From: an uncultured Chlorobiaceae bacterium | Lineage (GTDB): Bacteria; Bacteroidota; Ignavibacteria; UBA10030; SZUA-254 | Length of the DNA stretch: 64,000 bases | Direction: 5' to 3' | Assembly (NCBI GenBank): GCA_964596065.1 | Contig: CAZQSM010000002.1 | Span: 10,361-74,360 of the forward strand | In this document: in pieces, positions 1 through 64,000 of the stretch | Layout of the letters: the number at the start of each line of letters is the position of its first letter | How positions within the stretch are numbered: the first letter of the stretch is position 1 | The notes under the pieces: generated by a model | What the model was told of the DNA's origin: nothing | The model's input: only the letters and a program-made list of their open reading frames with translations | Database searches by the model: none | Position numbers and translations under genes: made by a program

Positions 1-656
1 TCTCGGCGTTCGCGGGCGACAACGGCTGCGTGCCGCTCGCGAAGCGGGAACTGCGCATCCCGGACAGGCGAAAAGCCTGGAAGGCCGGCATCATCATGGC
101 CGCGGCCGTGGGCGCCGCCGCCTTCGGCCTGCTTCCGGCGGCGATATCGTTTACCCTCGGCGTGCTGGCCTCCATGGCGTTGCGCACGGTGTCGCCGCGC
201 TCGGTCTACGGTGCCGTCGACTGGCCGGTGATCGTGCTGCTCGGGGCGCTGATGCCGGTGGCCGGCGCGATGGAGTCCAGCGGTACCGCCGACCTCATCG
301 CGCGCTTCCTGCTCGACAGGGTGGCGCAGGGCAACGCGGTGGTGGGGCTGGCGCTTATCCTCATCGTCAGCATGTTCCTGTCCGACCTGATGAACAACGC
401 CGCCACCGCTGCCGTCATGTGCCCGATCGCCATCGCCTCCGCCCTGGCGCTCGGCGTCAACGCCGATTCTTTCCTGATGGCGGTGGCGATCGGCGCCTCC
501 TGCGCCTTTCTCACCCCCATCGGCCACCAGAACAACACTCTGATCCTGGGGCCCGGCGGCTTTCGCTTCGGCGATTACTGGAAGCTGGGCGTGCCGCTGG
601 AGATCCTGGTGGTCGCGATCAGTATTCCGCTGCTGCTCCTGGTGTGGCCGCTGTGA
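1..656 (+). CDS. SLC13/DASS-family anion permease, C-terminal part (gene runs off the 5' edge of the window)
   Basis: ORF 30..656 translation carries conserved DASS permease C-terminal motifs (SDLMNNAATAAVMCPIA; FLTPIGHQNNTLILGPGG). The reading frame is open to the window edge. Confidence 0.7.
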   Translation, partial: SAFAGDNGCVPLAKRELRIPDRRKAWKAGIIMAAAVGAAAFGLLPAAISFTLGVLASMALRTVSPRSVYGAVDWPVIVLLGALMPVAGAMESSGTADLIARFLLDRVAQGNAVVGLALILIVSMFLSDLMNNAATAAVMCPIAIASALALGVNADSFLMAVAIGASCAFLTPIGHQNNTLILGPGGFRFGDYWKLGVPLEILVVAISIPLLLLVWPL

Positions 657-836
657 GTGACGGCCTGGGTGGCAGCGGACGGCGCCCGGACGCCGCTGAA
701 CCGGCCGGCCTGACAAGTCGTTCGAGCAGACAAGGGCGATCGTCACGCAGCCTGAGTCCGGTGGCATCCTTACGGGCAAGCCGGCCGCCAACCGGCCCGG
801 GCAGCGTGCCTCTTCCATTCAGCACCGTAGGACGCG

Positions 837-1223
837 ATGGGAAAGCGTGATCGATTTGCGAGCCAAGTATTCCTGATCGCGGGAATTTACGGGGTTATTG
901 TACTGTTCCCGCACTATTTCCTGGAGGGGGTGATCGGGAGAGATGATCCGCCACCGATCACGCATCCGGAACATTTCTATGGATTTATCGGTGTGGCATT
1001 AACATGGCAAATCATTTTTTTCGTAATATCCAGGGATGTTCAACGCTACAGACTCCTGATGCTGCCCGCCGTCCTCGAAAAGCTGTCCTTCGGACTGGCA
1101 TCGGTGATCCTCTATGCCGATGGCCGGGTGGCGGTGTCGGTCCTGGCCGCCGGAGGTATCGATCTGGTCCTGGCGGTTTTCTTCATCGTCGCGTTCCGCG
1201 CGACACGCGTCCAGCGGTCATGA
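837..1223 (+). CDS. hypothetical small membrane protein (3-4 predicted TM helices)
   Basis: ATG-initiated 128-aa ORF with hydrophobic segments; no recognisable domain. Confidence 0.4.
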   Translation: MGKRDRFASQVFLIAGIYGVIVLFPHYFLEGVIGRDDPPPITHPEHFYGFIGVALTWQIIFFVISRDVQRYRLLMLPAVLEKLSFGLASVILYADGRVAVSVLAAGGIDLVLAVFFIVAFRATRVQRS

Positions 1224-1350
1224 TCGACGCGGCAGGGTTCGGGGCGGGTGTTGTGGGTAGGAATCCGACGGCCGATACGCGCCCGCCGGACCGGTCGCTC
1301 CATCCGGGGCGTCTGGGGCGGGCTTCCCCGGCACCCGCGAAAAAAGGGAC

Positions 1351-2088
1351 ATGAAAGACACGCGTCATTTATACACGGATCTGGCATGGCTCTGGCCCCT
1401 GTGGGGCGAGCCCGACGGGGAGTACGCGCACTACTGCCGGCACGTCACCGGACTGATTCGCCGGTACGCGGGGCGCCCGGTTGCGACATTGCTGGATATC
1501 GGATGCGGTGGCGGGAAAAACGTCCTGAACCTGAAACGGGAGTTCGCCGTGACCGGTCTCGACCTCAGTCCCGCCATGCTCGCGCAGGCGAAGGAACTGA
1601 ACCCGGACTGCACGTTTGTCGAGGGCGACATGAGGCTGACCAGGCTCGGTCGGACGTTCGACGCGGTGTTGATGGACGACGCCATCACACACATGAACTG
1701 CCGGGACGACTTCGCGGCGGCATTACGCACCGCGCATGACCACCTGAATCCGGGCGGCGTCCTGGTTGTCACTCCCGACGTGACGACCGGGACGTTCCGA
1801 CAGAACAAGACCACTTCGACCCCGGCCGCGAAGGACGGCGTGGACGTGGTCTTCATCGAGAACGTGTATGACCCCGATCCGACAGACGAACAATTTGAAA
1901 CGACAATCCTGTACCTGATCCGGAACCACGGCGACTTGCGGATCGAGGCCGAACACTGGACGATGGGTATCTTTTCATTGGACACGTGGAGAGGCGTTCT
2001 GCGCGAAACGGGTTTCCGGGTGCATGAGGGGCCGTACAGTGCGGGCGGGGAGGAGTACACGGTGTTCGCCGGCGTGAAGGCGGGATGA
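1351..2088 (+). CDS. class I SAM-dependent methyltransferase
   Basis: Motif I LLDIGCGGGKN and the acidic loop LDLSPAML are typical of the Methyltransf_11/25 fold. Confidence 0.75.
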   Translation: MKDTRHLYTDLAWLWPLWGEPDGEYAHYCRHVTGLIRRYAGRPVATLLDIGCGGGKNVLNLKREFAVTGLDLSPAMLAQAKELNPDCTFVEGDMRLTRLGRTFDAVLMDDAITHMNCRDDFAAALRTAHDHLNPGGVLVVTPDVTTGTFRQNKTTSTPAAKDGVDVVFIENVYDPDPTDEQFETTILYLIRNHGDLRIEAEHWTMGIFSLDTWRGVLRETGFRVHEGPYSAGGEEYTVFAGVKAG

Positions 2089-2492
2089 ATGCCGAAGGAG
2101 AAAGCGGGGGTTCGCGCGGAGATGAAGCTCACGATCGGCGCATCGGCCACCTCGACTCCCGCGTTCCCGACGTGTCCGCGGCGAAGCGGTACCGTTCCTC
2201 CGTCGTCGGCCGGGTTTTCACCGATTATGGTCCCGACTACGCAGGTTTTCCGGATGGCCGGCTTTCCGGTGGATTCACCGCGTCCGGGGAGATCGTCGCG
2301 GGTGGTCCCCTTGTCGTTCCGTACGCCATCGATCTTTCCGTCATCAGGAAACTCATTGATCACCACATTTTCACAGATCGGCCAGGAATGGGTGTATTGA
2401 AGGCGCCCTACCCCTCAAACGAAGGCTGCGGGGTGGAATCCCGTTTTGTATCGATGGTGAAGGCGGTCGGTCCATGATAGGGGGAATTTGAA

Positions 2493-3185
2493 ATGAACAT
2501 CTGCATCGTCGGCGGCTCCGGTAAACTCGGCAGGTACATGGTTCAGCATGCGCTCGATCGGGGGTATGATGTGAGATGCGTCTGTCGGGAAAAGAGCGCG
2601 GGAAAACTCGACGCGTTCAAGGGACGCATCACCATATTCCCCGGCGCGACGGACGACCGAGAGGTCGTCAGGGCGGCCGTCGCAGGGTGCGACGGAGTCC
2701 TGACCGTCCTGGTACCCTGGGGGGTGCATGGCTACTCGACCGGGACGGCCCGGGCCGTACTCGACCACGCCTCCCCGGGGGCGCGCCTCATTTTCTCGTG
2801 CGGGTGGCACATCACGCGCGACGGCCAGGATCAATATTCACTCAAGCTGAAGATGTTCGCGGCGGTATTCGGGTGGATCGCAAAGCTGACCCGCCTGGCC
2901 GATCTGGACGACCAGGTCAACGCGTGTCGGCGGATATTCGAGAGTGATGCGCGTTGGACGGTGGTCCGCGGAAGCGACCTGGAGGAGGGGGAAAGCCAGG
3001 GTCTGCCCGTGTGGAGCCGACATGTCGGCGACCCGGTTCTGCACAGCAATCTCACCAGACGGATCGATTTCGCATTATTTATGGTCGATGCCCTGACGAA
3101 TGATGAGTTGATCCGTGAGGCGCCTGCGATTGTCGGGTGCCGGACCGCCTCGGCGCTGGCGCACACGCGGCCGGCCGAACCGTAG
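2493..3185 (+). CDS. NAD(P)H-binding protein (NmrA/SDR-like Rossmann fold)
   Basis: N-terminal IVGGSGKLGRYMVQHAL glycine-rich dinucleotide-binding motif; size about 230 aa; GGGGGAA ribosome-binding site upstream of the ATG. Confidence 0.65.
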   Translation: MNICIVGGSGKLGRYMVQHALDRGYDVRCVCREKSAGKLDAFKGRITIFPGATDDREVVRAAVAGCDGVLTVLVPWGVHGYSTGTARAVLDHASPGARLIFSCGWHITRDGQDQYSLKLKMFAAVFGWIAKLTRLADLDDQVNACRRIFESDARWTVVRGSDLEEGESQGLPVWSRHVGDPVLHSNLTRRIDFALFMVDALTNDELIREAPAIVGCRTASALAHTRPAEP

Positions 3186-3455
3186 GATGTTCGTCGCGTG
3201 TTTCGAGCGGACGGGCGGTCGCAAGCCGCCGCCGACCTCCCCGGCGGCTGAGCTCTACCGTTCGGGATGCGGTATCGGGGCTCCCCGGTGCATTCCAGGC
3301 GGTGCCAGGCAGTTCCGTCCTCCGTCGCGCGGCTTTATCGGAATAATTTCGTACCATTGGGGCATGATCGACGGGGAGCGTCCCCGCACATCCAAAGTCG
3401 CAACCGTGAAAACATACAAGCCGCATTCCTCCAATAATCAAAGGGCTGATGCGCC

Positions 3456-3902
3456 ATGACATCACCTCCGAAGTGGTATCTGCCGGTAACAATCACCGCA
3501 CTCGTGTGGAATTTTCTCGGATGCGCCGCCTATCTGGGCGACGTGATGTTGACGCCGGAGGATGTCGCCCTGATGAGTCCGGCGCAACAATCGCTGTACG
3601 CTTCAAGGACGTGGTGGTCGGTCTCCGCGACGGCGATCGCCGTCTGGTGCGGAGCGGCGGGTTCACTCGGCCTCGTCCTGCGGCGACGATGGGGAAAACC
3701 GCTGCTGATCGCATCGCTGACGGGCATCATCATCCAGGACCTGGGCCTCCTCTTTTTCACTGACGCGGGATCAGCAGCGGGGCCCGTCGGCATCGGCCTC
3801 CAGGGCCTGGTGCTGGTGATCGCCGCGGGCCTGGTCCTGCTCGCCGTCACGGCGGGCTCGCGCGGTTGGATTCCCGGGCGGACGACCGCACAGCAAGGAT
3901 AG
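3456..3902 (+). CDS. hypothetical integral membrane protein
   Basis: 148-aa ORF with four hydrophobic helices; no known motif recognised. Confidence 0.4.
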   Translation: MTSPPKWYLPVTITALVWNFLGCAAYLGDVMLTPEDVALMSPAQQSLYASRTWWSVSATAIAVWCGAAGSLGLVLRRRWGKPLLIASLTGIIIQDLGLLFFTDAGSAAGPVGIGLQGLVLVIAAGLVLLAVTAGSRGWIPGRTTAQQG

Positions 3903-3970
3903 CGATCTCAATCAGTCTCCGACCTGAGTACTGAACATTCACTGAACAATACCCGAAGGAATCCCATCGT

Positions 3971-4309
3971 ATGCAAACGATAACACGATTGGTCGTCATC
4001 GCGAGCCTCCTCGCCGGCCTGACCTCCTGTTCCACCGACCCGCCGCGCGTCCGCGTTTCGAACCAGCGGGGGGAAATCACGGATGTCCAGCTGAAGCGCT
4101 CATCGGGCAATACCTACAATTTGAACGATGTCGGGCCCAACAGCGCGACAGGGTATATCAACGTGGAGCCGTCCAATTACGAGGTCGACGCGAACGTCGA
4201 AGGTATTTCCCCCTCGGCGACAACATTTTTCACCGCGGATGAGGATGAATCGTATACCATCGTCGTGCTGAACACGACGCCGCCGACGTTGAGGGTGGAC
4301 AGACCGTGA
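3971..4309 (+). CDS. hypothetical lipoprotein
   Basis: Signal peptide ending in lipobox LAGLTSC; rest is hydrophilic. Confidence 0.5.
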   Translation: MQTITRLVVIASLLAGLTSCSTDPPRVRVSNQRGEITDVQLKRSSGNTYNLNDVGPNSATGYINVEPSNYEVDANVEGISPSATTFFTADEDESYTIVVLNTTPPTLRVDRP

Positions 4310-4350
4310 CGCCGCGCCGGCCGGCACAACCGTTGCCAGGGTGATCGGTC

Positions 4351-4815
4351 GTGAAGGTCCCTTCCACCATCGCCGGGTTTCTCTCGGGAAAGCGTATCGC
4401 CGTGGCCGGCGTCTCCCGGGGAAATACCAGCGCGGCCAATCCGGTATTCCGGAAGCTCCGTGCCAGCGGGTACGAGGTTTTTCCCGTGAATCCAAAAGCG
4501 ACCCGGGTTGAAGGAGAACCCTGTTATCCGAGTGTTACGGCGGTCCCCGGACATCTGGACGGGGTTGTCGTTGCCACCCCCCCGGAGGCGGGTCTGACGG
4601 TGGTTCGCCAGTCGATCGAACGGGGAGTGGATCGAATCTGGTTTCACCGGTCGATCGGAAAGGGGAGCGTCTCGCGGGAGGCCGTGGATGAATGCGAAAA
4701 GCACGGGGTCCGATACATCGTCGGGGGATGCCCCCTGATGTTCTGCGAACCTGTCGACTTCGGGCATCGATGCCTCCGGGGATGGATGAGCTGGCGGGGG
4801 CGATTGCCGGCCTGA
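4351..4815 (+). CDS. CoA-binding domain protein (YccU-like)
   Basis: GTG start; KRIAVAGVSRGNTSAANPVFRKL plus GYEVFPVNP and VDRIWF motifs are characteristic of the CoA_binding_2 family. Confidence 0.6.
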   Translation: MKVPSTIAGFLSGKRIAVAGVSRGNTSAANPVFRKLRASGYEVFPVNPKATRVEGEPCYPSVTAVPGHLDGVVVATPPEAGLTVVRQSIERGVDRIWFHRSIGKGSVSREAVDECEKHGVRYIVGGCPLMFCEPVDFGHRCLRGWMSWRGRLPA

Positions 4816-4884
4816 GCCGCCCCGACGCGAGCGCCGCCGGCCATGGCGGGGGCGATGACGACGAACAACAACAGAAGACGACCA

Positions 4885-5271
4885 ATGAACCGAGTCAGAG
4901 GCATCGGCGGCATCTTCTTCAAGGCCAAGGACGCTCCGTCACTGCGGGCCTGGTATCAGCGGCATCTGGGGATCGACGTCCAGTCCTGGGGCGGCGCCGC
5001 CTTCACCTGGACAGACGCCGGGGGGAAGCCGGTCGCCGGCACGACCATCTGGTCCATCGGGCCGCAGGAAGGGACGCAATTCGCTCCAAGCTCCGCCCCC
5101 TTCATGATCAATTACCGGGTGGAAGACCTTCGCGCGCTGGTGAAGGCCCTGAAGGAAGAAGGCTGCAATGTGCTGGAAAAGATCGACGAATCGGAATATG
5201 GAACGTTCGCCTGGGTCCTCGATCCGGAGGGGAACAAGGTCGAGCTGTGGCAGCCGCCCGAGGGACAATGA
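4885..5271 (+). CDS. VOC-family (glyoxalase/bleomycin-resistance fold) protein
   Basis: GIGGIFFKAKD ... FAWVLDPEGNKVELWQP is a typical VOC beta-alpha-beta-beta-beta module. An alternative in-frame ATG lies at 4843. Confidence 0.6.
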   Translation: MNRVRGIGGIFFKAKDAPSLRAWYQRHLGIDVQSWGGAAFTWTDAGGKPVAGTTIWSIGPQEGTQFAPSSAPFMINYRVEDLRALVKALKEEGCNVLEKIDESEYGTFAWVLDPEGNKVELWQPPEGQ

Positions 5272-5361
5272 GCGGACCCGTGGCTCCCCTCAAGCTGGCG
5301 CCGGTCGGCGCGTGTTCTTCCTGACGGGTTTCCCCGGCGGCGCGCTCACGGGGCGGGCACG

Positions 5362-5760
5362 ATGAGTCAGGTCCACCAGATCACGCCGATGCTCCACGTG
5401 CCGAACCTCGAGGATGCCCTCCGCCTGCTCTGCGAGACGCTGACGTTCGTCGTTAAATACCGGGAACCGGGGTACGCCTACCTGGAACTGCAGGGCGCCG
5501 GCCTCCGGCTCCTGGAGGAGCCGGGACGCGCCACGCCGCCGGATGGCAAGGCCCGGATGACCGTGTACGTCGACGTGTCCGACGTCGATCGGTTCTACGA
5601 GATGATCCGGCTGAAACTCGGGCAGCTCCCGAAGGAGATGGTCGACACACCGCGCGATAAACCGTGGCGTCAGCGCGAATTCATGGTCAGGTTGCCCGAC
5701 GGGGATTGGATGGCCTTCGGGCAGGCGGTCAAAACTCCCGAAGGATACATTCCCCCTTAA
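5362..5760 (+). CDS. VOC-family (glyoxalase/bleomycin-resistance fold) protein
   Basis: ITPMLHVPNLEDAL ... REFMVRLPDGDWMAF matches the VOC fold. Confidence 0.6.
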   Translation: MSQVHQITPMLHVPNLEDALRLLCETLTFVVKYREPGYAYLELQGAGLRLLEEPGRATPPDGKARMTVYVDVSDVDRFYEMIRLKLGQLPKEMVDTPRDKPWRQREFMVRLPDGDWMAFGQAVKTPEGYIPP

Positions 5761-5907
5761 AACGCGCTCTATGGCGCACGCCGGCAGTCCCCCCCGGCCC
5801 CCGGTCCGGACTGCTTGGAGTTATCATATTCTATCCATAGTTTCACCCGGGACGTTCCCCGGCCTTCCGGGCGGAATCGTCCGGCAAACCAACCTGAAGG
5901 AGGTTCG

Positions 5908-6276
5908 ATGAAAGCCGACAAGAAGCACCGATCCGGCGTCACGCGGATCCTCGACTCACTCCAGGAACCGATCGCGGGATACGCCCGCGATCTCCGCGGC
6001 ATCATCCGGAAGGCGGAGCCGGGGATATCCGAAGGAATCAAGTGGGGCATGCCGGTCTATGAAAAGGAGAGGCTGGTCTGCGCGATCCGACCCGGCAGAG
6101 ACTACGTCGCGCTTCAATTCTACACCAGTGGCACCAGCCTGAGCGATCCCAGTGCGCTGCTCGAAGGGACGGGAAAAAAGATGCGACACGTCAAGATCCG
6201 CTCAAAGCGCGACATCAAAAAGAGAATATTCACGGCCTGGATCAGACAGGCCGCGGCGACGGCCGGGAAATCGTGA
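5908..6276 (+). CDS. DUF1801 (YdhG-like) domain protein
   Basis: GAAGGAGG ribosome-binding site then ATG; IKWGMPVYEKERLVCAIRPGRDYVALQFY is the DUF1801 signature. The upstream part of ORF 5815.. was rejected. Confidence 0.6.
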   Translation: MKADKKHRSGVTRILDSLQEPIAGYARDLRGIIRKAEPGISEGIKWGMPVYEKERLVCAIRPGRDYVALQFYTSGTSLSDPSALLEGTGKKMRHVKIRSKRDIKKRIFTAWIRQAAATAGKS

Positions 6277-6286
6277 CCGGTCGCGG

Positions 6287-6745
6287 ATGACGATGACTGT
6301 CCAACCCGGATCGATCCACTACGTCGAAATCGTGACACCGGATGTCGAAGCCGTTCGCGCCCTCTACGAAACGTGCCACGGAGTACGCTTCCAGCCGAAG
6401 GACCCCGTACTCGGGAACGCCCATGTGGCGGCACTTCCGGCCGGACCCCTCTGCGGGATCCGGGCGCCGATGCACAGCGCCGAAAAACCGGTGGTGCGTA
6501 CCTACCTCCGCGTGAACAATCTCGCGAACTCCGTCCAGCTGGCCGCCGTGCGGGGCGCGAATATTCTGCTCGAGCGAATGGAGCTCCCCGGGCGCGGGAT
6601 CATCGCGATCTACGAACAGGGGGGTGTCGAACACGGGCTCTGGCAGGTTGAACAGTCTCCCGGCGCAACGGCGGTCGCTCACGCCGGCGGAGGAAACGAT
6701 CGTCGACGCACCCGCGGCGGGGGCGGGACGAACGCCGGACGATGA
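6287..6745 (+). CDS. VOC/glyoxalase-like domain protein
   Basis: IHYVEIVTPDVEAVRALYETCHGVRF ... GIIAIYEQGGVEHGLWQ resembles a glyoxalase-like domain. The C-terminal approximately 35 aa are low-complexity. Confidence 0.5.
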   Translation: MTMTVQPGSIHYVEIVTPDVEAVRALYETCHGVRFQPKDPVLGNAHVAALPAGPLCGIRAPMHSAEKPVVRTYLRVNNLANSVQLAAVRGANILLERMELPGRGIIAIYEQGGVEHGLWQVEQSPGATAVAHAGGGNDRRRTRGGGGTNAGR

Positions 6746-7488
6746 AGGAACTCGGGCAAATATCTGAAATCGTGCGCTATCCCGTCAAGTCGATGGCCGG
6801 CGCTGCGACGGACGCGGCGTTCCTGGGGTGGCACGGGCTGGCCGGGGACCGGCGCTTCGCCTTCCGGCGGCTTGGAGACGAGGGCGGCTTCCCCTGGCTG
6901 ATCGCGAGCCGCGTCCCGGAACTGCTCCTGTACCATCCGATGGGTTTCGACGAGACAACCGGGGAACCGCTGCCGACGCGCGTCCGCACACCCGCGGGGA
7001 CCGAGCTGGAGCTCCGCGGCGCGCAGCTGCGGGACGAAATCGCCGGGCGGTTGGGTGCCGGGGTGGAACTGATGAACTTCAGAAACGGGATCTTCGATGA
7101 TGCCCCGGTATCGGTCATCAGCCAGGCGACGATCGCGGCCATCTGCACCCGGTCGGGGGTGGCGCCCGACCGGCGACGCTTCCGGGCCAACATCGTGCTC
7201 GACGCGGGCGACCCCGCCCCGTTTCACGAGGATGGTTGGGTCGGGGGGACGCTGACGTTCGGAGACGTCAGTTCCGGGCCCGCCGTGGGGGTGACGTCCC
7301 GGGACGTGCGATGCGTGATGATCAACCTCGATCCGGATACTGCGGAAAAGGACGCCAGCGTGCTGAAGGCGGCGGTCGCGCTGAACCGGAACAACGCGGG
7401 GGTCTACGGGACGGTGTTGCGGACCGGCACGGTCCGGGTAGGCGATCGCGTGCGGTTCGCCACCGGTACCCGACGCGCCGGTCGTTGA
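6742..7488 (+). CDS. MOSC-domain protein (MOSC N-terminal beta-barrel plus MOSC)
   Basis: IVRYPVKSMAGAA... and FRANIVLD...GWVGGTLTFGDV...VTSRDVRCVMINLDPDT match the MOSC family. Start overlaps the upstream stop codon. Confidence 0.7.
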   Translation: MKELGQISEIVRYPVKSMAGAATDAAFLGWHGLAGDRRFAFRRLGDEGGFPWLIASRVPELLLYHPMGFDETTGEPLPTRVRTPAGTELELRGAQLRDEIAGRLGAGVELMNFRNGIFDDAPVSVISQATIAAICTRSGVAPDRRRFRANIVLDAGDPAPFHEDGWVGGTLTFGDVSSGPAVGVTSRDVRCVMINLDPDTAEKDASVLKAAVALNRNNAGVYGTVLRTGTVRVGDRVRFATGTRRAGR

Positions 7489-7530
7489 CTGACATCTGCC
7501 GCGCACACTGACGAACCGGGGAAAGCATTC

Positions 7531-8193
7531 GTGTCCAACAAGACCTTTACGCTCTCCGACGAGCTCCAAGCCTATCTCACGCGGGTGTCGGTGCGCGAGC
7601 CTCCGCTCCTCGCACGGCTGCGCAGGGAGACCGCGTCCGAGCCGAAGTCGCGGATGCAGATATCGCCGGAACAGGGGCAGTTCATGCAGCTGCTGGTCAG
7701 GCTCCTCGGGGCGAAGCGCTGCCTCGAGGTCGGCGTCTTCACCGGCTACAGCAGCCTCTGCGTCGCGCTCGCGCTTCCGGACGACGGCCGCCTCCTTGCG
7801 TGCGACGTGGACGAACAGTGGACATCCGTCGCGCGCCGATACTGGAAGGATGCCGGGGTCGCGGAGAAAATCGAGCTGAGGCTGGCGCCGGCGCTGGCAA
7901 CGCTTGACGAAGAGCTGGCGGCGGGACGCGCCGGCAGTTACGACTTCGCGTTCATCGACGCCGACAAGGAGAATTACGTGGAATATTACGAGCGCTGCCT
8001 GAAACTGCTGCGGCCCGGCGGCCTGATCGCCGTCGACAACGTCCTCTGGAACGGGCGGGTGGCCGACCCCGCGGAGCAGTCCGGGGACACGCTCGCGATC
8101 CGCGCCTTCAACAACCACGTCCGGTGTGATGAGCGGGTCGACCTGAGCCTCATCCCGATCTCGGACGGGATCACGATCTGCCGCAAACGGTGA
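7531..8193 (+). CDS. class I SAM-dependent O-methyltransferase (caffeoyl-CoA OMT family 3)
   Basis: GTG start; KRCLEVGVFTGYSSLCVALAL, YDFAFIDADKENY and GGLIAVDNVLWNGRV are hallmarks of the family. Confidence 0.75.
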   Translation: MSNKTFTLSDELQAYLTRVSVREPPLLARLRRETASEPKSRMQISPEQGQFMQLLVRLLGAKRCLEVGVFTGYSSLCVALALPDDGRLLACDVDEQWTSVARRYWKDAGVAEKIELRLAPALATLDEELAAGRAGSYDFAFIDADKENYVEYYERCLKLLRPGGLIAVDNVLWNGRVADPAEQSGDTLAIRAFNNHVRCDERVDLSLIPISDGITICRKR

Positions 8194-8220
8194 AATGAAG
8201 GACCCCCGGCCGCCCCTACC

Positions 8221-8553
8221 ATGCCGACGTCGATGCTGACGTTCATCCGAACCGCGCACACGGTCGTCTGGGCGGCCTTCGTCGGCTGCATCGCCGGCAT
8301 CTACGTCTGCGCGCATTCAGGGGAATTCGGCACGGCGCTCCTCCTCACCGGGATCATCACGGGAGAAGTGGGGATACTCGCCTTCAACGGATGGCGCTGT
8401 CCGCTGACGAACGTGGCGGCGCGTTACACGGAAGACCGGGCGCCGAATTTCGATATCTATCTGCCGCGCTGGCTCGCGGAGCACAACAAGGGCGTTTTCG
8501 GCAGCCTGTTCGCGGGCGGGATCGGATACGCCATCATCCGCTGGTTTGGCTGA
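8221..8553 (+). CDS. small membrane protein (DUF2784-like)
   Basis: 110 aa with two hydrophobic helices and a GWRCPLT motif. Confidence 0.45.
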   Translation: MPTSMLTFIRTAHTVVWAAFVGCIAGIYVCAHSGEFGTALLLTGIITGEVGILAFNGWRCPLTNVAARYTEDRAPNFDIYLPRWLAEHNKGVFGSLFAGGIGYAIIRWFG

Positions 8554-8574
8554 ACGGGGCAAGGGGGTGACACG

Positions 8575-9006
8575 ATGAAACGCTCACCGGAATTACGCGA
8601 CCTCTCGTCGGACCACCATCACGGGCTGGCGCTGGCGAGGATGGCGAGACGGTCCGCCGCGGGCGGCGGGGACCGCCCCATCGCCGAGGTGTGGACGGAA
8701 ATCGTGGAGAAATTTCGGGTTGAACTCGATCCCCATTTCCAGGTCGAGGAGTCGGCACTCGCCCCCGCCCTGGAGGCCCACGGGGCCTCTGCGCTGGTCC
8801 GGCGGCTGCTGGAGGAGCACGCCCTCCTGCGCGCGTCTGTCCGTCCGGGTGCGGGCCGGACATCGGCCGACCTGGAGGACTTCGGAGAGCTGCTCGAACG
8901 GCACATCCGGTTCGAGGAGCGTGAATTGTTCGACGCGGCCCAGCGGCTGTTGAGCGTCGACGAGCTGAAGGCCGTCGCCGAGGCTTCCAGGATGAGAAAC
9001 CGGTGA
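8575..9006 (+). CDS. hemerythrin-domain protein
   Basis: HHHGLALAR ... HFQVEE ... HIRFEERELF has His/Glu spacing typical of a hemerythrin-like cation-binding domain. Confidence 0.55.
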   Translation: MKRSPELRDLSSDHHHGLALARMARRSAAGGGDRPIAEVWTEIVEKFRVELDPHFQVEESALAPALEAHGASALVRRLLEEHALLRASVRPGAGRTSADLEDFGELLERHIRFEERELFDAAQRLLSVDELKAVAEASRMRNR

Positions 9007-9109
9007 TTGACAACAGGGAGATTCCGATGATGGACAGTGAACGATGCGTGACGCGCGCGCCCGTCGCCCGGGCGGAACCGGGTAATCCAGACGCACGGGG
9101 GGGCCCGCG

Positions 9110-9544
9110 ATGACGAAATTCACCGCCAGGGCCGTGTCGCCCCGGAGGGCCGCCGCGTCGCTGACCGAACTCTGGTCCCCCCGGGTGATCGGCGAGGTCG
9201 ACGACGCCTATGTCAAGGTCGCCAGGGTCCACGGTTCGCTCGCGTGGCACAGCCACGAAAACGAGGACGAACTCTTCCTCATCCTCAAAGGACATCTGCG
9301 GATCGAGATGGAGGATGGCGCCGTCGAACTCGACGAGGGGGAGATGTTCGTCGTGCCCAGGGGCGTTCGCCACAATCCGGTCGCGGACGACGAGTGCCAC
9401 CTGCTGCTCGTGGAGAGAAAGTCGACGCTCCATACCGGCGACGTCGCCACCGGAAAAACACGGTCGCTCGCCGACCAGCTCCGGCCGCTCCCGGGGGATG
9501 AATCCCGCCGCGACAGGGAACCGAAGCGACCGCCATCCTCGTAG
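9110..9544 (+). CDS. cupin-domain protein
   Basis: HSHENEDELFLILKGHLRIEMEDG ... FVVPRGVRHNP matches cupin motifs G(X)5HXH...G(X)5PXG...H. Confidence 0.6.
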   Translation: MTKFTARAVSPRRAAASLTELWSPRVIGEVDDAYVKVARVHGSLAWHSHENEDELFLILKGHLRIEMEDGAVELDEGEMFVVPRGVRHNPVADDECHLLLVERKSTLHTGDVATGKTRSLADQLRPLPGDESRRDREPKRPPSS

Positions 9545-9566
9545 GACACCATCCGGAGGAGATCCC

Positions 9567-10235
9567 GTGAGCGCGTACGTCATCGTCGACATCGACCTCC
9601 ACGCTCCCGGCGGCACCGGAACATGCGCGCTCCAGGCCGCTCCGACGGTGGCCGCGTTCGGAGGCCGGTGTCCCGCGGGCGGCGGACGGCGGAAGGTGCT
9701 TGAAGGGGAATGGAACCACCGGTGGCTGGTGATCCCCGAATTCGAAAGCATCGGGCGCGCGGAAGGGTGGCCCGAATCGGAGGAGTACCGGCCAGGCCGT
9801 ACGAAGTGCCACCGGACGGCGACGACGAATATGGTGGTGGTGGAAGGCATGCACCGACATCCACAATCGGGAGAAAGTGAAATTTCCCGTCAGTTTTTTA
9901 TATTCCATTCAACGACCGAGGGAACTCTCAACTCTGAACTCTGCATCGTCGATTGGCACCGCACATGGCTTCACCATCGCATTCGCCGTATCCGCCGCCC
10001 GGGACCCGTCCGGCGGCCGGAACCGCCCGGGATACCGCGCTCTTGGCAGGTGGAAGTCCGCGATGAAGCCAGCCCTCCTCGTCATCGACGTCCAACAAGG
10101 CCTCTGCCGGGGCGCGGAGGACTCCTTCGACACCACCGGGGTCATCGATCGGATCAACACCGTCGCGGACAGGGCCCGGGCCGCCGGTGCGCCTGTATTC
10201 TTCATCCAGCACGAAGGCCGGAACGGGTACCTTGA
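9567..10235 (+). pseudogene. DUF1330-domain gene whose frame does not terminate after the domain (possible stop-loss, frameshift or assembly error)
   Basis: GGAGG ribosome-binding site 7 nt upstream of GTG at 9567. The first approximately 96 codons read SAYVIVDIDLHAP..VLEGEWNHRWLVIPEFESIGRAEGWPESEEYRP..NMVVVEG, matching DUF1330 end to end. The frame then continues through an AT-richer promoter-like stretch and overlaps the next gene until a stop at 10235. Confidence 0.4.
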
Positions 10236-10596
10236 GTACGGCACCGACGAGTGGAAGCTGGCCCGCAGCCTCCGTTCCATGCCCTCCGACCTGTTCATCC
10301 GGAAGACGACCGCGGACGCGTTCCACTCGACACCGCTGGAGCGGATCCTCAGGGAACGTGGCGTCGATGAACTGGTCATCTGCGGGATGCATTCGGAGTT
10401 CTGCGTCGACACGACGACACGCCGGGCGCTGGCTCTCGGTTTCCCGGTCATCCTCGTTGCCGACGGGCATACAACGCAGGAGAAGGAACACCTATCGGCC
10501 GCCCAGATCATCCGGCACCAGAATGCCACACTGACGAACATCATCAGCTTCGGTCCGCGAGCCCGCGCCGTTTTCACCGCCGATGTGCATTTTTGA
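10063..10596 (+). CDS. isochorismatase-family cysteine hydrolase
   Basis: ALLVIDVQQG ... VDELVICGMHSEFCVDTTTRRALALGFPVILVADG gives the catalytic Asp/Lys/Cys arrangement of the isochorismatase family. Confidence 0.7.
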   Translation: MKPALLVIDVQQGLCRGAEDSFDTTGVIDRINTVADRARAAGAPVFFIQHEGRNGYLEYGTDEWKLARSLRSMPSDLFIRKTTADAFHSTPLERILRERGVDELVICGMHSEFCVDTTTRRALALGFPVILVADGHTTQEKEHLSAAQIIRHQNATLTNIISFGPRARAVFTADVHF

Positions 10597-10601
10597 ACAT
10601 C

Positions 10602-11272
10602 ATGGTGACTTTGCTTGAAACGATCGGGGGACGAGACTCATTCCGATTCGGCGGATGGTCCCGGAGGGGGGCCCCCGGATCCTGAAGATGATGGAATGCG
10701 AATACCCTACCGGCGGCATGAATGACCGGATGGCGCTGGCGATGATGAAAGCGGCAGAAGCCGCCGTCGGCCTGCGCCCCGGGGGCTCGGTGGTCGAGTA
10801 CACCGGCGGAAGTATCGGGGTGTCCCTCGCCTCCGTCCGCGCCGCGAAGGGGATCCCGGTCCGAATCGTCACCCCGACACCGGCGAGCGGGAAAAAACGC
10901 CACCACATGGCGGCCCTCGGGGCGCGTCTTACTGCGATCGTCAGCAAGGCGGGAGGGACCACCAAGACCCTCACGCTGGAAATGATCGAGACCGCGAGAA
11001 CACTCGCGACCGTACCGGGATCCTGCTGGATGGACCAGCTGACGAATCCCGATCCGATTCCGGCGTATGAGCGGATGGCCGACGAGTCGTGGGATCAGGC
11101 CGGCGCGAACATCGCGATGGCGCGTCGGCTGGCGAGACGCCTCGGTCCCGGGCGCACCGTGGTCACCATCGTGATCGATTCGGGAATGAAGTACCTCAGC
11201 ACAGCGTTGTATTCGCGACCCGACGATGCGACGGAAGCCCGCTCCCTCACAGCCCCGGAGGCGTCCCGATGA
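10602..11272 (+). pseudogene. degraded cysteine-synthase-like (PLP fold type II) gene
   Basis: ATG at 10602 encodes MVTLLETIGG (cysteine synthase N-terminus) and stops after 27 codons. The +2 frame from 10655 continues with PRILKM..PTGGMNDR..VVEYTGGSIGVSLA..KGIPVRIVTP.. and the C-terminal VVTIVIDSGMKYLST. An internal block of roughly 100 aa (glycine loop GTGGT) is absent, the conserved Ser/Thr of SGNTG is Gly, and the length is 205 aa versus about 300. Confidence 0.4.
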
Positions 11273-12744
11273 CCGCGAAGAGCGAACAGCAGGGGGTGAT
11301 CCTGGTGACGGGGGCTACCGGTTACATCGGCGGGCTGCTGGTGCCGCGCCTGCTGAACAACGGACTCCGCGTCCGCTGCCTGGCGCGAAATCCGGACGGG
11401 CTCGGGGCGCGCCCGTGGCGCGGCGAGGTCGAAGTCGCGAGGGGCGACGTCCTCGACCCGGGAGGCCTCTCCGCGGCGATGCGGGGTGTGGAGGCCGCAT
11501 TCTATCTCGTACACAGCCTGGGCGGCGGCTCCGATTTTCACGAGCGTGACCTCGCTGCGGCGAAAAACTTCGGCAACGCCGCCCGCGACGCCGGCGTCTC
11601 GAGGATCGTCTACCTCGGGGGACTCGCGAGCGACTCCCCCGAACTCTCGGAGCACCTCCGCTCGCGCAGGCAGACCGGCGACGCGCTCCGCCAGGCGGGC
11701 GTCCCGGTGACCGAATTCCGCGCGGGTGTGATCGTCGGTCCCGGGAGCATCTCCTTCGAGATGATCCGGTACCTGACGGAACGGGTCCCGGTGATGATCT
11801 GTCCCCGCTGGGTGTATACCCGCACACAGCCGGTCGGCATAGGCGAAGTCCTGGAGTACCTGGCGGCATCCATCGGCGTCCCTGAAAGCGCCGGACGCAT
11901 CATCGAAATCGGCGGCTCGGAGGTCGTGACATACGGCGAGATGATGACGACGTACGCCGAGGCGCGGGGTCTGACGCGGTTGATGATCGCCGTTCCGGTC
12001 CTGACGCCGCGCCTTTCGTCCTATTGGGTGAACCTGGTCACCCCAATCCCCGGCGTCATCGCCCGGCCGCTGATCGAGGGTTTGCGGAACGAAAACATCG
12101 TCCGGGACCGGAGTGCGCTTCAGCTGTTCCCCGGGATTCAGCCCGTCAGCTATCGCGCGTCGGTCGAACGGGCGCTTGCCGGGCTGCGGGTGATCGACGG
12201 GGAGTTCTCGCCGGATGAACGGACGGGACCCGGGGGAATCGCCGACACGGCCGTCGTCTCGCTGCAGCGGCAGGGAATGATCATCGAACATCGCAGGTTG
12301 TCCGTCCCGGCGTCGCCGGGGCGGGTCTACGCGGAGCTCTCGGGGTTGGGCGGGAAACGGGGGTGGCTCTACATGGACTGGGCGTGGGAGGCCCGCGGTT
12401 TCGTCGACCGCCTGGTCGGCGGAGTCGGACTGCGGCGGGGACGCCGCGACCCTGACGAACTGCGGGTGGGGGACACCCTCGACTTCTGGCGCGTGGAGGC
12501 CGCGGAGCCGGGCCGGATGCTTCGATTGCGGGCCGAGATGAAACTTCCCGGAGAGGCCTGGCTGCAATTCAGGGTGACCCAGCGCGATGGTCTCCCCGCG
12601 ACGCTCTGCCAAACCGCCTTCTTCGCGCCGAAGGGATTGATGGGGGTGCTCTATTGGTATCTCCTCTATCCGTTCCATCACCTCATTTTCGGCGGGCTGA
12701 TCGACCGGATCGGCCGGCGCGCCGCGGGCGGGAAGGGGGGGTAG
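11269..12744 (+). CDS. NAD-dependent epimerase/dehydratase-family (SDR) protein with C-terminal DUF2867
   Basis: ILVTGATGYIGGLLVPRL Rossmann motif and YxxxK-type region. The C-terminal half matches the DUF2867 region. Start ATG overlaps the upstream stop (ATGA). Confidence 0.7.
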   Translation: MTAKSEQQGVILVTGATGYIGGLLVPRLLNNGLRVRCLARNPDGLGARPWRGEVEVARGDVLDPGGLSAAMRGVEAAFYLVHSLGGGSDFHERDLAAAKNFGNAARDAGVSRIVYLGGLASDSPELSEHLRSRRQTGDALRQAGVPVTEFRAGVIVGPGSISFEMIRYLTERVPVMICPRWVYTRTQPVGIGEVLEYLAASIGVPESAGRIIEIGGSEVVTYGEMMTTYAEARGLTRLMIAVPVLTPRLSSYWVNLVTPIPGVIARPLIEGLRNENIVRDRSALQLFPGIQPVSYRASVERALAGLRVIDGEFSPDERTGPGGIADTAVVSLQRQGMIIEHRRLSVPASPGRVYAELSGLGGKRGWLYMDWAWEARGFVDRLVGGVGLRRGRRDPDELRVGDTLDFWRVEAAEPGRMLRLRAEMKLPGEAWLQFRVTQRDGLPATLCQTAFFAPKGLMGVLYWYLLYPFHHLIFGGLIDRIGRRAAGGKGG

Positions 12745-12876
12745 GATGAACAGGCGACAGTTCGCGCCCAGGCGGTTGATGGCCCACGGCCCCCCGACCG
12801 TGCGACGTTCGACCCCGGGATCGCCCGGGCAGACCGCACGATTCATTCCCAAGGTTCAATTCAATCACGACCCCTC

Positions 12877-15054
12877 ATGACCCGCACAATACTCGCCTCG
12901 TTCATCCTTCTTCTCTTCTGTTCCCCCGGCGCCCGCGCCCAATCCCCGGCGCCGCCCGACAGCCTGTACGACATCCGGGACAGCGTGCTCATCCCCACGC
13001 GGGACGGGCGCTCCATTTCCGCGACCATTGTCACGAAGAAAGGGGAGCGGGAACCGCGGCCCGCGATTCTCTTCTTCACGACATACGACGAAGGGGCCCG
13101 TGATTCCTTCTTCGGGAAAATCACCGCCGACCGCGGGTACGCGGGAATCGTCGCGTACGCCCGCGGGATCCGGACCAACCTGGACGATTACGTCCCATAC
13201 CTGCGCGACGGCGACGACGCGTATGACGTGATCGACTGGGCGAGCAGGCAGCCATGGTGCGACGGCAGGGTGGGGATGTTCGGGGGAAGCTATACCGGCT
13301 TCGCGCAGTGGTCGACGGCGCGCGATGTCCACCCCGCGTTGAAAACGATCGTCCCGCAGGCCGCGGTGATGCCGGGATTCGACACCCCCATCGAAAACAA
13401 CGTCCCGCAGGGCTTTACCCTCGGCTGGGCGGTCGACATCCTGAAGTATCCGCGACCCGCCGCCGACCTCCAGTGGCGGTGGTATGAGCGGGGGAGCTCC
13501 TACCGCTCGCTCGACTCGCTCGCCGGGCAACCGAACCGGATCTTCCAGGAGTGGCTCAGGCACCCCTCCTACGACGCGTACTGGAGTTCCCTGGCGCCGA
13601 CGCCCGGGGAGTACGAGCGCATCGGCATCCCGATCCTCTGCACCACCGGATATTTCGACGGCGCCCAGCTCGGCGCCCTGCAGTACGTCAAGCAATACTA
13701 CCGGCACAATCCGCAACCGAATCTCTACCTGGTGATCGGGCCCTACGACCACCGGGGGGCCCAGCGGGGGATGCCGTCAGACACGACCGGCGGTTACGCG
13801 ATCGATCCGGTCGCGAAGGTCAGCATGAGGGGCCTGGCGCTCGACTGGTTCGATCATATCCTCAAGGGGAGGGAAAAGCCCGCGATCCTGAAGGACCGGA
13901 TCAACTACCAGGTGATGGGGTCGAACGAGTGGAGGCACGTATCCACCCCCGCCGACATCAGCAACGACACGCTGACGTTCCACCTGAGCGACGCCCGCGC
14001 GGGGGGCGTGTACCTCCTTGCCGCCGCGGGCCCGCCCGCGGGGGGATGGGTCGACCAGTCCGTGGATTTCACCAGGCGCGACGACCAGAACAATTATTTC
14101 ACGCCGTTCATCATCAACGATTCGCTCGACCCGAGCAACGGGCTGGTCTTCGCGACCGAACCCTTCCCCGGGCCGGTCACCGTCAACGGGGGATTTTTCG
14201 GAAACCTCGCCGCGTCGATCAACAAGAAGGACATGGACGTGTCGATCGCCTTCTACGAGCGGACGCCCGACGGAAAATATTTTTACCTCACGAGGTACCT
14301 CGGCCGGGCGAGTTACGCGAAGGACCCGTCGCGAAGGCAGCTCCTGGCCCCCGGGGAGGTCGAGCGGATCCCCGTGCGGGAGACGAGGATGGTGTCGAGG
14401 CGCTTCAGCCGGGGAAGCAGGCTGGTGTGCGTCCTGAACGTCAATAAACACCCGTTCGAGGAGATCAATTACGGGACGGGAAAGGACGTGCACGACGAGA
14501 CCATCGCCGACGCGGGAGCGCCCCTCCGGGTCAGGTGGCTGAACGAGAGCTACCTGAAGGTCCCGGTGTTCTGGGACACGGTGGAGTTCGCGCCGACGAC
14601 CATCTTCATCGTCCGGCACGCCGAAAAGGCCGCCCGGCCCGCGGGGGATCCGCCGTTGCTGGAGGCGGGGGAGAAACGCGCGTCTGACCTGGCGCGGCTG
14701 CTCGGCAGGGCCGGGATCCGGGCCATTTACGCGTCGCAGTACCTCCGCGCGCGGCAGACCGCCGAACCGCTCTCGAAACAGTCGGGCATCCCGATCACCG
14801 TGGTGCCGGTCACGATGAGCCCGATGAATCCGCGCGAACTCTCCCGCGAGTCGATCGACGAGCTGGTGGGGCGCATCCGGCGGCACCCCGGCGAAACCGC
14901 CCTCATCGTCGGGCACAGCAACACGGTGCCCGGGATCATCCGGGCGCTCGGCGGCGACCCCGTGCCCGCCATCGAGGACGCTGACTACGATAATCTCTAT
15001 ATTGTGACGACCGTCGGACGGGGAACGGCGAAGGTCGCGCGGCTGTCGTTCTGA
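12877..15054 (+). CDS. secreted CocE/NonD-family (S15 X-Pro dipeptidyl-peptidase-like) hydrolase fused to a C-terminal histidine-phosphatase (SixA/PGM branch) domain
   Basis: Signal peptide MTRTILASFILLLFCSPGARA. Nucleophile elbow GMFGGSYTG with CocE/NonD architecture over about 550 aa. The last about 170 aa carry IFIVRHAEKA ... LIVGHSNTV (histidine phosphatase RHG/H motifs). Confidence 0.65.
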   Translation: MTRTILASFILLLFCSPGARAQSPAPPDSLYDIRDSVLIPTRDGRSISATIVTKKGEREPRPAILFFTTYDEGARDSFFGKITADRGYAGIVAYARGIRTNLDDYVPYLRDGDDAYDVIDWASRQPWCDGRVGMFGGSYTGFAQWSTARDVHPALKTIVPQAAVMPGFDTPIENNVPQGFTLGWAVDILKYPRPAADLQWRWYERGSSYRSLDSLAGQPNRIFQEWLRHPSYDAYWSSLAPTPGEYERIGIPILCTTGYFDGAQLGALQYVKQYYRHNPQPNLYLVIGPYDHRGAQRGMPSDTTGGYAIDPVAKVSMRGLALDWFDHILKGREKPAILKDRINYQVMGSNEWRHVSTPADISNDTLTFHLSDARAGGVYLLAAAGPPAGGWVDQSVDFTRRDDQNNYFTPFIINDSLDPSNGLVFATEPFPGPVTVNGGFFGNLAASINKKDMDVSIAFYERTPDGKYFYLTRYLGRASYAKDPSRRQLLAPGEVERIPVRETRMVSRRFSRGSRLVCVLNVNKHPFEEINYGTGKDVHDETIADAGAPLRVRWLNESYLKVPVFWDTVEFAPTTIFIVRHAEKAARPAGDPPLLEAGEKRASDLARLLGRAGIRAIYASQYLRARQTAEPLSKQSGIPITVVPVTMSPMNPRELSRESIDELVGRIRRHPGETALIVGHSNTVPGIIRALGGDPVPAIEDADYDNLYIVTTVGRGTAKVARLSF

Positions 15055-15108
15055 CGTTTCCGCCCCGCGCAACCGTCGGACGGTCATCATCACATCGAAG
15101 GGGTGCAC

Positions 15109-16473
15109 ATGAGCGAAGTCGTCACACCGTGGGAAACCATCGGGGAATTGATCGCGGCCGGCAACAGGGTCGCGTTGACGGAGTTCATCGAGTCGTTGAG
15201 TCCGTCCGAGACCGCGAGGGCCATCTCGCGCCTCAACCAGGAGGAGCACCTCGGCCTGCTCCGGATGCTGAGCCCGGAGGACGCGGCGGAGATGATCGAG
15301 GACATCCCGGACGCACAGGCGGCCGACCTGGTCGAGGAGATGACGTCGGAACAGGCGGCGGCGATCATGGAGGAGATGCCGAGCGACCACCTCGTCGACG
15401 TCCTGGGGGAGATGGACGAGGACGCCAGCGAGGCGATCCTCGAGAAAATGGACCGGGAGGACGCAGAAGAAGCCCGGATGCTGCTCGATTACGAGCCGGA
15501 CTGCGCCGGCGGTCTGATGATCCCGGAGTTCCTCTCGTACAGGGACGACCAGACCATCCAGGACGTGCTCGACGACCTGCAGGCCAACAGGAGCCTGTAC
15601 GCCGACTACCTGATCCAGTATTTCTACGTCGTGGACCGGGAGGGGAAACTGACGGGTGTCCTGCGCCTGCAGGACCTCCTGTTTCCCCCGCGAGACACCC
15701 GGCTCTCCCGGATCACGGTCCCCGCGCCCTCTCGCGTGAAGGACACCGCCACGATGCGGGAGCTCGAGGATTTTTTCGACGAACATCCGCTCCTCGGGGC
15801 GCCGGTGGTGACCGGGGAGGGGAAGCTCGTCGGGGTCGTCCTCCCGGGCGCCGTCGAGGCGGCGGTGAACAGGGGAAAGACCAGCAGCCTGCTGCGCCTG
15901 GGCGGCATCATCGGGGGGGAGGAATTCCGGAGCATGCCGCTGGCCTCCCGTTCCGGCCGCCGCCTCTCCTGGCTGAGCATGAACATCGGCCTCAACATCA
16001 TCGCGGCCAGCGTCATCGCCCTCTACCAGGACACGCTCGCCGCCGCGATCACGCTGGCGGTGTTCCTGCCGATGGTCAGCGACATGAGCGGATGTTCGGG
16101 GAACCAGGCGGTGGCCGTTTCGATGCGCGAGCTCTCCCTCGGGCTGGTGAAGCCCGGCGATCTTTTCTGGGTGCTCCGGAAGGAGGCCACGGTCGGGATC
16201 ATCAACGGACTGGTGCTGGGCCTGCTGCTGGCGGGGGTGGCCTTCTTCTGGAAGGGCAACCCCTGGCTCGGGGCCGTCGTCGGCGGGGCGCTCGCGGCGA
16301 ACACGCTCGTCTCGGTCACGCTCGGGGGCATGCTCCCGCTGATGCTCAGGAAACTGAAGCTCGATCCCGCGCTGGTCTCCAGCCCGCTCCTGACCACTGT
16401 CACCGACATGTGCGGATTCTTCTTCGTGCTGAGTTTCGCCTCGGCCGTGCTGGGCAACCTGGGAGGGATCTGA
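15109..16473 (+). CDS. mgtE: magnesium transporter MgtE
   Basis: MgtE_N acidic helical region, CBS pair and the five-TM MgtE channel domain (PMVSDMSGCSGNQA, GFFFVLSFA). RBS GAAGGGG upstream. Confidence 0.8.
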   Translation: MSEVVTPWETIGELIAAGNRVALTEFIESLSPSETARAISRLNQEEHLGLLRMLSPEDAAEMIEDIPDAQAADLVEEMTSEQAAAIMEEMPSDHLVDVLGEMDEDASEAILEKMDREDAEEARMLLDYEPDCAGGLMIPEFLSYRDDQTIQDVLDDLQANRSLYADYLIQYFYVVDREGKLTGVLRLQDLLFPPRDTRLSRITVPAPSRVKDTATMRELEDFFDEHPLLGAPVVTGEGKLVGVVLPGAVEAAVNRGKTSSLLRLGGIIGGEEFRSMPLASRSGRRLSWLSMNIGLNIIAASVIALYQDTLAAAITLAVFLPMVSDMSGCSGNQAVAVSMRELSLGLVKPGDLFWVLRKEATVGIINGLVLGLLLAGVAFFWKGNPWLGAVVGGALAANTLVSVTLGGMLPLMLRKLKLDPALVSSPLLTTVTDMCGFFFVLSFASAVLGNLGGI

Positions 16474-16476
16474 CCG

Positions 16477-17241
16477 GTGACCAGAACGCTCGTGAACATC
16501 CTCGCGATCGGCGCGATCGGCTACGTCGGACTCTGCGCGGCGCTCTATCTGTTTCAGCGTTCCCTCATCTACTTTCCACGGCCCGCCCCGGACGCGGTCG
16601 CCGGATCCAGGATCAGTATCCCGTCGGGCGGGGAAACCGTGATGGTGAGCGTCCGGCCGGCCGGCGGTCCCGACGCGCTGATCTACTTCGGGGGGAACGC
16701 GGAGGAGGTTTCCGGCAATCTATCCACGTTTTCCGCCGCGTTCCCCCGCCACGCGGTGTATTTGCTCCACTACCGGGGATTCGGGGGGAGTTCCGGCAGC
16801 CCGTCGGAGGAGGGGATCTTCGAGGACGCCCTCGCGCTCTTCGACCTCGTGCACGCCGAACATCCCCGGATCGTGCTGATCGGTCGCAGCCTCGGATCGG
16901 GCGTCGCCGTGCGCCTGGCGAGCGTCCGGCCGGCGGCGCGCGTCGTCCTGGTGACCGCGTACGATAGCCTTCAGGAAGTGGCCGCGGGCATCTACCCGTT
17001 CTTCCCGGTGCGGTGGCTCCTGAAGGACAGGTATGAATCGTGGCGGTACGCTGCGAAGGTGACCGCGCCGACGCTCGTCATCGCCGCCGGGCACGACGAG
17101 GTGATCCCCCGGGAGAGCACCGAGCGACTCATGACGCATTTCGCCCCGGGCGTGGCGTCGTTCCGGGTCCTCCCCGGGACGGGCCACAATACGATCGGGA
17201 ACAGCCCGGAATACCTTCCGCTGCTCAGGGGGGTCGAGTGA
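16477..17241 (+). CDS. alpha/beta hydrolase (membrane-anchored)
   Basis: GTG start; N-terminal TM helix; nucleophile elbow GRSLGSG plus downstream Asp/His (HDEVIP, GTGHN). Confidence 0.65.
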   Translation: MTRTLVNILAIGAIGYVGLCAALYLFQRSLIYFPRPAPDAVAGSRISIPSGGETVMVSVRPAGGPDALIYFGGNAEEVSGNLSTFSAAFPRHAVYLLHYRGFGGSSGSPSEEGIFEDALALFDLVHAEHPRIVLIGRSLGSGVAVRLASVRPAARVVLVTAYDSLQEVAAGIYPFFPVRWLLKDRYESWRYAAKVTAPTLVIAAGHDEVIPRESTERLMTHFAPGVASFRVLPGTGHNTIGNSPEYLPLLRGVE

Positions 17242-17328
17242 TGAAATGATTTTTTTCCCCGGCAACAGGAGGGGGGTGCAAGTGACCCGCCGGCTCATTA
17301 TATTCCCGGATCAACGATGGAGGAAATC

Positions 17329-18093
17329 ATGAAATCCCTGTTCCCCGCCCTCGCACTCCTGGCGATAACGGCGTTGACGTCCTTCCGGGCAGTCGCGCAG
17401 GATGACGGCGCCGCCGCCGTCACCGTCGTCGAAGGGGCCTCCGGCGCGGCGGACGGCCTCGACCTGAAGGCCGTCGGCGCACTCTTCAGGGAATCGAAGG
17501 ACCTCGAGGCCTTCGAACGATCCCTGAACGATCCGGAAACCGGCGTCAACAACCTCGACCTCGACGGGAACGGCGAAACCGATTTCATCCGCGTGGTGGA
17601 GGAGGTCGCCGACGACACGCACGTCATCATCCTGCAGGTGCCGCTGGGGAAGGACGAGTTCCAGGACGTCGCGACGATCGAAGTCGAGAAGTCGGGCGAC
17701 GAATCGTACAACCTGCAGGTCCGCGGCAACGAGGTCGTCTACGGCCCCGATTACTACGTCGTACCCGCGGACGCGCACATTCACGCCTGGCCCGTCATCG
17801 CGTGGATCTACAGGCCCCTCCACCGTCCCTACCGCTCGGTGGTCCGTTTCAACGTCTATCCGCGGTGGTGGAGGCCCCATCCCGTGGTGTCGGTGAAAGC
17901 GTACCGCGTCCGGACCGGCAGGCTCGCCGTCGGGACGTTTTCCGTGGCCAAGGCCACCCGTGTCAGGAGCGTCACGCGGGTCAGGTACAATCCCCGCACG
18001 TCGACGCTGGTCAGGAAAACCACGGTGACGGGGCCGAGGGGGGGGAAGAAAACGGACGTCACCCGGACGAAGGTCAGGAAGCGTAAGAACTGA
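17329..18093 (+). CDS. secreted hypothetical protein with acidic N-domain and highly basic Arg/Lys/Thr-rich C-terminal tail
   Basis: GGAGG ribosome-binding site 6 nt before ATG 17329; signal peptide MKSLFPALALLAITALTSFRAVAQ; C-terminal approximately 70 aa are RVR/TRV/KRK-rich. Confidence 0.5.
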   Translation: MKSLFPALALLAITALTSFRAVAQDDGAAAVTVVEGASGAADGLDLKAVGALFRESKDLEAFERSLNDPETGVNNLDLDGNGETDFIRVVEEVADDTHVIILQVPLGKDEFQDVATIEVEKSGDESYNLQVRGNEVVYGPDYYVVPADAHIHAWPVIAWIYRPLHRPYRSVVRFNVYPRWWRPHPVVSVKAYRVRTGRLAVGTFSVAKATRVRSVTRVRYNPRTSTLVRKTTVTGPRGGKKTDVTRTKVRKRKN

Positions 18094-18094
18094 C

Positions 18095-19288
18095 GTGGAA
18101 GGCGCACCAGCCGGCGGACCTCCCAGGGTCGCGTCGATCGACCTGATCCGGGGGGCGGTGATGGTCCTGATGGCGATCGACCACGTGAGGGTGTTCGCGG
18201 GCGTCCCCGCCGGCGGAGAGACGTTCGGGCTCTTCTTCACCCGGTGGGTCACGCATTTCTGCGCCCCGGCGTTCGTCTTCCTCGCAGGAACGAGCGCGTT
18301 CTTCCACGGCCGCCGGCACCCCGGCCTTCCGAAATTCCTCCTCACGCGCGGGGCCTGGCTCGTCATCCTCGAGCTGACCGTCCTGCGGGTCGCCTGGACA
18401 TTCAATTTCGAATTCGCGCGCTACGAGATGGCGGGCGTCATCTGGGCGATCGGGTGGTGCATGATCATCCTGGCGGGAGCGGCGAAGCTGCCGGCGGGCG
18501 GCCTCGGCCTCGCGGGGATCCTCATCATCGCCGGGCACAACCTCTCCGACCCTTCCTTCGATGCGCTGGCCGGGTCACTCGGCAATGACGCCGGTTCCGC
18601 GCTCTGGAAAATGCTGTACGTCGGATTCTGGGCGGGGCCGATCTCGTTCGGCCCCGAAGGACCGAACCTGGTCGTGCTCTATTCCATCGTCCCCTGGATC
18701 GGCGTGATGGCGGCGGGGTACGGCTTCGGAACGGTGCTCGCGGCGGAACCGGGCCGGCGCGACCGGCTCTGCCTGGCGATCGGTCTGGGGGCCGTCGCCG
18801 CGTTCCTGGTGCTGCGCGGGTCCAACGTCTACGGGGATCCGCGGCCCTGGGTCGCCCCGTCGGGAGAGGGCGGGATGCCGGCGCTTTTTTCCTTCCTCAA
18901 CACGACGAAATATCCGGCGTCGCTCTCGTTCCTGCTGATGACGCTCGGGCCCGCCATCGCGCTGATGCCGCTCGCGGAACGGGCGCGAGGCCCGCTCGCC
19001 GGCGGGATGGCGCTCTTCGGCCGCGTCCCGTTTTTTTTCTACGTGCTCCACCTCCCGCTCATCCACGCCGCGGCGATCGGGGTCTCGTTCCTTGCCTCCG
19101 GATCGGTGGACGGCTGGCTTTTCGCCGACCACCCGATGGGCAGCCCCCCCGCCCCGGAAGGTTACGCCTGGTCGCTGGGGACGCTCTACATCGTCTGGGC
19201 CGCAGTGATCGGCATCCTCTACGGCGCGTGCCGCTGGTTCGCGGGGGTCAAATCCCGGCGGACGGAGTGGTGGCTTAAATATCTATGA
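18095..19288 (+). CDS. DUF1624 / heparan-alpha-glucosaminide N-acetyltransferase-like membrane protein
   Basis: GTG start; IDLIRGAVMVLMAIDHVR catalytic-His motif of the DUF1624 family; about 10 TM helices. Confidence 0.6.
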   Translation: MEGAPAGGPPRVASIDLIRGAVMVLMAIDHVRVFAGVPAGGETFGLFFTRWVTHFCAPAFVFLAGTSAFFHGRRHPGLPKFLLTRGAWLVILELTVLRVAWTFNFEFARYEMAGVIWAIGWCMIILAGAAKLPAGGLGLAGILIIAGHNLSDPSFDALAGSLGNDAGSALWKMLYVGFWAGPISFGPEGPNLVVLYSIVPWIGVMAAGYGFGTVLAAEPGRRDRLCLAIGLGAVAAFLVLRGSNVYGDPRPWVAPSGEGGMPALFSFLNTTKYPASLSFLLMTLGPAIALMPLAERARGPLAGGMALFGRVPFFFYVLHLPLIHAAAIGVSFLASGSVDGWLFADHPMGSPPAPEGYAWSLGTLYIVWAAVIGILYGACRWFAGVKSRRTEWWLKYL

Positions 19289-19319
19289 CGGTCGTTCACC
19301 CATATCATCGAGGAATCAG

Positions 19320-19739
19320 ATGCAGATCGGAATGCTGATACGGCTCCCCTTCGCGGCCACGTTCCTCTACCACGGGACTGGCAAACTTCTCACACCGGCC
19401 GCCTCGGCCGAAAGCCTGGGCATCCCGCTGGCCGTCACTCTCCTTGTCGGCGTCGCCGAAGTGCTCGCCGGGCTCGGCGCCGCGCTCAGCGGCCTGGAGG
19501 TTTTTCCGCGCCGGGAGCTCGTGGCGCGCCTCTCCGGGCTGGCGGCGGCCCCGGCCCTGGTCGGGGCGATCGTCATGGTGCACTGGCCCCGCTGGTCATT
19601 CACTCCGTCTCCGTCGCACCCGATCGGGGGAATGGAATTCCAGCTCCTCCTGCTGGGGGTGGCGCTCACCCTGGTCCTTTCGGGAAGGTCCGGGGATCGC
19701 GGGGCCGGGCCGGGGATGGGGGACCGCCGGCCGTCCTGA
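19320..19739 (+). CDS. DoxX-family membrane protein
   Basis: RLPFAATFLYHGTGKL ... four-TM topology typical of DoxX. Confidence 0.55.
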   Translation: MQIGMLIRLPFAATFLYHGTGKLLTPAASAESLGIPLAVTLLVGVAEVLAGLGAALSGLEVFPRRELVARLSGLAAAPALVGAIVMVHWPRWSFTPSPSHPIGGMEFQLLLLGVALTLVLSGRSGDRGAGPGMGDRRPS

Positions 19740-19804
19740 TTGCTTATCGGGACCGATTTCAATATTTTTCCAACCAAGGGGGGTTTCATTCTCAGGAGCG
19801 GGTG

Positions 19805-20134
19805 ATGGCTTACGACGAACTTGCGGCTGACCGCGTCCGTCTCGCCCTCAAGGGGCGGCGCGGCGTCACGGAAAAAAAGATGTTCGGCGGCCTGGCGTTC
19901 ATGCTCCGCGGCCACCTGTGCTGCGGCATCGTGGCGGACGAGCTGATGCTGAGGGTCGGGCCCGACCGGTACGGGGAACTGCTCGAAGCCCCGCACGTCC
20001 GGCCGATGGATTTCACCGGAAAACCGCTCAGGGGCTTCCTCTATATCGAGCCGAAGGGCTTCGCGACCGCCGCGGGCCTCGCCCGATGGATCGACATCGC
20101 GGCCGGTTTCGTCCGCACGCTTCCGGCGAAGTAG
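19805..20134 (+). CDS. TfoX N-terminal-domain protein
   Basis: KKMFGGLAFMLRGHLCCGIV...LMLRVGPD matches the TfoX_N (Sxy N-terminal) domain. AGGAG ribosome-binding site 6 nt upstream. Confidence 0.6.
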   Translation: MAYDELAADRVRLALKGRRGVTEKKMFGGLAFMLRGHLCCGIVADELMLRVGPDRYGELLEAPHVRPMDFTGKPLRGFLYIEPKGFATAAGLARWIDIAAGFVRTLPAK

Positions 20135-20172
20135 CCGTCCCCGAACGCTCCCACACTCCACGGAAGGATGAG

Positions 20173-20553
20173 ATGATCCACCTCCCGACAGACGAATTCG
20201 ACGAGATCGCCACCCGGGCCATCGACCGGATCCCGGAGGAGCTCAGGGGCTACCTGGAGAACATCGTCATTTCGGTCCAGCCCAGGCCGTCCGACGAACT
20301 CCTCGAAGAGATGGGTATGGACCCGGACGAGGACACCCTGCTCGGGCTCTACCAGGGCGTCGCCCTCACCGAACGGTCGGCGACCGATCCCCCGATGTAT
20401 CCCGACACGATCTTCCTCTTCCAGGAACCGATCGAGGAGATGTGCGACACGGTCGAGGAGATCGAGGAGGAGATCGAGATCACCGTGGTCCACGAGATCG
20501 CGCACTTTTTCGGGATCGACGAAGACCGGCTGGCCGAACTCGGGTACGATTGA
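20173..20553 (+). CDS. zincin-like metallopeptidase-family protein (Zincin_1-like)
   Basis: ATG at residue 86 of ORF 19918..; acidic protein with HEIAHFFGIDED HExxH motif near the C-terminus. Confidence 0.55.
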   Translation: MIHLPTDEFDEIATRAIDRIPEELRGYLENIVISVQPRPSDELLEEMGMDPDEDTLLGLYQGVALTERSATDPPMYPDTIFLFQEPIEEMCDTVEEIEEEIEITVVHEIAHFFGIDEDRLAELGYD

Positions 20554-21177
20554 ATGGGGGCGACGAAGGGTCCGAAGGGCGCGAAGGCCACGACGACGAT
20601 CTACGTCAGGGACATGGTCTGTCCGCGCTGCGTCAAGGTGGTCCGGGACGAGCTGTCCCGGCTCGGCCTCGACGTCCGGAGCGTCGCGCTCGGCGAGGTG
20701 GTGGTCGGGGGAGAGAGCGGCGCGCTGCCCCACGCGGAGATCCGCCGGGCGCTGGAGTCGAACGGTTTCGGCGTGGTCGAGGACAGGGGGGCCAGGGTGA
20801 TCGAGCGGATCAAGCACGCGGCGATCAGGCTCGCCCGCAACGACCACGACCGCCATCCGGTCAGGGAGAAGGATTCGGAGTTCATCGCCCGGGAGGTCGG
20901 CCTGGAGTATCACCATCTCACCACACTGTTCTCCAGGGTGGAAGGCATGACCATCGAACACTACCTCATCCTTCAGAAGGTGGAATACGTCAAGGAGCTC
21001 CTCAAATACGGGGAACTCACGCTGAGCGAAATCGCCTACCGGATGGGATACAGCAGCGTCGCCCACGCCTCCTCCCAGTTCAGGAAAATCACCGGGATGA
21101 CCCCCACCGCCTTCCGGTCGATGGGCGCCCGCCACCGGCACCCGATCGACCGTCCGGGCGACGCCACAATAGTGTAA
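20554..21177 (+). CDS. AraC-family transcriptional regulator with N-terminal HMA-like metal-binding domain
   Basis: N-terminal TIYVRDMVCPRCVKVV (MxCxxC ferredoxin-like HMA fold); C-terminal AraC HTH pair (LSEIAYRMGYSSVAHASSQFRKITGMTP). Lies immediately upstream of copZ-copA. Confidence 0.7.
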   Translation: MGATKGPKGAKATTTIYVRDMVCPRCVKVVRDELSRLGLDVRSVALGEVVVGGESGALPHAEIRRALESNGFGVVEDRGARVIERIKHAAIRLARNDHDRHPVREKDSEFIAREVGLEYHHLTTLFSRVEGMTIEHYLILQKVEYVKELLKYGELTLSEIAYRMGYSSVAHASSQFRKITGMTPTAFRSMGARHRHPIDRPGDATIV

Positions 21178-21258
21178 ACCTTTCCAACGATTCTGTAACG
21201 CTTCGTCCCGCCTTCCCCAGTATATTTCCGTCGACACCTGACTGAAAGGAGAGATCGC

Positions 21259-21480
21259 ATGAAACGGATCGAATTGAGCATCGAGGGGATGAGCTGCGGG
21301 CACTGCGTGGCGGCCGTGAGGCGGGAATTGCAGAAAATCCCCGGGGTCGCCGTGGAGGATGTCAGGATCGGCGGCGCGACAGTCGCGGTGGACGGGGCGA
21401 TCGCCGACGAAAAAATGCTCTCCGCCGCCATCGCCGCCGCCGGGTACGTCCTGGCCCGGGCGGTCCCGCGGGAGGGGTGA
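21259..21480 (+). CDS. copZ: heavy-metal-associated copper chaperone
   Basis: [12 protein letters not shown] MxCxxC motif; 73 aa; AAAGGAGAG ribosome-binding site upstream. Confidence 0.75.
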
Positions 21481-23693
21481 TGGAACGGAAGACCATCACG
21501 CTCCCCGTTTCGGGGATGACCTGCGCGAGCTGCGTGACACGCGTGGAGCAATCGGTGAAGAAGGTCGACGGGGTGGACGACGCGAGCGTCAACCTGGCCA
21601 CCGGGAAGGTGCGGTTCACCTACGACCCGTCGAAGACGAACCTGGACGCCATCGCGACGGCCGTCGAAGGGGCGGGGTACTCGCTGGAGACGGCGGCGGA
21701 GGCGGGCGGGGCCCGTAACCCGGTGTCCCCGCAGGACGACGCGTTCCGGAAGCTCAACAGGGATCTCATCCTGAGCGCAGTCCTGAGCGCGCCCGTGATG
21801 TTCGCGAGCATGGCGGCGATGACGGGATGGTTCGCCGCGACGGTCCCGATCGGGACCCGGACCCTCAACACGATACTGTTCCTTCTGACCACCGTGGTGC
21901 TGGCCGGGCCGGGGCGGCGCTTCTTCACCGTCGCCTGGCGGCTCGCCGGCCATTTCACCGCCGATATGAACACCCTCGTCGCGGTCGGGACCGGCACGGC
22001 GTACGCCTACAGTTCCGTCATCACCCTCTTCCCGGACGTGTCCGGCGCCGCGTCGGGGCACGTCTATTTCGACACCGCCGCGAGCATCGTCACGCTCATC
22101 CTCCTCGGGAGGACACTCGAATTCCGCGCGAAGCGCCGCACGTCGGACGCCATCCGGAAACTCGCGGCGCTCCGGCCGGTCAGCGCGCGGGTCGTCCGGG
22201 ACGGCCGCGAGGTGGACGTACCCGCGGGCGAGGTGAGGCCGGGGGACGTCGTCATCGCCAGGCCCGGCGAGCGGCTCGCGGTCGACGGCGTCGTCGAGGG
22301 CGGCGATTCCTCGATCGACGAATCGATGATCACGGGCGAGAGCGTCCCCGCCGACAAGAGAACGGGTGACAGGGTCACCGGCGGCACGGTCAACCTGACC
22401 GGCTCGCTGACATACCGGGCGACGGCGGTGGGCTCCGACACCGTCATCGCCGGCATCATCCGCATGGTGGAGGAGGCGCAGGGCTCGAAGGCGCCGATCC
22501 AGGCGCTCGCGGACAGGATCGCCGCGGTCTTCGTCCCGGTCGTGATCGTGGTCGCAGCGCTGACGTTCCTCGGCTGGATCACACTGGGCGGGGAGGGCTT
22601 CACGCCCGCGATGCTCAAGTTCATCGCGGTCCTGATCATCGCCTGCCCCTGCGCGCTGGGGCTCGCCACCCCCACGGCGATCATGGTCGGCACGGGCGCG
22701 GGCGCCGCGAAGGGGATACTCATCAGGAACGCGGAAAGCCTTGAACGCGCGCACAGGATCAGCGTGGTGGTGCTGGACAAGACCGGCACGCTGACCTCCG
22801 GGCGGCCTTCGGTCACGGGGCTCCTCCCCCTGGCCGGATACGACGGACCCTCCCTGCTCCGCCTCGCGTCGTCGGTCGAATCGCGCTCCGAGCACCCGCT
22901 CGGCGGGGCGGTGGTGGACCACGCGCGGGGCCTCGGCATCGCCCCGCTCCCCGTCGAATCGTTCCGGTCGCTGACCGGGCAGGGGGTAACGGGAGTCGTC
23001 GGCGGGGCCGCGGTGGCGGCGGGCAGTCCGGCACTGATGCGGGAGTTCGCCATCGACACCCGGGAGGCCGACGAGGCCGCGGCCCGGATGCGATCCGGCG
23101 GCCAGACACCGGTCTTCGTCGCGGTGAACGGGTCGCTGGCGGGAGTGGTCGCGGTCGCAGACACGATCAAACCGGGGTCGAGGGATGCGGTCGAAACGCT
23201 GCGCGCGATGAAGATCGAGGTCGTGATGATCACCGGGGACAACGAGCGGACGGCCCGGGCGATCGCGGGGCAGGCGGGGATCGACAGGGTCATCGCGGGC
23301 GTGATGCCGCGGGACAAGGCCGCCCGCATCGCGGAACTCCAGGAGGCGGGGGCGGTCGTGGCGATGGCGGGAGACGGCATCAACGACGCACCGGCGCTCG
23401 CGCGCGCGGACGTCGGCATCGCGATGGGTCAGGGCACCGACATCGCGATGGAAGCCGCGGACATCACGCTGATGGGCGGCGACCTCGCGGGCATCGCCGC
23501 GGCGATACGGTTGTCGAGGAAAACAATCGGCGCGATCAGGCAGAACCTCTTCTGGGCGTTCATTTACAACGTCGTCGGCATTCCCGTCGCCGCGCTCGGC
23601 CTCCTCAACCCGGTCTTTGCCGCCGCGGCGATGGCCCTCAGTTCGGTGAGCGTGGTGTCGAATTCGCTCCGGTTGAAACGCGCGGCGAGGTAA
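21480..23693 (+). CDS. copA: copper-translocating P1B-type ATPase
   Basis: N-terminal HMA (GMTCASCV), CPC transmembrane metal site ([13 protein letters not shown]), DKTGTLT phosphorylation motif, [10 protein letters not shown] hinge. Start overlaps the copZ stop. Confidence 0.9.
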
Positions 23694-23769
23694 GGGAGAC
23701 GCGGAGTGTTGCGCGGCCCGGACCCATCCGCTATATTGTCGGTCGGGAGAACCAGTCAAGGAGCAACGC

Positions 23770-24270
23770 ATGTCGACCGATAGCAGGCCGCAGATCGATC
23801 CCGGAGCCCGGATCGGCCACGTCCACCTCAGGGTGTCGGACCTCCGGCGTTCCCTCGGGTTTTACGAGGGGGTGCTCGGTTTCCGCGTGACGCAGCGGAT
23901 GGGGGAGGGCGCCGCGTTCCTCGCGGCCGGGGGTTATCACCACCACATCGGGCTCAACACGTGGGAGAGCGCCGGCGGAAAACCCCCCGCCCGCGGGACC
24001 ACGGGACTCTATCACATCGCGATCCTCTACCCCGACAGGGCGTCGCTGGCGGCGGCGCTGCGAAGGGTGATCGCGGAGGGCATCCCCCTCGACGGGGCGA
24101 GCGACCATGGCGTGAGCGAGGCGGTCTACCTGCGCGACCCGGACGGCAACGGCGTGGAGCTCTACCGCGACCGGCCGGAGGGCGAGTGGCCCCGGTCGGC
24201 CGACGGGTCGCTCAGGATGACGATCGGCCGCCTCGACCTCGACGCGCTCCTTTCGGAGCCTGCACGATGA
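23770..24270 (+). CDS. VOC-family protein (glyoxalase/extradiol-dioxygenase fold)
   Basis: IGHVHLRVSDLRRSLGFYEGVLGF ... HIAILYPD ... VYLRDPDGNGVELY. Confidence 0.6.
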   Translation: MSTDSRPQIDPGARIGHVHLRVSDLRRSLGFYEGVLGFRVTQRMGEGAAFLAAGGYHHHIGLNTWESAGGKPPARGTTGLYHIAILYPDRASLAAALRRVIAEGIPLDGASDHGVSEAVYLRDPDGNGVELYRDRPEGEWPRSADGSLRMTIGRLDLDALLSEPAR

Positions 24271-24300
24271 CCCCGGAGTCCCGGTGACGACGGCCGCACG

Positions 24301-26100
24301 ATGAGGGTGAACGGCGGGCGCTCCGGCCCGGGCGCATACGCGGTGGCGCTCGGGATGGCGGTCGCTCTCGGGGTGTCGCTGCGCCTCTACCTCCTGCCGT
24401 CGCAGATCCTGCTCGACGACGAATGGCACGGGCTCAACCAGGCGATCGGCGCCTCGTTTTCCGACCTTCTCGGGAGCGACGGCGCGAGGGACAACACCAG
24501 CCTGCCGCTCAATATCTACCATTGGATCCTGCTCCACACCGCCGGATGGACCGAACTCACCATCCGGCTGCCGGTGATCCTCGCCGGGCTCCTCGGCCTC
24601 GTCCTGCTGCCGGGCGCGGCGCGGAGGGCGCTCGGTGAACCGACGGCGCTGATATTCGCCTTCCTGCTGGCGATCGCCCCGTTCGCGATTTTTTACAGCC
24701 GGTTCTCGCGCGCCTACAGCATCGTCCTCCTCCTCGGTTTCCTGGCCCTTTTCTCGGCGCACCGGTGGCTCTCGACGGGGGACCGGCGCGCGGCGCGGGG
24801 ATTCCTTTCGACCGGCACGGTCGCCGCCTACTTCCATCCGTTCGCGGCGATCGTCGTCGTGGCGCCGTTCGCCCTCTATTACGTCCGGGCGATGGCCGGT
24901 CTCATCGGCCTGAAGGCGTGGAAGGGGATCCGGTTCGGGCCGGATCCGCGTGCCGTGCGGCGAACCGGTCTGATTCAGGCGGCGCTGCTCCTTCCCGCGA
25001 TCTGGTCCTGGGCTTCGGCGTCCCCGAATCTTCCCTGGGGGGAGGGGTCGTGGTCGTGGCCGGGGCTGGCGGACGCGCTCGGGCTGCTGGCCGGGTCCTC
25101 CAGTCCCTGGCTCGCCGTACCCTTCTACGGGTTCCTGTCGCTCGGCGGTGTCGCGCTGCGCCGGAAGGCTCCGCTGCTTGCCGGCATCTTCGGGACCGTG
25201 GTCGCGCTGTACATCGCGGCGCTGACCGCAAGCCGGCCCTTCGGGCTCGGGAACGGGGTGGTCGCCCTGCGATACGCCATCGTCCTCGTTCCGATCGGGC
25301 TCGTGTGCGTCGCGGCCGGGATCGACGCGATCCGGGGGCGATTAACGCCGTCCGGAAGCGGGACCCCGGCGACGGGAGCGGACCGGGCCCTCCCGCGTTT
25401 TCTCCGGCCCGGGGCCATCGCGCCGGCCCTCTTCGCCGCGATGATCCTCGCCCTCTTCCTGGGCGGACCGCTTCCCGCGATCTACGCCCCGCCCAATAAC
25501 TTTACGGGTCATTCCGCGTATCAGGGGTCATACGCCCCGCTCGATCCGGAACGCTCCGAGGCGCGGCACGTCTATCCCGGCCATCCGGTGACGGTGTGGG
25601 AAGTACCTGAATACTACCGCATCCTCCGGGGCCGGGGGGATATCGGGACGATCGTCGAATATCCGCTCGACGTGACAAATTACAACAACCTGTTCTATTT
25701 CTATCAACGGGTCCACGGGAAACGAGTCATCGCCGGATATTGCGCGGACGGGAGACTGCTCGGCCACAGGGCGGTACTTCCCCCGGGCGAAGAGGGGATG
25801 GGGCTTCGGCTCGGGATGCTGACCGCGGACCAGATCCTCTCGCACGCGGAGGACCGGCGAAGGCTGGAGTTCGCGAACATGGCCGATGTCACCGATCCGG
25901 CCGCGCTCCGCGCCTCGGGCGCGTCCGCGGTCATCCTCCATAAAACCGTCACGGCGCTCCGGTTCCTGCCGGGAGGCCACGGCACCGTCAGGGTCCGGTA
26001 CCGCTCGGTGCCGGTCATCGCCGGGCGGCTCGCCGCGGCGTTCGGGCCGCCCGTCTATGAAGACGAATCGATCATTTGTTTTGAGATGAAAAAACAGTAA
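24301..26100 (+). CDS. polytopic membrane protein, possibly GT-C glycosyltransferase (ArnT/PMT, GT39/GT83-like)
   Basis: About 11 TM helices in the N-terminal 400 aa followed by a soluble C-terminal domain, an architecture like GT-C transferases. No catalytic motif could be confirmed by eye. Confidence 0.35.
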   Translation: MRVNGGRSGPGAYAVALGMAVALGVSLRLYLLPSQILLDDEWHGLNQAIGASFSDLLGSDGARDNTSLPLNIYHWILLHTAGWTELTIRLPVILAGLLGLVLLPGAARRALGEPTALIFAFLLAIAPFAIFYSRFSRAYSIVLLLGFLALFSAHRWLSTGDRRAARGFLSTGTVAAYFHPFAAIVVVAPFALYYVRAMAGLIGLKAWKGIRFGPDPRAVRRTGLIQAALLLPAIWSWASASPNLPWGEGSWSWPGLADALGLLAGSSSPWLAVPFYGFLSLGGVALRRKAPLLAGIFGTVVALYIAALTASRPFGLGNGVVALRYAIVLVPIGLVCVAAGIDAIRGRLTPSGSGTPATGADRALPRFLRPGAIAPALFAAMILALFLGGPLPAIYAPPNNFTGHSAYQGSYAPLDPERSEARHVYPGHPVTVWEVPEYYRILRGRGDIGTIVEYPLDVTNYNNLFYFYQRVHGKRVIAGYCADGRLLGHRAVLPPGEEGMGLRLGMLTADQILSHAEDRRRLEFANMADVTDPAALRASGASAVILHKTVTALRFLPGGHGTVRVRYRSVPVIAGRLAAAFGPPVYEDESIICFEMKKQ

Positions 26101-26129
26101 CATCATCGTATCACTCATCGGAGGTCCCC

Positions 26130-26828
26130 ATGATCCACCCGGTCGCCGCGTTGTCGCTCCTCTCGTTCCTCACGCTCGTCCCCGGCATCTCCTCCCCGGT
26201 CGCGGGGCAAACATCCGGAACGCGGCCCCCCACGCAGCCGCCCCCTCCGCAATCCCCGGTCGAATATACCTGTCCGCCGTGCGGATGCCGCGGGGACGAC
26301 GCCACGCACAACAGTCCCGGCAACTGCCCAAATTGCGGGATGGAGATGATCGACAAATCGACGACCCTCACGATTTCCGGAATACCCAATTTTTCAAAAC
26401 CGAACGACAGCGTCTGGACGGGGGGACAGCCGACGCTGGCGCAGCTCGAAAAATTGAAGGAAGCGGGGGTGCGGACGGTCATCAACCTTCGCATGCCGGA
26501 AGAGCATGACGGTCATCTCGAAATGGCCCGGGTGAAGGAACTGGGCATGCGGTACGTCAACATCCCGGTCGATTACAGCAGGCCCGACACCGCCGACGTG
26601 ACCGCGTTCCTGCGCGCGACCGACACGACGTTGAACAAGGGCCGGGTGTTCATTCATTGCACGGCCGCGATCAGGGTCGGCGCGTTCTGGATGATCAGGC
26701 GGATCGTCCGCGACGGGGTGGAGGCGGCGCAGGCCCGTGAGGAAGCGAGGACCATCGGCCTCGGGAACCAGCAGTCGTGGGTCGATTTCGCGACGAAGAT
26801 GGCCGGCGCCGGATCGGGGAAACGCTGA
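26130..26828 (+). CDS. secreted heavy-metal-binding-domain (HMBD, YxCPxH/CPxCGM-type) protein fused to DUF442/PTP-like (sulfurtransferase-associated) domain
   Basis: Signal peptide; YTCPPCGCRGDDATHNSPGNCPNCGMEMI resembles the HMBD found in Cu-ATPases; C-terminal TVINLRMPEEH...VFIHCTAAIRVG matches DUF442 (CX4-5R). Confidence 0.5.
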   Translation: MIHPVAALSLLSFLTLVPGISSPVAGQTSGTRPPTQPPPPQSPVEYTCPPCGCRGDDATHNSPGNCPNCGMEMIDKSTTLTISGIPNFSKPNDSVWTGGQPTLAQLEKLKEAGVRTVINLRMPEEHDGHLEMARVKELGMRYVNIPVDYSRPDTADVTAFLRATDTTLNKGRVFIHCTAAIRVGAFWMIRRIVRDGVEAAQAREEARTIGLGNQQSWVDFATKMAGAGSGKR

Positions 26829-28028
26829 ATGAGGAATCCCGTCGCAGGGAGCACGCTCCTCGTCGCCTGGGCCCTGGCGCTGGCGGTCGAATGCCGGGGT
26901 CAGGACCCCGCGAGGGCCATCCCTTCCCCCGCCGCCGCCGGGAGCGCCCAGGCGTCGCTGGCGGTCGGGCCCGACGGCCGCGTCTACCTCAGCTGGATCG
27001 AGCCGGCGGGGGAGAAGCGTCACTCGCTGAAATTTTCGGTGCTCGCCGAATCGTCCTGGTCCGTGCCCCGGACGATCGCGTCGGGAACGGGGTGGTTCGT
27101 CAACTGGGCCGATTTCCCCGCGCTCGCGATCCTCGCCGACGGCTCCATGGCGGCCCACTGGCTGGAGCGGAGCGGGCCCGACGCGTACGCCTACGGCGTC
27201 CGGATCGCCCTCTCGGCGGACGGCGGAAAGAGCTGGTCGGCGCCGGTCACGCCGCACCACGACGGTACGCAGACCGAACACGGGTTCGTGTCGATGTTTC
27301 CGGCCCCGGACGGTTCGCTCGGCGCCGTCTGGCTCGACGGACGGGAGATGTCGGGCGGTGAGGAGGGGCACGGCCACGGGAACATGACGCTCCGGTACAC
27401 GACCATCGCCGCGGGAACGACCCCGGCGGACGGGGTGGTCCTCGACCCAAGGGTGTGCGAATGCTGCCAGACATCGGCAGCGCTGACGGCGGCGGGTCCG
27501 GTCGTGGCGTACCGCGACCGGGACGAAGCCGAGGTGCGCGACATTTCCGTCGTCCGGCTCGCGGGCGGCGCGTGGACTGCGCCCCAAACGGTCGCCGCGG
27601 ACGGGTGGAAGATCGAGGGGTGCCCGGTGAACGGGCCCGCCATCGCGGCGATCGACAGCAGCGTGGCGTTGGCCTGGTTCACGGCCGCCGGCGACACGCC
27701 GAGGGTCTCTCTGGTGTTTTCAGCCGACGCCGGGGCGACGTTCGGCCGCCCGATCCGGATCGACGACGGATCGCCGTCGGGACGGGTGGACGTGATCCTC
27801 CTCGGGGACGGGAGCGCCGTCGTGAGCTGGCTCGAGCGCGTGGCGGGGGCGGGGGAACTCCGGGCGAGGCGCGTCACGGCCGGGGGGACCCGGGCCGCCG
27901 CGACGACCATCGCCCCCTCCGGAACGGCGCGTTCGAGCGGTTTTCCCCGCATGGCGAGGTCGGGAAATGACGTCGTGTTCGCCTGGATCGGCGAGGGCGT
28001 CCTGACCGCGAAGCTCCGGGTGCCCTGA
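26829..28028 (+). CDS. secreted BNR-repeat (sialidase-fold) protein
   Basis: Signal peptide; SxDxGxxW-type BNR motifs (SADGGKSWS, SADAGATF); beta-propeller-like periodicity. Start overlaps the previous stop. Confidence 0.5.
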   Translation: MRNPVAGSTLLVAWALALAVECRGQDPARAIPSPAAAGSAQASLAVGPDGRVYLSWIEPAGEKRHSLKFSVLAESSWSVPRTIASGTGWFVNWADFPALAILADGSMAAHWLERSGPDAYAYGVRIALSADGGKSWSAPVTPHHDGTQTEHGFVSMFPAPDGSLGAVWLDGREMSGGEEGHGHGNMTLRYTTIAAGTTPADGVVLDPRVCECCQTSAALTAAGPVVAYRDRDEAEVRDISVVRLAGGAWTAPQTVAADGWKIEGCPVNGPAIAAIDSSVALAWFTAAGDTPRVSLVFSADAGATFGRPIRIDDGSPSGRVDVILLGDGSAVVSWLERVAGAGELRARRVTAGGTRAAATTIAPSGTARSSGFPRMARSGNDVVFAWIGEGVLTAKLRVP

Positions 28029-28122
28029 CCCTTTGCACACCGCGGAACGCAACTTCGCGGGTCGCCGGTTCGTATAGAGACCGTAGACCTGTTTCCGGCA
28101 ATCATTCGGGGAGGCACGCGCA

Positions 28123-28338
28123 ATGCGCGGATTCACCGCATTCATCGGCTTTTGCGTCCTCATGCTGCTCTGCTGGCCCCTCGCCCTGCTGGCGCTGATA
28201 CTCTATCCGATCGTCTGGATCCTGCTGCTCCCGTTCCGGCTGATCGGGATCACCGTGGACGCCGTCTTCGCGCTCCTGCGCGCCATCCTGATGCTGCCCG
28301 CCCGTCTCCTGGGCTGGAGGAAGGCGCCCGCCCGATGA
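28123..28338 (+). CDS. hypothetical small membrane protein (two TM helices)
   Basis: 71-aa ORF in an otherwise unannotated gap; strongly hydrophobic. Confidence 0.3.
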   Translation: MRGFTAFIGFCVLMLLCWPLALLALILYPIVWILLLPFRLIGITVDAVFALLRAILMLPARLLGWRKAPAR

Positions 28339-28402
28339 CGGAACTGAAGGCCATGCAACACCGCATCACTGACAATCCACATCCATCCGCGGAGAAACCA
28401 CG

Positions 28403-28978
28403 ATGAGCGACACGGAAAAAGCCCTTGCCACACAACTCGAAAACCTCCAGAAACGCTCGGGAAAGACGCTCGCGCAGCTCGAAAAAATCATCCGTTCGAG
28501 CGGGCTCACCAAACACGGCGAGATCCGGGACATGCTGAAGCGGGACCTCGGCATGGGACACGGCGACGCCAACACGCTGGTGCACGTCGTCCTGAAATCG
28601 GACGGGGCGGGCGCCGCGGCCGACTCGGGGCTCCCGGCCGGCGACGTGGTGGCGGGCTTCTACGCCGGGCCGAAGGCGGCCCTCAGGCCGATCCACGACC
28701 TGCTGATGAAGGAGATCTCCGGGTTCGGCGACTTCGAGGTCGCGCCGAAAAAAACCTACGTGAGCCTGCGGAGAAAAAAACAGTTCGCGATGATCGGGCC
28801 GGCCACGAAAACGCAGGTGGAGGTCGGCATCAACACGAAGGGACTCAAGGCGACGGGCCGGCTCGTGGAGAATCCCCCGAACAGCATGTGCCAGTACAGG
28901 GTGAGGATCTCCGACGTGAAGGAGGTGGACCCGACGCTCATCGGCTGGATCAGGCAGGCGTACGAAGGGGCGGGCTAG
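28403..28978 (+). CDS. DUF4287 + DUF5655 domain protein
   Basis: N-terminal KTLAQLEKIIRSSGLTKHGEIRDMLKRDLGMGHGDANTLV (DUF4287); C-terminal FEVAPKKTYVSLRRKKQFAMIGP (DUF5655). Confidence 0.5.
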   Translation: MSDTEKALATQLENLQKRSGKTLAQLEKIIRSSGLTKHGEIRDMLKRDLGMGHGDANTLVHVVLKSDGAGAAADSGLPAGDVVAGFYAGPKAALRPIHDLLMKEISGFGDFEVAPKKTYVSLRRKKQFAMIGPATKTQVEVGINTKGLKATGRLVENPPNSMCQYRVRISDVKEVDPTLIGWIRQAYEGAG

Positions 28979-29052
28979 TTCCCGCCCCGGATGGCAATTC
29001 TCCCCGAAATTCGTTAAATTCCTCCATATTCGTTCCCACACACCGGAATTTG

Positions 29053-30438
29053 ATGAATATCACCGACGTCGACGTTCAATTATTGAGGAAATATTCGGTC
29101 GCCGGGCCCAGGTACACAAGCTACCCGAGCGCGCCCCTCTTCTCCGAAAAATTCCGGTCCGAAGATTACCTCGCCGAAATCCGGGACACCAACCCCGACG
29201 GCCAGGACGCCCCGATTTCGATCTACGTCCACCTCCCCTACTGCGATACCCTCTGTTATTTCTGCGGCTGCACGATGAAAGTCACGCACGACCCGTCGCA
29301 GATCACCGACTACAACCGGTACCTCAAGAAGGAGATCGCGGCGATCGCGCCGCTGGTCTCCCGGTCGCGCCCCGTGGTCCAGCTCCACTGGGGCGGGGGG
29401 ACGCCGTCGTACCTGAGCGCCGACGAGATCAGGGACCTGGGCGCGTTCCTGAAGTCGACGTTCTCCTACGCTCCGGACATCGAAGCCGGCGTGGAGATCG
29501 ATCCGCGCGGCCTGACCCGGGACCGGATGGAAGCGTTCAGGGAATCGGGATTCAACCGTGTGAGCATGGGGGTGCAGGACTTCAATCCCGAGGTGCAGAA
29601 GGCGGTGAACCGCGTCCAGTCGGAGGAGATCACCCGGGACGCCGTGGAGTGGAGCAGGGAGCTGGGATTCCAGAGCATCAACATCGACCTCATCTACGGA
29701 CTCCCCCACCAGTCCGTCGCCCAGTTCGCCGAAACCGTCGACAAGGTGATCGCCCTCTCGCCCGACCGGCTCGCGGTCTTCAATTACGCCCACGTCCCCT
29801 GGCTCAAACCGCACCAGAAGGTGATCGACGACTCGACCCTCCCCTCGCCGGAGGAAAAACTCGGGATTTTCCTGATGACGCTCGGAAAGCTGATCGGGGC
29901 CGGGTACGTCAACATCGGCATGGACCATTTCGCCAAGCCGGACGACGAACTCGCCATCGCCCGCGACAACGGGACGCTCTACAGGAACTTCCAGGGATAT
30001 TCGACCAAGTCGGGATGCGACATGTACGCGTTCGGGATGTCGGCCATCAGCTTCCTTGGAGGGGTGTACCACCAGAACCTGAAATCGATACACGATTATT
30101 TCGGACGGCTCGACGAGGGGAGGCTCCCGACGCACGCCGGTTACCGGATGACGCCCGACGACGTGGTCCGGCGCGAGGTGATCATGCGGATGATGTGCGA
30201 CAACGAGGTGATGAAGGCCGACGTCGGCCGGAAGTTCGGGATCTCGTTCGACGCCTATTTCGCGGACGCGCTGGTGAAACTCCGGCAGTTCACCGGGGAC
30301 GGACTCCTGGAGCTGCACGCGGACAGGATCGTGATCACCCCCCCGGGCAGGCTGATCGTCCGGAACATCGCGATGTGCTTCGACCCCTACCTGGAATCGA
30401 TGCGGAAGGACACGCCCGTCTTCTCGAAGACCGTCTGA
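29053..30438 (+). CDS. hemN: oxygen-independent coproporphyrinogen III oxidase (radical SAM)
   Basis: CxxxCxxC radical-SAM motif YCDTLCYFCGC, GGGTPSYL, and the HemN C-terminal domain. ATG at codon 56 of ORF 28888..; the upstream extension was rejected. Confidence 0.85.
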   Translation: MNITDVDVQLLRKYSVAGPRYTSYPSAPLFSEKFRSEDYLAEIRDTNPDGQDAPISIYVHLPYCDTLCYFCGCTMKVTHDPSQITDYNRYLKKEIAAIAPLVSRSRPVVQLHWGGGTPSYLSADEIRDLGAFLKSTFSYAPDIEAGVEIDPRGLTRDRMEAFRESGFNRVSMGVQDFNPEVQKAVNRVQSEEITRDAVEWSRELGFQSINIDLIYGLPHQSVAQFAETVDKVIALSPDRLAVFNYAHVPWLKPHQKVIDDSTLPSPEEKLGIFLMTLGKLIGAGYVNIGMDHFAKPDDELAIARDNGTLYRNFQGYSTKSGCDMYAFGMSAISFLGGVYHQNLKSIHDYFGRLDEGRLPTHAGYRMTPDDVVRREVIMRMMCDNEVMKADVGRKFGISFDAYFADALVKLRQFTGDGLLELHADRIVITPPGRLIVRNIAMCFDPYLESMRKDTPVFSKTV

Positions 30439-30451
30439 CCGGGAGCGCCCG

Positions 30452-30844
30452 CTATTTTCGGCTCCAGACCATCTGCTCCCGCAACACACCCCTGATCCCC
30501 GTCAGGTCCTCGATCCGCCGGATGTCCCGTATCGCCTCCTCCGCGCTGTCGAACCGGCCGACCCACACCAGAAAGAGCAGCCGTTTTCCATCGATCAGGT
30601 TGTCGTAGATGACCGCGTCGATCCCGTTCGATTTGAGCCGGGAAACGAGATTCTCGGCATTCTCCCGGAGTGAGAACGCGCCCATCTGGACTGCGTAGAC
30701 TGCCATTCGATGTCCGGATGTGTCCATCGTTCGGGGTGCCGAATATATCGCGGGATTGGCAGAGCTGCCCGAGCCGGTGATATCGATCGATGTCAGTATG
30801 ATTGAAACAATAAAAACAAGCGCTGTCAGGAAGAATGTTTTCAT
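30452..30844 (-). CDS. SPOR (peptidoglycan-binding, septal) domain protein with N-terminal membrane anchor
   Basis: YAVQMGAFSLRENAENLVSRLKSNGIDAVI...LFLVWVGRFDSAEEA is a classic SPOR domain. One of only two credible minus-strand genes in the window. Confidence 0.65.
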   Translation of the reverse strand: MKTFFLTALVFIVSIILTSIDITGSGSSANPAIYSAPRTMDTSGHRMAVYAVQMGAFSLRENAENLVSRLKSNGIDAVIYDNLIDGKRLLFLVWVGRFDSAEEAIRDIRRIEDLTGIRGVLREQMVWSRK

Positions 30845-31049
30845 CGTTATCCTCCACGGATTTCCAAAATCAGGGTCGAAATGTAAGTTGATTCATCCAA
30901 AATATCAACTAACGCCCGGAAAACCTTGATTTTTAAGAGAAAATAACATATCCTAGGCCGAAAGCTTTTAAAAACAATCCGATATCCGGGATTTCGATAT
31001 CTGCGCGTGTCCGGTCCGGGAGGGTCGACACCGGGAGGAGGAACAACCA
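30845..31049. promoter_or_regulatory. AT-rich divergent intergenic region (probable back-to-back promoters for the SPOR gene and the coiled-coil receiver gene)
   Basis: About 205 nt with clearly lower GC than the 68-70% background (runs such as TTTTTAAGAGAAAATAACATATCC). Flanked by divergent gene starts. GGGAGGAGG ribosome-binding site precedes ATG 31050. Confidence 0.5.
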
Positions 31050-33323
31050 ATGGCATCATCCAAAGAACACACCCATCTCGAGTTTCGGGGCTTCCTGCGG
31101 CAGGCGGACAAGTTTCTCGCCGAGGCAAGGTTCACTGAGGCGAAGGAGGAGCTTGAAAAAGCAAGGAAGCTCGATCCCGCGAATCCATTCATCCGCGCGT
31201 TCGACGAGCGGATCTCGCTCTTCGAGGTAAAGTCCAAAACCGCCGCCGGAGACGAACAGCCCGTGGGGGGCTCCGGGAGGGACGCGAAACCAGCCGCGCC
31301 ACCCCCCGGCCGCGCCCGCAGCGCCGCAGAAGTCGGGGGGCCGGAGCCGGGCGTCCCGCCGGAGGTGCGGATGGGGGTGGAGGAGGAAATCAGGCGGAAA
31401 TATACCGAGGAGGTGCGGAGAGCCGAGGAACGCGCCGCGAAGCTGGTGGCCGAGGAGAAGGAGCTGCTGGAGAAAAATTTCCTGAAGCAGCGGCTCGAAA
31501 ACGAACGCGAATTCGACAAGGTCAAGCAACGCTACGAAAAGGAATACCAGGAACGGCTCGCCACCGAGATCCGGAAGACGGAGATGCGGCTGGAGGGGGA
31601 ATACCAGTCGGAGCTCGCACGCCTGGAGGGGGACCTGCGCACGAAACTCCACCAGCAGTTCCAGGCCGACCTGGTCGAAGAAAAGGAGCGGTTGAAGAAT
31701 GAACTGCGCGGTCTCGCCGACAAGGAACGGCATTCGGCGGCCGAGATGGAGCAGGGGCTCCGCGCGGCGTTCGAGGCGCGGCTCGCTGAAGAGCTGGAAA
31801 AAGCCGGGATGGAACTCCGGCTGCAGCTGCAGGAAACGCACCGCCGTGAGGAGGAGAAGCTCAAGATCACGCTCACGGAGGAATTTGAAAACCGGCTGAC
31901 CTACGAGCGCGACAAGATGAAGGAAGAGTTCGACAAGCAGCGGAGGAAGGGGGACGACCTCCACCGGATCGAACTCTCAAAGGCGCGCCAGGCACAGGAG
32001 GAACTCGAGAAGAAGATGCGGGACGAGTTCAACCGGAGGCTCCTTGAATCGGTCAGGAAGGCCGAAGTGGTGTACGAAGAACAGGCGGCGCTCCGGCTGA
32101 AGGAGGAGCGGGAAAAACTCAGGCACCAGCTCGAAGGGGAGTTCCGCGCGGAACTCGAGCGTGAACGCAATGCGCTCAGGGTGGAGTACGAAAAACTGAA
32201 GGCGTCGCTCGAAGCCTCCGCCGACGACGAATCCGCCGGGGTCAGGCAGCAGGCGGAGGCGCGGATCCGCGACCAGGTCGACGCGGCGAAAAAGCAGCTC
32301 GAGGAGGAACTCGGGCGCCGGTCGACGGCCCTGCGCAACGAGCTGGAATCGAAGTACCAGATCGAGTACGAGGCGAAGCTCCACGACGAACGGGAGAAGA
32401 TCAGGAAGGACGCCGACCTGAAGATCGAAGCCGAGACGGCGCGCCTCGACGCCGGGTTCCAGGCGAAGATCCGCGAGCAGGAGGAAAAGCTCAAGGCCGT
32501 CCGGAAGGAGCTTCGGGCCAGGATGGACGAGGAGCTGCTCCGGCGGATGGAATCGATGGCGTCCGACTACGAGACGAAACTCGACCTGCTGGGCGTGCGA
32601 CTCCCCGAAACCCGCGCGGAGCAGATGCACCACTACCGGGAGGCGATGCTGGCCCGGTACGCGAAGGGGGCCCTCGACGTGGAGGACGCGAAGAAGCTCC
32701 TCCAGCTGAAGGAAATGCTGGGGCTGACGTTCGACGACCACCTGGTCATCGAGGGCGAAGTGCGGTTGAAAACGTACTCCGACCGGATCCGGCAGCTCGT
32801 CGTCTCGGGCGCCCTGGACCCTGAAGACGAGGTGGCGCTCGGGAAGCTCAAGGAGAAATACGACATCACCGAGGAGGAATCGAAGACGCTCGAACACCAC
32901 CTGCTGGCGAGCTTCGGCAAGCTGCGCGTGAAGGGCCGGCTGATGGTGGCGGACGACGATCAGCTGCTCCTGAGGACCCTCGAGGACATCCTGGGCGACG
33001 CGGGGTATGCCGTGGTCACGGCGCCCGACATCGAAACCGCCATCGCACACCTGAAGACGACGCCGTTCGACCTGATCCTCAGCGACATCAAGTTCTCGGA
33101 CAACGAATTCGAGGGGTTCGCCTTCTTCAAGCAGGTCCAGGGCATCCCGCCGTACGCCGGCATTCCGTTCATCTTCATGAGCGCGCTCTCCGACGGCGTG
33201 ATCGTGAGGTCGGGAATCCAGCTCGGGGTGGACGATTACCTCACCAAGCCGATCGAGCCGGAACTCCTCCTCGCCGTGGTCGAGGGGAAGCTGAAGCGCT
33301 TCCGCGCGATGAAGCTCCAGTGA
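31050..33323 (+). CDS. 757-aa protein: N-terminal TPR-like helix pair, about 550-aa charged coiled-coil, C-terminal response-regulator receiver (REC) domain
   Basis: Residues about 120-600 are a continuous E/K/R/L heptad-like region. The last about 125 aa carry REC signatures: acidic pocket ADDD, phospho-acceptor LILSDIKF, MSALSD, YLTKP. Confidence 0.7.
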   Translation: MASSKEHTHLEFRGFLRQADKFLAEARFTEAKEELEKARKLDPANPFIRAFDERISLFEVKSKTAAGDEQPVGGSGRDAKPAAPPPGRARSAAEVGGPEPGVPPEVRMGVEEEIRRKYTEEVRRAEERAAKLVAEEKELLEKNFLKQRLENEREFDKVKQRYEKEYQERLATEIRKTEMRLEGEYQSELARLEGDLRTKLHQQFQADLVEEKERLKNELRGLADKERHSAAEMEQGLRAAFEARLAEELEKAGMELRLQLQETHRREEEKLKITLTEEFENRLTYERDKMKEEFDKQRRKGDDLHRIELSKARQAQEELEKKMRDEFNRRLLESVRKAEVVYEEQAALRLKEEREKLRHQLEGEFRAELERERNALRVEYEKLKASLEASADDESAGVRQQAEARIRDQVDAAKKQLEEELGRRSTALRNELESKYQIEYEAKLHDEREKIRKDADLKIEAETARLDAGFQAKIREQEEKLKAVRKELRARMDEELLRRMESMASDYETKLDLLGVRLPETRAEQMHHYREAMLARYAKGALDVEDAKKLLQLKEMLGLTFDDHLVIEGEVRLKTYSDRIRQLVVSGALDPEDEVALGKLKEKYDITEEESKTLEHHLLASFGKLRVKGRLMVADDDQLLLRTLEDILGDAGYAVVTAPDIETAIAHLKTTPFDLILSDIKFSDNEFEGFAFFKQVQGIPPYAGIPFIFMSALSDGVIVRSGIQLGVDDYLTKPIEPELLLAVVEGKLKRFRAMKLQ

Positions 33324-33342
33324 GCGCACCGGGGTGACACGT

Positions 33343-33369
33343 CCGGGGGGATTTGTATCTTCCCCCCGG
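33343..33369 (+). terminator. GC-rich hairpin downstream of the coiled-coil REC gene (possible terminator, no U-tract)
   Basis: CCGGGGGGA-N9-TCCCCCCGG perfect 9-bp inverted repeat 20 nt after the stop codon. Confidence 0.35.
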
Positions 33370-33453
33370 ATTCGCTACCATTACGAAGGACACGCCGACA
33401 TCCTCAGTCCGGCGACACGCTGAAATTCCCCTTCATCCACAATCGTCACGCTG

Positions 33454-34860
33454 ATGAAATCGTCTTTGCTCGCCCTGCTGCTCGCGGCGTTCGTGGCCGG
33501 AACCTCGGCCCAGCCACCCACGCGCAGAAACGTCTCGGAAAAGCGCGTCACCACGATGGACACGCTCACGTCGATCAGGGAATCGATCGTCGAAAACCCC
33601 GATTCGCGTAGCGTCTCGTACGTCCTGAAGACCTCCAACGAGACGATGGCCGTGATACTGGGCGACAGGATCCAGAAGGACTACGACGCCATCGGGATGC
33701 CGGGGGTGACGTACGCGGCGGACGGCTCGCGCTGGGCGTACATGGCCAAGGCGGGCGACAAGTTCCTGGTGGTGGTGGACGGCGTCGAGTCGAAGCTGTA
33801 CGACGGGATCGGGACCGATCCCGTCTTCAGCCCCGACGGGAAGCGGGTCGCCTTCGTCGCCCGCAGGGGCGAGCGGCAGGTGGTCGTCGCGGACGGCCGA
33901 GAGGGAAAATTATACGGCGGCATCGGGGCGATCGGGCCGGTCTTCAGCGCCGACGGTAAACACCTGGCCTACGTCGCCGTCGACAGCGCGCGGAGCGTGC
34001 TGGTCACGGACGGGCGCGAGGGGAGGAGGTTCGACGCGATCGTGATGAGTTCCTTCGCCCTGAACCGCGACGGGACGAGGAGCGCGTACGTCGCCGTCGA
34101 GTCGGACACGCTCCTGCTGGCGGTCGACGGCAAGCCGGTCCGGGGCGTCAGGGTGTCGGAGGGGATCAGGCCGCAGTTCAGCCCCGACGGACGGCGCCTC
34201 GCGCTCGTCGCGTACGAGGGCGCGAAGGAATTCGTCTATCTCGACGGCAGCGGCGGGCCGCGGTACGACCGCGTTTCCGACAGGACGATGGCCTTCAGCG
34301 CGAATTCGAAGCGCTTCGCCTACCTGGCGCAGAAGGGCCCGAAGTGGTGCATGGTGATCGACGGGAAGGAGGGGAAGCTCTACGACGAGGTCGGGTCGGG
34401 GACCTTTTCGTTCAGCCCCGACGGCGCCCACCACGCGTACGTGGCGATCTCCGCCGGGAAGCGGATCGTGGTGCGTGACGGCGTGGAAGGGAAGCCGTAC
34501 GACGCGATCCCCGGGGGCAACCCGGTGTTTAGCCCCGATTCCTGGAGCCTCGCTTACGCCGCGAAGGCGGACACGATGTGGAGACTGGTGGTCGACGGAA
34601 AGGAGTCGGCGCCCTTCCCCTCGATCGAACCGGCGACGATCGTGTACGCCCCGGGGGCGAGGGGACGGGCGGCGTGCGTGGTGTCGACCGGAAGCGGCTG
34701 GGCGGTGCTGCTCGACGGGTCGCTGGGGCCGGTGTACGACGCGCTGCTCACCAGGCGGGGAGGGAGGCTGATCTTCGATTCGCCGACCAGGCTCCGTTAC
34801 CTCGCGGTCCGGGGCCAGGACGTCCTGCAGGTTTCCGAGACGATACCGCCGCGGGAGTAG
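33454..34860 (+). CDS. secreted PD40/TolB-like beta-propeller repeat protein
   Basis: Signal peptide; about ten copies of an approximately 40-aa unit (DG.R.AYVA......VVDGKEGK.YD.I....FSPDG). No HExxH or other catalytic motif. Confidence 0.55.
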   Translation: MKSSLLALLLAAFVAGTSAQPPTRRNVSEKRVTTMDTLTSIRESIVENPDSRSVSYVLKTSNETMAVILGDRIQKDYDAIGMPGVTYAADGSRWAYMAKAGDKFLVVVDGVESKLYDGIGTDPVFSPDGKRVAFVARRGERQVVVADGREGKLYGGIGAIGPVFSADGKHLAYVAVDSARSVLVTDGREGRRFDAIVMSSFALNRDGTRSAYVAVESDTLLLAVDGKPVRGVRVSEGIRPQFSPDGRRLALVAYEGAKEFVYLDGSGGPRYDRVSDRTMAFSANSKRFAYLAQKGPKWCMVIDGKEGKLYDEVGSGTFSFSPDGAHHAYVAISAGKRIVVRDGVEGKPYDAIPGGNPVFSPDSWSLAYAAKADTMWRLVVDGKESAPFPSIEPATIVYAPGARGRAACVVSTGSGWAVLLDGSLGPVYDALLTRRGGRLIFDSPTRLRYLAVRGQDVLQVSETIPPRE

Positions 34861-34881
34861 CGCGCCCCGCCGCCGGGGTTC

Positions 34882-35406
34882 CTACGCGGTGAGGCGACCG
34901 CGGAGGCGGTCGCGCATCAGCAGGAGCTCCTCGCGGACCGAGAGGTCGAATTCAGCCCTCGCCGCGTATCCGAGACGCCTGCGGATTGCTTCCTGCAACT
35001 CGCCGGGGGGCGGAAGGGGAGGGGGCGCGACGAATTCATACCCGAATTTGCTCCTGTAGTAACCGAGGTCGTCGATAACCGCAGCGGGAAGGGCCTCGCC
35101 CCCCTCGAACGTCCGTTCGCGGAGCGCCTCGCGCCGGTCGTCGTCGCCGAGGCAGTGCCAGATGACCTCGGCCGCATTGAACACCACCTGGATGTTCCAG
35201 TACGGCCTGCACCCGGCCAGGGCGGCCGCCCACCGCGTCGAGCCGCAGCAGGAGAGGAAGAAATCCCTCGCATTGTCGCCGGACATGGTGTTGAGCTGGT
35301 CGAGGGTCGGCACGGGATCGGGGGTCAGGGTATGGGCCAGGCGTGGCGTGTTCGTTATCGGCGAATGGGCTGCCGATATGGTATCGAACTCCGGCGTGAA
35401 AAACAA
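34882..35406 (-). CDS. OHCU-decarboxylase-like protein (UraD family)
   Basis: FLSCCGSTRWAAALAGCRPY and YRSKFGYEFV resemble UraD conserved blocks. The domain probably starts at the internal Met (about 35286), since the N-terminal 40 aa have no counterpart. Confidence 0.45.
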   Translation of the reverse strand: MFFTPEFDTISAAHSPITNTPRLAHTLTPDPVPTLDQLNTMSGDNARDFFLSCCGSTRWAAALAGCRPYWNIQVVFNAAEVIWHCLGDDDRREALRERTFEGGEALPAAVIDDLGYYRSKFGYEFVAPPPLPPPGELQEAIRRRLGYAARAEFDLSVREELLLMRDRLRGRLTA

Positions 35407-35539
35407 ATCCTCCCGGCGTTGGAATTATTCCACCGGTTTGATATACTGCACTCCGGGCGCGGATCGCCGGTCTCTCGCCGGCCGCGGGGAACTTCCCCGC
35501 TCGCCCGTTGTTCTGAAGAAACGACACCGACCATTGCCG

Positions 35540-36883
35540 ATGACATCCACGCTTCGAACGCTCCTCGGAACCGCCCTCGCGCTTACGCTCCTTTCCCCCG
35601 CCGGGGCACACTCCCAGCGCAGGTTCGTGCTCGAAGGCGCGACCCTCATCAACGGGATCTTCGACCGGCCCCTCAAGGACCACGTCGTCGTGGTCGACGG
35701 CGGCCGGATCACCGGTGTCGGGCGGAGGAACAAGGTCATCATCCCCCAGGGCGCCGAAACGATCGACATGACGGGAAAGTACATCATACCGGGCCTCATC
35801 GACGTCCACGTCCACGAGGAATCCATGGGCGACTGGCCGCTCTTCCTGGCGTGGGGGGTCACGTCGGTCAACTGCATGTACGAAAATTCCGACACGGCGA
35901 TGGAGCGGGAGGCGTGGAGCCGGTCCGACACGCTTGCCGCGCCGAGGATCTATTCCACGGCGACCATCTTCACCGCCAGGGGAGGGTGGTGGGAGGGTGA
36001 CGGCTTTCCCGACGACCCGGCCGTGAACCGTTTTCCGGAGAACCCCGCCGAGGCGCGGGCGGCCGTGCAGGCGCTGCACGCCCGCGGGATCACCCGGATC
36101 AAGCTGATGGTCGACGACATGGGCTGGTGCCGCGACCCGCTGCCGCGACTGCGGAAGATGGACCCGGCCGTGATGAACGCCCTCCTCGACGAGGCGAAGA
36201 AACTCCGGATTGCGGCCGAGGTGCACGCGCCGAACCTCGCCGACGCCGCCGCCGCCGTCGGCGGAGGAGCGTCATCCCTGGTCCACGGCATCATCGACAG
36301 GCGCCTCGACGCGCCGTTCATCGAATCGGTGCTGGCGGGCGACGTGTTCTACGTCCCGACGTTCTCGCTCTACAGCTTCCTCGCGTCGCCGGAGGGCTTC
36401 GTCGCGCGGGCGCTGGCCGACAGCGCCTTCAGCGCCGCACTCCCGCCCGTCCGCGTCGGGAAGCTCACGGCGCCGGAGTACGCCGCGACCTACCTGGAAC
36501 GGTATCCGAACCAGGCATACGTGGCCGACCACCTCGCCATCCTCGACGCGAACGCCTCGACGATGGCGGGCAACTACGCGCAGATCGCGCTCGGGACCGA
36601 CATGTGGGCCTTCCCGGGGATCGGGGCGCACCTCGAACTCGAGTCGATGACCGCGGCCGGGCTGACGCCGATGCAGGCGCTCACCTCGGCGACCTTCCTC
36701 TCGGCGAAGATGCTCCGGATCCTCCCGCGGACCGGGACGATCGAGCCGGGGAAGGACGCCGACATCCTGGTCCTCGACGCCGACCCGCTCGCCGACATCC
36801 GGAACACCCGGTCGATCGCGATGGTCATCAAGCGGGGGAAAATCTTCACCCCGGACAGTCTGCTCGCCGCGCCGGCCCGATGA
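35540..36883 (+). CDS. secreted metal-dependent amidohydrolase-family protein
   Basis: Signal peptide MTSTLRTLLGTALALTLLSPAGA; GLIDVHVHE metal-binding HxH motif; C-terminal GTD...DADILVLDADP typical of the amidohydrolase superfamily. Confidence 0.7.
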   Translation: MTSTLRTLLGTALALTLLSPAGAHSQRRFVLEGATLINGIFDRPLKDHVVVVDGGRITGVGRRNKVIIPQGAETIDMTGKYIIPGLIDVHVHEESMGDWPLFLAWGVTSVNCMYENSDTAMEREAWSRSDTLAAPRIYSTATIFTARGGWWEGDGFPDDPAVNRFPENPAEARAAVQALHARGITRIKLMVDDMGWCRDPLPRLRKMDPAVMNALLDEAKKLRIAAEVHAPNLADAAAAVGGGASSLVHGIIDRRLDAPFIESVLAGDVFYVPTFSLYSFLASPEGFVARALADSAFSAALPPVRVGKLTAPEYAATYLERYPNQAYVADHLAILDANASTMAGNYAQIALGTDMWAFPGIGAHLELESMTAAGLTPMQALTSATFLSAKMLRILPRTGTIEPGKDADILVLDADPLADIRNTRSIAMVIKRGKIFTPDSLLAAPAR

Positions 36884-38082
36884 GTCCGCGGCCCGCCGAT
36901 CCGCTCCTCCGGTGGCGGAAGCGTTTCCCGATCCTCTCCGGCTCCACCTACCTGATTTCGAATTCCCTCGGCGCAATGCCGCGCGACGTCTACGGCGACC
37001 TCCGGGAGTACGCGGACACCTGGGCCTCCCGCGGCGTGAGGGCGTGGAACGAAGGCTGGTGGTCGATGCAGTCGGAGGCCGCCGACGTCGTCGCGGGGCT
37101 GATCGGCGCCCGGCCGGGGAGGCTCACGATGCACGCGAACGTGTCGCTCGTCCAGGCGCAGCTCGTGTCGTCGTTCGATTTCGCCGGGAAGAAACGCGAG
37201 GTGGTCTTCAGCGACCTCGAATTCCCGTCGGTGATGCACGTCTACCGGGAGTTCGCGACGGACCGCGGCGCCAGGGTGGTCGTGAAGCGATCGGGAGGCT
37301 CGGCCGCGAACGCCCAGCAGATGGTGTACGACGCGATCAACGAGAAGACGAGGGTCGTCCCGGTCTCGCACGTCTTCTTCCGGAACGGGGAGATCCAGGA
37401 CGTCCGGGAGATCGTCCGGAAGGCGCATCGCTGGGGCGCGGCGGTGGTCCTCGACGCGTACCACTCCGTCGGCATCATCCCCGTCGACGTGGCGGCGCTC
37501 GGCGTCGACGCGCTGGTCGGCGGCGTGTTGAAATGGCTCTGCGGCGGACCGGGCGGGGCGTTCCTCTGGGTGCGGCCGTCCCTCCTGAAGACGCTGAAAC
37601 CGAAAGTCACCGGGTGGATGGCCCACCGGTCGCCGTTCGCCTTCCTCCCCGCGATGGAATACGCACAGGGCACGCACCGGATGCTCTCGGGGACGCCGCC
37701 GGTGAGCGTTTTCTACGCGATGCGTTCCGGCCCCGCGATCATCGCGTCGGCGGGGATCGGGAAGGTCCGGGCGAAGTCGATGCGCCAGACCGCGCTGATC
37801 GCGGGGGCGGCCGCGCGGCTCGGGTACCGGATGGTCAGCCCGTCCGATCCGGAGCGACGGGGCGGGGCCGTCACGCTGGACGTTCCGCACGCCTTCCAGG
37901 TGGCCCGCGAACTCCTCAGGAGGGAGATCATCGTCGACTTCCGCGAAGGCTCGGGCATCCGGATCGCCCCCCACTTCTATAATTCCGACGCCGAGGTGCT
38001 CCTCGCGCTGACCGAGATCGGGGATATCCTCCGCTCGGGGGCCTGGCGCCGGCATTCCTCCCGGAGGACACAGGTCACCTGA
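36880..38082 (+). CDS. kynU: kynureninase (PLP-dependent, aminotransferase class V fold)
   Basis: TYLISNSLGAMP, WASRGVRAWNEGWW, KWLCGGPGGAFLWV and TGWMAH blocks align with kynureninase signature regions. ATG overlaps the amidohydrolase stop (ATGA). Confidence 0.75.
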   Translation: MSPRPADPLLRWRKRFPILSGSTYLISNSLGAMPRDVYGDLREYADTWASRGVRAWNEGWWSMQSEAADVVAGLIGARPGRLTMHANVSLVQAQLVSSFDFAGKKREVVFSDLEFPSVMHVYREFATDRGARVVVKRSGGSAANAQQMVYDAINEKTRVVPVSHVFFRNGEIQDVREIVRKAHRWGAAVVLDAYHSVGIIPVDVAALGVDALVGGVLKWLCGGPGGAFLWVRPSLLKTLKPKVTGWMAHRSPFAFLPAMEYAQGTHRMLSGTPPVSVFYAMRSGPAIIASAGIGKVRAKSMRQTALIAGAAARLGYRMVSPSDPERRGGAVTLDVPHAFQVARELLRREIIVDFREGSGIRIAPHFYNSDAEVLLALTEIGDILRSGAWRRHSSRRTQVT

Positions 38083-38189
38083 GGCACGCGCCGGACGCCA
38101 CCGCCCGGCCGGGGCGCCACCGCCACACCCGGGCCCCATCACGCGCCCGTCCCGCTTGTGTCTCATCGGCCGGTGAGGTATATTTTTCA

Positions 38190-39386
38190 ATGATCTCCGC
38201 GGAACAGGCACGATCGACGATCCTCGAACGGGTTCCCGTACTCGGCCCGGTGTCGCTCTCCGTCAGGAGGGCCGGCGGTCACCGCCTCCACGGGGACCTT
38301 GCCGCCCCGGTGAACGTGCCGCCGTTCGATAATTCGGCCATGGATGGTTATGCCGTCCGATCGGGGGACCTCCGGGACACGCCCGTCCTGCTGGCGATCG
38401 CGGGAGAGACGGCCGCCGGGTCCGGTCCCGGCGAGCCCCTCGCGCGGGGGACGGCGCGGGCCGTCATGACCGGGGCGCCCATCCCTCCGGGGGCCGACGC
38501 CGTCGTCCAGATCGAATGGACGGAACGGGCTTCGGACCGGGAGGTCCGCGTCCTCAGGAACGTCGCGGCGGGGGCGAACGTCCGCAGGGCCGGATCGGAC
38601 ATCCCCGCGGACAGGATCGCCCTCGCCGGGGGGACGCTGGTGGGGCCCTTCGAGCAGGGGATGCTCGCGTCGCTGGGGGTGGAATTCGTAACGGTCCACC
38701 GCCTTCCATCCGTCCGTTTCATCCCGACCGGGAACGAGCTCACGCCTCCGGGGACGCCACTCGGGCCCGGGAAGATCCGGGAATCCAACTCGCACGTCGT
38801 GGCGGGGCTCCTGCGCCGGGAGGGGTGCGATGCGCGGATCGACCCCATCGTCGCGGACGATCGCGGAAGTCTCGCCGCCGCGTTCGCGGCGCGTCGCGGC
38901 GATGACGCGCTGCTCATCAGCGGCGGGGTCTCGGCGGGACGATTCGACATCGTGCCCGACGCGCTCGCCGCCGCCGGGGTCGAGATCGTTTTTCACAGGG
39001 TGAACATCAAACCGGGGATGCCCCTCCTCTTCGGGATGCGCGGGGACACGCCGGTGTTCGCGCTCCCCGGTAACCCGGTATCGGCCGCGGTCACCTTCCT
39101 CCAGTTCGTGAGGCCGGCGGTCAGGAAGTTGTCGGGGGACCCCGACCCGGGCCGCCGGGAAACGGTCCGGGCCAGGCTCGCGGACAGCATCGTGAAGAAG
39201 GACGGCAAGCGCCATTTCCTCCGGGGCCGGCTCGAGCGCTCCGACGGGGAATTGAGGGTGCGCCTGGCGGGGCCGCAGGGTTCGAACGTCGCGTCGGGAC
39301 TCGCGGCCGCCGACTGCCTCGTCATCCTTCCCGAGGAGAGGTCGGAATTCGGCAGGCTGGACATCATCGAAGCGGAGATGCTGTGA
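38190..39386 (+). CDS. moeA: molybdopterin molybdotransferase
   Basis: MoeA N-terminal domain (PPFDNSAMDGYAV), MoCF-biosynthesis domain (LLISGGVSAGRFD) and C-terminal domain. Confidence 0.85.
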   Translation: MISAEQARSTILERVPVLGPVSLSVRRAGGHRLHGDLAAPVNVPPFDNSAMDGYAVRSGDLRDTPVLLAIAGETAAGSGPGEPLARGTARAVMTGAPIPPGADAVVQIEWTERASDREVRVLRNVAAGANVRRAGSDIPADRIALAGGTLVGPFEQGMLASLGVEFVTVHRLPSVRFIPTGNELTPPGTPLGPGKIRESNSHVVAGLLRREGCDARIDPIVADDRGSLAAAFAARRGDDALLISGGVSAGRFDIVPDALAAAGVEIVFHRVNIKPGMPLLFGMRGDTPVFALPGNPVSAAVTFLQFVRPAVRKLSGDPDPGRRETVRARLADSIVKKDGKRHFLRGRLERSDGELRVRLAGPQGSNVASGLAAADCLVILPEERSEFGRLDIIEAEML

Positions 39387-39631
39387 GCGGAATCAGGGTC
39401 CGGCTGTTCGGGAGCGTGAAGGAGATCGTCGGCTCCGGGGAGATCGAGGTGTCCGCGGCGCCCGGGGCCACCACCGGGAGCCTCCTCGCCGGACTGATCG
39501 ACGCCCATCCGCGCCTCGCACCCTGGAAGGAGTACCTCCGGGTCGCGGTCAACCAGGAATACGCGCCCGTCGAGGCGCCGGTCGCGCCGGGCGACGAGGT
39601 CGCCGTCATCCCCCCGGTGAGCGGCGGATAA
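39383..39631 (+). CDS. moaD: molybdopterin synthase sulfur-carrier subunit
   Basis: 82 aa, ThiS/MoaD fold ending in the diglycine VSGG. GTG start overlaps the moeA stop. Confidence 0.7.
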   Translation: MSGIRVRLFGSVKEIVGSGEIEVSAAPGATTGSLLAGLIDAHPRLAPWKEYLRVAVNQEYAPVEAPVAPGDEVAVIPPVSGG

Positions 39632-39632
39632 G

Positions 39633-40049
39633 GTGCCCTCCCACGCGGTGGACATCGTCGAGACGGCGCTCGACGCCGGCGAAATCCTCTCACGGGTCGC
39701 GGACCCGGCGGCGGGCGGCACGGCACTCTTCGTCGGCACCACCCGGACCCCCTCGAACGACAGGGCGGTGCGGCACCTGGAGTACGAGGCGTACCGGCCG
39801 ATGGCGCTGAAACAGATGGAGGCCATCGTCGGGGCGGCCATGTCGCGCTGGCCCCTCGTCCGCGTCTGCGCGATCCACAGGGTCGGCAGGGTGGGGGTGG
39901 GCGAGGCGAGCGTCGTGATCGCCGTGTCGGCGGCGCACCGGGGCGCGGCCTTCGAGGCCTGCCGCTACGTCATCGACGCCGTCAAAAAGGACGTGCCGAT
40001 CTGGAAGAAGGAAGTGTTCGCGGACGGGCACGAGTGGGTGGGTCCGTAA
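39633..40049 (+). CDS. moaE: molybdopterin synthase catalytic subunit
   Basis: ALFVGTTR ... HRVGRVGVGEASVVIAVSAAHR ... VPIWKKE are conserved MoaE blocks. Confidence 0.8.
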   Translation: MPSHAVDIVETALDAGEILSRVADPAAGGTALFVGTTRTPSNDRAVRHLEYEAYRPMALKQMEAIVGAAMSRWPLVRVCAIHRVGRVGVGEASVVIAVSAAHRGAAFEACRYVIDAVKKDVPIWKKEVFADGHEWVGP

Positions 40050-40202
40050 AAAAATCGAGCCCGACGCTTTCACGCGCCGGGCTTTCCCCTAACACGACAG
40101 TAAGCTGCGGAGGAACAGCTTACACAGACAATGTACGGAGAAGGACCGGAAGCATGATGTGTCCTGCGTCACAAATCTCACTTTTTTCAACGGCGTGAGC
40201 CG

Positions 40203-41198
40203 ATGCACCGCGACCGATTGATCGATTCGTTCGGGAGGGTCATCGACAATGTCCGCATTTCGGTGACGGACAGGTGCAATTTCCGCTGCCGGTACTGCAT
40301 GCCGGAGGCGGGGATGATCTGGCTCGACCACGCCGAAATCCTCACCTACGAGGAGATCGGGCGGCTGGTCCGGATCCTGGCCGGCATGGGGGTCAGCAAG
40401 GCGAGGCTCACCGGGGGTGAACCGCTGATGCGGAAGGAACTCCCGCTGCTGGTACAGCGCCTCTCGGCCATCGAAGGGCTCGACGACATCGCCCTCACCA
40501 CCAACGGGTATTTCCTCGCCGAACAGGCGGCCCCGCTCGCCCGCGCCGGCCTGCGCCGGATCAACGTCAGCCTCGATTCGCTCGACCCCGTCACCTTCGA
40601 GGCGATGGCGAGGCGCAATTACCTCGACCGGGTCCTCGCCGGCATCGAGGCCGCCCACGGGTGCGGCCTCGGGCCGCTGAAGCTGAACGTCGTGCTGATC
40701 AGGGGCGTGAACGACGGCGAGGTCGCCGGATTCGCGGAGCTGGCCCGCTCCCGCCCGTACGTCGTGCGATTCATCGAATTCATGCCGATCGGCAGCGACG
40801 ACGGCTGGTCGAACGACCGCGTGGTCACCACCGCGGAGGTGCTCGCCGCCCTCCGGCGCCTCGGGTATGCAACCGTCCCGATCGGCGGCGACGGAACCCA
40901 TCCCGCGGACCGCTACCGGTTCGCCGACGGCAGGGGGGAGCTCGGGTTCATCAGTTCGGTGTCCCAGCCGTTCTGCGGTTCGTGCAACCGGATCCGGATC
41001 ACCTCCGACGGGAAATTGCGCACGTGCCTCTTTTCCCTCATCGAGACAGACCTCCGGGGACCGCTCCGCGGCGGCGCGGAGGACGGGGCGATCGGGGAGA
41101 TCATCCGCGCGGCGGTCGCCGCGAAGGAGGAGGGACACCTGATCAACCGTTCCGAATTCGAGCGGCCGGGAAGAACGATGAGCAGCATCGGAGGGTAG
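40203..41198 (+). CDS. moaA: GTP 3',8-cyclase (radical SAM)
   Basis: CNFRCRYC radical-SAM cluster, GGEPLMRKEL, C-terminal CxxCxnC (CGSCNRIRITSDGKLRTC). Confidence 0.9.
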   Translation: MHRDRLIDSFGRVIDNVRISVTDRCNFRCRYCMPEAGMIWLDHAEILTYEEIGRLVRILAGMGVSKARLTGGEPLMRKELPLLVQRLSAIEGLDDIALTTNGYFLAEQAAPLARAGLRRINVSLDSLDPVTFEAMARRNYLDRVLAGIEAAHGCGLGPLKLNVVLIRGVNDGEVAGFAELARSRPYVVRFIEFMPIGSDDGWSNDRVVTTAEVLAALRRLGYATVPIGGDGTHPADRYRFADGRGELGFISSVSQPFCGSCNRIRITSDGKLRTCLFSLIETDLRGPLRGGAEDGAIGEIIRAAVAAKEEGHLINRSEFERPGRTMSSIGG

Positions 41199-41199
41199 C

Positions 41200-42150
41200 G
41201 TGAAATCCACATCCGCGACGAGGGACGTTTCCGACAAGCCGGTCACGCTGCGCATCGCGAGGGCGGTCGCACGCGTGATCGCCCGGCCCGCGACGATGAG
41301 GGCGCTCAGGGCCGGCGCGACGCCGAAGGCCGATCCGATCGGCGTCGCGAAGGTGGCGGCCATCCAGGCCGCCAAGGAGACGAGCCGTCTCATCCCGTTC
41401 TGCCACCAGGTCCCGATCGACGGGATCAGGGTGTCGATCGTTCCGGGCCGCGTCGGGATCGACATCGAGACGGAAGTGACCGCCATCTGGAGGACCGGCG
41501 TCGAGATGGAAGCGCTCGTCGCGGCTTCGGCCGCTGCGCTCACGCTCTATGACATGCTCAAGCCGATCGACGCGGCGCTCGAGATCCGTGAGATCCGGCT
41601 CGCCGGCAAGACGGGCGGAACATCGAACGCGGTGCCGGGTCTCGCCCCCGGGAGGCAGGCCTCCGCGGGAAGGGGCATCCGGGCCGCGGTCCTGGTCATG
41701 AGCGATTCGATCAGCGCGAAGCGCGCGCGCGACCGTTCGGGGAAACTGCTCGTGGAACGGCTCAGGGGGTGGGGCGCGGCGGTCCCCGTCTACCGCGTCC
41801 TGCCGGATGATCGGGGCGCGATCTCGCGCGCCCTCAGGGAACTCTGCGACAGGCGGCGCGTCGACCTGGTCATCGCGTCGGGAGGGACCGGCATCGGCCC
41901 GCGCGACGTGACCGCCGAGGCGATCACCGACGTCATCGACCGGCGCCTGCACGGCGTGGAATCGGCCTTCCTCGCGCACGGACAGGAACGGGTCCGCACC
42001 GCGATGCTCTCCCGCTGCGTGGCGGGGACCAGGAAGGGGTCGCTGATCGTGGGGATCCCCGGGTCGGCCTCGGCCGCCGGGGACGCCGCGAGCGTGCTGT
42101 TCCCCGCGATCTTTCACGCCTTTCCGATCATGAAGGGAGGAGGACACTGA
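41200..42150 (+). CDS. moaC: bifunctional cyclic pyranopterin monophosphate synthase MoaC fused to MoaB/MogA-type molybdopterin adenylyltransferase
   Basis: N-terminal half has MoaC blocks (KGDPIGVAKVAAIQAAKETS.LIPFCHQ, ASAAALTLYDM). The C-terminal half has the MoaB/MogA fold (AAVLVMSDS..., GGTGIGPRD). Confidence 0.8.
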   Translation: MKSTSATRDVSDKPVTLRIARAVARVIARPATMRALRAGATPKADPIGVAKVAAIQAAKETSRLIPFCHQVPIDGIRVSIVPGRVGIDIETEVTAIWRTGVEMEALVAASAAALTLYDMLKPIDAALEIREIRLAGKTGGTSNAVPGLAPGRQASAGRGIRAAVLVMSDSISAKRARDRSGKLLVERLRGWGAAVPVYRVLPDDRGAISRALRELCDRRRVDLVIASGGTGIGPRDVTAEAITDVIDRRLHGVESAFLAHGQERVRTAMLSRCVAGTRKGSLIVGIPGSASAAGDAASVLFPAIFHAFPIMKGGGH

Positions 42151-42152
42151 CG

Positions 42153-42869
42153 ATGCGGACGCCGCGCTCCACGGGGGCCTTCCACGTGATCGGCGGAGCG
42201 CGCGTCGCGTGCGTCGCGCTCGTCATGCTCGTCGCGCCGTCCGCAGCCGCGGTTTCGGCGGCGCGTCCGGTCGGGCCCGCCGCGTCGCCCGGGCCCGCGG
42301 GCCGGCTCCGGCCGGCGGTCCCGGCCGCCACCGAAGCCATCGAGGGTTACGTCCGGGCGAACCCCGACCGGTTCTGCAACGCGGGGTGCGGCGACTATTA
42401 CATCGAGGACGCGTCGGGTTTTTTCCTCTCACACCTCGCCGGTTCCGCCGGTTCCGTCGGCATCTACGCCGACCGTTACATCGAGACCACCGGTTTCCGC
42501 GCCCCCTGCGGGGGATGCGCCTCGTTTTACATCACGGGGCCGGTGAACATCATCGTCACCGGCGCGGAGAGCGACCCGGCGCCGGTCCCCTGGTCGGTCA
42601 CGCTCCTGCAGAACTATCCGAACCCCTTCAACCCGGTCACGACGATTTCGTTCGTCGTCACGCGGGAGTCGGACGTGTCCCTGACCGTGTACGACCTCCT
42701 CGGACGCGTCGTCGACGGTCCCGCCGGGCGTCGCTGCGCCCCGGGGGCCCACGCCGTCGCGTGGGACGCGGCCGGCCGGCCCGCCGGGGTGTATGTCTAT
42801 GAAATCCGGGCCACGCCTTCCGGCGGAGGGCCGGTCGTCGAACGGAAGGCGATGCTCCTTCTGCGGTAG
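42153..42869 (+). CDS. secreted protein with type IX secretion system C-terminal sorting domain (Por_Secre_tail)
   Basis: Signal peptide; C-terminal 80 aa LLQNYPNPFNPVTTISF...LTVYDLLGRVV...GVYVYEI match the T9SS CTD consensus. GGGAGGAGG ribosome-binding site. Confidence 0.65.
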   Translation: MRTPRSTGAFHVIGGARVACVALVMLVAPSAAAVSAARPVGPAASPGPAGRLRPAVPAATEAIEGYVRANPDRFCNAGCGDYYIEDASGFFLSHLAGSAGSVGIYADRYIETTGFRAPCGGCASFYITGPVNIIVTGAESDPAPVPWSVTLLQNYPNPFNPVTTISFVVTRESDVSLTVYDLLGRVVDGPAGRRCAPGAHAVAWDAAGRPAGVYVYEIRATPSGGGPVVERKAMLLLR

Positions 42870-43053
42870 CTCCCGCCCCCCTCCGTCCGCGCACGCCTCA
42901 CCCTCCTCTCCATCGCGCGGACCCGCGACCCCCGCGCCTTGTAAATGGGCCCTATTTTTCTTAGTATTCCCCGATGAATCACCCAATCCGCGACCTCCGC
43001 CGCTTCCCGGGGACCGTCCCGCGGTCACCATCGCACCCCTCGCGGGCCGGCCG

Positions 43054-44133
43054 ATGGAACTGATCGGCGCCATCATCGCCGGGCTCGCGATCGGCGCGTT
43101 GTTCCTCTACCAGCGCAACCTCGCGCGGGGCCAGGGGAGGGACGAAGCGGCGCTGCTTGTGATGCGTCAGCAGGTGGAGTCGCTCCGGACCGACCTCAGG
43201 GAGAGTCTGCAGAGTGTCGCGGGCCTCGTCCAGCAGCAGCTTTCAATGGTGAACCAGCAGATCCAGTCGCAGACCGTCTCCGTCGGCAACAGGCTCGACC
43301 ACGCCTCCAGGGTGATCGGCGACGTGCAGAGAAACCTCGGAGAGCTGGGGAAGGCCACGGACGAGATCCGGGAACTCGGGCAAAACGTCTCGAAACTCGA
43401 GGAGCTCCTGAAGGCGCCCAAGCTCCGCGGCGGGCTCGGCGAGTTCCTGCTCGAGGACCTGCTGAAGCAGGTGCTGCCCGCGTCGCATTTCGAGATGCAG
43501 CACCGGTTCCGCACCGGCGACGTTGTCGACGCGGTGATCCGGACCTCCGACCGGCTGGTGAGCGTGGACTCGAAATTCCCGCTGGAAAATTTCCGGAGGC
43601 TGGCCGCAGCGCACGAGGGGGAGAAAAAATCGCTCCAGCGCGCGTTCGTCGCGGACGTCAGGAAGCACATCGACGCGATCGCGGGGAAATACATCCTGCC
43701 CGACGAGGGCACCTTCCCCTTCGCGCTGATGTACGTGCCCGCGGAAAACGTGTACTATGAAATGATCGTCAAGGACGAGCACTCGAACGGCGCCGGGCTC
43801 TACAGTTACGCGCTCGAACGGAAGGTGGTCCCCGTGTCGCCCAACTCCTTTTACGCCTACCTGCAGGTGATCGCCCTCGGGCTGCGCGGGTTCTACGTGG
43901 AGCAGCGGGCGAAGGAAATCCTCGCGGACCTCCAGCAGCTGCACGGGGACGCCTGGAAGCTTCGGGAATCGTTCGAGGTGCTCGGGACCCATTTCGAGAA
44001 CGCCAGGAAGAAATACGACGAAACCGACACGCGCCTCGCGCGGTTCGAGGGCGGGCTCGAGGGGATCGCGCGGAAATCGATCGCGGACGGCCCGCGGGCG
44101 GAGACCCCCGCCGACGAACCCCTGCTTCGCTGA
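43054..44133 (+). CDS. rmuC: DNA recombination protein RmuC
   Basis: N-terminal TM helix, long coiled-coil, C-terminal RmuC domain (LYSYALERKVVPVSPNSFYAYLQVIALGLRG). ATG at codon 88 of ORF 42793... Confidence 0.8.
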   Translation: MELIGAIIAGLAIGALFLYQRNLARGQGRDEAALLVMRQQVESLRTDLRESLQSVAGLVQQQLSMVNQQIQSQTVSVGNRLDHASRVIGDVQRNLGELGKATDEIRELGQNVSKLEELLKAPKLRGGLGEFLLEDLLKQVLPASHFEMQHRFRTGDVVDAVIRTSDRLVSVDSKFPLENFRRLAAAHEGEKKSLQRAFVADVRKHIDAIAGKYILPDEGTFPFALMYVPAENVYYEMIVKDEHSNGAGLYSYALERKVVPVSPNSFYAYLQVIALGLRGFYVEQRAKEILADLQQLHGDAWKLRESFEVLGTHFENARKKYDETDTRLARFEGGLEGIARKSIADGPRAETPADEPLLR

Positions 44134-44154
44134 GGACCCGGGCGGGCGCGTCGA

Positions 44155-44787
44155 ATGAAATCCCCCGTCGTCCTCCCGGTACACCCGCGCAACCCGCAGG
44201 GCCGGCACATCGCCCGCGCGGTCGAGGTGCTCCGCTCGGGCGGCGTCATCGTCTACCCGACGGACACGGTCTACGGGCTGGGATGCAGCATCCTGCAACC
44301 GGCCGCGATCGGGAAGGTCTACGCCATCAAGCGGCAGGACCAGGTGAAGCCGTTCAGCTTCATCTGTTCGGACCTGGGCAACATCAGCGAATACGCCGTC
44401 GTCTCGAACGAGGCGTTCCGGCTGATGAAACGGCTCATCCCGGGCCCCTACACGTTCATCCTCCCGGCCAGCCGGATGAAACAGATCCCGAAGAGCCTGA
44501 TGACGAAGCGGAAAACGGTCGGCATCCGCGTGCCGGACAATGCCGTGTGCCAGAGTCTCCTCCGGGAACTGGGGCATCCGCTCCTGAGCGCCAGCGTGAC
44601 CGACGACGGGGGAGGGGTCCTGCACGATCCGGAGGAGATCGCGGAGCATTTCGGCCCGCGGATCGACCTGATGCTCGAAGCGGGCCACGGCCAGATGGAG
44701 GTTTCGACGGTCCTCGACCTGACCGGCGACCTCCCGGTCGTCACCAGGCAGGGAAAGGGCGACACCGGATTTTTCACAACGGCTTAG
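44155..44787 (+). CDS. tsaC: L-threonylcarbamoyladenylate synthase (YrdC/Sua5 family)
   Basis: VIVYPTDTVYGLGC and GIRVPDNAVCQSLLRELGHPLLSASV are canonical YrdC-domain motifs. Confidence 0.75.
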   Translation: MKSPVVLPVHPRNPQGRHIARAVEVLRSGGVIVYPTDTVYGLGCSILQPAAIGKVYAIKRQDQVKPFSFICSDLGNISEYAVVSNEAFRLMKRLIPGPYTFILPASRMKQIPKSLMTKRKTVGIRVPDNAVCQSLLRELGHPLLSASVTDDGGGVLHDPEEIAEHFGPRIDLMLEAGHGQMEVSTVLDLTGDLPVVTRQGKGDTGFFTTA

Positions 44788-44799
44788 CACGGACAACGA

Positions 44800-45522
44800 A
44801 TGTATCTGAAGAGCAACGCTCTCTCCATCTCCGACCAGGCGACCTCCATCCGGGGCGAGAGGGAAAACGCCGTCATCGCGTACGCCGACCTGCGCGGCTT
44901 CGCCCCCTGGTCGCTCCAGGCAACGCCCGAGCAGGTGACCCGGGTCATCGAGGTCGTCTACGACCGCGTCATCCAGCTCTCGTTTTTCTACAAGCACACG
45001 TTCCATAAGTTCCTGGGGGACGGGTTTCTGCTGATCTGGGAGGCGAAGGACCACGGTTCGCTCGGCGAAGCGCTCCACTGGGCCCTGTCGGCATCCTTCG
45101 AGATCCACAAGCGGTACTGGTACATCGCCCGCCAGCTCAACTTCCCGTCGCCCCTGGGATTCGGCATCGGCATCTCGTGCGGCGAGGTGATCAGGATCGA
45201 TCCCGAAACCTTCATCCCGGAAATGAACGAGCCCGACTTCGTCGGCTACCCGATGAACAGCGGTTCGCGGCTCCAGAAGCTGGCGGGCCCCTACGGCACC
45301 GTCATCGACAGCCGGGGCGCGCGCGAGGCGACGCTGAACCCCGCGCGCATCCTCCGGGACGAAAACCCGGTCCTGCGGCTCGAGCTGATCAAGCCGAACA
45401 ACAAGGCGGTGTCGCTGGCGGACAAGTTCACCGGACTCCACGTGGACGACGTGTTCGGGTTCCAGTACGTGACCTGGCCCTATGTCAAGGATGCCCTCTG
45501 GAAAGTCGACGGCCGGATCTGA
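44800..45522 (+). CDS. class III nucleotidyl (adenylyl/guanylyl) cyclase-homology-domain protein, standalone
   Basis: AVIAYADLRGFAPWS ... HKFLGDGFLLIW resemble the class III cyclase metal-binding Asp (ADIxGFT) and substrate-specifying KFIGDGxM blocks. No sensor domain is present. Confidence 0.45.
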   Translation: MYLKSNALSISDQATSIRGERENAVIAYADLRGFAPWSLQATPEQVTRVIEVVYDRVIQLSFFYKHTFHKFLGDGFLLIWEAKDHGSLGEALHWALSASFEIHKRYWYIARQLNFPSPLGFGIGISCGEVIRIDPETFIPEMNEPDFVGYPMNSGSRLQKLAGPYGTVIDSRGAREATLNPARILRDENPVLRLELIKPNNKAVSLADKFTGLHVDDVFGFQYVTWPYVKDALWKVDGRI

Positions 45523-46015
45523 CCCGGGGGTGCCTCCTCCCCCGGTCCTGACGGGCCGCGACGCGGTCGCTGCCGCGGTGGTCGCCGGCGTCGCCTACCT
45601 GACGGCCAAATTCACCGCTCCGACCGTTCCGGAACACGCCGCGGTGTTCTTCGCCGCGGCGGTACTGCTGATCGGCGCGGGCCGGCTCGCCGACCGGCTC
45701 TGGGATTCGACGATGGCCCCGGTCCTGCCGGCGTCCCTCGCGTGGGGACGATCCGGCCGGTGGGGGATTGCCGCCCGCTTCCCGTTCCGGCTGCTCGGCG
45801 GGGGGATCGCGTTCACGGCGGCACTCCTCGCGGCGAAGCGGGCCGGCATCATACCGCTCCGGGACGTGCCGGTGATCGAAATCTTCGCGACCGGCGCGCT
45901 CCTCTCGGCGGCCTATCACGCGATCGACGAGGGCCGGAAGGCGCTGCGGAGGGGCCGGCTCAGGGAAGCCGCGCGGGACGGGACGCCCACAACCACCGAA
46001 GGAGGAAACGGATGA
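45482..46015 (+). CDS. hypothetical membrane protein (start uncertain)
   Basis: Four hydrophobic segments. The ORF overlaps the cyclase gene by 40 nt, so the true start is probably an internal codon. Confidence 0.3.
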   Translation: MSRMPSGKSTAGSDPGVPPPPVLTGRDAVAAAVVAGVAYLTAKFTAPTVPEHAAVFFAAAVLLIGAGRLADRLWDSTMAPVLPASLAWGRSGRWGIAARFPFRLLGGGIAFTAALLAAKRAGIIPLRDVPVIEIFATGALLSAAYHAIDEGRKALRRGRLREAARDGTPTTTEGGNG

Positions 46016-46200
46016 CGAAGAACGAACAGCGGCGGATGATCGAATCGCTCGGGGAATACGCGCACAAACTGCGCGGCCGGGAGGCCGACGAATTCGAGAT
46101 GATGCGCAAGCGCGACAGGGACGACGAAGACCTCGACAGGCTTTCCGCGCAGAAGCTCGTCGGGCTGTTCGAGAAATACGTGCCGGAACGGTACCGGTAA
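46012..46200 (+). CDS. hypothetical 62-aa charged protein
   Basis: GGAGG ribosome-binding site 6 nt upstream of ATG 46012, inside ORF 45742..; highly charged helical peptide. Confidence 0.35.
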   Translation: MTKNEQRRMIESLGEYAHKLRGREADEFEMMRKRDRDDEDLDRLSAQKLVGLFEKYVPERYR

Positions 46201-46218
46201 GGGCGGAGCCGAACGATC

Positions 46219-49200
46219 GTGGCCGTCGTCCTCACCAGGAACCTGACCGGGAGCGCAGGAGACCCCGCGGCCGAAATCGCATCACGCCTGGCGTCGGGCC
46301 GGGGCGACTCGTTTTTCTACGTCGCCCCCACCCGCCGGAAGGTGCGCGAGCTCCAGCGCGAATTTCTCTCCCGATGCCCCTCGGCCGCCTCGGGTCCGTT
46401 CCACCTCTTCACCCTCGAGTCGCTCGCCGAGACGGTCCGCGGGCTGCTCCTGCCGCCGAAGCGTCTGCTGAGCTCACAGCTCCAGGCCGCGATCGTGCAG
46501 GAGGCGATCCGCACCCGCGCACCGGACCTCCGCTACTTCACCCTGCGGGGCCCCGCCCGGCGCCTTCCCCGCGGCACGCTCGCCCGCATCGCCAACGTCA
46601 TCAACCGCCTCAAGGAGTCGGGGGTCTACCTCTCCACGCTGATGCAGGAAATCGGCGAGGGGGACGAGAGCGAACAGCTCAAACTCCGGGACATCGCCGC
46701 CATCTACGAAACCTACGAAGCCCTCCTGGAGGACCGCTACATCGACCCCCCCGGCCTCTTCAAGGAGGCGAACCTCGCCTGGATCCGACCGGGTTCCGCC
46801 GGGGTGTTCAGGGCGCGATACCCGGGCGTGGACCTGCTGGCGGTGACCGGCTTCGACGAGTTTTCGGACCCCGAGCTCACGCTGCTCAACTACGTTTCCG
46901 ACGTGCCGGGCCTCGCGAGCGTCGTCACGTTCGATTACCACCCCGACAACGACAACCTCTTCGGGCACCTGAAGGAGAACTACGTCAAGTTCCTGGCGAT
47001 GGGGTTCAGGAAGGCGGACGCCCCGCCGGAACCCCTTCCCACGTTCCGCGCGCACATCGCCCGATCGCTCTTCTCGGGGGAGGAGGGGAGGATCGGGAAG
47101 TTCGACGCCGCCGCCACCGTCACCGTGTGCCAGGCCGCCGACCGGGCGCGCGAGGCGGAGCTGATCGCCAAAATCATCCGGACGAACATCGCCGACACAC
47201 CGGGGCTCGGACCCGGGGACATCTGCGTCTGCGCCCCGAGGCCGGAACTGTACGCGTCGCTCTTCCGCGAGGCGTTCGAGCAGGCGGGGATTCCCGCGAA
47301 CGTCACCGACCGGTTCCAGCTCGAGGAATCGATGGCCGTGAGCGGGATCGTCTCGATGCTGCTCATCGCCCAGAATAATTTCCGGCTCGAGGACATCCTC
47401 AGGGCCGGCACCAACCCGTTCCTGAAGGTGACCGCGGCCGGCGGAAACATCGGCGCGTCGAACCTCCTCCGGACGGCCTCCGGGCTCAGGACCCTCTCCG
47501 GGAGAAAACGGTGGTTCGAGAGGATCGGATCAAGGATCGGGTACCTGGAGCGGGCGGCCGCGGACGGGGGAACGGGCGGGGGGGCCGCCTCGCGCGAACG
47601 GGCGGAAATCGGGGCGCTCCGGCGCGCAGAGGAGGACCTGCTCGCCCTGGACCACTGCGTCGCCCCGTTTCGCGCCCCGATGACACCGGCGGAATTCCGC
47701 GACGCCGTCGTCCGGCTGACCGCCGGGCTGGGGGTGGCGGAAGGGATCGCCGGGGGGGCGGCCGCGGGGGTCGGCGACGCGGACGCGGAACGCGAAGCGA
47801 GGGCGCTCGCCGAATTCCTCCGCTTCCTCGACGACCTCCCGGAACTCCTCTCGCGTGAATCGTCCCCGGCGGCGAACCATCCGCTCTCCTGGTACCTTGA
47901 ACGCGTCCGCCCCCTGCTCTCCCAGGTCCGCTACAACGTCAGGCAGGGCTACGGCGAGGGGGTGCTCGTGACATCGATCGACGAGACGAGGGGGCTCACG
48001 TTCCGGGTGCTGATCCTCGCCGGTCTGGTGGACGGCGAATTCCCGGCGGTCTACGAACCGGAGGTCTTCCTCACGCCGAGGGGGCGGGAGAAACGCGAGC
48101 GGTATCATCTGCACGAACAGCGTTACCTGTTTTACCAGGCGTTGTCCGGCTTCCGGGACCGTCTCTACCTGACCAGGCCGATCAAGGAGGACGACATCGA
48201 CCTCAACCCCTCGGGGTTCCTCGAGTGGATCGAATCGGCCGCCACCGTTTCCCGCCAGGACCCGGTCGGGGGCGGAGCGTACGCCGGCGTGCTGGTCACG
48301 CCCGATGAAGTGCTCGCCAGGCGGATCGAGGAGGGGGTGGAGGCCGACGCCGATCCCGGGGACGACCTCCTGCTGCGCGTCCGGGCGGCGATCGCCACGG
48401 AGACCGCGAGGCGCCGCGACGCCGGGTCGGAGGCATTCCGGGGGTTGCTGCCGGAGGGGGAGCTCTCCCCGGCGGCCGCGTCGCGGCTGGCCGGATTCAG
48501 GCACGGGACATACTCCGCGACGCAGCTCGAGACGTACGGCGACTGCCCCTTCCGGTTTTTCGCGGGACGCGTACTCCGGCTCAGGGCGACGGAGGCGCCG
48601 GAGGAGGGGATCACGCCGAAGGAATTCGGGAGGATCCTCCACGAAATCCTCTACGAATTCTACAAGGACCGGCGCGACCGCGGACTGCCGCCGATCTCCG
48701 GCCTCGACGACGCGCAGTTTGCCGCCGCGCTCGACGGGCTCCGGACCATCGCCGTCCGGACAATCGACGGGACCGACGTCGACGACATCTTCTGGGAGAT
48801 CAGCCGGGAAACGGTGGTCGGAAGCCCCGGCCGGCCCGGGACGCTCGAGGCGATGCTCCATGCCGAGCGGCAGTCTGGCGTGACGGCGGTCCCCTCGTAT
48901 TTCGAGGTGCGCTTCGGCCGGGCGGGCGACGACCGGGTCCACTCGGACCCCCTGATGTCCAGCGACACCCCGGTGCCGGCGGGAGGGATTTTCCTGCAGG
49001 GGAAGATCGACCGCATCGACGTGGCCGGCGACGACTTCAGCGTCGTGGACTACAAGACGGGATCGGGAATCCCGTCGAAAAAGGATGTCGACGAGGGCGC
49101 CAGCCTCCAGCTTCCGCTCTACCTCCATTGCGCGGAAGCGGTGCTCTCGGAACGGACCGGCAGGCGGATGACCGGCGGCGCGGGTCTCTACTATCACCTC

Positions 49201-49521
49201 CGGCCCGATTTCAAGGCGGTGCCGAGGATCGGCAACGCCGGGATGAAGGGGACGCTGCTCGATCCCGGCGGGCGGACCAGGCTGGCGGGGGACGCCGGGG
49301 CGCTGCACGAGCAGGTCCGCGGGGCGGTGGCCCGGGCGGACGACTACGCCGGACGGATCTCGCTCGGCCGGTTCCCGGTCGAGCCGAGGGACCCGGCCAC
49401 GGTCTGCCGGAACTGCGATTTCAGGAGGATGTGCCGGATCAGGACGCGGATGGCGCCCGGACCCGCCCGGGAGGGAGACGCGGGCCGGGACGAAACGGAA
49501 CACCAACTTCAGGACGGATGA
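46219..49521 (+). CDS. AddB/RexB-like PD-(D/E)XK nuclease-family protein with inactivated helicase-like N-terminal region and Fe-S-type Cys cluster
   Basis: 1100 aa. The C-terminal nuclease core is GKIDRIDVAGDDFSVVDYKTGSG (D..D/EYK of RecB-type nucleases) followed by CRNCDFRRMCRI. The N-terminus is degenerate: Walker A is missing (FFYVAPTRRKV). No adjacent AddA/UvrD-type partner in the window. Confidence 0.7.
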   Translation: MAVVLTRNLTGSAGDPAAEIASRLASGRGDSFFYVAPTRRKVRELQREFLSRCPSAASGPFHLFTLESLAETVRGLLLPPKRLLSSQLQAAIVQEAIRTRAPDLRYFTLRGPARRLPRGTLARIANVINRLKESGVYLSTLMQEIGEGDESEQLKLRDIAAIYETYEALLEDRYIDPPGLFKEANLAWIRPGSAGVFRARYPGVDLLAVTGFDEFSDPELTLLNYVSDVPGLASVVTFDYHPDNDNLFGHLKENYVKFLAMGFRKADAPPEPLPTFRAHIARSLFSGEEGRIGKFDAAATVTVCQAADRAREAELIAKIIRTNIADTPGLGPGDICVCAPRPELYASLFREAFEQAGIPANVTDRFQLEESMAVSGIVSMLLIAQNNFRLEDILRAGTNPFLKVTAAGGNIGASNLLRTASGLRTLSGRKRWFERIGSRIGYLERAAADGGTGGGAASRERAEIGALRRAEEDLLALDHCVAPFRAPMTPAEFRDAVVRLTAGLGVAEGIAGGAAAGVGDADAEREARALAEFLRFLDDLPELLSRESSPAANHPLSWYLERVRPLLSQVRYNVRQGYGEGVLVTSIDETRGLTFRVLILAGLVDGEFPAVYEPEVFLTPRGREKRERYHLHEQRYLFYQALSGFRDRLYLTRPIKEDDIDLNPSGFLEWIESAATVSRQDPVGGGAYAGVLVTPDEVLARRIEEGVEADADPGDDLLLRVRAAIATETARRRDAGSEAFRGLLPEGELSPAAASRLAGFRHGTYSATQLETYGDCPFRFFAGRVLRLRATEAPEEGITPKEFGRILHEILYEFYKDRRDRGLPPISGLDDAQFAAALDGLRTIAVRTIDGTDVDDIFWEISRETVVGSPGRPGTLEAMLHAERQSGVTAVPSYFEVRFGRAGDDRVHSDPLMSSDTPVPAGGIFLQGKIDRIDVAGDDFSVVDYKTGSGIPSKKDVDEGASLQLPLYLHCAEAVLSERTGRRMTGGAGLYYHLRPDFKAVPRIGNAGMKGTLLDPGGRTRLAGDAGALHEQVRGAVARADDYAGRISLGRFPVEPRDPATVCRNCDFRRMCRIRTRMAPGPAREGDAGRDETEHQLQDG

Positions 49522-49525
49522 CAAC

Positions 49526-50620
49526 ATGAGCGTCAAACTGCAGCGGATCGGCATCCTCACCGGCGGCGGAGACTGCCCCGGACTCAACGCGGTGATCAGG
49601 GGGATCAGCAAACCCGCGATGAAATTCTATCACTCGACGGTGATCGGGATCCAGGACGGTTTCGAGGGGCTGGTGGAGGGGTCGATGAAGGAGCTCTCCT
49701 GGCTCGACGTCTCCGGGATCATCTCCCTCGGAGGCACGATCCTCGGCACGTCGAACAAGGGCGACCCCTTCCGGTACCCGACGGTGAAGGAAGGCGCCGA
49801 AACTGTCGCAGACTGCTCGGAGCGGGCGATGGAACACTACCGGAAGTGGAACCTCGACGTCCTCTTCGCCATCGGCGGCGACGGGACGATGCACATCGCG
49901 AACAGGTTTTCGGCGATGGGGATGAACGTGATCGGGATCCCCAAGACGATCGACAACGACCTCGACGGCACCGACGTGACCTTCGGGTACGACACCGCGC
50001 TCCAGATCTCGATGGAGGCGATCGACCGCCTCCACACGACCGCGTCGTCCCACCACCGGGTGATGGTCGTGGAAGTCATGGGCCGCTACGCGGGCTGGAT
50101 CGCGCTCGGCTCGGGCCTGGCCGCGGGGGCCGACATCATCCTGATCCCGGAAATTCCCTTCCGGTGGGAAAGCATCTACCGGAGGGTCCTGGAACGGAGC
50201 CTGGGCGCCCGGTTCAGCATCGTCACGGTCGCCGAGGGCGCGATGCCCGAGGACGGGGAACCGGTGGTGAAGGAACACGACCCGAAACGGACCGACCCGG
50301 TCAGGCTCGGCGGCATCGGGGACCTGGTGGCCGCGCGAATCACCGGGCAGACCGGCCTCGAAACGAGGGTCACGGTCCTCGGGCACCTCCAGCGCGGCGG
50401 CAGTCCGACGGCGTACGACAGGGTGCTCGCGTCGAAGTTCGGCGTCATGGCGCTCGAGGCGGCCTCGCGCGGGGAATTCGGGAGGATGGTCAGCCTGCGG
50501 GGAACGGAAGTCGTCACGGTAAAGCTCCTGGATGCCATCGGGAAGCGGAAGGTGGTCGAACCCGGGTCGCAGATCGTGACCGCCGCGCGGGGGACGGGCA
50601 TCGTCTTCGGGGATAGTTGA
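49526..50620 (+). CDS. pfkA: 6-phosphofructokinase
   Basis: GILTGGGDCPGLNAVIRG, GGDGT, PKTIDNDL, MGRYAG are signature PFK motifs. Confidence 0.85.
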   Translation: MSVKLQRIGILTGGGDCPGLNAVIRGISKPAMKFYHSTVIGIQDGFEGLVEGSMKELSWLDVSGIISLGGTILGTSNKGDPFRYPTVKEGAETVADCSERAMEHYRKWNLDVLFAIGGDGTMHIANRFSAMGMNVIGIPKTIDNDLDGTDVTFGYDTALQISMEAIDRLHTTASSHHRVMVVEVMGRYAGWIALGSGLAAGADIILIPEIPFRWESIYRRVLERSLGARFSIVTVAEGAMPEDGEPVVKEHDPKRTDPVRLGGIGDLVAARITGQTGLETRVTVLGHLQRGGSPTAYDRVLASKFGVMALEAASRGEFGRMVSLRGTEVVTVKLLDAIGKRKVVEPGSQIVTAARGTGIVFGDS

Positions 50621-51228
50621 CGCCGCTTCCGACCGCGCTGCTCCTGAGGGCCTACTCGGAAGGGTTCTTCCCGATGGCCGATCCGCTGGACGGGCGGATC
50701 GGGTGGTATTCGCCCGATCCCAGGGCGATTATTCCGCTCGACGCGTTCCGTATTTCACGGAGTCTGCGAAGGGCCGTGGAGCGGAAGGTCTTCGCGGTCA
50801 CGACCGACCTCGATTTCCCCGCGGTGATCACGCGCTGCGCCGGCCGCCCCGAGACCTGGATCTCGCGTGACATCGAGGCGGCCTACACAACGCTGTGGCG
50901 GGAGGGCCACGCACACAGCGTGGAATGCCGTTCCGGCGGGGAACTCGCGGGCGGCCTCTACGGCGTCTCCCTCGGAGGGGCCTTTTTCGGGGAATCGATG
51001 TTCAGCCTGCGTCCCGACGCCTCCAAGGTCGCCCTGGTCCATCTCGTAAGGATGCTCCGCGAGGGGGGATTCACCCTCCTCGACGTCCAGTACCCCACCC
51101 CCCACCTGGAGCGTTTCGGGGCGGTCGAAATACCGCGGACCCGTTATCTCGCGCTCCTGGCCGATTCCCTTCAAAAAACCGCGAAATTTCAATCCCCCGG
51201 CATCATCCCCGGGGATCCCGATGGTTGA
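50617..51228 (+). CDS. aat: leucyl/phenylalanyl-tRNA--protein transferase
   Basis: LLRAYSEGFFPM...WYSPDPRAIIPLD...ISRSLRR and GGLYGVSLGGAFFGESMF align with Aat. Probable TTG start overlapping the pfkA stop; the alternative ATG is at 50674. Confidence 0.7.
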   Translation: MTPLPTALLLRAYSEGFFPMADPLDGRIGWYSPDPRAIIPLDAFRISRSLRRAVERKVFAVTTDLDFPAVITRCAGRPETWISRDIEAAYTTLWREGHAHSVECRSGGELAGGLYGVSLGGAFFGESMFSLRPDASKVALVHLVRMLREGGFTLLDVQYPTPHLERFGAVEIPRTRYLALLADSLQKTAKFQSPGIIPGDPDG

Positions 51229-51284
51229 CACTCTGGATATTAATCGGTAATTTGCCACATTCCCGTACGATTATTCCATCGGAA

Positions 51285-51635
51285 ATGATCATCGAAGAAA
51301 CCAGTGTCGGTGGCGTCGACGTGTTTCGGCTCAAGGGTGATTTCATCAGCGAACCCGACCAGACGAAATTCCAGCAGAAGGTCAGAGACCTCGTCCACGG
51401 GGGAGTCACCAGGCTGGTCGTGGACCTGCACGACGTCCATTACATCAACAGTTGCGGTATCGGTTCCCTCGTCGGGGCCCTGACGACCCTCCGCCGATCG
51501 GGCGGCGACATCCACCTCGCCGAAACCACGCGCGAGGTCAGGAGCGTCTTCGAAACCGCCCAGCTCGAACTGATATTTCATTTTCATTCCACCGTCCAGG
51601 ACGCCATCGGCGCCATCGGTCGGAAGACCCTTTAA
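51285..51635 (+). CDS. STAS-domain anti-sigma-factor antagonist (SpoIIAA/RsbV-like)
   Basis: 116 aa; LVVDLHDVHYINSCGIGSLVGA with the phosphorylatable Ser in the NSCG context typical of anti-anti-sigma factors. ATG at codon 131 of ORF 50895..; TTGACA hexamer about 55 nt upstream. Confidence 0.65.
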   Translation: MIIEETSVGGVDVFRLKGDFISEPDQTKFQQKVRDLVHGGVTRLVVDLHDVHYINSCGIGSLVGALTTLRRSGGDIHLAETTREVRSVFETAQLELIFHFHSTVQDAIGAIGRKTL

Positions 51636-51733
51636 CCAGCCACCGGGGGAGAACCACCCGCGGTCCATCATCGGTCCATTGTCCCCGGACGGGTCCGGGG
51701 GCCGGCCATTTCGTTCCCGCATCGAGCATCGGC

Positions 51734-52138
51734 ATGGAGAAAAAGTTCAGCAAGGATTTCGGTTCCCTCGACCGGATCGACGCGTTCGTCAGGTCGTTCG
51801 CGGCCGGACGCGGCCTCGACGAGGGCACCGTGTTCACGCTCAATTTCGTAATCGAGGAGATCTTCACCAACATGGTCAAGTACCAGCCCACCGCCGCGAA
51901 TGACGTCCTGATCGGACTCTCGATCGACGGCGGTTCGGTTACCGTCAAGATGGTCGACTACGGGGTGCGATACTTCGACCCGACGTCCGCTCCCCCGGTC
52001 GACACCGGGAAACCGCTCTCGGAGAGGCGCCCGGGCGGCCTCGGCGTCCACCTGGTGAAGCAGTACATGGACGACTTCAATTACGAGTATGTGGGTTCCG
52101 ACAGCATCATCACACTGACAAAAAAACTGAAGGTTTAG
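51734..52138 (+). CDS. anti-sigma regulatory factor, RsbW/SpoIIAB-like serine kinase (HATPase_c_2)
   Basis: 134 aa; NFVIEEIFTNMVKY (N-box) and GGLGVHLVKQYMDDFNY (G-box) of GHKL ATPases of the RsbW type. Confidence 0.6.
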   Translation: MEKKFSKDFGSLDRIDAFVRSFAAGRGLDEGTVFTLNFVIEEIFTNMVKYQPTAANDVLIGLSIDGGSVTVKMVDYGVRYFDPTSAPPVDTGKPLSERRPGGLGVHLVKQYMDDFNYEYVGSDSIITLTKKLKV

Positions 52139-52139
52139 C

Positions 52140-52424
52140 ATGTTCGACGCGACAATACCGGGGGAGGGACGGATCCTGCTCTCCGGACGATTTGATGCGG
52201 CCCAGGTCGAGAAGGCGAGGGCCGTCTTCGACCTGGTGAACGTCCATACGGTGGTGGATTTCGCCCAACTCGATTATATCTCGAGCGCCGGACTCGGGAT
52301 ACTCCTGATGACCCAACGGCGCCTGAAGGAGTCGGGGACCGGCCTGAAGCTGATCAACATGAACAAGCATATCAGGGACGTCTTCCAGTACGCGGGTTTC
52401 GACAAGATTTTTGAAATCGCTTGA
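52140..52424 (+). CDS. second STAS-domain anti-sigma-factor antagonist
   Basis: 94 aa; VDFAQLDYISSAGLGILL with the conserved Ser in the DxISSAG context. Starts 1 nt after the kinase stop. Confidence 0.6.
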   Translation: MFDATIPGEGRILLSGRFDAAQVEKARAVFDLVNVHTVVDFAQLDYISSAGLGILLMTQRRLKESGTGLKLINMNKHIRDVFQYAGFDKIFEIA

Positions 52425-52521
52425 AAAAAGTCCGTTATCCGGCCCGTTTTGGCATGTTTAAGCGCCCGGGAGGATGTTTCGGCGGAGATCCCAACTTTTT
52501 CCCTGATCGCCTGTACTTCCA

Positions 52522-53055
52522 ATGACCGAAGACCAGACACTGGTCCGGCGATACCTCGGCGGAGAGCGCGGGGCCTTCGAACCCCTGGTGGACCGGTACC
52601 AGAAGACGATCTACAATGTCGCGCTCCGGATGGCCCGCGATCCGGACGACGCCGCGGACATCACGCAAAACGTCTTCATCAAGGCGTCGGAAAAACTGGG
52701 GAGTTACGATCCGAAGTACAAGTTTTTCAGCTGGATCTACAGGATCGCGGTCAACGAGTCGCTGAATTTCGTCGGGTCGAAGCGGAGGAACGACGAATTG
52801 CCGGAGGACCTGGTCTCCGGCGAGGGCAATCCGGAAGAGATGCTCCAGGCGGGGATGCTTTCACACTCGGTCGAGGAAGGGCTCGCGAAACTGACCGACG
52901 ACAACCGGATCGTGATCATCCTCCGCCACTTCGAAGAGCTGTCGTACGACGAGATCGGCTTCATCCTCGACCTGCCCGTGAAAACGGTCAAATCGCGGCT
53001 CTTCACGGCGAGGCAATCACTGAAAAAAATTTTATTACAGAAATTCGAACAATGA
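52522..53055 (+). CDS. RNA polymerase sigma-70 factor, ECF subfamily
   Basis: Region 2 (YQKTIYNVALRMARDPDDAADITQNVFIKA) and region 4 HTH (LSYDEIGFILDLPVKTVKSRL). Confidence 0.85.
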   Translation: MTEDQTLVRRYLGGERGAFEPLVDRYQKTIYNVALRMARDPDDAADITQNVFIKASEKLGSYDPKYKFFSWIYRIAVNESLNFVGSKRRNDELPEDLVSGEGNPEEMLQAGMLSHSVEEGLAKLTDDNRIVIILRHFEELSYDEIGFILDLPVKTVKSRLFTARQSLKKILLQKFEQ

Positions 53056-54434
53056 AACCAACGGATTATCGGGAACTGGTCTACCGGGAACTCGACGGGG
53101 ACCTCACGCCGGAGGAGTCGGCGAAGCTCGGGGAGATGCTCGCCTCCGATCCGGAAGCGCGCATGTTCCACGACGAATGCCGCTCGATGTTCGCGATGCT
53201 GCGGGAAATCCCCAGGCGGGAGCCGTCGTCCCAGTTGAAGAAGAAGATCCTCAACAGCATTAAACCGCCGGCGCCCACTCGCCGGCATTCCATCATTCAC
53301 ACAATCACATCAACATTCACTTTTTCACAATATCAGGAGGTCGGTATGAAAAACAAGCTCATCATCGGCGGAGCGCTGGCCGCGGTCGCGGTCCTCTACT
53401 TCGCGGTTCTGTATCCCTGGCCGTCGGAATCCGAACTGTTCGGGACCATCGGCGGGGCCAAGAAATACCGTTCCGAGCAGATCGCCGACAAGGACGTCGT
53501 CCTGGAAGGGCAGGAAAACTCGACAGACGGTTCTTCGGGCGGATCGGCAAACGACGGCGGCCTCGGCCGCTCGGCGGAAGTCTTCCGCAGCGCGGACGTG
53601 CAGAAGCTCGCGGAGATCGCCCGCACCGCCGACGTGCAGAAGCTCGCGGAGATCGCCCGCACCGCCGACGTTCAAAAGCTGGCGGCGATCGCCCGCACGG
53701 CGGACTACTACCGCACGGCCGACGTCCAGAAGCTCGCGGAGATCGCGCGCACGGCCGACGTCCGGAAGTTCGCGGAGATCGCGCGCACGGCCGACGTCCA
53801 GAAACTCGCGGAGATCGCGCGCACGGCTGACGTCCAGAAGCTCGCGGATATCGCCCGCACGGCGGATTTCTACCGTACCGCGGACGTCCAGAAACTCGCG
53901 GCCATTGCCCGCACGGCTGATGTCCAGAAGCTGGCGGAGATCTCCCGCACCGCCGATGTCCAGAAAATGGCGGACATCGCGCGCACGGCCGACGTGCAGA
54001 AGCTTGCCGAGATCGCCCGCACGGCCGACGTGCAGAAGCTGGCCGAGATCGCCCGGACCGCGGACTTCTATCGCACGGCCGACGTGCAGAAGGTTGCCGA
54101 CATCGCCCGCACGGCGGATGTCCAGCGCATGGCGGACGTCGCCCGCACGGCGGATGTCCAGCGGATGACGGCCATCGCCCGCACGGCCGACGTGCAGAGG
54201 CTCGCCGACATCGCCCGCACCGCCGAGGTCTACCGCACGGCCGACGTGCAGAAGCTGGCGGAGATCGCGCGCACGGCGGATGTCCAGCGCATGGCGGACA
54301 TCGCCCGTACGGCGGACGTCCAGCGGATGACGGCCATTGCCCGCACGGCGGACCTTCAGAAGCTCGCGGAAATCGCGCGTACGACCGACATCCAGAAGAT
54401 GGCGGATATCGCCCGCTCCGCTTCCCACGAATAA
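53052..54434 (+). CDS. single-pass anti-sigma factor with tandem-repeat extracytoplasmic domain
   Basis: ATG overlaps the sigma-gene stop (ATGA). N-terminal 98 aa resemble an anti-sigma N-terminal domain (YRELDGDLTPEESAKL..FHDEC, degenerate zf-HC2). TM helix at residues 100-121. Residues 181-456 are 21 copies of ARTADVQKLAEI plus 4 AD(Y/F)YRT hexamers. Confidence 0.65.
   Translation: MKPTDYRELVYRELDGDLTPEESAKLGEMLASDPEARMFHDECRSMFAMLREIPRREPSSQLKKKILNSIKPPAPTRRHSIIHTITSTFTFSQYQEVGMKNKLIIGGALAAVAVLYFAVLYPWPSESELFGTIGGAKKYRSEQIADKDVVLEGQENSTDGSSGGSANDGGLGRSAEVFRSADVQKLAEIARTADVQKLAEIARTADVQKLAAIARTADYYRTADVQKLAEIARTADVRKFAEIARTADVQKLAEIARTADVQKLADIARTADFYRTADVQKLAAIARTADVQKLAEISRTADVQKMADIARTADVQKLAEIARTADVQKLAEIARTADFYRTADVQKVADIARTADVQRMADVARTADVQRMTAIARTADVQRLADIARTAEVYRTADVQKLAEIARTADVQRMADIARTADVQRMTAIARTADLQKLAEIARTTDIQKMADIARSASHE
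53592..54419 (+). repeat. in-frame 36-bp tandem repeat array (21 units) with four 18-bp punctuation units, coding ARTADVQKLAEI
   Basis: The period-36 repetition is directly visible in the sequence (gcccgcacggccgacgtgcagaagctcgcggagatc, etc.). Units differ mainly at synonymous third positions. Mirror ORFs on the minus strand are artefacts of the repeat. Confidence 0.9.
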
Positions 54435-54461
54435 CAGACGGCATCCCGACCGACGGTCGGA

Positions 54462-54492
54462 GGGGGGACGCCCGGCGTCCCCCCTTTTTTTT
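54462..54492 (+). terminator. rho-independent terminator downstream of the anti-sigma gene
   Basis: GGGGGGACG-cccgg-CGTCCCCCC stem-loop (9-10 bp G/C stem) immediately followed by T8. Lies 28 nt after the stop codon and only about 35 nt before the next ATG. Confidence 0.75.
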
Positions 54493-54527
54493 GCCCCCCT
54501 TTGGCATTTTTTTTAATATATTCACGA

Positions 54528-57509
54528 ATGCGTTTCACCATTTCCGTGGGCCGGATATCGGCCCGTCTGCGATTCGGCCTCCTGCTCCTGTCCGCCGCCG
54601 CGTCGGCGCCCGTCGGCGGGCCGCTCAGGGCCCAGTTCACGACGCTCGAGACGGAGCGCCAGCGCCTGATCTGGTACGACCCGGGCATCGACTACCTGAT
54701 CCCCCACGCGGCGCGGACCTTCGAGAACGCGATGACCTTTCACATGCGATTGTTCGACTATGAGCCGTCGGAGAAGGTCAGCGTCTTTCTCCACGATTTC
54801 AACGACTACGGCACGGGCGGGACGAGCACCATCCCGTGGAATTTCCTCAATATCGGCGTCGAGCCGTATGATTACGTCTACGAGACGGCCCCCACGAACG
54901 AGAGGATGAACTGGGTCTTCAACCACGAACTGGCCCACCTGGTCGCGGTGGACAAGCCCGCCGGCAGCGACCGCTTCTTCCGGTCGGTCTTCTTCGGGAA
55001 GGTGCTCCCGGTGGCCGAGAACCCCGTTTCGATGTTCTACAGCTTCCTGACCAACCCGCGATGGTATTCCCCCAGGTGGTACCACGAGGGGATCGCCACC
55101 TTCCTCGAGACCTGGATGGCCGGCGGCATCGGCAGGGCGCTCGGCGGTTACGACGAGATGATGTTCCGGACGATGGTGGCCGATTCCACCTACTTCTACG
55201 ATTTCGTCGGGATCGAGTCGGAGGGGACGACGATCGATTTCCAGATCGGGGCCAACGCGTACCTCTACGGGACCCGCTTCGTCAGTTACGTGGCGCTGAC
55301 GCGCGGGCCTGAAAAAATCCTGGAGTGGTTCAACCGGTCGGAGGGGAGCTCCGCCTACTTCGCCTCGCGGTTCGAGCAGGTCACGGGGAGCTCCCTCGAC
55401 GACGAATGGTCGCGCTGGATAGAGTTCGAGAAACGGTGGCAGCGCGCGAACCTCGATTCGGTGGGGACCTATCCCCTCACGCCGTACCGCGTGATCTACG
55501 ACGGCGTCCTCGGCTCAGTCTCGCGTCAATTCTATGATTCGGCGGCCGGTGAAATCTATTGCGCCGTCAATTATCCGGGCGCCACCGCCCACATCGCCGG
55601 GATCGACGTGGGGAGCGGGACGAAAGAGGCGCTCGTCGACGTCGAGACCCCGACCCTCTACTATGTCACGTCCATCGCCTACGATCCGGTACTCCGCAGG
55701 ATCTACTACACCACCGATAATTCCCGCTACTGGCGGGACATCAGGGTCCTCGACCTGAACACCGGCGACGACCGGAAGCTCTACAACGACGTCCGGACCG
55801 GGGACCTGGTCGTCAACCCGGCCGACCGGTCGCTCTGGGGGGTCCAGCACAACCGGGGAATCTCGAAGGTCGTCAGGATGCCCGACCCGTACACCCACCA
55901 GTACGAGGTCCTCGAGCTCGCCTACGGCAACGACCTCTTCGACCTCGACATTTCCCCCGACGGGAGGACGCTGATGGGGGTGCTGCTGGAGATCAACGGG
56001 CGGCAGAAGCTCGTCAGGATGGAGATCGATTCACTCGTCGCGGGCGTCCGCTCCCACGAGACGATCTACGAATTCGAGAACAACTCGCCGGCGAATTTCG
56101 TCTTTTCCCCGGACGGGAAGTCGGTCTACGGCACCTCGTACTACACCGGGGTGTCGAACGTGTTCAGGATCGACCTGGAGACGAAAAAACTCGACGCCCT
56201 CACGAACGCGGAGACCGGGATGTTTCGTCCCATCCCGTACACCGCGGATTCGATCATCGCATTCCGGTATTCGGGGAAGGGATTCATCCCGGTGGCGATC
56301 CCCATCCGGCCGACGGAGGACATCGCCCCGATCCGGTACCTCGGCCAGCAGATCGTCGAGCAGCACCCGGTCGTCACCACGTGGAAACTCGAACCCCCCA
56401 ACCCGCAGCGGATCAACATCGACTCGCTCACGATCTCCAGGGGCGAATACGACGGGCTGGGCGGCCTGCGCGTCGCCTCGGTCTACCCGATCGTGCAGGG
56501 ATACAAGGACGTCTACGCGCTCGGATTGACGGCGACGATCTCCGATCCGCTGCCGGTCCATTATTTCCTCCTGACGGGGTCGTGGTCCCCCAACCGCGAC
56601 CTGCCGGCGAAGGAACGGTTTCACGGTTCGGCGGAGTATTTCTACCAGACCTGGAAATTCGGCGCGGGGTACAACACCGCGGATTTCTATGACCTCTTCG
56701 GTCCCACCAAATCGAGCCGAAAGGGGTACACAGCGTCGATCGGCTACAGCCGGACAGTCTTCGAGGAGCGGCCCCGTTCGTTCGACTACGGCCTCACCCT
56801 GTCGGGCTTCTCGGACCTTGACCGGCTGCCCGACGCCCAGAACGTCACCCCGACGGTCGACCGGTTCCTCAGCCTCGGCCTGAGGCTCAATTATACGGCG
56901 TTGATGCGGACGCTCGGCGCCAACGATCACGAGCGGGGAATCAAGGCCACGCTCAACCTCAGCAGCAAGTACGGGACGAAGAAGTACTTCCCCAGGGTCC
57001 ATGCCACGTTCGATTACGGGCTGATCCTCTGGCAGCATTCGTCGCTCTGGTTCCGGACGTCGGCGGGCAATTCGTTCGGAGACCGTTCGAACACGCTGGC
57101 GAATTTCTACTTCGGCGGTTTCGGCAACAACTGGGTGGACCACGGCGAGGTGCGGCGGTACCGGGACTATTACAGTTTCCCGGGCGTCGAGATCAATGAT
57201 CTGGGGGGAAGCAACTTCGCCAAACTCACGCTCGAGTGGGACCTCCCGCCGATCCGCTTCAGGCGGGTGGGACTGCCCGCGGCCTACGCCAACTGGGCGA
57301 GGGTGGCGCTGATCTCCACCGGACTGGTGACGAACCTCGACGATGAGTCGCTGCGCCAGCGCGCGCTGAGCGTGGGGGCGCAGCTGGACCTCAAGCTGGT
57401 GTTGTTCTCCAACCAGGAATCGACCCTTTCAGGCGGCTTCGCGGCTGCCTTCCGGCCCGACCAGCGGCGCACGAGGGAGTGGATGGTGTCGCTGAAAATC
57501 CTCCGGTGA
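54528..57509 (+). CDS. 994-aa secreted protein: N-terminal HExxH (gluzincin-like) module, central PD40/TolB-like beta-propeller repeats, C-terminal beta-rich (outer-membrane-barrel-like) region
   Basis: Signal peptide MRFTISVGRISARLRFGLLLLSAAASAPVGGPLRAQ (ATG 54528; the TTG at 54501 proposed by the ORF caller was rejected). WVFNHELAHLVAVD HExxH with a downstream WYHEGIATFLE candidate third ligand. SPDGRTLMGV and FSPDGKSVYGT propeller blades. Last about 350 aa show alternating hydrophobic patterns. Confidence 0.55.
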   Translation: MRFTISVGRISARLRFGLLLLSAAASAPVGGPLRAQFTTLETERQRLIWYDPGIDYLIPHAARTFENAMTFHMRLFDYEPSEKVSVFLHDFNDYGTGGTSTIPWNFLNIGVEPYDYVYETAPTNERMNWVFNHELAHLVAVDKPAGSDRFFRSVFFGKVLPVAENPVSMFYSFLTNPRWYSPRWYHEGIATFLETWMAGGIGRALGGYDEMMFRTMVADSTYFYDFVGIESEGTTIDFQIGANAYLYGTRFVSYVALTRGPEKILEWFNRSEGSSAYFASRFEQVTGSSLDDEWSRWIEFEKRWQRANLDSVGTYPLTPYRVIYDGVLGSVSRQFYDSAAGEIYCAVNYPGATAHIAGIDVGSGTKEALVDVETPTLYYVTSIAYDPVLRRIYYTTDNSRYWRDIRVLDLNTGDDRKLYNDVRTGDLVVNPADRSLWGVQHNRGISKVVRMPDPYTHQYEVLELAYGNDLFDLDISPDGRTLMGVLLEINGRQKLVRMEIDSLVAGVRSHETIYEFENNSPANFVFSPDGKSVYGTSYYTGVSNVFRIDLETKKLDALTNAETGMFRPIPYTADSIIAFRYSGKGFIPVAIPIRPTEDIAPIRYLGQQIVEQHPVVTTWKLEPPNPQRINIDSLTISRGEYDGLGGLRVASVYPIVQGYKDVYALGLTATISDPLPVHYFLLTGSWSPNRDLPAKERFHGSAEYFYQTWKFGAGYNTADFYDLFGPTKSSRKGYTASIGYSRTVFEERPRSFDYGLTLSGFSDLDRLPDAQNVTPTVDRFLSLGLRLNYTALMRTLGANDHERGIKATLNLSSKYGTKKYFPRVHATFDYGLILWQHSSLWFRTSAGNSFGDRSNTLANFYFGGFGNNWVDHGEVRRYRDYYSFPGVEINDLGGSNFAKLTLEWDLPPIRFRRVGLPAAYANWARVALISTGLVTNLDDESLRQRALSVGAQLDLKLVLFSNQESTLSGGFAAAFRPDQRRTREWMVSLKILR

Positions 57510-57534
57510 CGGACGCGCCGATGGTGATCACCCG

Positions 57535-58560
57535 ATGAACATGGTTTCCGCCGACAGGCTCCTCGACATCGCGGTGAGCGTGCTCCCCGTGTTCCTCTTC
57601 CTCCTTGCCCTGGTGTTCCTCGACAGTTACAAGCTCGTGAAGGTCCACGAGGTGGCGGGGACCATCATCTTCGGGGCGCTCTCGGCGGTCGCGGCCCTCT
57701 TCCTGAACACGTTCATCGCCCAGTATGTGCCGAGGGGCATGCACATCATGCCCCGGTACGTCGGGCCGGTCACCGAGGAGGTCCTCAAGGCGGTGTTCGT
57801 GGTCTACCTCATCCGCAGCGGCAAGGTGGGGTTCATGGTGGACGCGGCGATCCACGGCTTCGCCGCCGGCGCCGGGTTCGCGTTCATGGAGAACGTCTAC
57901 TACCTCCAGACGGTCGGGGGGAGTTCCACCATGGTGGTATGGCTGATCCGCGGCTTCGGGACGGCCGTGATGCACGGCGGCACGGCGGCGATCATGGCGA
58001 TCATCGTGAAGAGCCTCGCCGACCGCTCCCCGTCGCCCCGGCTCTGGCACCTGGCCCCGGGCGCCGGCGCCGCGATGCTGCTCCATTCCTTTTTCAATCA
58101 TTTCCCCCTTCCGCCGCAGTTCATGACGGCGTTCCTGCTCGTCTCGCTGCCGCCGATCATGGTGTGGGTCTTCCACCGGAGCGAGAAGTCGACACGCGAG
58201 TGGCTCGGGGTCGGCTTCGACACCGATGCCACGCTCCTGGAAGCCGTGAACACCGGGGAGGTTTCCCGCACGAAGGTGGGGGAATACCTGGAGACCCTGA
58301 AGGCCAAGTTTCCGGGGGAGCTGGTCGCCGACATGCTCTGCATGCTGCGGATCCACCTGGAGCTCTCCATCCGGGCCAAGGGGGTCCTGCTGATGCGAGA
58401 GCACGGGTTCGAGTCGAAACCGGAGCCGGACACCGCGGAAAAGTTTTCGGAGCTGGACTATCTCGAGAAGAGCCTCGGCAAGACGGGGATGATGGCGATC
58501 AAGCCCTTCCTCCATACCACCTCCAGGGACCTGTGGCAGCTCTATTCGATCGGCCGATGA
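57535..58560 (+). CDS. prsW: PrsW-family intramembrane metalloprotease
   Basis: Polytopic; conserved PrsW blocks EExxK (VTEEVLKAV), FxxxH/FAFMEN (IHGFAAGAGFAFMENVYY) and HGGTAAIMA; long cytoplasmic C-terminal tail. Confidence 0.7.
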   Translation: MNMVSADRLLDIAVSVLPVFLFLLALVFLDSYKLVKVHEVAGTIIFGALSAVAALFLNTFIAQYVPRGMHIMPRYVGPVTEEVLKAVFVVYLIRSGKVGFMVDAAIHGFAAGAGFAFMENVYYLQTVGGSSTMVVWLIRGFGTAVMHGGTAAIMAIIVKSLADRSPSPRLWHLAPGAGAAMLLHSFFNHFPLPPQFMTAFLLVSLPPIMVWVFHRSEKSTREWLGVGFDTDATLLEAVNTGEVSRTKVGEYLETLKAKFPGELVADMLCMLRIHLELSIRAKGVLLMREHGFESKPEPDTAEKFSELDYLEKSLGKTGMMAIKPFLHTTSRDLWQLYSIGR

Positions 58561-59033
58561 CCGCGACGCGCGGAAGGGGGGCGTGGCCGGCGGTCACGGC
58601 CGCCGTGACGCTCTTCCTCCTCGCCTCCTGCGGGGCGCCCCCCGCGCCCGACTGGCGGAGCGAGGTGAGCGCACTCCTCACCGCCCAGGCCGCGGCGTGG
58701 AACCGCGGGGACATCGCCGGATACATGGACGGGTACTGGCGGTCGGACAGCCTCCTGTTCACCAGCGGCGGCTCGGTCAGGAGGGGGTGGTCGGAGACAT
58801 TCAAAAAGTACGCCGCGACCTACGATTCGCGTGAGAAAATGGGAACGCTCACCTTCTCCGGTCTGGAATTCCACCTCCCCGCCCCCGGCGCGGCGTGGGT
58901 CTTCGGCCGGTGGGAACTGGCCCGGGCCTCCGACGCGCCCGGCGGCGTGTTCACCGTCGTCCTCCGGCGCTTCCCCGAAGGATGGAAAATCGTCCACGAC
59001 CATACATCGTCCGACCCGGAACAACACCAGTGA
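58557..59033 (+). CDS. SnoaL-like / DUF4440 (NTF2-fold) lipoprotein
   Basis: ATG overlaps the prsW stop (ATGA). Lipobox LLASCG. LTAQAAAWNRGDIAGYMDGYWRSDSLLF...VFGRWEL...GWKIVHDHTS is typical of NTF2-like DUF4440. Confidence 0.5.
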   Translation: MTATRGRGAWPAVTAAVTLFLLASCGAPPAPDWRSEVSALLTAQAAAWNRGDIAGYMDGYWRSDSLLFTSGGSVRRGWSETFKKYAATYDSREKMGTLTFSGLEFHLPAPGAAWVFGRWELARASDAPGGVFTVVLRRFPEGWKIVHDHTSSDPEQHQ

Positions 59034-59041
59034 AAAGGACC

Positions 59042-59938
59042 ATGAACGCCGACGCCCTCTACCAGACCGACTTCCCGACCCTGAAGCTCGTACGACGCGG
59101 TAAGGTCCGCGACCTCTACGACCTCGGCGACCACCTGCTCATCGTCGCGACCGACCGGCTCTCGGCCTTCGACGTGGTGATGCCGCAGCCGATCCCGCTG
59201 AAGGGGAAGGTGCTGACGCAGATATCAAACTACTGGTTTTCGCTGATGACCGACATCATCCCGAACCACCTGGTGGCGACGTCGGTCGACGAATTCCCGG
59301 CGGAGTGCGCGCCCTACCTCGACCTGCTCAGGGGGCGGAGCATCCTGGCGAGGAAGACGACGCCCCTCCCGATCGAGTGCGTGGCCCGCGGGTACGTGTC
59401 GGGCTCCGGATGGATCGAGTACCGTGACGGCGGGAAGATCTGCGGGATCCCGCTCCCCCCGGGGCTGAAGGAGTCGGAACGGCTCCCCCGGACGCTCTTC
59501 ACCCCCGCCACGAAGGCGGAGGCCGGGCACGACGAAAATATTTCGTTCGAGACGGCGGCCGGGATCGTGGGAATCGAAACGGCGGAAGCCGCGCGAGCCA
59601 CCACCCTGAAGATCTACGAACGGGCCTCGGAGATCGCGCTCGACAGGGGGATCATCATCGCCGACACCAAGATGGAATTCGGGACCACCCGCGGCGGGCT
59701 GGTCCTGATCGACGAACTCCTCACGCCCGACTCCTCCCGCTTCTGGCCGAAGGGCCGTTACGCCCCGGGGCGGCCCCAGGAGAGTTACGACAAGCAATTC
59801 GTCCGGGACTACCTGCTGTCGATCGGCTTCAACCGTCAACCGCCGGGCCCGGCCCTCCCGCCCGACGTCATCGAACGGACGACCGACCTCTACCGGCAGG
59901 CGCTCATGCTCGTCACGGGGAAGGACGTGGAGGGGTAG
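59042..59938 (+). CDS. purC: phosphoribosylaminoimidazole-succinocarboxamide synthase (SAICAR synthetase)
   Basis: GKVRDLYDLGDHLLIVATDRLSAFD, IADTKMEFG, SRFWPKG are PurC signature blocks. Confidence 0.85.
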   Translation: MNADALYQTDFPTLKLVRRGKVRDLYDLGDHLLIVATDRLSAFDVVMPQPIPLKGKVLTQISNYWFSLMTDIIPNHLVATSVDEFPAECAPYLDLLRGRSILARKTTPLPIECVARGYVSGSGWIEYRDGGKICGIPLPPGLKESERLPRTLFTPATKAEAGHDENISFETAAGIVGIETAEAARATTLKIYERASEIALDRGIIIADTKMEFGTTRGGLVLIDELLTPDSSRFWPKGRYAPGRPQESYDKQFVRDYLLSIGFNRQPPGPALPPDVIERTTDLYRQALMLVTGKDVEG

Positions 59939-60087
59939 ACCGGGGGATTTTTCTCCCCCGCGGAATTTTCGTATAATGGTGAACAACCGCCATCCCGGCG
60001 CGTACACCCGTGGGCGCCGGGCCGTCACGTTTCCCGCGTTGCCGCTCACAATCAACGATTCCCAGTACAATGACATTGGAGGAGATT

Positions 60088-61434
60088 ATGTTCAGAGGCA
60101 TCAGTCTGGTCGTGATGACGCTGCTCGGGGGTTTCGCCCTGACGGCGCAGCAGGACGAGAGCAAGGTTTTTCCGTACCCGATCAACCAGGTCACGCTCGA
60201 CAACGGCCTGAAGATCGTTTCGATCCCGTTCGACAGCCCCGGGATCGTCGCCTTTTACACGGTGGTGAGGACCGGTTCGCGCAACGAGGTGGAGCCCGGC
60301 AAATCGGGCTTCGCCCATTTCTTCGAGCATATGATGTTCCGCGGGACGGAGAAATACGACAAGACCGCCTTTAACGAAATCCTCCAGTCGATCGGGGCCG
60401 ACAACAACGCGTTCACCTCCGACGACCAGACGGTCTATCATACGCTCGCGAGCGCCGACGCCCTCGAGACGATGATGGACATGGAGTCGGACCGGTTCAT
60501 GAACCTGAAGTACTCCGAGGAGGACTTCAAGACCGAGGCGGGCGCGATCCTCGGCGAATACAACAAGAACTATTCGAGCCCCTTCATGACCATCTTCGAG
60601 AAGATGCGCGAAGCGGCGTACGAGCAGCACACCTACAAGCACACCACGATGGGCTTCCTGAAGGACATCGAGGACATGCCGAACCAGTACCAGTACAGCC
60701 TGGAGTTCTTCGATCGCTGGTACCGGCCGGAGAACTGCGTGCTGGTGATCGTCGGGGATTTCGACCAGGAGAAGCTCGTGGCCCTGGCGAAGAAATATTA
60801 CGGTCCGTGGAAACGCGGGACCTACAAGCTCGACGTTCCGCTCGACGCTCCCCAGACGGCGGAGAAGCTGATCAACCTCCCCTGGAAGGCCAAGACGCTG
60901 CCGATCGTCGCCATCGGCTACCACGGGCCGGCGTTCAGCGACAATTCACGCGACATGCCGGCGATGGACCTCCTCTCGCAGCTCGTCTTCTCGCAGACGT
61001 CCGACCTTTTCCGCAAGCTGGTCATCGAACAGCAGCTGGTGGAGTTCGTGCAGGGCAGCCAACCGGACAGCAGGGACCCGGGCCTCTTCACCATCTTCGC
61101 GCGGGTGAAGGACCCGAAGAACATCGACCTGGTCCGCGAGGAGATCGAGAAGGCGATCGCGGACGCGATGGTGACGCCGGTGTCGGCGGAGCGGCTGAAG
61201 GACATCAAATCGCACCTGAAATACCAGTACGCGATGGGGCTCGACAACCCGAACTCGGTGGCGAACAGCATCAGCCATTACATCCAGCTCACGGGCGACC
61301 CCGAATCGGTGAACAGGGTCTACCGGCTCTACGACCAGATCACGCCCGCGGACATCCAGGCCGCGGCGAAGAAATATCTCACCAGGACCAACAGGACCAC
61401 GGTCATTCTCAAGCAGGAGGAGAGCTCACAATGA
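60088..61434 (+). CDS. M16-family (pitrilysin-like) zinc peptidase, catalytic subunit
   Basis: Signal peptide; inverted zinc motif HFFEHMMFRGT (HxxEH) plus downstream E; GGAGG ribosome-binding site. Confidence 0.8.
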   Translation: MFRGISLVVMTLLGGFALTAQQDESKVFPYPINQVTLDNGLKIVSIPFDSPGIVAFYTVVRTGSRNEVEPGKSGFAHFFEHMMFRGTEKYDKTAFNEILQSIGADNNAFTSDDQTVYHTLASADALETMMDMESDRFMNLKYSEEDFKTEAGAILGEYNKNYSSPFMTIFEKMREAAYEQHTYKHTTMGFLKDIEDMPNQYQYSLEFFDRWYRPENCVLVIVGDFDQEKLVALAKKYYGPWKRGTYKLDVPLDAPQTAEKLINLPWKAKTLPIVAIGYHGPAFSDNSRDMPAMDLLSQLVFSQTSDLFRKLVIEQQLVEFVQGSQPDSRDPGLFTIFARVKDPKNIDLVREEIEKAIADAMVTPVSAERLKDIKSHLKYQYAMGLDNPNSVANSISHYIQLTGDPESVNRVYRLYDQITPADIQAAAKKYLTRTNRTTVILKQEESSQ

Positions 61435-62948
61435 AGACGTCGGCACTGATACTGATGGCAGCATTCGCGATGGCCCTGACCCCCGCACCCCTCTCCGCCC
61501 AGGGCGGGTCCGCGGTGAAAATTACCGAGCTCCGGAGCGAACGTTCTCCGCTCATCACGATCCGGATCGCGCTCCGCTCCGGGGCGATCAACGATCCCGC
61601 CGGCAAGGAAGGGCTCAACGCCCTCACCGCCACGCTCATCGAGCAGGGCGGGACGCAGAGCCTCACCTACGCCCAGGTGATGGAAAAACTCTACCCGTGG
61701 GCGGCAAACATCTCCTCGCAGTCGGACCACGAGCTCACGACGTTCACCGGCAACGTCCACCGCGACCACCTCGAGGCGTTCTACAGGCTCTTCACCGACC
61801 TCGTGCTCAGGCCGCGGTTCGATTCGGCCGATTTCTCGAGGGTGAAGGACCTGGGGATCAACTACCTGGTGAACACGCTCCGGTCCACCGACGACGAGGG
61901 GCTGGGCAAGCAGGCGCTCAACGCGTTCCTCTTCGAGGGGCATCCGTACGGTACGACGGAATTCGGGACGGTGCAGGGGCTGACGTCGATCACGCTCGAC
62001 GACGTGAAGGCCTATTACGCGAAGACCTACACCCGGGCCAACATCTGGGTCGGGATCGCGGGCGGCTATCCGGCCGGGTTCGCGGAGAGGATCCGCGCCG
62101 ATTTCGGATCTCTGCCGGCGGGCGAAGCGACGGTCGTGGCGCTTCCGGCGCCGTCGAAGATCGAAGGCCTGGAACTGCTGGTGGTCCAGAAACCCGCGCG
62201 GGCCTACGCCGTCTCGATGGGGTTCCCGCTCCCGATCACCAGGAAGGACAGGGACTTCTACGCACTGATGGTGGCGAACTCCTATTTCGGGGAACACCGG
62301 ACCTTCAGCGGTGTGCTGATGAACACCATCCGGGGCGACCGGGGAATGAACTACGGCGACTACTCGTACATCGAAAAATTCACCGGCGGGACCTCGGGGA
62401 CCACCTTCCCGAACGTGAACACCCCGCTGCGGCAGCAGTTTTTCAGCATCTGGCTCCGGCCGATGCCCCCGGCGCAGACGCACTTCGGGATACGGGCCGC
62501 GCTGTACGAACTCAAACGCCTCGTCGACCAGGGGCTGAGCGAGGCGGACTTCGAGACCACGCGAAAATTCCTCACAAACTATTCCAAGCTCTGGGCCGCC
62601 ACGGCGGACCGCCGGCTCGGATACGTGATGGACAGCGAATTCTACGGCACGCCATACTACATCGACCGGATCGCGAGCGAGCTGAAGACGCTCACGGCGG
62701 CGGACGTCAACGCGGCGGTGAAGAAATACCTGTCGCCCGACAACCTCAGGATCGCGGTGGTGGTGGACGCCGGCGCCGGCACGGCGTTCTTCGACAACCT
62801 GGCGAACAACGTCCCCTCGCCGATGGCGTACGAGGCCCCGAAGCCGCAGGCCGTCCTGGACACCGACAAGGTGATCGAGGTCTTCCCGCTGAAGGTGAAC
62901 AGGGCGAAGTCGAGGGTGGTCGAGGCGAAGGACCTGTTCGAGAAGTAG
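61431..62948 (+). CDS. M16-family peptidase homologue lacking HxxEH (non-catalytic partner subunit)
   Basis: Signal peptide; M16 fold blocks present but no HxxEH. ATG overlaps the upstream stop (ATGA). Confidence 0.7.
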   Translation: MKTSALILMAAFAMALTPAPLSAQGGSAVKITELRSERSPLITIRIALRSGAINDPAGKEGLNALTATLIEQGGTQSLTYAQVMEKLYPWAANISSQSDHELTTFTGNVHRDHLEAFYRLFTDLVLRPRFDSADFSRVKDLGINYLVNTLRSTDDEGLGKQALNAFLFEGHPYGTTEFGTVQGLTSITLDDVKAYYAKTYTRANIWVGIAGGYPAGFAERIRADFGSLPAGEATVVALPAPSKIEGLELLVVQKPARAYAVSMGFPLPITRKDRDFYALMVANSYFGEHRTFSGVLMNTIRGDRGMNYGDYSYIEKFTGGTSGTTFPNVNTPLRQQFFSIWLRPMPPAQTHFGIRAALYELKRLVDQGLSEADFETTRKFLTNYSKLWAATADRRLGYVMDSEFYGTPYYIDRIASELKTLTAADVNAAVKKYLSPDNLRIAVVVDAGAGTAFFDNLANNVPSPMAYEAPKPQAVLDTDKVIEVFPLKVNRAKSRVVEAKDLFEK

Positions 62949-62951
62949 CGG

Positions 62952-63176
62952 TTGAAAATATCCGTCATCGTCAAACCGAACTCGAAGCGGGAGGGCGTCG
63001 TCGCCTCGGGGGAGGGGACCTACACGGTGCGCGTGTCCGCGCGGCCGGTGGAGGGGAGGGCGAACGAAAGGGTCGTGGAACTGCTGGCCGGCCATTTCGG
63101 GGTCCCGAAGGGGCGGGTGACCATCCTCCGGGGGGTCGCCGGACGGAAGAAGATCGTCGAAATCGCAACGTCGTGA
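62952..63176 (+). CDS. DUF167 (YggU-family) protein
   Basis: 74 aa; VKPNSKREGV ... VRVSARPVEGRANE ... GVPKGRVTILRGVAGRKK matches DUF167. Confidence 0.6.
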   Translation: MKISVIVKPNSKREGVVASGEGTYTVRVSARPVEGRANERVVELLAGHFGVPKGRVTILRGVAGRKKIVEIATS

Positions 63177-63180
63177 TATC

Positions 63181-63216
63181 GCCCCCGCCGGGAGCCCGGC
63201 GGGGGCATCCATTTTC
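63181..63216 (+). terminator. rho-independent terminator after the DUF167 gene
   Basis: GCCCCCGCCGGG-agc-CCCGGCGGGGGC perfect 12-bp stem followed by a T-rich tract. Confidence 0.65.
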
Positions 63217-63341
63217 GTTACCACTATTTAAATGCGTATTTTGATCCCGACCCGGGGCCATGTTCAGGCCCGCGACACTCTTTCCTTGCGCCCCTCAGGG
63301 TCATTGCGTACATTGAACGTTCCCTGAATTCAGCATTGACG

Positions 63342-64000
63342 ATGAAGGACCTGAAAGGGCTCTCCGAGGCCGAGCTCGAGGAGTTTGCCGTTTCCCTTGG
63401 CGAAAAGCCGTTCCGGGGCAGGCAGATCTTCGAATGGCTCTACCACAGGGGGGCCTCGACGTTTACGGAGATGGTCAACATCCCCGCGGCACTCCGGCGG
63501 CGGCTCGGGTCCGAAGCGCGCATCGGCGCGATCACCCTGGCCGGCACGCGGCGCTCAGGGACCGACGGGACCACCAAGCTGCTCTTCGAACTCCACGACG
63601 GAAGGAAGATCGAGAGCGTCCTCATTCCCCCGCGGACGACGTTCCGCGACGGGGAGGAGGAGGCCGCCGGGGAGGAATCGGCGGCCGGAGCGCCGGCGGC
63701 CGTGGAGCGCCTCACCCTCTGCGTCTCAACGCAGGTCGGCTGCCCGCTCGACTGCGTCTTCTGCGCGACGGCGACGATGGGCTTCCACCGCAACCTGACG
63801 GCGGGCGAAATCGTCGACCAGGTGATGTCCGCCTCCCGGCTCGCCGGGCGGCCGATCACCAACCTCGTCTACATGGGGATGGGGGAACCGTTCCTGAATT
63901 ACGACGAAGTGATGAAGTCCGCGGAGATCATCTCCACGGGCCTCAAGATCACGGCCCGGCGGATCACCATCTCGACGGCCGGCTGGGTCCCCGGGATCAG
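63342..64000 (+). CDS. rlmN: 23S rRNA (adenine2503-C2)-methyltransferase RlmN, N-terminal part (runs off the 3' edge)
   Basis: Own translation from ATG 63342 gives MKDLKGLSEAELEEFAVSLGEKPFRGRQIFEWLYHRGA ... CVSTQVGCPLDCVFCATATMGF, i.e. the RlmN N-terminal domain and CxxxCxxC radical-SAM cluster. Not in the ORF track because no stop is reached. Confidence 0.8.
   Translation, partial: MKDLKGLSEAELEEFAVSLGEKPFRGRQIFEWLYHRGASTFTEMVNIPAALRRRLGSEARIGAITLAGTRRSGTDGTTKLLFELHDGRKIESVLIPPRTTFRDGEEEAAGEESAAGAPAAVERLTLCVSTQVGCPLDCVFCATATMGFHRNLTAGEIVDQVMSASRLAGRPITNLVYMGMGEPFLNYDEVMKSAEIISTGLKITARRITISTAGWVPGI

Follow-up and report, generated by a model that had tools for sequence, protein, structure and literature searches.

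The locus raises the question of why a predicted anti-sigma factor should have a long array of short tandem repeats as its extracytoplasmic part, and what such an array does beside an ECF sigma factor gene. The window (the whole 64,000-nucleotide stretch of DNA analysed) has this gene in a cluster whose features are collected in Table 1. The sequence-only reading had described an anti-sigma factor whose extracytoplasmic part is the repeat array, and both assignments hold: the product has an RsiW-like N-terminal domain and one transmembrane (TM) helix followed by the array, and its gene is translationally coupled to the ECF sigma gene.

Table 1. Features of the repeat-array locus, in order along the window
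Feature	Position	Strand	Basis or remark
STAS-domain protein, anti-anti-sigma-like, first of two	51285..51635	+	Pfam STAS, 56.8 bits
RsbW-like anti-sigma kinase-type protein (HATPase_c_2)	51734..52138	+	PF13581, 63.3 bits
Second STAS-domain protein, RsbV-like	52140..52424	+	STAS_2, 47.7 bits; conserved
ECF-type promoter-like motif CAACTTT-N12-CTGTA	52492..52515	+	ends 6 nt before the sigma ATG
ECF sigma factor (RpoE/SigW-like)	52522..53055	+	Sigma70_r2, r4_2
Fused ORF, 460 aa: anti-sigma domain, TM helix, juxtamembrane motif, helical array	53052..54434	+	stop-free translation
Class I anti-sigma domain, aa 1-78, RsiW-like	53052..53285	+	without zinc motif
Internal Shine-Dalgarno AGGAGG (53335-53340) and ATG (53346-53348; Met99)	53335..53348	+	just before the TM helix
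Single TM helix, aa 101-123, KLIIGGALAAVAVLYFAVLYPWP, N-in/C-out	53352..53420	+	sequence
Invariant juxtamembrane motif GTIGGAKKYRSEQIADKDVVL	53442..53504	+	family hallmark
Gly/Ser/Asp-rich linker, aa 152-176	53505..53579	+	sequence; non-helical in AF2
Array of 47 hexapeptides: 21 12-mers (VQKLAE-IARTAD) and 5 extra xYRTAD half-units	53580..54425	+	MgtE_N/LED-type helix-turn repeat
Terminator-like intrinsic hairpin, 13 bp stem, 9 GC pairs, T-run	54459..54495	+	directly 3' of the fused ORF
Outer-membrane protein, ~1000 aa	54528..57509	+	conserved
PrsW-family intramembrane metalloprotease	57535..58560	+	PF13367, 76.6 bits

The N-terminal domain is assigned by profile comparison to the class I, RsiW-like anti-sigma domains (ASDs). 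When a profile of 18 family ASDs is compared to the PDB, the best match is RsiW of B. subtilis (5WUQ; E 3e-6, residues 5-75), followed by RskA at 0.002. The curated anti-sigma models stay below their cut-offs, with NF052375 at 24.4 bits (cut-off 100), PRK13920 at 22 bits (225), and zf-HC2 at 15.6 bits (22.2); the NCBIfam anti-sigma models give E values of 2.5e-5 and 1e-4, also below cut-off. The HxxxCxxC zinc motif (ZAS) is absent, as FHDECRSMF contains only H40 and C43. AF2 models the domain as four helices, with block-mean pLDDT of 61-80 over residues 1-50 and ~41-44 by helix 4.

The sigma factor scores 109.5 bits on TIGR02937 (sigma70-ECF), above cut-off, and 118.9 and 120.6 bits on the SigW and RpoE models, both below the equivalog cut-offs. 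Its TGA and the ATG of the fused ORF share four nucleotides (ATGA, 53052-53055). The promoter-like motif before the sigma gene is the sole match in 64 kb, with 0 expected; 14 related loci have it at the equivalent position, and split loci have a second copy before the stand-alone array gene. Its closeness to the sigma ATG implies that the sigma mRNA would be leaderless or near-leaderless. Further upstream, the first STAS gene is kept in the close orthologous loci L003-L007, and the RsbW-like gene has the same position in most related loci. Through the RsbW/RsbV-like genes the sigma factor may be under a further or different control, outside the proteolytic-switch model set out below.

The topology of the TM helix is read from its flanks, since lysines precede the helix and acidic residues come after it. 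AF2 places a helix at residues 100-120, and the segment is conserved in the family alignment. The juxtamembrane motif is invariant in the first alignment, and its G, T, G, Q, and V do not vary among 20 diverse members. As a search pattern it recovered 28 loci, and an exhaustive search gave 165 representatives. The resulting TM-GTIGG-array family is defined by a TM helix, the motif G-T-I-G-G-x(2-6)-K-Y-R-x-E-Q-x(3)-K-D-V, a helical low-complexity or repeat region, and a position directly upstream of an Omp85/TolB/gluzincin gene; the window ORF has all of these. Database records of the protein itself are sparse. An exact-protein look-up of the anti-sigma factor from either start found no record, though both the sigma factor and the outer-membrane protein from its contig are on record. 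A word-indexed protein search with the full fused protein gave only 2 matches, and one with the juxtamembrane profile found nothing longer than short, truncated fragments.

Comparison of 33 loci indicates where the array comes from. The TM helix, the invariant GTIGGAKKYRSEQ..KDV motif, and the helical array make up a separate conserved gene, which is always upstream of the ~1000-aa outer-membrane protein and the PrsW-family protease. Many lineages have, just before the array gene, an RsiW-like anti-sigma gene whose product has a periplasmic domain of its own; the window lineage has the anti-sigma domain fused straight to the array gene. The gene order RsbW-like, STAS, sigma, (anti-sigma), array, outer-membrane protein recurs in 25+ loci. 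Fused 12-mer arrays occur in the window, L003-L007, and L010, and other arrays are fused in L001 (degenerate 12-residue units) and in L011/12 and L016 (9-mers). The array gene of split loci is a predicted target of the sigma factor, because it has its own ECF-type promoter there. The window anti-sigma factor would thus have gained a sensor domain by in-frame capture of a neighbouring target gene.

A stop codon upstream of the TM helix, which had been named as the sign of two genes, is absent from the window and from 10 other fused orthologues. The two-gene caveat therefore fails for the window, which has one ORF, and succeeds for the many relatives in which the array is a stand-alone gene. It also retains some force in the window, since the ORF keeps the ribosome-binding site and ATG of the stand-alone gene internally. 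The pattern nnG GAG Gnn nnn ATG is kept in 11/11 fused genes while the encoded residues vary (Q/S/K/W-E-V/A/G), and all stand-alone array genes share this Shine-Dalgarno and ATG. Met99 is thus a candidate internal start, and because the fusion has retained these signals, translation probably also yields a 362-aa product that lacks the anti-sigma domain. This likely one-gene, two-product arrangement is directly testable. At the other end of the ORF, the terminator-like hairpin has counterparts 3' of the array gene in L001, L003, L004, L005, L007, L008, L011, L012, and L016. A terminator that separates the array gene from that of the outer-membrane protein shows that the two are not simply co-expressed.

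The outer-membrane protein comprises a signal peptide, a gluzincin-like domain, a six-bladed TolB-like propeller, and an Omp85/BamA-like barrel. The gluzincin-like motif is H142-E143-x-x-H146 ... E196, numbered from the ORF start at 54501. It has more than 4,000 homologues, with 53-57% identity between phyla, and is functionally unannotated. All loci examined pair it with the array protein, and with PrsW wherever the downstream sequence sufficed. The PrsW-family protein has the EExxK, FxxxE, and HxxxN motifs, and its gene, as a conserved neighbour, follows that of the outer-membrane protein in 15 loci and in KSB1 and Gemmatimonadota. The core triad of array, outer-membrane protein, and PrsW is found in Ignavibacteria, KSB1, Zixibacteria, Acidobacteriota, Gemmatimonadota, and others, and a complete Gemmatimonadota genome has the triad without a sigma gene. 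As predicted from its genes, the triad is an undescribed, widespread, multi-phylum envelope module with two proteases. The array thus provides a handle on a widespread uncharacterised module found in diderm bacteria of the FCB group and of lineages near it. The earlier suggestion of a protease-susceptible array gains support from the two protease genes conserved alongside, with cleavage itself as a postulated step.

The joint explanation that best fits these features, and which is considered probable, combines an RsiW-type anti-sigma factor, an MgtE_N/ARM-like array derived from the separate triad gene, and a putative switch by proteolysis. The switch is most likely of the SigW/RsiW/PrsW type, with the helical array as its presumed sensor arm. 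A single-pass RsiW-type anti-sigma factor would hold the co-translated SigW/RpoE-like ECF sigma factor. Its own TM helix and beta-rich ectodomain would have been replaced, in the window lineage, through the in-frame fusion of the array gene. The periplasmic array would consist of ~21 amphipathic ten-residue helices with two-residue turns (D-VQKLAEIAR-TA), and may extend into the periplasm as a superhelix that docks the periplasmic domains of the outer-membrane protein. Upon an envelope signal, the PrsW-like protease would cut the ectodomain at or beyond the juxtamembrane motif, possibly with the help of the gluzincin domain. Intramembrane proteolysis would follow and free the sigma factor, which could then re-induce its own operon through the promoter at 52492-52515. 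Cleavage at the juxtamembrane motif is guesswork, because the cut that PrsW of B. subtilis makes in RsiW lies far from the membrane.

Nothing specific came out of literature searches for the LED repeat, tandem-repeat anti-sigma factors, MgtE_N in anti-sigma factors, and PrsW with Omp85, and the closest known systems each share a part of the arrangement. In B. subtilis, PrsW is the site-1 protease of RsiW (PMC3498285). Like the SigW/RsiW/PrsW module, the window has an ECF sigma factor co-transcribed with a single-pass anti-sigma factor, an ASD profile with RsiW as best PDB match, a sigma factor that scores on the SigW model, and a PrsW-family gene with intact motifs. Unlike RsiW, the anti-sigma factor lacks the zinc-binding motif and has a helical repeat array as its ectodomain. 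The window module further differs in that PrsW is encoded in the same cluster, the organism is diderm, the system is known here from genes, and the Omp85/TolB/gluzincin protein and RsbW/RsbV-like genes are added.

Two other comparisons concern the array and the logic of signalling. In the flagellar proteins MotE/FlbB/FlgY (COG3334), an N-terminal signal peptide or TM helix is also followed by a periplasmic helical region, and the MgtE_N-type superhelix is a protein-docking head (PMC13023049, PMC11870540). In these proteins a long helix is followed by a single four-helix head, their genes lie in flagellar clusters, and they bind TPR partners, whereas the window array has 21+ units, a GTIGG motif, and sigma, outer-membrane-protein, and PrsW neighbours but no flagellar genes. 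In FecR-type trans-envelope signalling, an anti-sigma factor contacts an outer-membrane transducer. The window resembles it in logic only, by analogy, as an inner-membrane anti-sigma factor adjoins the gene of an outer-membrane beta-barrel whose periplasmic domains could receive the ectodomain. In contrast, the barrel is Omp85-like and not TonB-dependent, and FecR domain, TonB box, and signalling domain are absent.

An alternative sees the array protein chiefly as an output under sigma-factor control, such as a periplasmic scaffold, a chaperone, or a partner of the Omp85/TolB/gluzincin protein, and not as a sensor. The fusion would then be a mere membrane anchor for the anti-sigma domain, and the signal would come from elsewhere, for instance from the RsbW/RsbV-like partner-switching genes. 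The ECF-type promoter of the stand-alone array genes, the Gemmatimonadota triad without any sigma or anti-sigma gene, and the conserved RsbW-like and STAS genes upstream all fit this alternative, as does the stabilisation of a partner protein by MotE, an MgtE_N protein of the periplasm (PMC13023049). It nevertheless appears unlikely. The ASD fusion is found with array types that differ clearly, a pattern suggestive of a functional link with sigma control; the triad includes PrsW, the classical anti-sigma site-1 protease; and the anti-sigma factors of split loci have a similar G-T-[IVL] element past their TM helix.

A reading of the array as a fuse or counter is held to be distinctly unlikely. 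Here the array would be the consumable substrate of an unrecognised trans-envelope proteolytic machine, made up of the inner-membrane array protein, the Omp85 barrel with its periplasmic TolB-like propeller and gluzincin domain, and PrsW. The near-identical units would be clipped singly, or freed as identical 12-residue peptides, so that sigma release is graded, and the Met99 isoform would be a sigma-induced decoy that resets the system.

The array is no unknown kind of sequence, as its orthologues match Pfam MgtE_N at 67-133 bits. The gathering scores are 25.9 bits for MgtE_N (PF03448) and 59 bits for LED_rpt (PF20854). The window array itself is below both, with MgtE_N at 19 bits (E 0.002) and LED_rpt, its best Pfam match, at 36.6 bits. 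MgtE_N scores are 70.8 bits for L004 (51% identical), 67.3 for L013, 102.7 for L010, and 133.3 for L008, and the array of the 63%-identical orthologue L003 passes LED_rpt at 60.3 bits. The window array matches the L008 array in phmmer with E 6e-27 and zero bias, and the L008 repeats in turn match the 12-residue repeats of the MgtE N domain without gaps (2YVY, MgtE residues 55-111). PDB sequence searches gave only noise for the window protein (e.g. Cre recombinase, E 0.14) and no match for P0002.

These matches indicate that the array is a homogenised MgtE_N/ARM-like 12-residue helix-turn repeat, and its period of 12 is confirmed by TRF and by hydrophobic periodicity. MgtE_N forms a right-handed ARM-like superhelix, also used in the periplasm by MotE/FlbB/FlgY (PMC13023049, PMC11870540). 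The array shares the 12-residue helix-turn period with the MgtE_N/FliG repeat (MgtE 2YVX), but MgtE_N of MgtE is cytoplasmic and has ~10 helices of non-identical units, while 21-26 nearly identical periplasmic units occur here. A repeat known from MgtE, FliG, and the flagellar E-ring proteins would thereby extend to long homogenised periplasmic arrays, an extension of use for annotation and for work on the concerted evolution of structural repeats. The superhelical fold is taken from homology only, because AF2 gives no usable model of the array: the 460-aa protein, modelled from a three-sequence alignment, has a mean pLDDT of 37 and a pTM of 0.18. Relatives with 8-, 9-, and 10-residue units have no MgtE_N match, and one matches STI1/HOP DP, so the family may have only short amphipathic helices in common.

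One continuous alpha-helix or coiled coil, serving as a periplasm-spanning rod or ruler, is very unlikely. In favour of such a rod, the array has a strongly helix-favouring composition without Pro or Gly, and AF2 draws long helices (173-272, 280-338, 346-459; pLDDT ~30) that break at two spacers only. However, the hydrophobic-moment spectrum is dominated by 120 degrees (period 3.0 residues, power 930), followed by 93 degrees at power 66, with almost nothing near 100 degrees, and relatives peak at 80 or 72 degrees. The coiled-coil or hendecad periodicity for which a check had been proposed (3.5-3.67 residues, ~98-103 degrees) is thus not found. Units of 12, 9, and 10 residues cannot form a single seam, L008, L010, L032, and L033 have a proline in each unit, and the homology to MgtE_N also opposes a rod. 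A fixed-length molecular ruler, another early suggestion, is unlikely because the array varies four-fold in length across the family, from ~250 to ~1060 aa.

A left-handed beta-helix of hexapeptide repeats is hardly credible: all 47 of 47 hexapeptides are in phase, IARTAD fits [LIV]-[GAED]-X2-[STAV]-X, and weak NCBIfam matches to LpxA (34 bits), LpxD, and NeuD occur, but the LpxA cut-off is 226, no hexapeptide-transferase model is passed, glycine and asparagine are absent, AF2 gives all helix, orthologues score up to 133 bits on the all-helical MgtE_N, and the 8-, 9-, and 10-residue units at homologous positions misfit such a helix.

The 47 hexapeptides are consecutive with zero phase breaks. 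Pro, Gly, and Asn are absent from the array, alanine makes up 24% of it, and K, R, E, Q, and L are abundant. The hexapeptide parse agrees with the 21 12-residue units and with the spacers after units 3, 7, 12, and 16 that were read from the sequence at the outset, and the span of 828 nt is accounted for by 21x36 + 4x18; the remaining half-unit, VFRSAD, lies at the array start. TRF finds a period of 36 and its multiples. Mean pairwise identity between units is 78.5% in DNA and 78% in protein. Unit-to-unit divergence amounts to pS 0.48 and pN 0.12 (pN/pS 0.26), and because synonymous divergence is four times the non-synonymous, the array peptide is under purifying selection. The original argument that the protein is near-identical while synonymous sites differ therefore stands for selection on the peptide; it falls for near-identity, with 78% in protein vs 78.5% in DNA.

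The same divergence bears out the view that the array is not a recent DNA expansion. The longest exact DNA repeat inside it is 41 nt, and its C-terminal 19 hexapeptides are colinear with L003, which is from another MAG, position-specific variants included. An assembly collapse or expansion is unlikely because of this short exact repeat and the colinearity of half the array, and the notion of a length-variable contingency element fares no better with units only 78% identical. An unstable or recent expansion, as contingency locus or artefact, is thus highly improbable in view of these values, even though many database homologues end at the array, one metagenome contig begins within a related array, and the unit count is 21 in the window and 18 in L003, with the difference in the membrane-proximal half. 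Beta-helix, continuous coiled coil, contingency locus, and assembly artefact are all rejected as readings. A metagenome scan for close relatives, in which copy-number polymorphism was sought, recovered one partial locus, L031, and nothing at strain level. The spacers are no foreign hexamers but added copies of the half-unit xxRTAD, and in the sister lineages L004/5/7 the aromatic form of the half-unit is the regular unit.

The anti-sigma ORF encodes 460 residues on the + strand and is open throughout; its start codon ATG shares bases with the TGA that ends the preceding gene. That gene encodes an ECF sigma factor with Sigma70_r2 and r4_2 domains, which passes TIGR02937 and has its best equivalog-type scores on the RpoE and SigW models. 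The label of anti-sigma factor given in the sequence-only reading is supported. A profile of the N-terminal domain from 18 family members has as its best match in the PDB the B. subtilis anti-sigma-W factor RsiW (5WUQ, E 3e-6, residues 5-75), followed by RskA. AlphaFold predicts four helices in residues 1-78 at moderate confidence, and this region scores weakly on NCBIfam anti-sigma models; the zinc motif HxxxCxxC is absent. There is a single TM helix (residues 101-123) with lysines on its N-terminal side and acidic residues on its C-terminal side, which places the repeat outside the cytoplasm.

Coordinates of features in the window
Feature	Position	Details
Two STAS proteins and RsbW-like HATPase_c_2 protein	51285-52424	directly upstream of ECF sigma gene, kept there in most loci
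Promoter-like element, sigma gene	52492-52521	CTGTA
Start/stop overlap	53052-55	ATGA
Fused anti-sigma/array ORF	53052-54434	+ strand
Internal Shine-Dalgarno	53335-53340	AGGAGG
Candidate internal start	53346	ATG (Met99)
Repeat array	53580-54425	residues 177-458
Terminator-like hairpin	54459-54487
Promoter-like element, outer-membrane-protein gene	54505-54527	AATATATTCAC
~1000-aa outer-membrane protein	54528-57509	signal peptide, gluzincin-like domain, TolB-like six-bladed propeller, BamA-like barrel
PrsW-family intramembrane metalloprotease	57535-58560	PrsW-protease 76.6 bits; EExxK, FxxxE, HxxxN intact
SAICAR synthetase	58895-59938	245 bits; downstream of cluster
M16-family peptidase	60010-61434	Peptidase_M16 and M16_C; downstream of cluster

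The array consists of 47 hexapeptides of the form [IVFY]-x-[RK]-[TLM]-A-[DE] in unbroken phase. VQKLAE alternates with IARTAD to give 21 twelve-residue units, and five extra hexapeptides of the xYRTAD type are found, one at the start and the rest after units 3, 7, 12 and 16. TRF reports a period of 36 and its multiples. The first description of the repeat was thus correct in its architecture, but the units it called nearly identical as proteins share 78% identity (78.5% as DNA). Synonymous divergence among units is 0.48 and non-synonymous 0.12; the resulting pN/pS of 0.26 is clear evidence of the purifying selection on the peptide that had been proposed. The longest exact DNA repeat within the array is 41 nt. 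When aligned with MgtE and the array of L008, a split-locus relative, each unit comprises a helix D-VQKLAEIAR and a turn T-A. The supposed spacers are not separate elements and are instead extra half-units, D-FYR-TA. In the sister clade (L004, L005 and L007), aromatic xFRSAD or xYRSLT is the regular half-unit, so the window lineage expanded the I-A variant and kept aromatic half-units at block boundaries.

Three structural readings of the array were weighed, and its features fit a short-helix solenoid of the MgtE_N class. The 12-residue arrays of relatives score far over the Pfam threshold for MgtE_N of 25.9 bits (L008 133, L010 103, L004 70.8 and L013 67); L004 is a 51%-identical orthologue of the window protein. 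The 63%-identical orthologue L003 passes LED_rpt with 60.3 (threshold 59). The window array itself is under both thresholds (MgtE_N 19 bits, LED_rpt 36.6 bits). It matches the arrays of L004, L005 and L007 at E 1e-37 to 1e-46 and that of L008 at E 6e-27, with no composition bias, and the L008 units can be aligned gap-free with the four 12-residue repeats in the N domain of MgtE. MgtE_N is described as a right-handed, ARM-like superhelix, built of short helices and akin to FliG; MotE, FlbB and FlgY, proteins of the E-ring, also use it in the periplasm (PMC13023049, PMC11870540). Hydrophobic-moment peaks occur at 120 degrees for 12-mers, 80 for 9-mers and 72 for 10-mers, as given by a solenoid of equivalent short helices. 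The proline or N-cap residue at a fixed point of every unit in relatives also fits such a solenoid. A left-handed beta-helix, possible in view of the hexapeptides in phase throughout and weak LpxA/LpxD matches, sits poorly with the absence of glycine from the array and the 8-, 9- and 10-residue units of relatives. A continuous helix or coiled coil with a single amphipathic seam is excluded, as the moment peaks never fall near 100 degrees. AlphaFold gives an all-helix array that is unreliable (pLDDT 37), so the 3D fold rests on homology.

The invariant peptide after the TM helix (TIGGAKKY / EQ[IM][TA][DE]KDV) was used to scan a genome collection. It identifies 28 loci, mostly in Ignavibacteria/Bacteroidota MAGs and also in Zixibacteria, Acidobacteriota, Aminicenantes and Chrysiogenales; KSB1 and Gemmatimonadota loci are later additions. 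All loci have the TM helix, the motif and then an alanine-rich helical region, usually a tandem array with a lineage-specific unit. The units comprise 12 residues (ADIARTADVQRL, ADLYRSLTMEKQ, LPVEKQAEYFRS, MPVDAQASLFQK, LEKMPVLERAQT), 9 residues (AEVRDALAS, NDAFRAALA, KDAAFQELL), 10 residues (LLNKALENxA) or 8 residues (VIPALEKQ). This GTIGG family may hold more than one kind of short-helix repeat, because the 'DP'-type members, with units of 9 to 12 residues (L020 785-2623 and the L011 and L012 arrays), match the STI1/HOP DP domain (79.9 bits in L020) and not MgtE_N. The Gemmatimonadota member (L032 2426-5833, CP070758.1) has 1135 aa and >100 units of VIPALE(K/R)Q, interrupted at regular intervals by a ~40-residue segment (ALENLVKEFDGFKKQ...EHMAAEL.TLDKQ); sigma and anti-sigma genes are absent nearby.

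The array protein occurs in split and fused forms. In the split loci (L008, L009, L013, L018, L019, L023, L026 and KSB1 L033) it is encoded by a separate gene, next after that of an anti-sigma factor with a TM helix of its own and a ~130-aa beta-rich ectodomain. In the fused loci (the window, L001, L003-L007, L010-L012 and L016) one ORF encodes the anti-sigma domain and, without a break, the array protein. GGAGG stands 6-8 nt upstream of the pre-TM ATG in all array genes, whether fused or separate. The 11 fused genes all read nnG GAG Gnn nnn ATG but differ in the residues encoded there (Q/S/K/W-E-V/A/G), which indicates conservation at the nucleotide level and makes a second product likely, of 362 aa and without the anti-sigma domain. 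The protein sequence of the linker that leads from the anti-sigma domain to Met99 (RHSIIHTI.S.FTFS) is conserved in the clade, so the fusion protein is real as well. By exact look-up, the 460-aa and 362-aa products are both absent from a 15-billion-protein collection, which does contain the sigma and outer-membrane proteins of the same 99-kb NCBI contig. Annotators may have called the gene differently or dropped it. The anti-sigma ORFs of L008, L009, L013, L014, L017, L018, L019, L023 and L026 contain G-[TS]-[IVLM] ~10-15 residues past their own TM helix. This element is similar to the first part of the GTIGG motif, and may be a recognition site that both proteins share.

The window and L003 arrays are colinear over their C-terminal 19 hexapeptides and share position-specific variants there: KVAD following a spacer, IARTAE ahead of the final spacer, IARTTD, and IARSAS at the end. 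They differ in the half nearer the membrane, where the window array has 12 units with two internal spacers and L003 has 9 units with one. Copy number therefore varies between species, yet the array is old and no hypervariable tract. Array lengths of 250-1060 aa in the family argue against a fixed-length molecular ruler. A metagenome scan for close relatives gave a single partial locus. Metagenome contig L031 (1-1700) starts within a related array of ADIFRTADIQ(K/R)(Q/V) units, followed by a 356-aa ORF, transposase-like by eye, in place of the outer-membrane-protein gene. Many database homologues are cut off at the array, and together with the start of L031 this shows that such arrays break short-read assemblies.

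When all ORFs of the loci are searched with the neighbours from the window, a conserved gene order emerges: (STAS), RsbW-like HATPase_c_2, STAS, ECF sigma, anti-sigma, array protein, ~1000-aa protein and PrsW-family protease. It is unusual for an ECF sigma factor with a membrane anti-sigma factor to have a partner-switching module beside it as well. The ~1000-aa protein has >4288 homologues, 53-57% identical even across phyla, and no functional name in any source, where it is labelled hypothetical or generic PD40/beta-propeller. Its AlphaFold model is confident (pLDDT 86.6, pTM 0.85) and comprises a signal peptide, a mixed helical domain, a six-bladed propeller and a large barrel, a combination found in no solved structure. 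The N-domain has an invariant HExxH and an invariant E downstream; it matches M1 aminopeptidases weakly, and homologues match Peptidase_MA_2 weakly. If the protein is oriented like Omp85 proteins, its N-terminal domains should lie on the periplasmic side. The PrsW-family gene starts 25 nt past the outer-membrane-protein gene, a position kept across phyla, and its product has an extra C-terminal ~130 aa outside the Pfam model. In B. subtilis, PrsW is the site-1 protease that cleaves RsiW (PMC3498285).

These parts, whose identities and conservation are established along with the fusion, point to regulated proteolysis of the SigW/RsiW/PrsW type in a diderm setting. In the periplasm, the helical array would act as an arm that contacts the outer-membrane protein at its propeller and gluzincin domains. 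The PrsW-like protease would most plausibly recognise the invariant juxtamembrane motif. Cleavage, use of the internal start and feedback would complete the scheme. In the main rival reading, the array protein would chiefly serve as an output, or as a partner of the outer-membrane protein, and fusion would just anchor the anti-sigma domain. A complete Gemmatimonadota genome encodes the array protein, the outer-membrane protein and PrsW as a triad with no sigma gene, so the triad is the core and the sigma/anti-sigma pair an add-on. The repeat class and the anti-sigma logic are already known. The long homogenised periplasmic MgtE_N-type array, its origin by capture of a neighbouring gene with start signals retained, the GTIGG family, and the conserved triad with an uncharacterised Omp85/TolB/gluzincin protein and PrsW are new, and no paper on any of them was found in the literature.

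CAACTTT-N12-CTGTA ends 6 nt 5' of the sigma ATG, is the sole occurrence in the 64-kb window, and is in the same place in 14 loci. A second copy of this type lies ~60-75 nt upstream of stand-alone array genes, and Acidobacteriota have an AACC-N16-CGTT variant. The motif has the form of an ECF promoter, which would imply autoregulation, a leaderless sigma mRNA and the array gene as a sigma target. The strong terminator-like hairpin 3' of the array gene is conserved in orthologues. The outer-membrane-protein gene is probably transcribed separately, because a conserved AATATATTCAC lies ~5 nt upstream of its ATG. Both promoter-like elements end ~5-6 nt from an ATG, and this closeness suggests leaderless mRNAs for the sigma and outer-membrane-protein genes. 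In contrast, the array gene start, internal or stand-alone, always has a strong Shine-Dalgarno. An M16 gene near the cluster is also present in L026, L005 and L007.

Follow-up and report, generated by a model that had tools for sequence, protein, structure and literature searches.

In the 64-kb stretch of DNA analysed here (the window), the gene that we call BIG encodes a secreted protein of three domains, a gluzincin, a TolB-like propeller and an Omp85-type barrel. Our preferred reading, to which we give slightly less than an even chance, is that BIG represents an outer-membrane-tethered periplasmic protease that acts together with a PrsW-family protease on the repeat protein X and its fused anti-sigma factor to control an ECF sigma factor, which would make it a new variant of regulated proteolysis. 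The case is built on the domain architecture of BIG, the conservation of its catalytic motifs, synteny, gene fusion and the layout of promoters and terminators. The features of the locus are collected in Table 1.

Table 1. Position and basis of the features assigned at the BIG locus (residue numbers refer to BIG).
Feature	Position	Strand	Basis
STAS, HATPase_c_2 (RsbW-like) and STAS_2 genes upstream of sigma	51285..52424	+	Pfam
ECF-type promoter motif CCAACTTTTTCCCTGATCGCCTGTA	52491..52515	+	bipartite motif; ends 6 nt before sigma ATG
ECF sigma factor gene	52522..53055	+	Pfam Sigma70_r2 and r4_2; NCBIfam sigma70-ECF 109.5 bits, above cut-off
Anti-sigma::X fusion gene	53052..54434	+	anti-sigma N-domain, transmembrane segment, X motif, repeats
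Transmembrane segment of anti-sigma::X	53358-53414	+	
Juxtamembrane X motif GTIGGAKKYRSEQIADKDVVL	53442..53504	+	regular expression and HMM
12-aa helical tandem repeats of anti-sigma::X	53586-54421	+	
Intrinsic-terminator-like hairpin, 13-bp stem and T8, between anti-sigma::X and BIG	54459..54487	+	
BIG gene (993-aa zincin-propeller-Omp85 protein)	54528..57509	+	ORF, homologues, structure model
Predicted Sec signal peptide, residues 1-35, MRFTISVGRISARLRFGLLLLSAAASAPVGGPLRAQ	54528..54632	+	sequence inspection
Gluzincin (clan MA(E)-like) peptidase domain, residues 37-315	54636..55472	+	helical N-domain in model
HELAH zinc-binding/catalytic motif (H133, E134, H137)	54924..54938	+	motif conservation
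E187, candidate third zinc ligand in W-x-x-E-G-I-A	55086..55088	+	conservation
YLYG (Y245/Y247, G248), candidate transition-state Tyr	55260..55271	+	conservation
Six-bladed TolB-like beta-propeller, residues 325-595	55500..56312	+	24 strands, 6 blades in model
Omp85/BamA-like outer-membrane beta-barrel, residues 648-993, ~16 strands	56469..57506	+	structure model
Long loop between barrel strands 11 and 12 (L6 position), motif FYFGGFGNNWVD..RYR..SFPG	57075..57212	+	strand list; conservation
PrsW-family intramembrane protease gene, 25 nt 3' of BIG	57535..58560	+	Pfam PF13367 E = 2.4e-21

Domain architecture of BIG

The reading frame of BIG is opened by a TTG at 54501 and its stop codon ends at 57509; the ATG at 54528 agrees as start with the N-termini of aligned homologues. 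On inspection, the signal peptide carries no lipobox cysteine, and it appears as a low-confidence N-terminal helix in the AlphaFold2 model of the protein (mean pLDDT 80.4, pTM 0.79). All three domain calls of the initial annotation, i.e. the gluzincin, the TolB/PD40-like propeller and the outer-membrane barrel, could be confirmed, as could the placement of the gene immediately 3' of the sigma/anti-sigma pair. More than 4400 homologues were found among the candidates scored, and at least 600 genome matches in a collection with one genome per species; nearly throughout, the family is annotated as 'hypothetical protein'.

Fold searches with the model of the whole protein were dominated by propellers, and the N-terminal domain was modelled and searched separately; it shows the thermolysin-like or M1-like catalytic fold. 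In the AlphaFold2 model, HELAH (133-137) is located on helix 123-142 and E187 on helix 183-197, and the segment 220-244 near the active site has a pLDDT below 50. The initial annotation had paired NHELAHLV (residues 132-139) with WYHEGIATFLE (184-194) as a gluzincin active site, and both motifs stand; the spacing of about 60 residues that it gave does not, as E187 lies 49 residues past the second histidine. Loss of HExxH among homologues had been named beforehand as an observation that would speak against the assignment; we found the motif conserved in close and distant homologues alike. H133, E134, H137 and E187 are invariant in an alignment of 38 homologues with 52-83% identity. Among 29 full-length relatives with only 23-49% identity, HExxH is kept in 27 and E187 in 28, and in distant relatives G248 is invariant and Y245/Y247 are conserved to at least 90%.

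The relation to described peptidases is distant. PDB sequence searches with BIG, its full-length profile and its N-domain profile returned no significant match to a solved peptidase, only weak TolB/propeller matches and a non-significant one to the M1 peptidase IRAP (E = 1.5), in which E187 aligns with the glutamate of WLNEGFA and YLYG with the SYFKG motif of M1. No Pfam or NCBIfam peptidase family was found for BIG, which gave sub-threshold matches to Omp85_2, PD40, TolB and Dpp5 only, and Pfam Peptidase_MA_2 (PF13485) was not matched at E <= 0.1. The same family is matched at E <= 0.01 by 15 of the 38 homologues (best 6e-6), which indicates a distant relationship only. Among the clan MA(E) gluzincins used for comparison, the M1 aminopeptidases and M30 hyicolysin/lugdulysin, membership in M1 was rejected: the distance from HExxH to the glutamate is 49 residues compared to 18 in M1 (HExxH-x18-E), and the GxMEN exopeptidase motif is missing. 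Because of this spacing and the missing motif, BIG is not filed as M1, and an endopeptidase appears likelier than an aminopeptidase. As part of our preferred reading, the domain is predicted to be a catalytically competent gluzincin endopeptidase.

Instead, BIG could be a non-catalytic scaffold or sensor, in which the zincin fold merely binds a peptide, for example by holding the end of X, and PrsW and other proteases do the cutting. Two full-length relatives, P0149 and P0170, have indeed lost HExxH with the rest of the protein kept, and BIG stays below the Pfam peptidase thresholds. However, the HExxH motif, E187 and the tyrosine are retained at the frequencies given above in relatives down to 23% identity, and a conserved general-base glutamate is hard to account for without catalysis, which makes this explanation quite improbable.

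The middle domain has the propeller alone in common with TolB; orthology was rejected, TIGR02800 giving 17.8 bits compared to a cut-off of 343. A linker of 52 residues (596-647), modelled as two helices and one strand, leads to a barrel of about 16-17 long antiparallel strands (648-991, AlphaFold2), which corresponds to the 16-stranded C-terminal barrel of Omp85 proteins. At the sequence level, BIG scores 22.4 bits for Omp85_2 (Pfam cut-off 23.1), Bac_surface_Ag/Omp85_2 is matched by 6 of 38 homologues at E <= 0.01, and the close homologue P0006 has a precomputed PF19143 match. The loop at the L6 position (residues 850-895) carries FYFGGFGNNxVD..RYR..SFPG, strongly conserved in distant relatives; the Omp85 L6 motif (V/I)RG(F/Y) is absent from this loop, which contains no RG[FY], and Pfam gave no POTRA match.

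The initial annotation could not assign this domain combination to a named family, but a name exists: the 'WD40-like Omp85' subfamily, with a non-POTRA N-terminus and no assigned function (Heinz & Lithgow 2014, Front Microbiol 5:370, PMC4104836). Table S3 of that study lists members from Caldithrix, Rhodothermus, Chloroherpeton, Cloacimonas and Sorangium with a BamA/TamA barrel, TolB and a 'best aminopeptidase hit' to M1; a BamA-BamB-like fusion was speculated, the peptidase domain is undiscussed in the text, and no link to PrsW, a repeat protein or an ECF sigma was noted (PMC4104836). BIG shows the same three-part architecture, with the propeller N-terminal to the Omp85 barrel and the M1-like region further upstream, in overlapping taxa, the two being matched by architecture and Table S3. 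In the literature searched, we found no functional work on PrsW with Omp85, PrsW gene neighbourhoods, the 'LED repeat' or WD40-Omp85. We believe that the genomic context of BIG, i.e. PrsW, X and the ECF sigma, is the new part, the architecture having been catalogued already in 2014.

Conserved neighbours across phyla

We compared 84 loci, drawn from phyla of the FCB group and from Acidobacteriota; the denominators vary by feature. In 72 of 75 loci, which come from more than 10 phyla, the next gene 3' of BIG has the same orientation and encodes a PrsW-family protein (median gap 34 nt). Cloacimonadota and further lineages retain the pairing at 34-40% identity, and PrsW is absent beside remoter subfamilies, namely in Bacteroidales (34% identity) and P0315 (30%). 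The PrsW-family protein of the window scores 76.6 bits for PF13367 (cut-off 23.5) and 25.8 bits for the PrsW equivalog (cut-off 225). It is extended at the C-terminus by about 130 aa that are conserved, and the PrsW motifs EExxK, GFxxEN, MHG and HxxxN are conserved as well. The locus thus encodes a PrsW-family protease that has kept its catalytic motifs, next to an ECF sigma and an anti-sigma with one membrane span. This most constant neighbour of BIG had been overlooked in the earlier description of the locus.

X is an inner-membrane-anchored tandem-repeat protein, long, repetitive and variable in length, with an N-terminal membrane anchor and the invariant motif GTIGG..KYR..QI..DVVL. A motif HMM places it 5' of BIG, in the same orientation, at 61 of 63 loci, those without sigma included; the regular expression matched 49 of 87 sequences scanned, exactly once per matching locus and always 5' of BIG on the + strand. 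X contains no TPS domain, and no conserved C-terminal tag was seen by eye in a subset of X sequences.

An ECF sigma gene is present upstream of BIG in 39 of 52 loci, ECF sigma, anti-sigma and RsbW/STAS-like genes in about 75% of the loci, and HATPase, STAS and sigma all together in 34 of 52. In the remaining 13 of 52, no ECF sigma was found within 6 kb upstream, which leaves room for a sigma-independent action of the core trio. In at least 12 of 45 loci, a single gene encodes both the anti-sigma domain and X; the window is among them, and there the fusion gene starts at 53052 and overlaps the sigma stop codon. Such fusions constitute a Rosetta-stone type link of X to sigma. The synteny of BIG, X and PrsW shows a shared function; it does not tell who cuts whom. 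Action on the repeat ectodomain of the anti-sigma factor, as put forward in the initial annotation, is strengthened by comparative genomics, i.e. the trio conserved across phyla and X fused to the anti-sigma in the window, and still stands as an unproven candidate.

These patterns also bear on a housekeeping role, in which BIG would be an envelope quality-control or outer-membrane biogenesis protease, like BepA or DegP at BAM, degrading misfolded outer-membrane or periplasmic proteins, with X and PrsW as co-workers or substrates and the ECF sigma merely as a nearby stress regulator. The identity of 46-57% between phyla is expected of a housekeeping envelope factor, the trio occurs without adjacent sigma in the 13 loci mentioned, and quality-control and BAM-related roles were raised for non-POTRA Omp85 proteins (Heinz & Lithgow 2014, PMC4104836). 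Nevertheless, we regard such a role as unlikely: it leaves unexplained the near-obligate pairing with one repeat protein, its invariant juxtamembrane motif and the recurrent fusion of X to an anti-sigma domain, and BIG, with no ECF promoter in front, is no obvious stress-induced effector. BepA itself differs from BIG as a separate soluble M48 zincin acting at BAM, with TPR instead of a propeller and unfused to a barrel.

The length and variability of the repeats in X are shared with many surface proteins and could fit a translocator or surface protease, whose barrel exports its own zincin and propeller (type Vd-like) or the X repeats (two-partner-secretion-like) for nutrient acquisition or adhesion. 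Omp85/TpsB relatives move proteins, and such a function was raised for Omp85s with enzymatic N-domains (Heinz & Lithgow 2014, PMC4104836). However, X is membrane-anchored, has no TPS domain and, in at least 12 loci, forms one polypeptide with a cytoplasmic anti-sigma domain, the constant partner of BIG is an inner-membrane protease, and the prototype PlpD has since been shown with a periplasmic enzyme domain (PMC11116518). We consider export improbable, to the same degree as a non-catalytic scaffold.

Promoters and terminators

With 6 nt between the end of the promoter motif and the start codon of sigma, a leaderless transcript is probable. CCAACTT-N-TGTA occurs a single time in the window, upstream of sigma. 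Across the loci, the bipartite motif was found upstream of sigma in 31-32 of 47 cases (shuffles gave at most 5) and upstream of X in about 24 of the 33 loci with a separate X gene. In related loci totalling about 1 Mb, the 250 nt ahead of BIG never contained it, and the enumeration of bipartite motifs upstream of BIG returned terminator-derived patterns only. Hairpins comparable to the one in the window lie 5' of BIG in 45 of 81 loci compared to 1 of 81 control regions; with such a hairpin between them, X and BIG need not be co-expressed. BIG and its closest relative, L001, both have a TATATT-like element 5-8 nt before the ATG, which has no statistical support.

This layout bears on the suggestion of the initial annotation that BIG is a target of the ECF regulon, which is not supported: the motif is located at sigma and X and never at BIG, and a strong hairpin separates the anti-sigma from BIG. 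The idea that BIG is mainly an output of the adjacent sigma could still draw on its position directly 3' of sigma and anti-sigma on the same strand, and read-through of the hairpin is possible. But, given a sigma promoter motif found only at sigma in the window and the hairpins in more than half of the loci, we rate it as the least probable of the explanations considered. The finding that BIG and PrsW lie behind a terminator and without sigma promoter fits constitutively made sensing and processing components.

Proposed mechanism

In the following scheme, we infer that the zincin and the propeller face the periplasm, which substrate is cut, in which order the cuts are made and what kind of signal sets them off. 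The module would consist of BIG, PrsW and X, span the envelope, and be wired to the ECF sigma/anti-sigma pair in most lineages. The Omp85-type barrel of BIG would anchor the zincin and the propeller at the periplasmic side, by analogy to PlpD (patatin-like Omp85, type Vd), whose non-POTRA enzymatic N-domain is kept periplasmic (PMC11116518). PlpD differs from BIG in being a lipase and not a zincin, in having POTRA, in forming a homodimer and in lacking a propeller and the PrsW/sigma context.

The helical repeat ectodomain of X/anti-sigma would extend towards the outer membrane, where the propeller of BIG could bind it and the zincin could cut or trim it upon an envelope cue. Thereby the juxtamembrane GTIGG..KYR..QI..DVVL segment may become exposed to PrsW, and sigma would be set free after a further intramembrane cut. 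From CCAACTT-N-TGTA promoters, free sigma would then drive transcription of the sigma operon itself and of X, and so reset the system.

The trio is widespread, both in phyla of the FCB group, namely Bacteroidota (among them Ignavibacteria, Rhodothermia and Balneolia), Calditrichota, Gemmatimonadota, Zixibacteria, Latescibacterota, KSB1, Fibrobacterota and Cloacimonadota, and in Acidobacteriota. It is conceivable, though we hold this wider view with clear reservation, that X-BIG-PrsW represents an undescribed envelope-spanning signalling device, in which BIG senses the condition of the outer membrane or periplasm by cutting X, a helical 'ruler' of variable length, and passes the stub to PrsW, whereupon the ECF sigma is switched on.

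Comparison with known systems

The sigmaW/RsiW/PrsW/RasP system of B. subtilis shares with the window a PrsW-family protease beside an ECF sigma, whose anti-sigma is a single-pass protein. Heinrich, Hein and Wiegert reportedly found in 2009 that B. subtilis needs extracytoplasmic trimming by other peptidases between the PrsW and site-2 cuts. The present system differs by its two membranes, the extension of PrsW by about 130 aa at the C-terminus, and an extra outer-membrane zincin together with X. The sigmaE system of E. coli (RseA, DegS, RseP, RseB) is similar in that an envelope-stress ECF sigma is set free: a single-pass anti-sigma is sequentially cut and the status of the outer membrane is the trigger. 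Compared to the BIG module, other protease families are involved there, DegS is anchored in the inner membrane without an outer-membrane barrel, and a repeat protein is missing. Dma resembles the BIG module in that the outer membrane takes a physical part in the control of an ECF sigma in Bacteroidota; the Dma anti-sigma itself reportedly crosses both membranes, whereas in the BIG module the part at the outer membrane falls to a distinct Omp85 protein with a protease domain.

Implications

Textbook models of envelope stress are DegS/RseA of E. coli and PrsW/RsiW of Bacillus. To our knowledge, envelope-stress sensing in relatives of Bacteroidota, Acidobacteriota, Gemmatimonadota and their kin is largely unknown. 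The fixed module would provide a concrete and testable candidate for an envelope-stress pathway, for which the CCAACTT-N-TGTA motif can be used as a reporter. If the proposal is true, the X-BIG-PrsW device would fill the role that DegS/RseA has in Proteobacteria, and, if the pathway holds, it would give a first function to one non-POTRA Omp85 subfamily.

Active site and domain organisation of BIG

The N-terminus of BIG, the zincin-propeller-Omp85 protein, agrees with that of its homologues, and its reading frame and two peptidase motifs lie where the initial annotation had placed them (see table). The Glu expected downstream of HExxH is present as well, at a measured 49 residues after the second His instead of the estimated 60 or so. 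H133, E134, H137 and E187 are invariant in 38 homologues with 52-83% identity. An exhaustive HMMER search against 1.84 billion cluster representatives gave 2583 matches at E ≤ 0.001, including 458 at E ≤ 1e-30, and of 29 full-length distant relatives (23-49% identity), 27 retain HExxH and 28 retain E187; all 29 have G248, and conservation of Y245 and Y247 in the YLYG motif is 90% or higher. Hence, the objection that the HExxH residues might not be conserved falls away for close and distant relatives alike. In two full-length homologues from the alignment of distant relatives, P0149 and P0170, the motif is replaced by RESMQ and YQTTQ, respectively, with propeller and barrel retained, and the sequences suggest that these may be pseudo-protease paralogues. 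For BIG itself, a role as non-catalytic scaffold appears improbable.

The AlphaFold2 model, calculated from the 38-sequence alignment, reached a mean pLDDT of 80.4 and a pTM of 0.79, and each domain found a match in fold searches, which bears out the earlier structural reading as zincin, propeller and barrel. Searched against the PDB, the profile of the N-domain matched no sequence significantly. The top peptidase alignment was a weak one to IRAP (E = 1.5), which placed W..EGIA over WLNEGFA of M1 enzymes, containing the third zinc ligand, and YLYG over SYFKG, containing the catalytic Tyr. Membership in M1 was rejected, because HExxH and Glu are 49 and not 18 residues apart and the GxMEN motif is absent; both features suggest endopeptidase, not aminopeptidase, activity.

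The barrel scored 22.4 bits with Pfam Omp85_2 (cut-off 23.1). At the L6 position it carries a 45-residue loop with the strongly conserved motif FYFGGFGNNxVD..RYR..SFPG, in which the canonical RGF/Y is absent. Nowhere is BIG more conserved than in NxxDFYDLFGPTKxSRKGY, which sits between barrel strands 5 and 6 as a loop or short helix and may be a barrel plug or contact site. We infer that the barrel anchors BIG in the outer membrane and leaves zincin and propeller on the periplasmic side, on the grounds of Omp85 topology and of PlpD, in which the enzyme domain was shown to be periplasmic (PMC11116518). That BIG acts as an exporter or surface protease is hardly probable.

Coordinates of features in the window, in BIG and in related loci
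Feature	Position	Strand	Remark
STAS, RsbW-like HATPase_c_2 and STAS_2 genes	window 51285-52424	+	directly upstream of ECF sigma
CCAACTT/TGTA motif	window 52491-52515	+	single occurrence in the 64-kb window
ECF sigma gene	window 52522-53055	+	
Anti-sigma::X fusion gene	window 53052-54434	+	start codon overlaps sigma stop codon, ATGA, 53052-53055
Other X examples	L005, L017, L018, L050, L058, L065, L079 and others		
Second motif copies	e.g. L017 3262, L018 3914, L065 4815		upstream of X
Terminator-like hairpin	window 54459-54487	+	13-bp GC-rich stem then T8; between X and BIG
BIG gene	window 54528-57509	+	open frame from 54501; ATG at 54528; 993 aa
Predicted signal peptide	BIG residues 1-35		Sec-like, without lipobox (by inspection)
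Helical N-domain	BIG residues 37-315		AlphaFold2 model
HELAH	BIG residues 133-137		
WYHEGIATFLE	BIG residues 184-194		
Propeller	BIG residues 325-595		24 beta-strands, six four-stranded blades; AlphaFold2 model
Short linker			between propeller and barrel of BIG; AlphaFold2 model
Barrel	BIG residues 648-991		16-17 long antiparallel strands; AlphaFold2 model
NxxDFYDLFGPTKxSRKGY	BIG residues 714-734, window about 56667-56729		
PrsW-family gene	window 57535-58560	+	
PrsW C-terminal extension	residues about 212-341 of 57535-58560	+	SE..WLG.G.D.D ... DMLC.L ... EL...AKG.L ... G.TG..A..P....LWQ
SnoaL-like/DUF4440 ORF	window 58557-59033	+	small; overlaps PrsW stop codon
M16 (insulinase-type) peptidase gene	window 60010-61434	+	second ORF follows, to about 62948

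A catalogued subfamily and its distribution

The 'WD40-like Omp85' subfamily was defined by Heinz & Lithgow 2014 (PMC4104836), whose Table S3 gives for each listed member a BamA/TamA barrel match, a TolB match and a 'best aminopeptidase hit' to M1 structures. The genera represented are Caldithrix, Rhodothermus, Chloroherpeton, Cloacimonas and Sorangium, with Caldithrix abyssi and Rhodothermus marinus among the species listed; a BamA-BamB-like fusion was proposed and no function was given. BIG homologues occur in overlapping taxa, and, judged by architecture and taxa, BIG belongs to this catalogued, uncharacterised subfamily. Later functional work on the subfamily was not found in the literature searched.

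A scan with one genome per species returned at least 600 matches, almost all homologues being annotated as 'hypothetical protein'. The best 80 of these at least 600 loci, with 46-57% identity over the full length, comprise Bacteroidota (Ignavibacteria, Balneolales, Rhodothermales and Chlorobi-like lineages), several Acidobacteriota classes, KSB1, Eisenbacteria, Latescibacterota, Krumholzibacteria, Zixibacteria, Calditrichota, Fibrobacterota and Marinimicrobia; one Gemmatimonadota locus was added from another look-up. Locus L068 is from a Gracilimonas sediminicola MAG.

The X-BIG-PrsW core

When the neighbourhoods of related loci were surveyed by tblastn with the window's own proteins as queries, 72 of the 75 loci with enough sequence proved to have a PrsW-family gene as the next gene downstream of BIG, in the same orientation and at a median gap of 34 nt; the gap in the window measures 25 nt. 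BIG and PrsW remain paired in a Gemmatimonadota chromosome, in Cloacimonadota (34% identity) and in two other lineages (34-40% identity); the pairing is lost in one Bacteroidales subfamily and in one subfamily of 30% identity. The PrsW homologues beside BIG retain the EExxK, GFxxEN, MHG and HxxxN motifs and, unlike the 218-aa PrsW of B. subtilis, continue at the C-terminus in a conserved extension of about 130 residues. They belong to the PrsW family but were rejected as PrsW equivalogs (25.8 bits for the PrsW-family protein of the window, cut-off 225 bits). For BIG, the role of a BepA-like quality-control protease is a rather unlikely alternative.

Between sigma and BIG most loci contain two genes, encoding an anti-sigma factor (about 260 aa, a single transmembrane segment) and protein X, which is anchored in the inner membrane. 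The latter has 230-810 aa (up to 1135 aa in the Gemmatimonadota locus L002) and consists of an N-terminal membrane anchor, the almost invariant juxtamembrane motif GTIGG..KYR..QI..DVVL and short helical tandem repeats. These repeats of 8-12 aa are lineage-specific, e.g. ATLQEKA..ER, EAFRNALNS or KSDAFAQAM; the repeat unit of the window, ARTADVQKLAEI, corresponds to DNA repeats of 36 nt. One X member passed the threshold of the Pfam 'LED repeat', and no family was found for the others. In a regular expression scan of 87 six-frame translated sequences (about 1 Mb), the X motif was found in 49, once in each, always on the BIG strand and upstream of BIG. An HMM built from these matches detected X in 61 of the 63 loci with at least 2.5 kb upstream, sigma-less loci included; the seed matches in this count are circular by construction, the additionally recovered loci are not. 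Moreover, at least 12 of 45 loci, the window among them, have an in-frame fusion of the anti-sigma N-domain with the anchor, motif and repeats of X, which ties X functionally to sigma control. Since X accompanies BIG and PrsW even in sigma-less loci and is also found fused to the anti-sigma factor, the conserved core, as read from gene content, is X-BIG-PrsW, usually plugged into an ECF sigma factor.

The small SnoaL-like/DUF4440 ORF is conserved only in L001, the closest relative, and hence probably lies outside the module. Where the window has the M16 peptidase gene and a second ORF, the products of which both appear to be secreted as judged by sequence, the syntenic locus L001 has three M16-domain genes.

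Expression of the module

An ECF sigma gene precedes BIG in 39 of 52 loci, and RsbW-like HATPase_c_2, STAS and sigma are all present in 34 of the 52. Partner switching beside an ECF sigma factor with a transmembrane anti-sigma factor suggests dual control, from cytoplasm and envelope. In the window, the ATGA overlap implies translational coupling of sigma and anti-sigma::X.

When the 160 nt preceding the sigma genes were searched for two-part motifs by enumeration, CCAACTT-N12-13-TGTA came out in 31 of 47 loci, compared to no more than 5 in shuffles. It is also present directly in front of X in about 24 of the 33 loci with a separate X gene. In its extended form, ACCAACTTTT-N12-13-TGTAnTT, the motif is likewise shared by the ECF sigma gene and X. 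Only 5-8 nt separate the end of the TGTA element from the start codon, a distance suggestive of leaderless mRNAs. Among ECF promoters, such a -35-like element is unusual. The motif was never found in the 250 nt preceding BIG, neither in the related loci nor in the window, and no promoter for the BIG/PrsW pair was identified there. The initial annotation had offered BIG as a target of the ECF regulon; after this search, a mere regulon member is the reading to which we give very little credence. The strong hairpin of the window interrupts a gene order that is tightly conserved in other respects. In 45 of 81 loci, drawn from different phyla, a comparable terminator-like hairpin stands before BIG, compared to 1 of 81 control segments taken from within the gene; it may set the ratio of X to BIG/PrsW expression or divide two transcription units. 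Given the motif before sigma and X but not BIG, and the hairpin before BIG, sigma, anti-sigma and X look autoregulated, and BIG and PrsW look like a separately expressed, probably constitutive pair.

A possible proteolytic cascade

The earlier suggestion that BIG acts on the repeat ectodomain of the anti-sigma factor is strengthened by the conserved gene order, yet unproven. We propose that BIG acts together with PrsW on X, present in the window as the anti-sigma::X fusion. The propeller of BIG would bind the repeat ectodomain of X, which the zincin would cleave or trim; PrsW would then cut near the conserved juxtamembrane motif, a site-2 protease would release sigma, and free sigma would transcribe its own operon and X, thereby restoring the off state. 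Beyond architecture, conservation and synteny this mechanism is conjecture, and as a whole we hold it tentatively, at slightly less than an even chance. In the sigmaW pathway of B. subtilis, the cut by PrsW is followed by extracytoplasmic trimming, which is required before RasP acts, and the order proposed for BIG, PrsW and X mirrors this pathway. As far as the literature searched shows, neither the X-BIG-PrsW(-ECF) module nor the X motif nor the promoter motif has been described before. Read in this way, the module belongs with regulated proteolysis controlling an ECF sigma factor, as a variant of it.

Follow-up and report, generated by a model that had tools for sequence, protein, structure and literature searches.

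Does a PrsW-like membrane protease encoded near an anti-sigma gene in an uncultured Chlorobiaceae bacterium take part in the release of a sigma factor, as PrsW does in Bacillus subtilis, and which of its neighbours share this function? The initial annotation of the window analysed here (a continuous stretch of 64,000 nucleotides) had raised this question by proposing a PrsW-family protease, coupled to an overlapping lipoprotein gene and located downstream of an anti-sigma factor. The PrsW-family ORF was indeed present at the proposed position. Its 341-aa product matched the Pfam family PF13367 (E=2.4e-21; 76.6 bits, cut-off 23.5) along residues 40-211, which corresponded to positions 6-195 of the 196 positions of the profile. 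Family membership was already known, since NCBI names such proteins 'PrsW family glutamic-type intramembrane protease'. The coordinates of this gene, its domains and its neighbours are listed in Table 1.

We then compared the protein with the characterised enzyme. The catalytic motifs of B. subtilis PrsW (YpdC) are E75E76xxK79, F110xxxE114, H138 and H175xxxD/N179, and its function is abolished by the E75A/E76A and H175A substitutions (PMC12943098; PMC4602095). The window protein carried E81-E82-x-x-K85, F115-x-x-x-E119, H147 and H184-x-x-x-N188, the order and spacing of the four motifs being those of the B. subtilis protein. When 21 homologues sharing 53-100% identity were aligned, E81, E82, K85, F115, E119, N120, H147, H184, N188 and H189 were invariant. 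The PrsW blocks were thus intact, as previously noted, except that the second one had been described as FxxxH, the version of motif 2 found in CAAX/CPBP proteins, while the window protein presents FxxxE. The NCBIfam equivalog NF033739, which represents B. subtilis PrsW, gave only 25.8 bits with a cut-off of 225 and remained below threshold, indicating at the profile level that the window protease and B. subtilis PrsW are not orthologues.

Structure predictions, which used database homologues as input, modelled the PrsW-like protein as a seven-TM, APH-1-like fold, in agreement with a multi-pass APH-1/CPBP-like architecture whose N-terminus would be outside. The distribution of charged residues pointed in the same direction. 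Loops 1-2, 3-4 and 5-6 and the segment after TM7 contained on average 1.7-2.3 Lys+Arg residues and the remaining (periplasmic) loops 0-0.5, which places the N-terminus outside, the C-terminal domain in the cytoplasm and the catalytic residues towards the periplasmic leaflet.

Behind the protease domain, the protein extends into a C-terminal domain of ~115-130 aa (from residue ~212/226 to 341) that was conserved as strongly as the protease domain itself, with a mean column identity of 76%. This domain had no match in Pfam, and PDB sequence searches produced none either, whether the profile of the domain or that of the full-length protease was used. A HMMER scan of 1.84 billion representative proteins recovered 536 clusters. 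Among the 150 matches listed, the full-length proteins (~330-345 aa) carried the domain at residues ~200-335 and the shorter ones were fragment-like, indicating that the domain is always fused behind a PrsW domain. An anti-sigma-like nature of the domain was discarded after comparison by hhalign with the anti-sigma N-domain encoded in the same locus (probability 0.5%). A role as signalling peptidases has been proposed for fusions of PrsW with cytoplasmic signalling domains (PMC3482391), and the domains fused to PrsW include PilZ, cNMP-binding, FHA and Zn-ribbon (PMC3482391; PMC12943098). For the C-terminal domain described here, regulation or docking is the most likely role, and it would be a new addition to that group. 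A coupling of the protease, through this domain, to the cytoplasmic RsbW/STAS/PP2C partner switch is a speculative extension of this idea.

Table 1. Features of the PrsW-like locus, in coordinates of the 64,000-nucleotide window.
Feature	Position	Strand	Details
First STAS-type protein, 116 aa, likely anti-sigma antagonist	51285..51635	+	YINSCGIGSLV motif; syntenic genes of loci L001/L002 carry Pfam STAS/STAS_2
RsbW-like anti-sigma serine kinase, 130 aa	51746..52138	+	Pfam HATPase_c_2, E=2.7e-17
STAS anti-sigma antagonist, 94 aa	52140..52424	+	Pfam STAS_2, E=1.8e-12; 1 nt after kinase gene
ECF-type promoter-like motif	52491..52518	+	CCAACTTTTT-N11-TGTACTT; ends 3 nt before sigma ATG
ECF sigma factor, 177 aa, RpoE/SigW-like	52522..53055	+	Pfam Sigma70_r2 + r4_2
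Single-pass anti-sigma, 460 aa	53052..54434	+	RsiW-like N-domain, residues 1-~90; TM 103-121 (nt 53358-53414); GTIGGAKKY juxtamembrane; periplasmic 12-aa repeats
Tandem array within anti-sigma gene	53569..54421	+	~23 copies of a 36-nt unit encoding ARTADVQKLAEI; Tandem Repeats Finder
Intrinsic-terminator-like hairpin	54459..54487	+	13-bp stem with 9 G-C pairs, then T run; between anti-sigma and 993-aa genes
Predicted envelope protein, 993 aa	54528..57509	+	Signal peptide; gluzincin-like domain 38-312; TolB-like beta-propeller 329-592; beta-barrel 648-991, BamA/Omp85-like in the model
PrsW-like ORF, 341 aa	57535-58560	+	Pfam PF13367 PrsW-protease
PrsW-type 7-TM protease domain, residues 1-225	57535..58209	+	E81/E82 nt 57775-57780; H147 nt 57973-57975; H184 nt 58084-58086; also K85, F115/E119, N188
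Family-specific cytoplasmic C-terminal helical domain, residues ~226-341	58210..58560 (ends at stop codon)	+	Five helices; without Pfam or PDB sequence match
SnoaL_3/DUF4440 lipoprotein, 158 aa	58557..59033	+	Pfam + lipobox; lineage-specific neighbour outside conserved cassette

All genes between positions 51285 and 59938 lie on the + strand and are separated by very short gaps. The sigma factor obtained its best NCBIfam score with RpoE (120.6 bits) and its next-best with SigW (118.9 bits), both of them under the equivalog cut-offs. Partner-switch components were represented in the window by the kinase and two STAS genes, of which the extra copy upstream of the kinase was seen in the window and its close relatives only. 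The cassette of the window and those of its close relatives had no PP2C gene as a neighbour, while a GAF-SpoIIE (PP2C) phosphatase adjoined it in about 17 of 39 other loci.

The anti-sigma gene that had been noted upstream of the protease is real, and its start overlaps the stop codon of the sigma gene (ATGA). It is not, however, adjacent to the protease gene, lying 3.1 kb away with the gene of the 993-aa protein in between. The best solved relative of its N-domain profile was B. subtilis RsiW (5wuq_C, E=1.7e-10), followed by RskA. In most lineages, the sigma gene is followed by two genes, which we refer to as p265 and p348. The product of the first combines an anti-sigma domain with a single TM helix and ~150 residues in the periplasm, and that of the second has a short N-terminus, a single TM helix, a conserved juxtamembrane motif (GTIG..KKY...Q....DV.L) and tandem repeats that differ between lineages (in locus L004, for example, the repeat unit is SNATFRDAL). 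In 10 out of 47 loci, the window included, the anti-sigma domain is fused directly to the TM helix, motif and repeats of p348, which identifies the p348 moiety as the constant partner.

The 993-aa protein encoded between the anti-sigma and the protease presented no significant match in Pfam, and members of its family (~980 aa) are annotated as 'hypothetical' nearly everywhere. An AlphaFold2 model (pLDDT 80.5, pTM 0.80) divided it into a signal peptide, an alpha/beta-plus-helical domain (38-312), a beta-propeller (329-592) and a C-terminal beta-barrel (648-991). Weak matches to Peptidase_MA_2, PD40 and Omp85_2 recurred among independent members of the family. The residues H133-E134-x-x-H137 and E187/E194 were invariant, and it is on this HExxH...E signature, together with the weak Peptidase_MA_2 matches (6 out of 26 members), that we based the gluzincin-like assignment of the N-terminal domain. 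Fold searches gave no strong match for this domain among the hits listed, since propeller and barrel hits took up the places.

To which of these genes is the protease genetically tied? A look-up of the exact sequence of the window protein returned no contig, and its genomic context was accordingly studied in relatives. Close relatives (75-80% identity) showed complete synteny with the window, extending to the SnoaL gene and purC, and were therefore uninformative. In distant relatives (53-59% identity; KSB1 and other MAGs), all the upstream genes were kept and all the downstream ones lost, the order being GAF-SpoIIE phosphatase, HATPase_c_2 kinase, STAS, ECF sigma, a ~265-aa protein, a ~350-440-aa protein, the ~980-aa protein and the PrsW-like protease. 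We extended the comparison to one genome per species, which produced 80 loci, 45-80% identical, from about ten lineages (Ignavibacteria, KSB1, Bacteroidota, Zixibacteria, Gemmatimonadota, Calditrichota, Balneolales, Rhodothermales, Eisenbacteria and Woeseiaceae). Neighbours were counted by tblastn solely in loci with sufficient flanking DNA. The ~980-aa gene was immediately upstream of the PrsW-like gene in 60 out of 63 loci, with a median gap of 20 nt and a 4-nt overlap in 8 loci. Two of the three exceptions were rearrangements that still held the cassette, and in the other one, L014, no cassette was detected within 10 kb. Further upstream were the p348 family (47/55 loci), the anti-sigma N-domain (48/51), the ECF sigma factor (44/49), STAS (43/47) and the RsbW-like kinase (36/47). 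The initial annotation had suggested that homologues without a sigma or anti-sigma neighbour in relatives would speak against a link to sigma regulation; the relatives retained both neighbours at these frequencies, an outcome that favours the link. Genes downstream of the protease were heterogeneous and often on the opposite strand, and the largest family among them was found in no more than 7 out of 74 loci. One of the two largest downstream clusters appears to be a PP2C phosphatase, as judged from tblastn matches at the same positions. The window gene is, in summary, an intact member of the PrsW family that bears a private domain on the cytoplasmic side, and it is the last gene of a cassette that is shared among several phyla. 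In the limited body of literature searched, neither the cassette nor the C-terminal domain nor the 993-aa family was described, and the text of the ECF classification paper (PMC7826278) mentions neither PrsW nor STAS nor RsbW.

The upstream regions of the sigma genes shared a promoter-like motif with the consensus aCCAACTTTT-N12-TGTA(A/T)TT. CCAACT was present in 43 out of 48 upstream regions, compared to 1.5 expected from shuffles, and the register of the motif relative to the sigma ATG was fixed. The motif was also located 75-145 nt upstream of p348 in at least 22 out of 51 loci. When a loose version of the pattern was searched on both strands of 1.34 Mb of loci, 42 occurrences were upstream of sigma, at least 18 upstream of p348 and 44 elsewhere. 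ECF promoters have the spacing AAC-N16-TGTA. The motif matches this spacing, so that the sigma gene is likely autoregulated through it. Oddly, in most cases only 0-4 nt lie between the end of the TGTAnTT element and the sigma ATG, which does not agree with a normal promoter-to-start geometry; a leaderless mRNA is one possibility. In addition, a strong hairpin followed by a T run, equivalent to that of the window, was found between the p348/anti-sigma gene and the ~980-aa gene in most loci, across phyla. The conservation of this hairpin suggests that the 980-aa/PrsW pair may form a separate transcription unit, which may be expressed by read-through or from a promoter of its own.

Altogether, we lean, with somewhat more confidence than an even chance would warrant, towards the interpretation that the product of the gene is an intramembrane protease of the PrsW family (glutamic type, M82) that is catalytically competent and dedicated to the ECF sigma/anti-sigma cassette ending with this gene. 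The link to sigma is supported by the cassette order kept across lineages, the RsiW-like anti-sigma, the SigW-like sigma factor and the common promoter-like motif. Most likely, we infer, the protease cleaves the anti-sigma of the cassette and so leads to the release of sigma. At rest, the RsiW-like N-domain of the anti-sigma, homologous to RsiW and presumed to bind sigma, would keep the ECF sigma factor at the inner membrane. The periplasmic repeats of the anti-sigma would face the 993-aa protein, which is modelled as an Omp85-type barrel of the outer membrane with a HExxH protease-like domain and a TolB-like propeller on the periplasmic side. Upon an envelope signal, the PrsW-like protease, with an active site predicted to open to the periplasmic leaflet (N-terminus out, C-terminus in), would cut the anti-sigma, or its p348 moiety, near the conserved juxtamembrane motif, in a site-1 cleavage similar to that of RsiW by B. 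subtilis PrsW, possibly after the HExxH protein has trimmed or exposed the substrate. A site-2 protease and cytoplasmic proteases would then free sigma. The released factor would transcribe from CCAACTTTT-N12-TGTA promoters, a motif that is present in the loci and whose use as a promoter is presumed, both at the sigma gene itself and, in most lineages, at p348, which lies ahead of the 980-aa and PrsW-like genes. Several points speak against this interpretation. The protein is not orthologous to B. subtilis PrsW, the terminator-like hairpin lies between the anti-sigma/p348 gene and the 980-aa/PrsW pair, and the 980-aa gene is missing upstream in 3 of 63 loci, including L014 with no cassette detected within 10 kb. 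The HExxH domain is a second candidate protease and could be the site-1 enzyme instead, and the RsbW-like kinase could itself be the sigma antagonist.

The main rival to sigma release is that the protease belongs to the cassette as an effector of the regulon. Together with the 993-aa protein, it would mature, sort or turn over the p348/repeat part or another envelope protein, the two proteases forming a pair whose processing activity is the output of the regulon. This would account for the fact that the tightest and most conserved pairing of the protease gene is that with the 980-aa gene (60/63 loci), frequently with a start/stop overlap. It would also fit that, in most lineages, p348 is preceded by a promoter-like motif and followed by a terminator-like hairpin, an arrangement in keeping with a highly expressed structural protein followed by processing enzymes produced at a low level. 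Moreover, proteases of the CPBP/PrsW superfamily act in protein sorting and export (PMC11980579; PMC3482391). However, the only characterised PrsW enzymes cleave anti-sigma factors of the RsiW type, and the anti-sigma of this cassette is RsiW-like. In the loci with the fused form (10/47, including the window), cleavage of the p348 moiety would necessarily affect the anti-sigma as well, so that the fused form does not cleanly separate envelope processing from sigma release. On balance, we regard a function restricted to envelope processing as unlikely.

A different partner had been proposed for the protease, the SnoaL/NTF2-like lipoprotein encoded immediately downstream, which would act as a periplasmic ligand-binding cofactor gating the enzyme. 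The ATGA overlap on which this proposal relied was confirmed, as the TGA of the PrsW-like gene (58558-58560) overlaps the ATG of the SnoaL gene at 58557. The product matched SnoaL_3 (31.9 bits, cut-off 22) and DUF4440 (31.5 bits, cut-off 25.2), and its signal and lipobox (LLAS-C) would put it in the periplasm. The pair was also retained in the closest relatives, L002, L010 and L012. Yet the gene was found downstream of the PrsW-like gene only in the clade of the window (3 out of 75 loci) and was missing from that position in the other 72, where, as described above, the downstream genes vary and often lie on the opposite strand. A HMM built from the SnoaL proteins detected no further adjacent copy, the sole additional homologue being located 3.3 kb away on the other strand. 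In addition, purC starts 8 nt past the SnoaL stop, and this tight spacing, general in this region, reflects genome compaction and is no sign of a shared function. The proposal of a cofactor is thus not supported, and a functional pair of this kind is very unlikely.

It is extremely unlikely that the protein serves as a non-catalytic scaffold, like its structural relative APH-1 in gamma-secretase, on which another protease (a site-2 enzyme or the HExxH protein, for instance) would be assembled around the anti-sigma, since the invariance of all the PrsW catalytic residues over 53-100% identity would be unexpected had catalysis been lost. Finally, although N-terminal PrsW domains fused to C-terminal toxin domains are on record (PMC3482391), we rejected, as having a negligible probability, a PrsW-type exporter or self-processing polymorphic toxin whose C-terminal domain is a toxin or cargo freed by the N-terminal protease, because that domain is strongly conserved (76% mean column identity) and not polymorphic, is predicted to be cytoplasmic, is always encoded within the sigma cassette and is followed by no conserved immunity-like gene.

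Returning to the release of sigma by the PrsW-like protease, a more elaborate version would see the whole cassette as a trans-envelope device. The Omp85-barrel/zinc-protease/propeller protein would pass a signal on the state of the outer membrane or periplasm to the repeat stalk of the anti-sigma, and the PrsW-like protease would cleave only if licensed, via its C-terminal domain, by the RsbW/STAS/PP2C module. We consider this version rather unlikely and advance it tentatively. If true, a single ECF sigma factor would integrate envelope and cytoplasmic signals at one intramembrane protease, and the cassette would provide, within the literature searched, the first case of PrsW-dependent anti-sigma proteolysis outside Firmicutes and the first partner-switch-gated intramembrane protease.

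These results define a distinct PrsW subfamily that is genetically tied to an RsiW-like anti-sigma, an ECF sigma factor, a partner-switch module and a large protease-like protein predicted to reside in the outer membrane. This arrangement spans the FCB superphylum, Gemmatimonadota, Zixibacteria and some Gammaproteobacteria, and it constitutes a candidate means of sensing the state of the envelope in mostly uncultured diderm lineages. Two modules that had no annotation are defined here, one being the domain at the C-terminus of the PrsW-like protease and the other the protein composed of HExxH domain, propeller and barrel, and the candidate promoter motif could be used for finding the regulon.

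To our knowledge, PrsW-dependent release of ECF sigma factors has been studied in Bacillus and Clostridioides only. The window cassette resembles the sigmaW-RsiW-PrsW (YpdC) system of B. subtilis, and also the PrsW/RsiT system of C. difficile, in the PrsW fold, the four catalytic motifs and the RpoE/SigW-like ECF sigma factor. As in the RsiW/PrsW pair, the anti-sigma is a single-pass protein, with an N-domain closest to RsiW, and the active site of the protease is predicted to be extracytoplasmic. The differences are also clear. The window protease is not, by its profile score (25.8 against 225 bits), orthologous to B. subtilis PrsW, and it comes from a diderm host (FCB group). In B. subtilis, prsW is not known to be linked to the sigma and anti-sigma genes, nor is the protease gene known to be linked to its substrate in Bacillus and Clostridioides, whereas the window protease gene is linked to the sigma and anti-sigma genes and its product bears an extra cytoplasmic domain of ~115 aa. 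Unlike in B. subtilis, the extracytoplasmic part of the anti-sigma is a long tandem-repeat region, and the cassette additionally encodes a predicted outer-membrane protein with barrel, propeller and HExxH domain as well as an RsbW/STAS(/PP2C) module.

Other known systems share particular traits with the cassette. The organisation of the protease, an N-terminal PrsW followed by a C-terminal cytoplasmic domain that may gate cleavage, is that of the 'signalling peptidases' (Zhang et al. 2012, PMC3482391), such as LIC_20173 of Leptospira (PMC12943098), but the C-terminal domain of the window protein matches none of the domains of those fusions and appears to be confined to its subfamily. With cell-surface signalling systems of the FecA-FecR-FecI type, the cassette shares a co-encoded beta-barrel protein, predicted here to be in the outer membrane, a single-pass anti-sigma spanning the periplasm and an ECF sigma factor, and it may work similarly, with proteolysis of the anti-sigma as the output. 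Unlike that system, it contains neither a TonB-dependent receptor nor a FecR domain, its barrel is Omp85/BamA-like in the model and carries a propeller and a HExxH domain, and a PrsW-type protease is part of the cassette. Finally, the HATPase_c_2 kinase and the STAS antagonist, with the GAF-PP2C (SpoIIE) phosphatase adjoining in about 17 out of 39 loci, are comparable to the RsbV-RsbW-RsbU/P switch of the sigmaB type. In contrast to sigmaB-type switching, the kinase gene precedes the STAS gene, the window has no adjacent PP2C, and the module is linked to an ECF sigma factor that has a membrane anti-sigma of its own.

An ECF-like motif, aCCAACTTTT-N12-TGTA(A/T)TT, was kept upstream of the sigma genes in 43 out of 48 loci. 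In most loci, its -10-like element ended just 0-4 nt 5′ of the start codon so that, under normal promoter geometry, transcription would start at or after the ATG. This motif may produce a leaderless mRNA or play a role other than that of a promoter. A second copy, followed by a GGAGG-containing leader, was located 75-145 nt 5′ of p348, the membrane repeat protein gene, in L004, L008/L009, L017 (homologous loci from other genomes) and about 20 other loci, and this copy was absent in the window. The presence of the same motif and then the GGAGG leader upstream of p348 suggests that this gene is a member of the regulon of the cassette sigma factor itself, which possibly also includes the 980-aa and PrsW-like genes. 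Between the p348/anti-sigma gene and the 980-aa gene, most loci carried a strong hairpin followed by a T run, conserved across phyla.

The anti-sigma module presented two forms. In about 37 out of 47 loci it was split into a separate anti-sigma gene (p265) and p348, while in the remaining 10, including the window, the anti-sigma domain was joined to the transmembrane (TM) helix and repeats of p348. The fused form lacked both the TM helix of p265 itself and its periplasmic domain of ~150 aa. The repeat unit varied by lineage: the window contained ~23 copies of a 12-aa sequence (ARTADVQKLAEI), and the unit of L004 was SNATFRDAL, of 9 aa. The TM helix was conserved, as was the juxtamembrane GTIG..KKY motif.

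Regarding the partner-switch genes, the window and its close relatives carried one STAS gene on each side of the RsbW-like kinase gene, and the cassette had no neighbouring gene for a PP2C phosphatase. Among 39 loci of other lineages, a GAF-SpoIIE phosphatase was located upstream of the RsbW-like kinase in 14 and directly downstream of the PrsW-like gene in three.

Coordinates of the features in the window and in homologous loci
Feature	Window	Other loci
Two STAS genes flanking the RsbW-like kinase	51285-51635 and 52140-52424	
ECF-like motif before sigma gene	52491-52524	also L002-L089
Motif copy upstream of p348		L004 5630-5653; L008/L009 5553-5576; L017 4847-4870
Fused anti-sigma; split counterpart	53052-54434	L004 4823-5620 + 5722-6768
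Tandem array, periplasmic part of anti-sigma/p348 protein	53569-54421	L004 5722-6768
G+C-rich hairpin + T run, terminator- or attenuator-like	54459-54487	
993-aa protein gene	54528-57509	
purC and genes after SnoaL	59042-59938 and 60010-63176	
Ser/Thr kinase + ABM-domain flanks		L004 1-1240; L006 1-246 and 11387-17262

Downstream, the stop codon of the SnoaL lipoprotein gene was separated by 8 nt from purC, and beyond purC lay genes for two M16 peptidases and a DUF167 protein; the synteny of this block was limited to close relatives (L001, L002). In some KSB1-like loci, the cassette was flanked by genes for large Ser/Thr protein kinases that also contained TPR, PD40 or FGE-sulfatase domains, accompanied by one for an ABM-domain protein.

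The 993-aa protein, the window's version of the 980-aa protein, belonged to a large family (>4,400 database matches) whose members were annotated almost everywhere as 'hypothetical'. It presented an unusual predicted architecture, in which a signal peptide was followed by an invariant HExxH domain, a TolB-like propeller and a BamA-like barrel devoid of POTRA domains.
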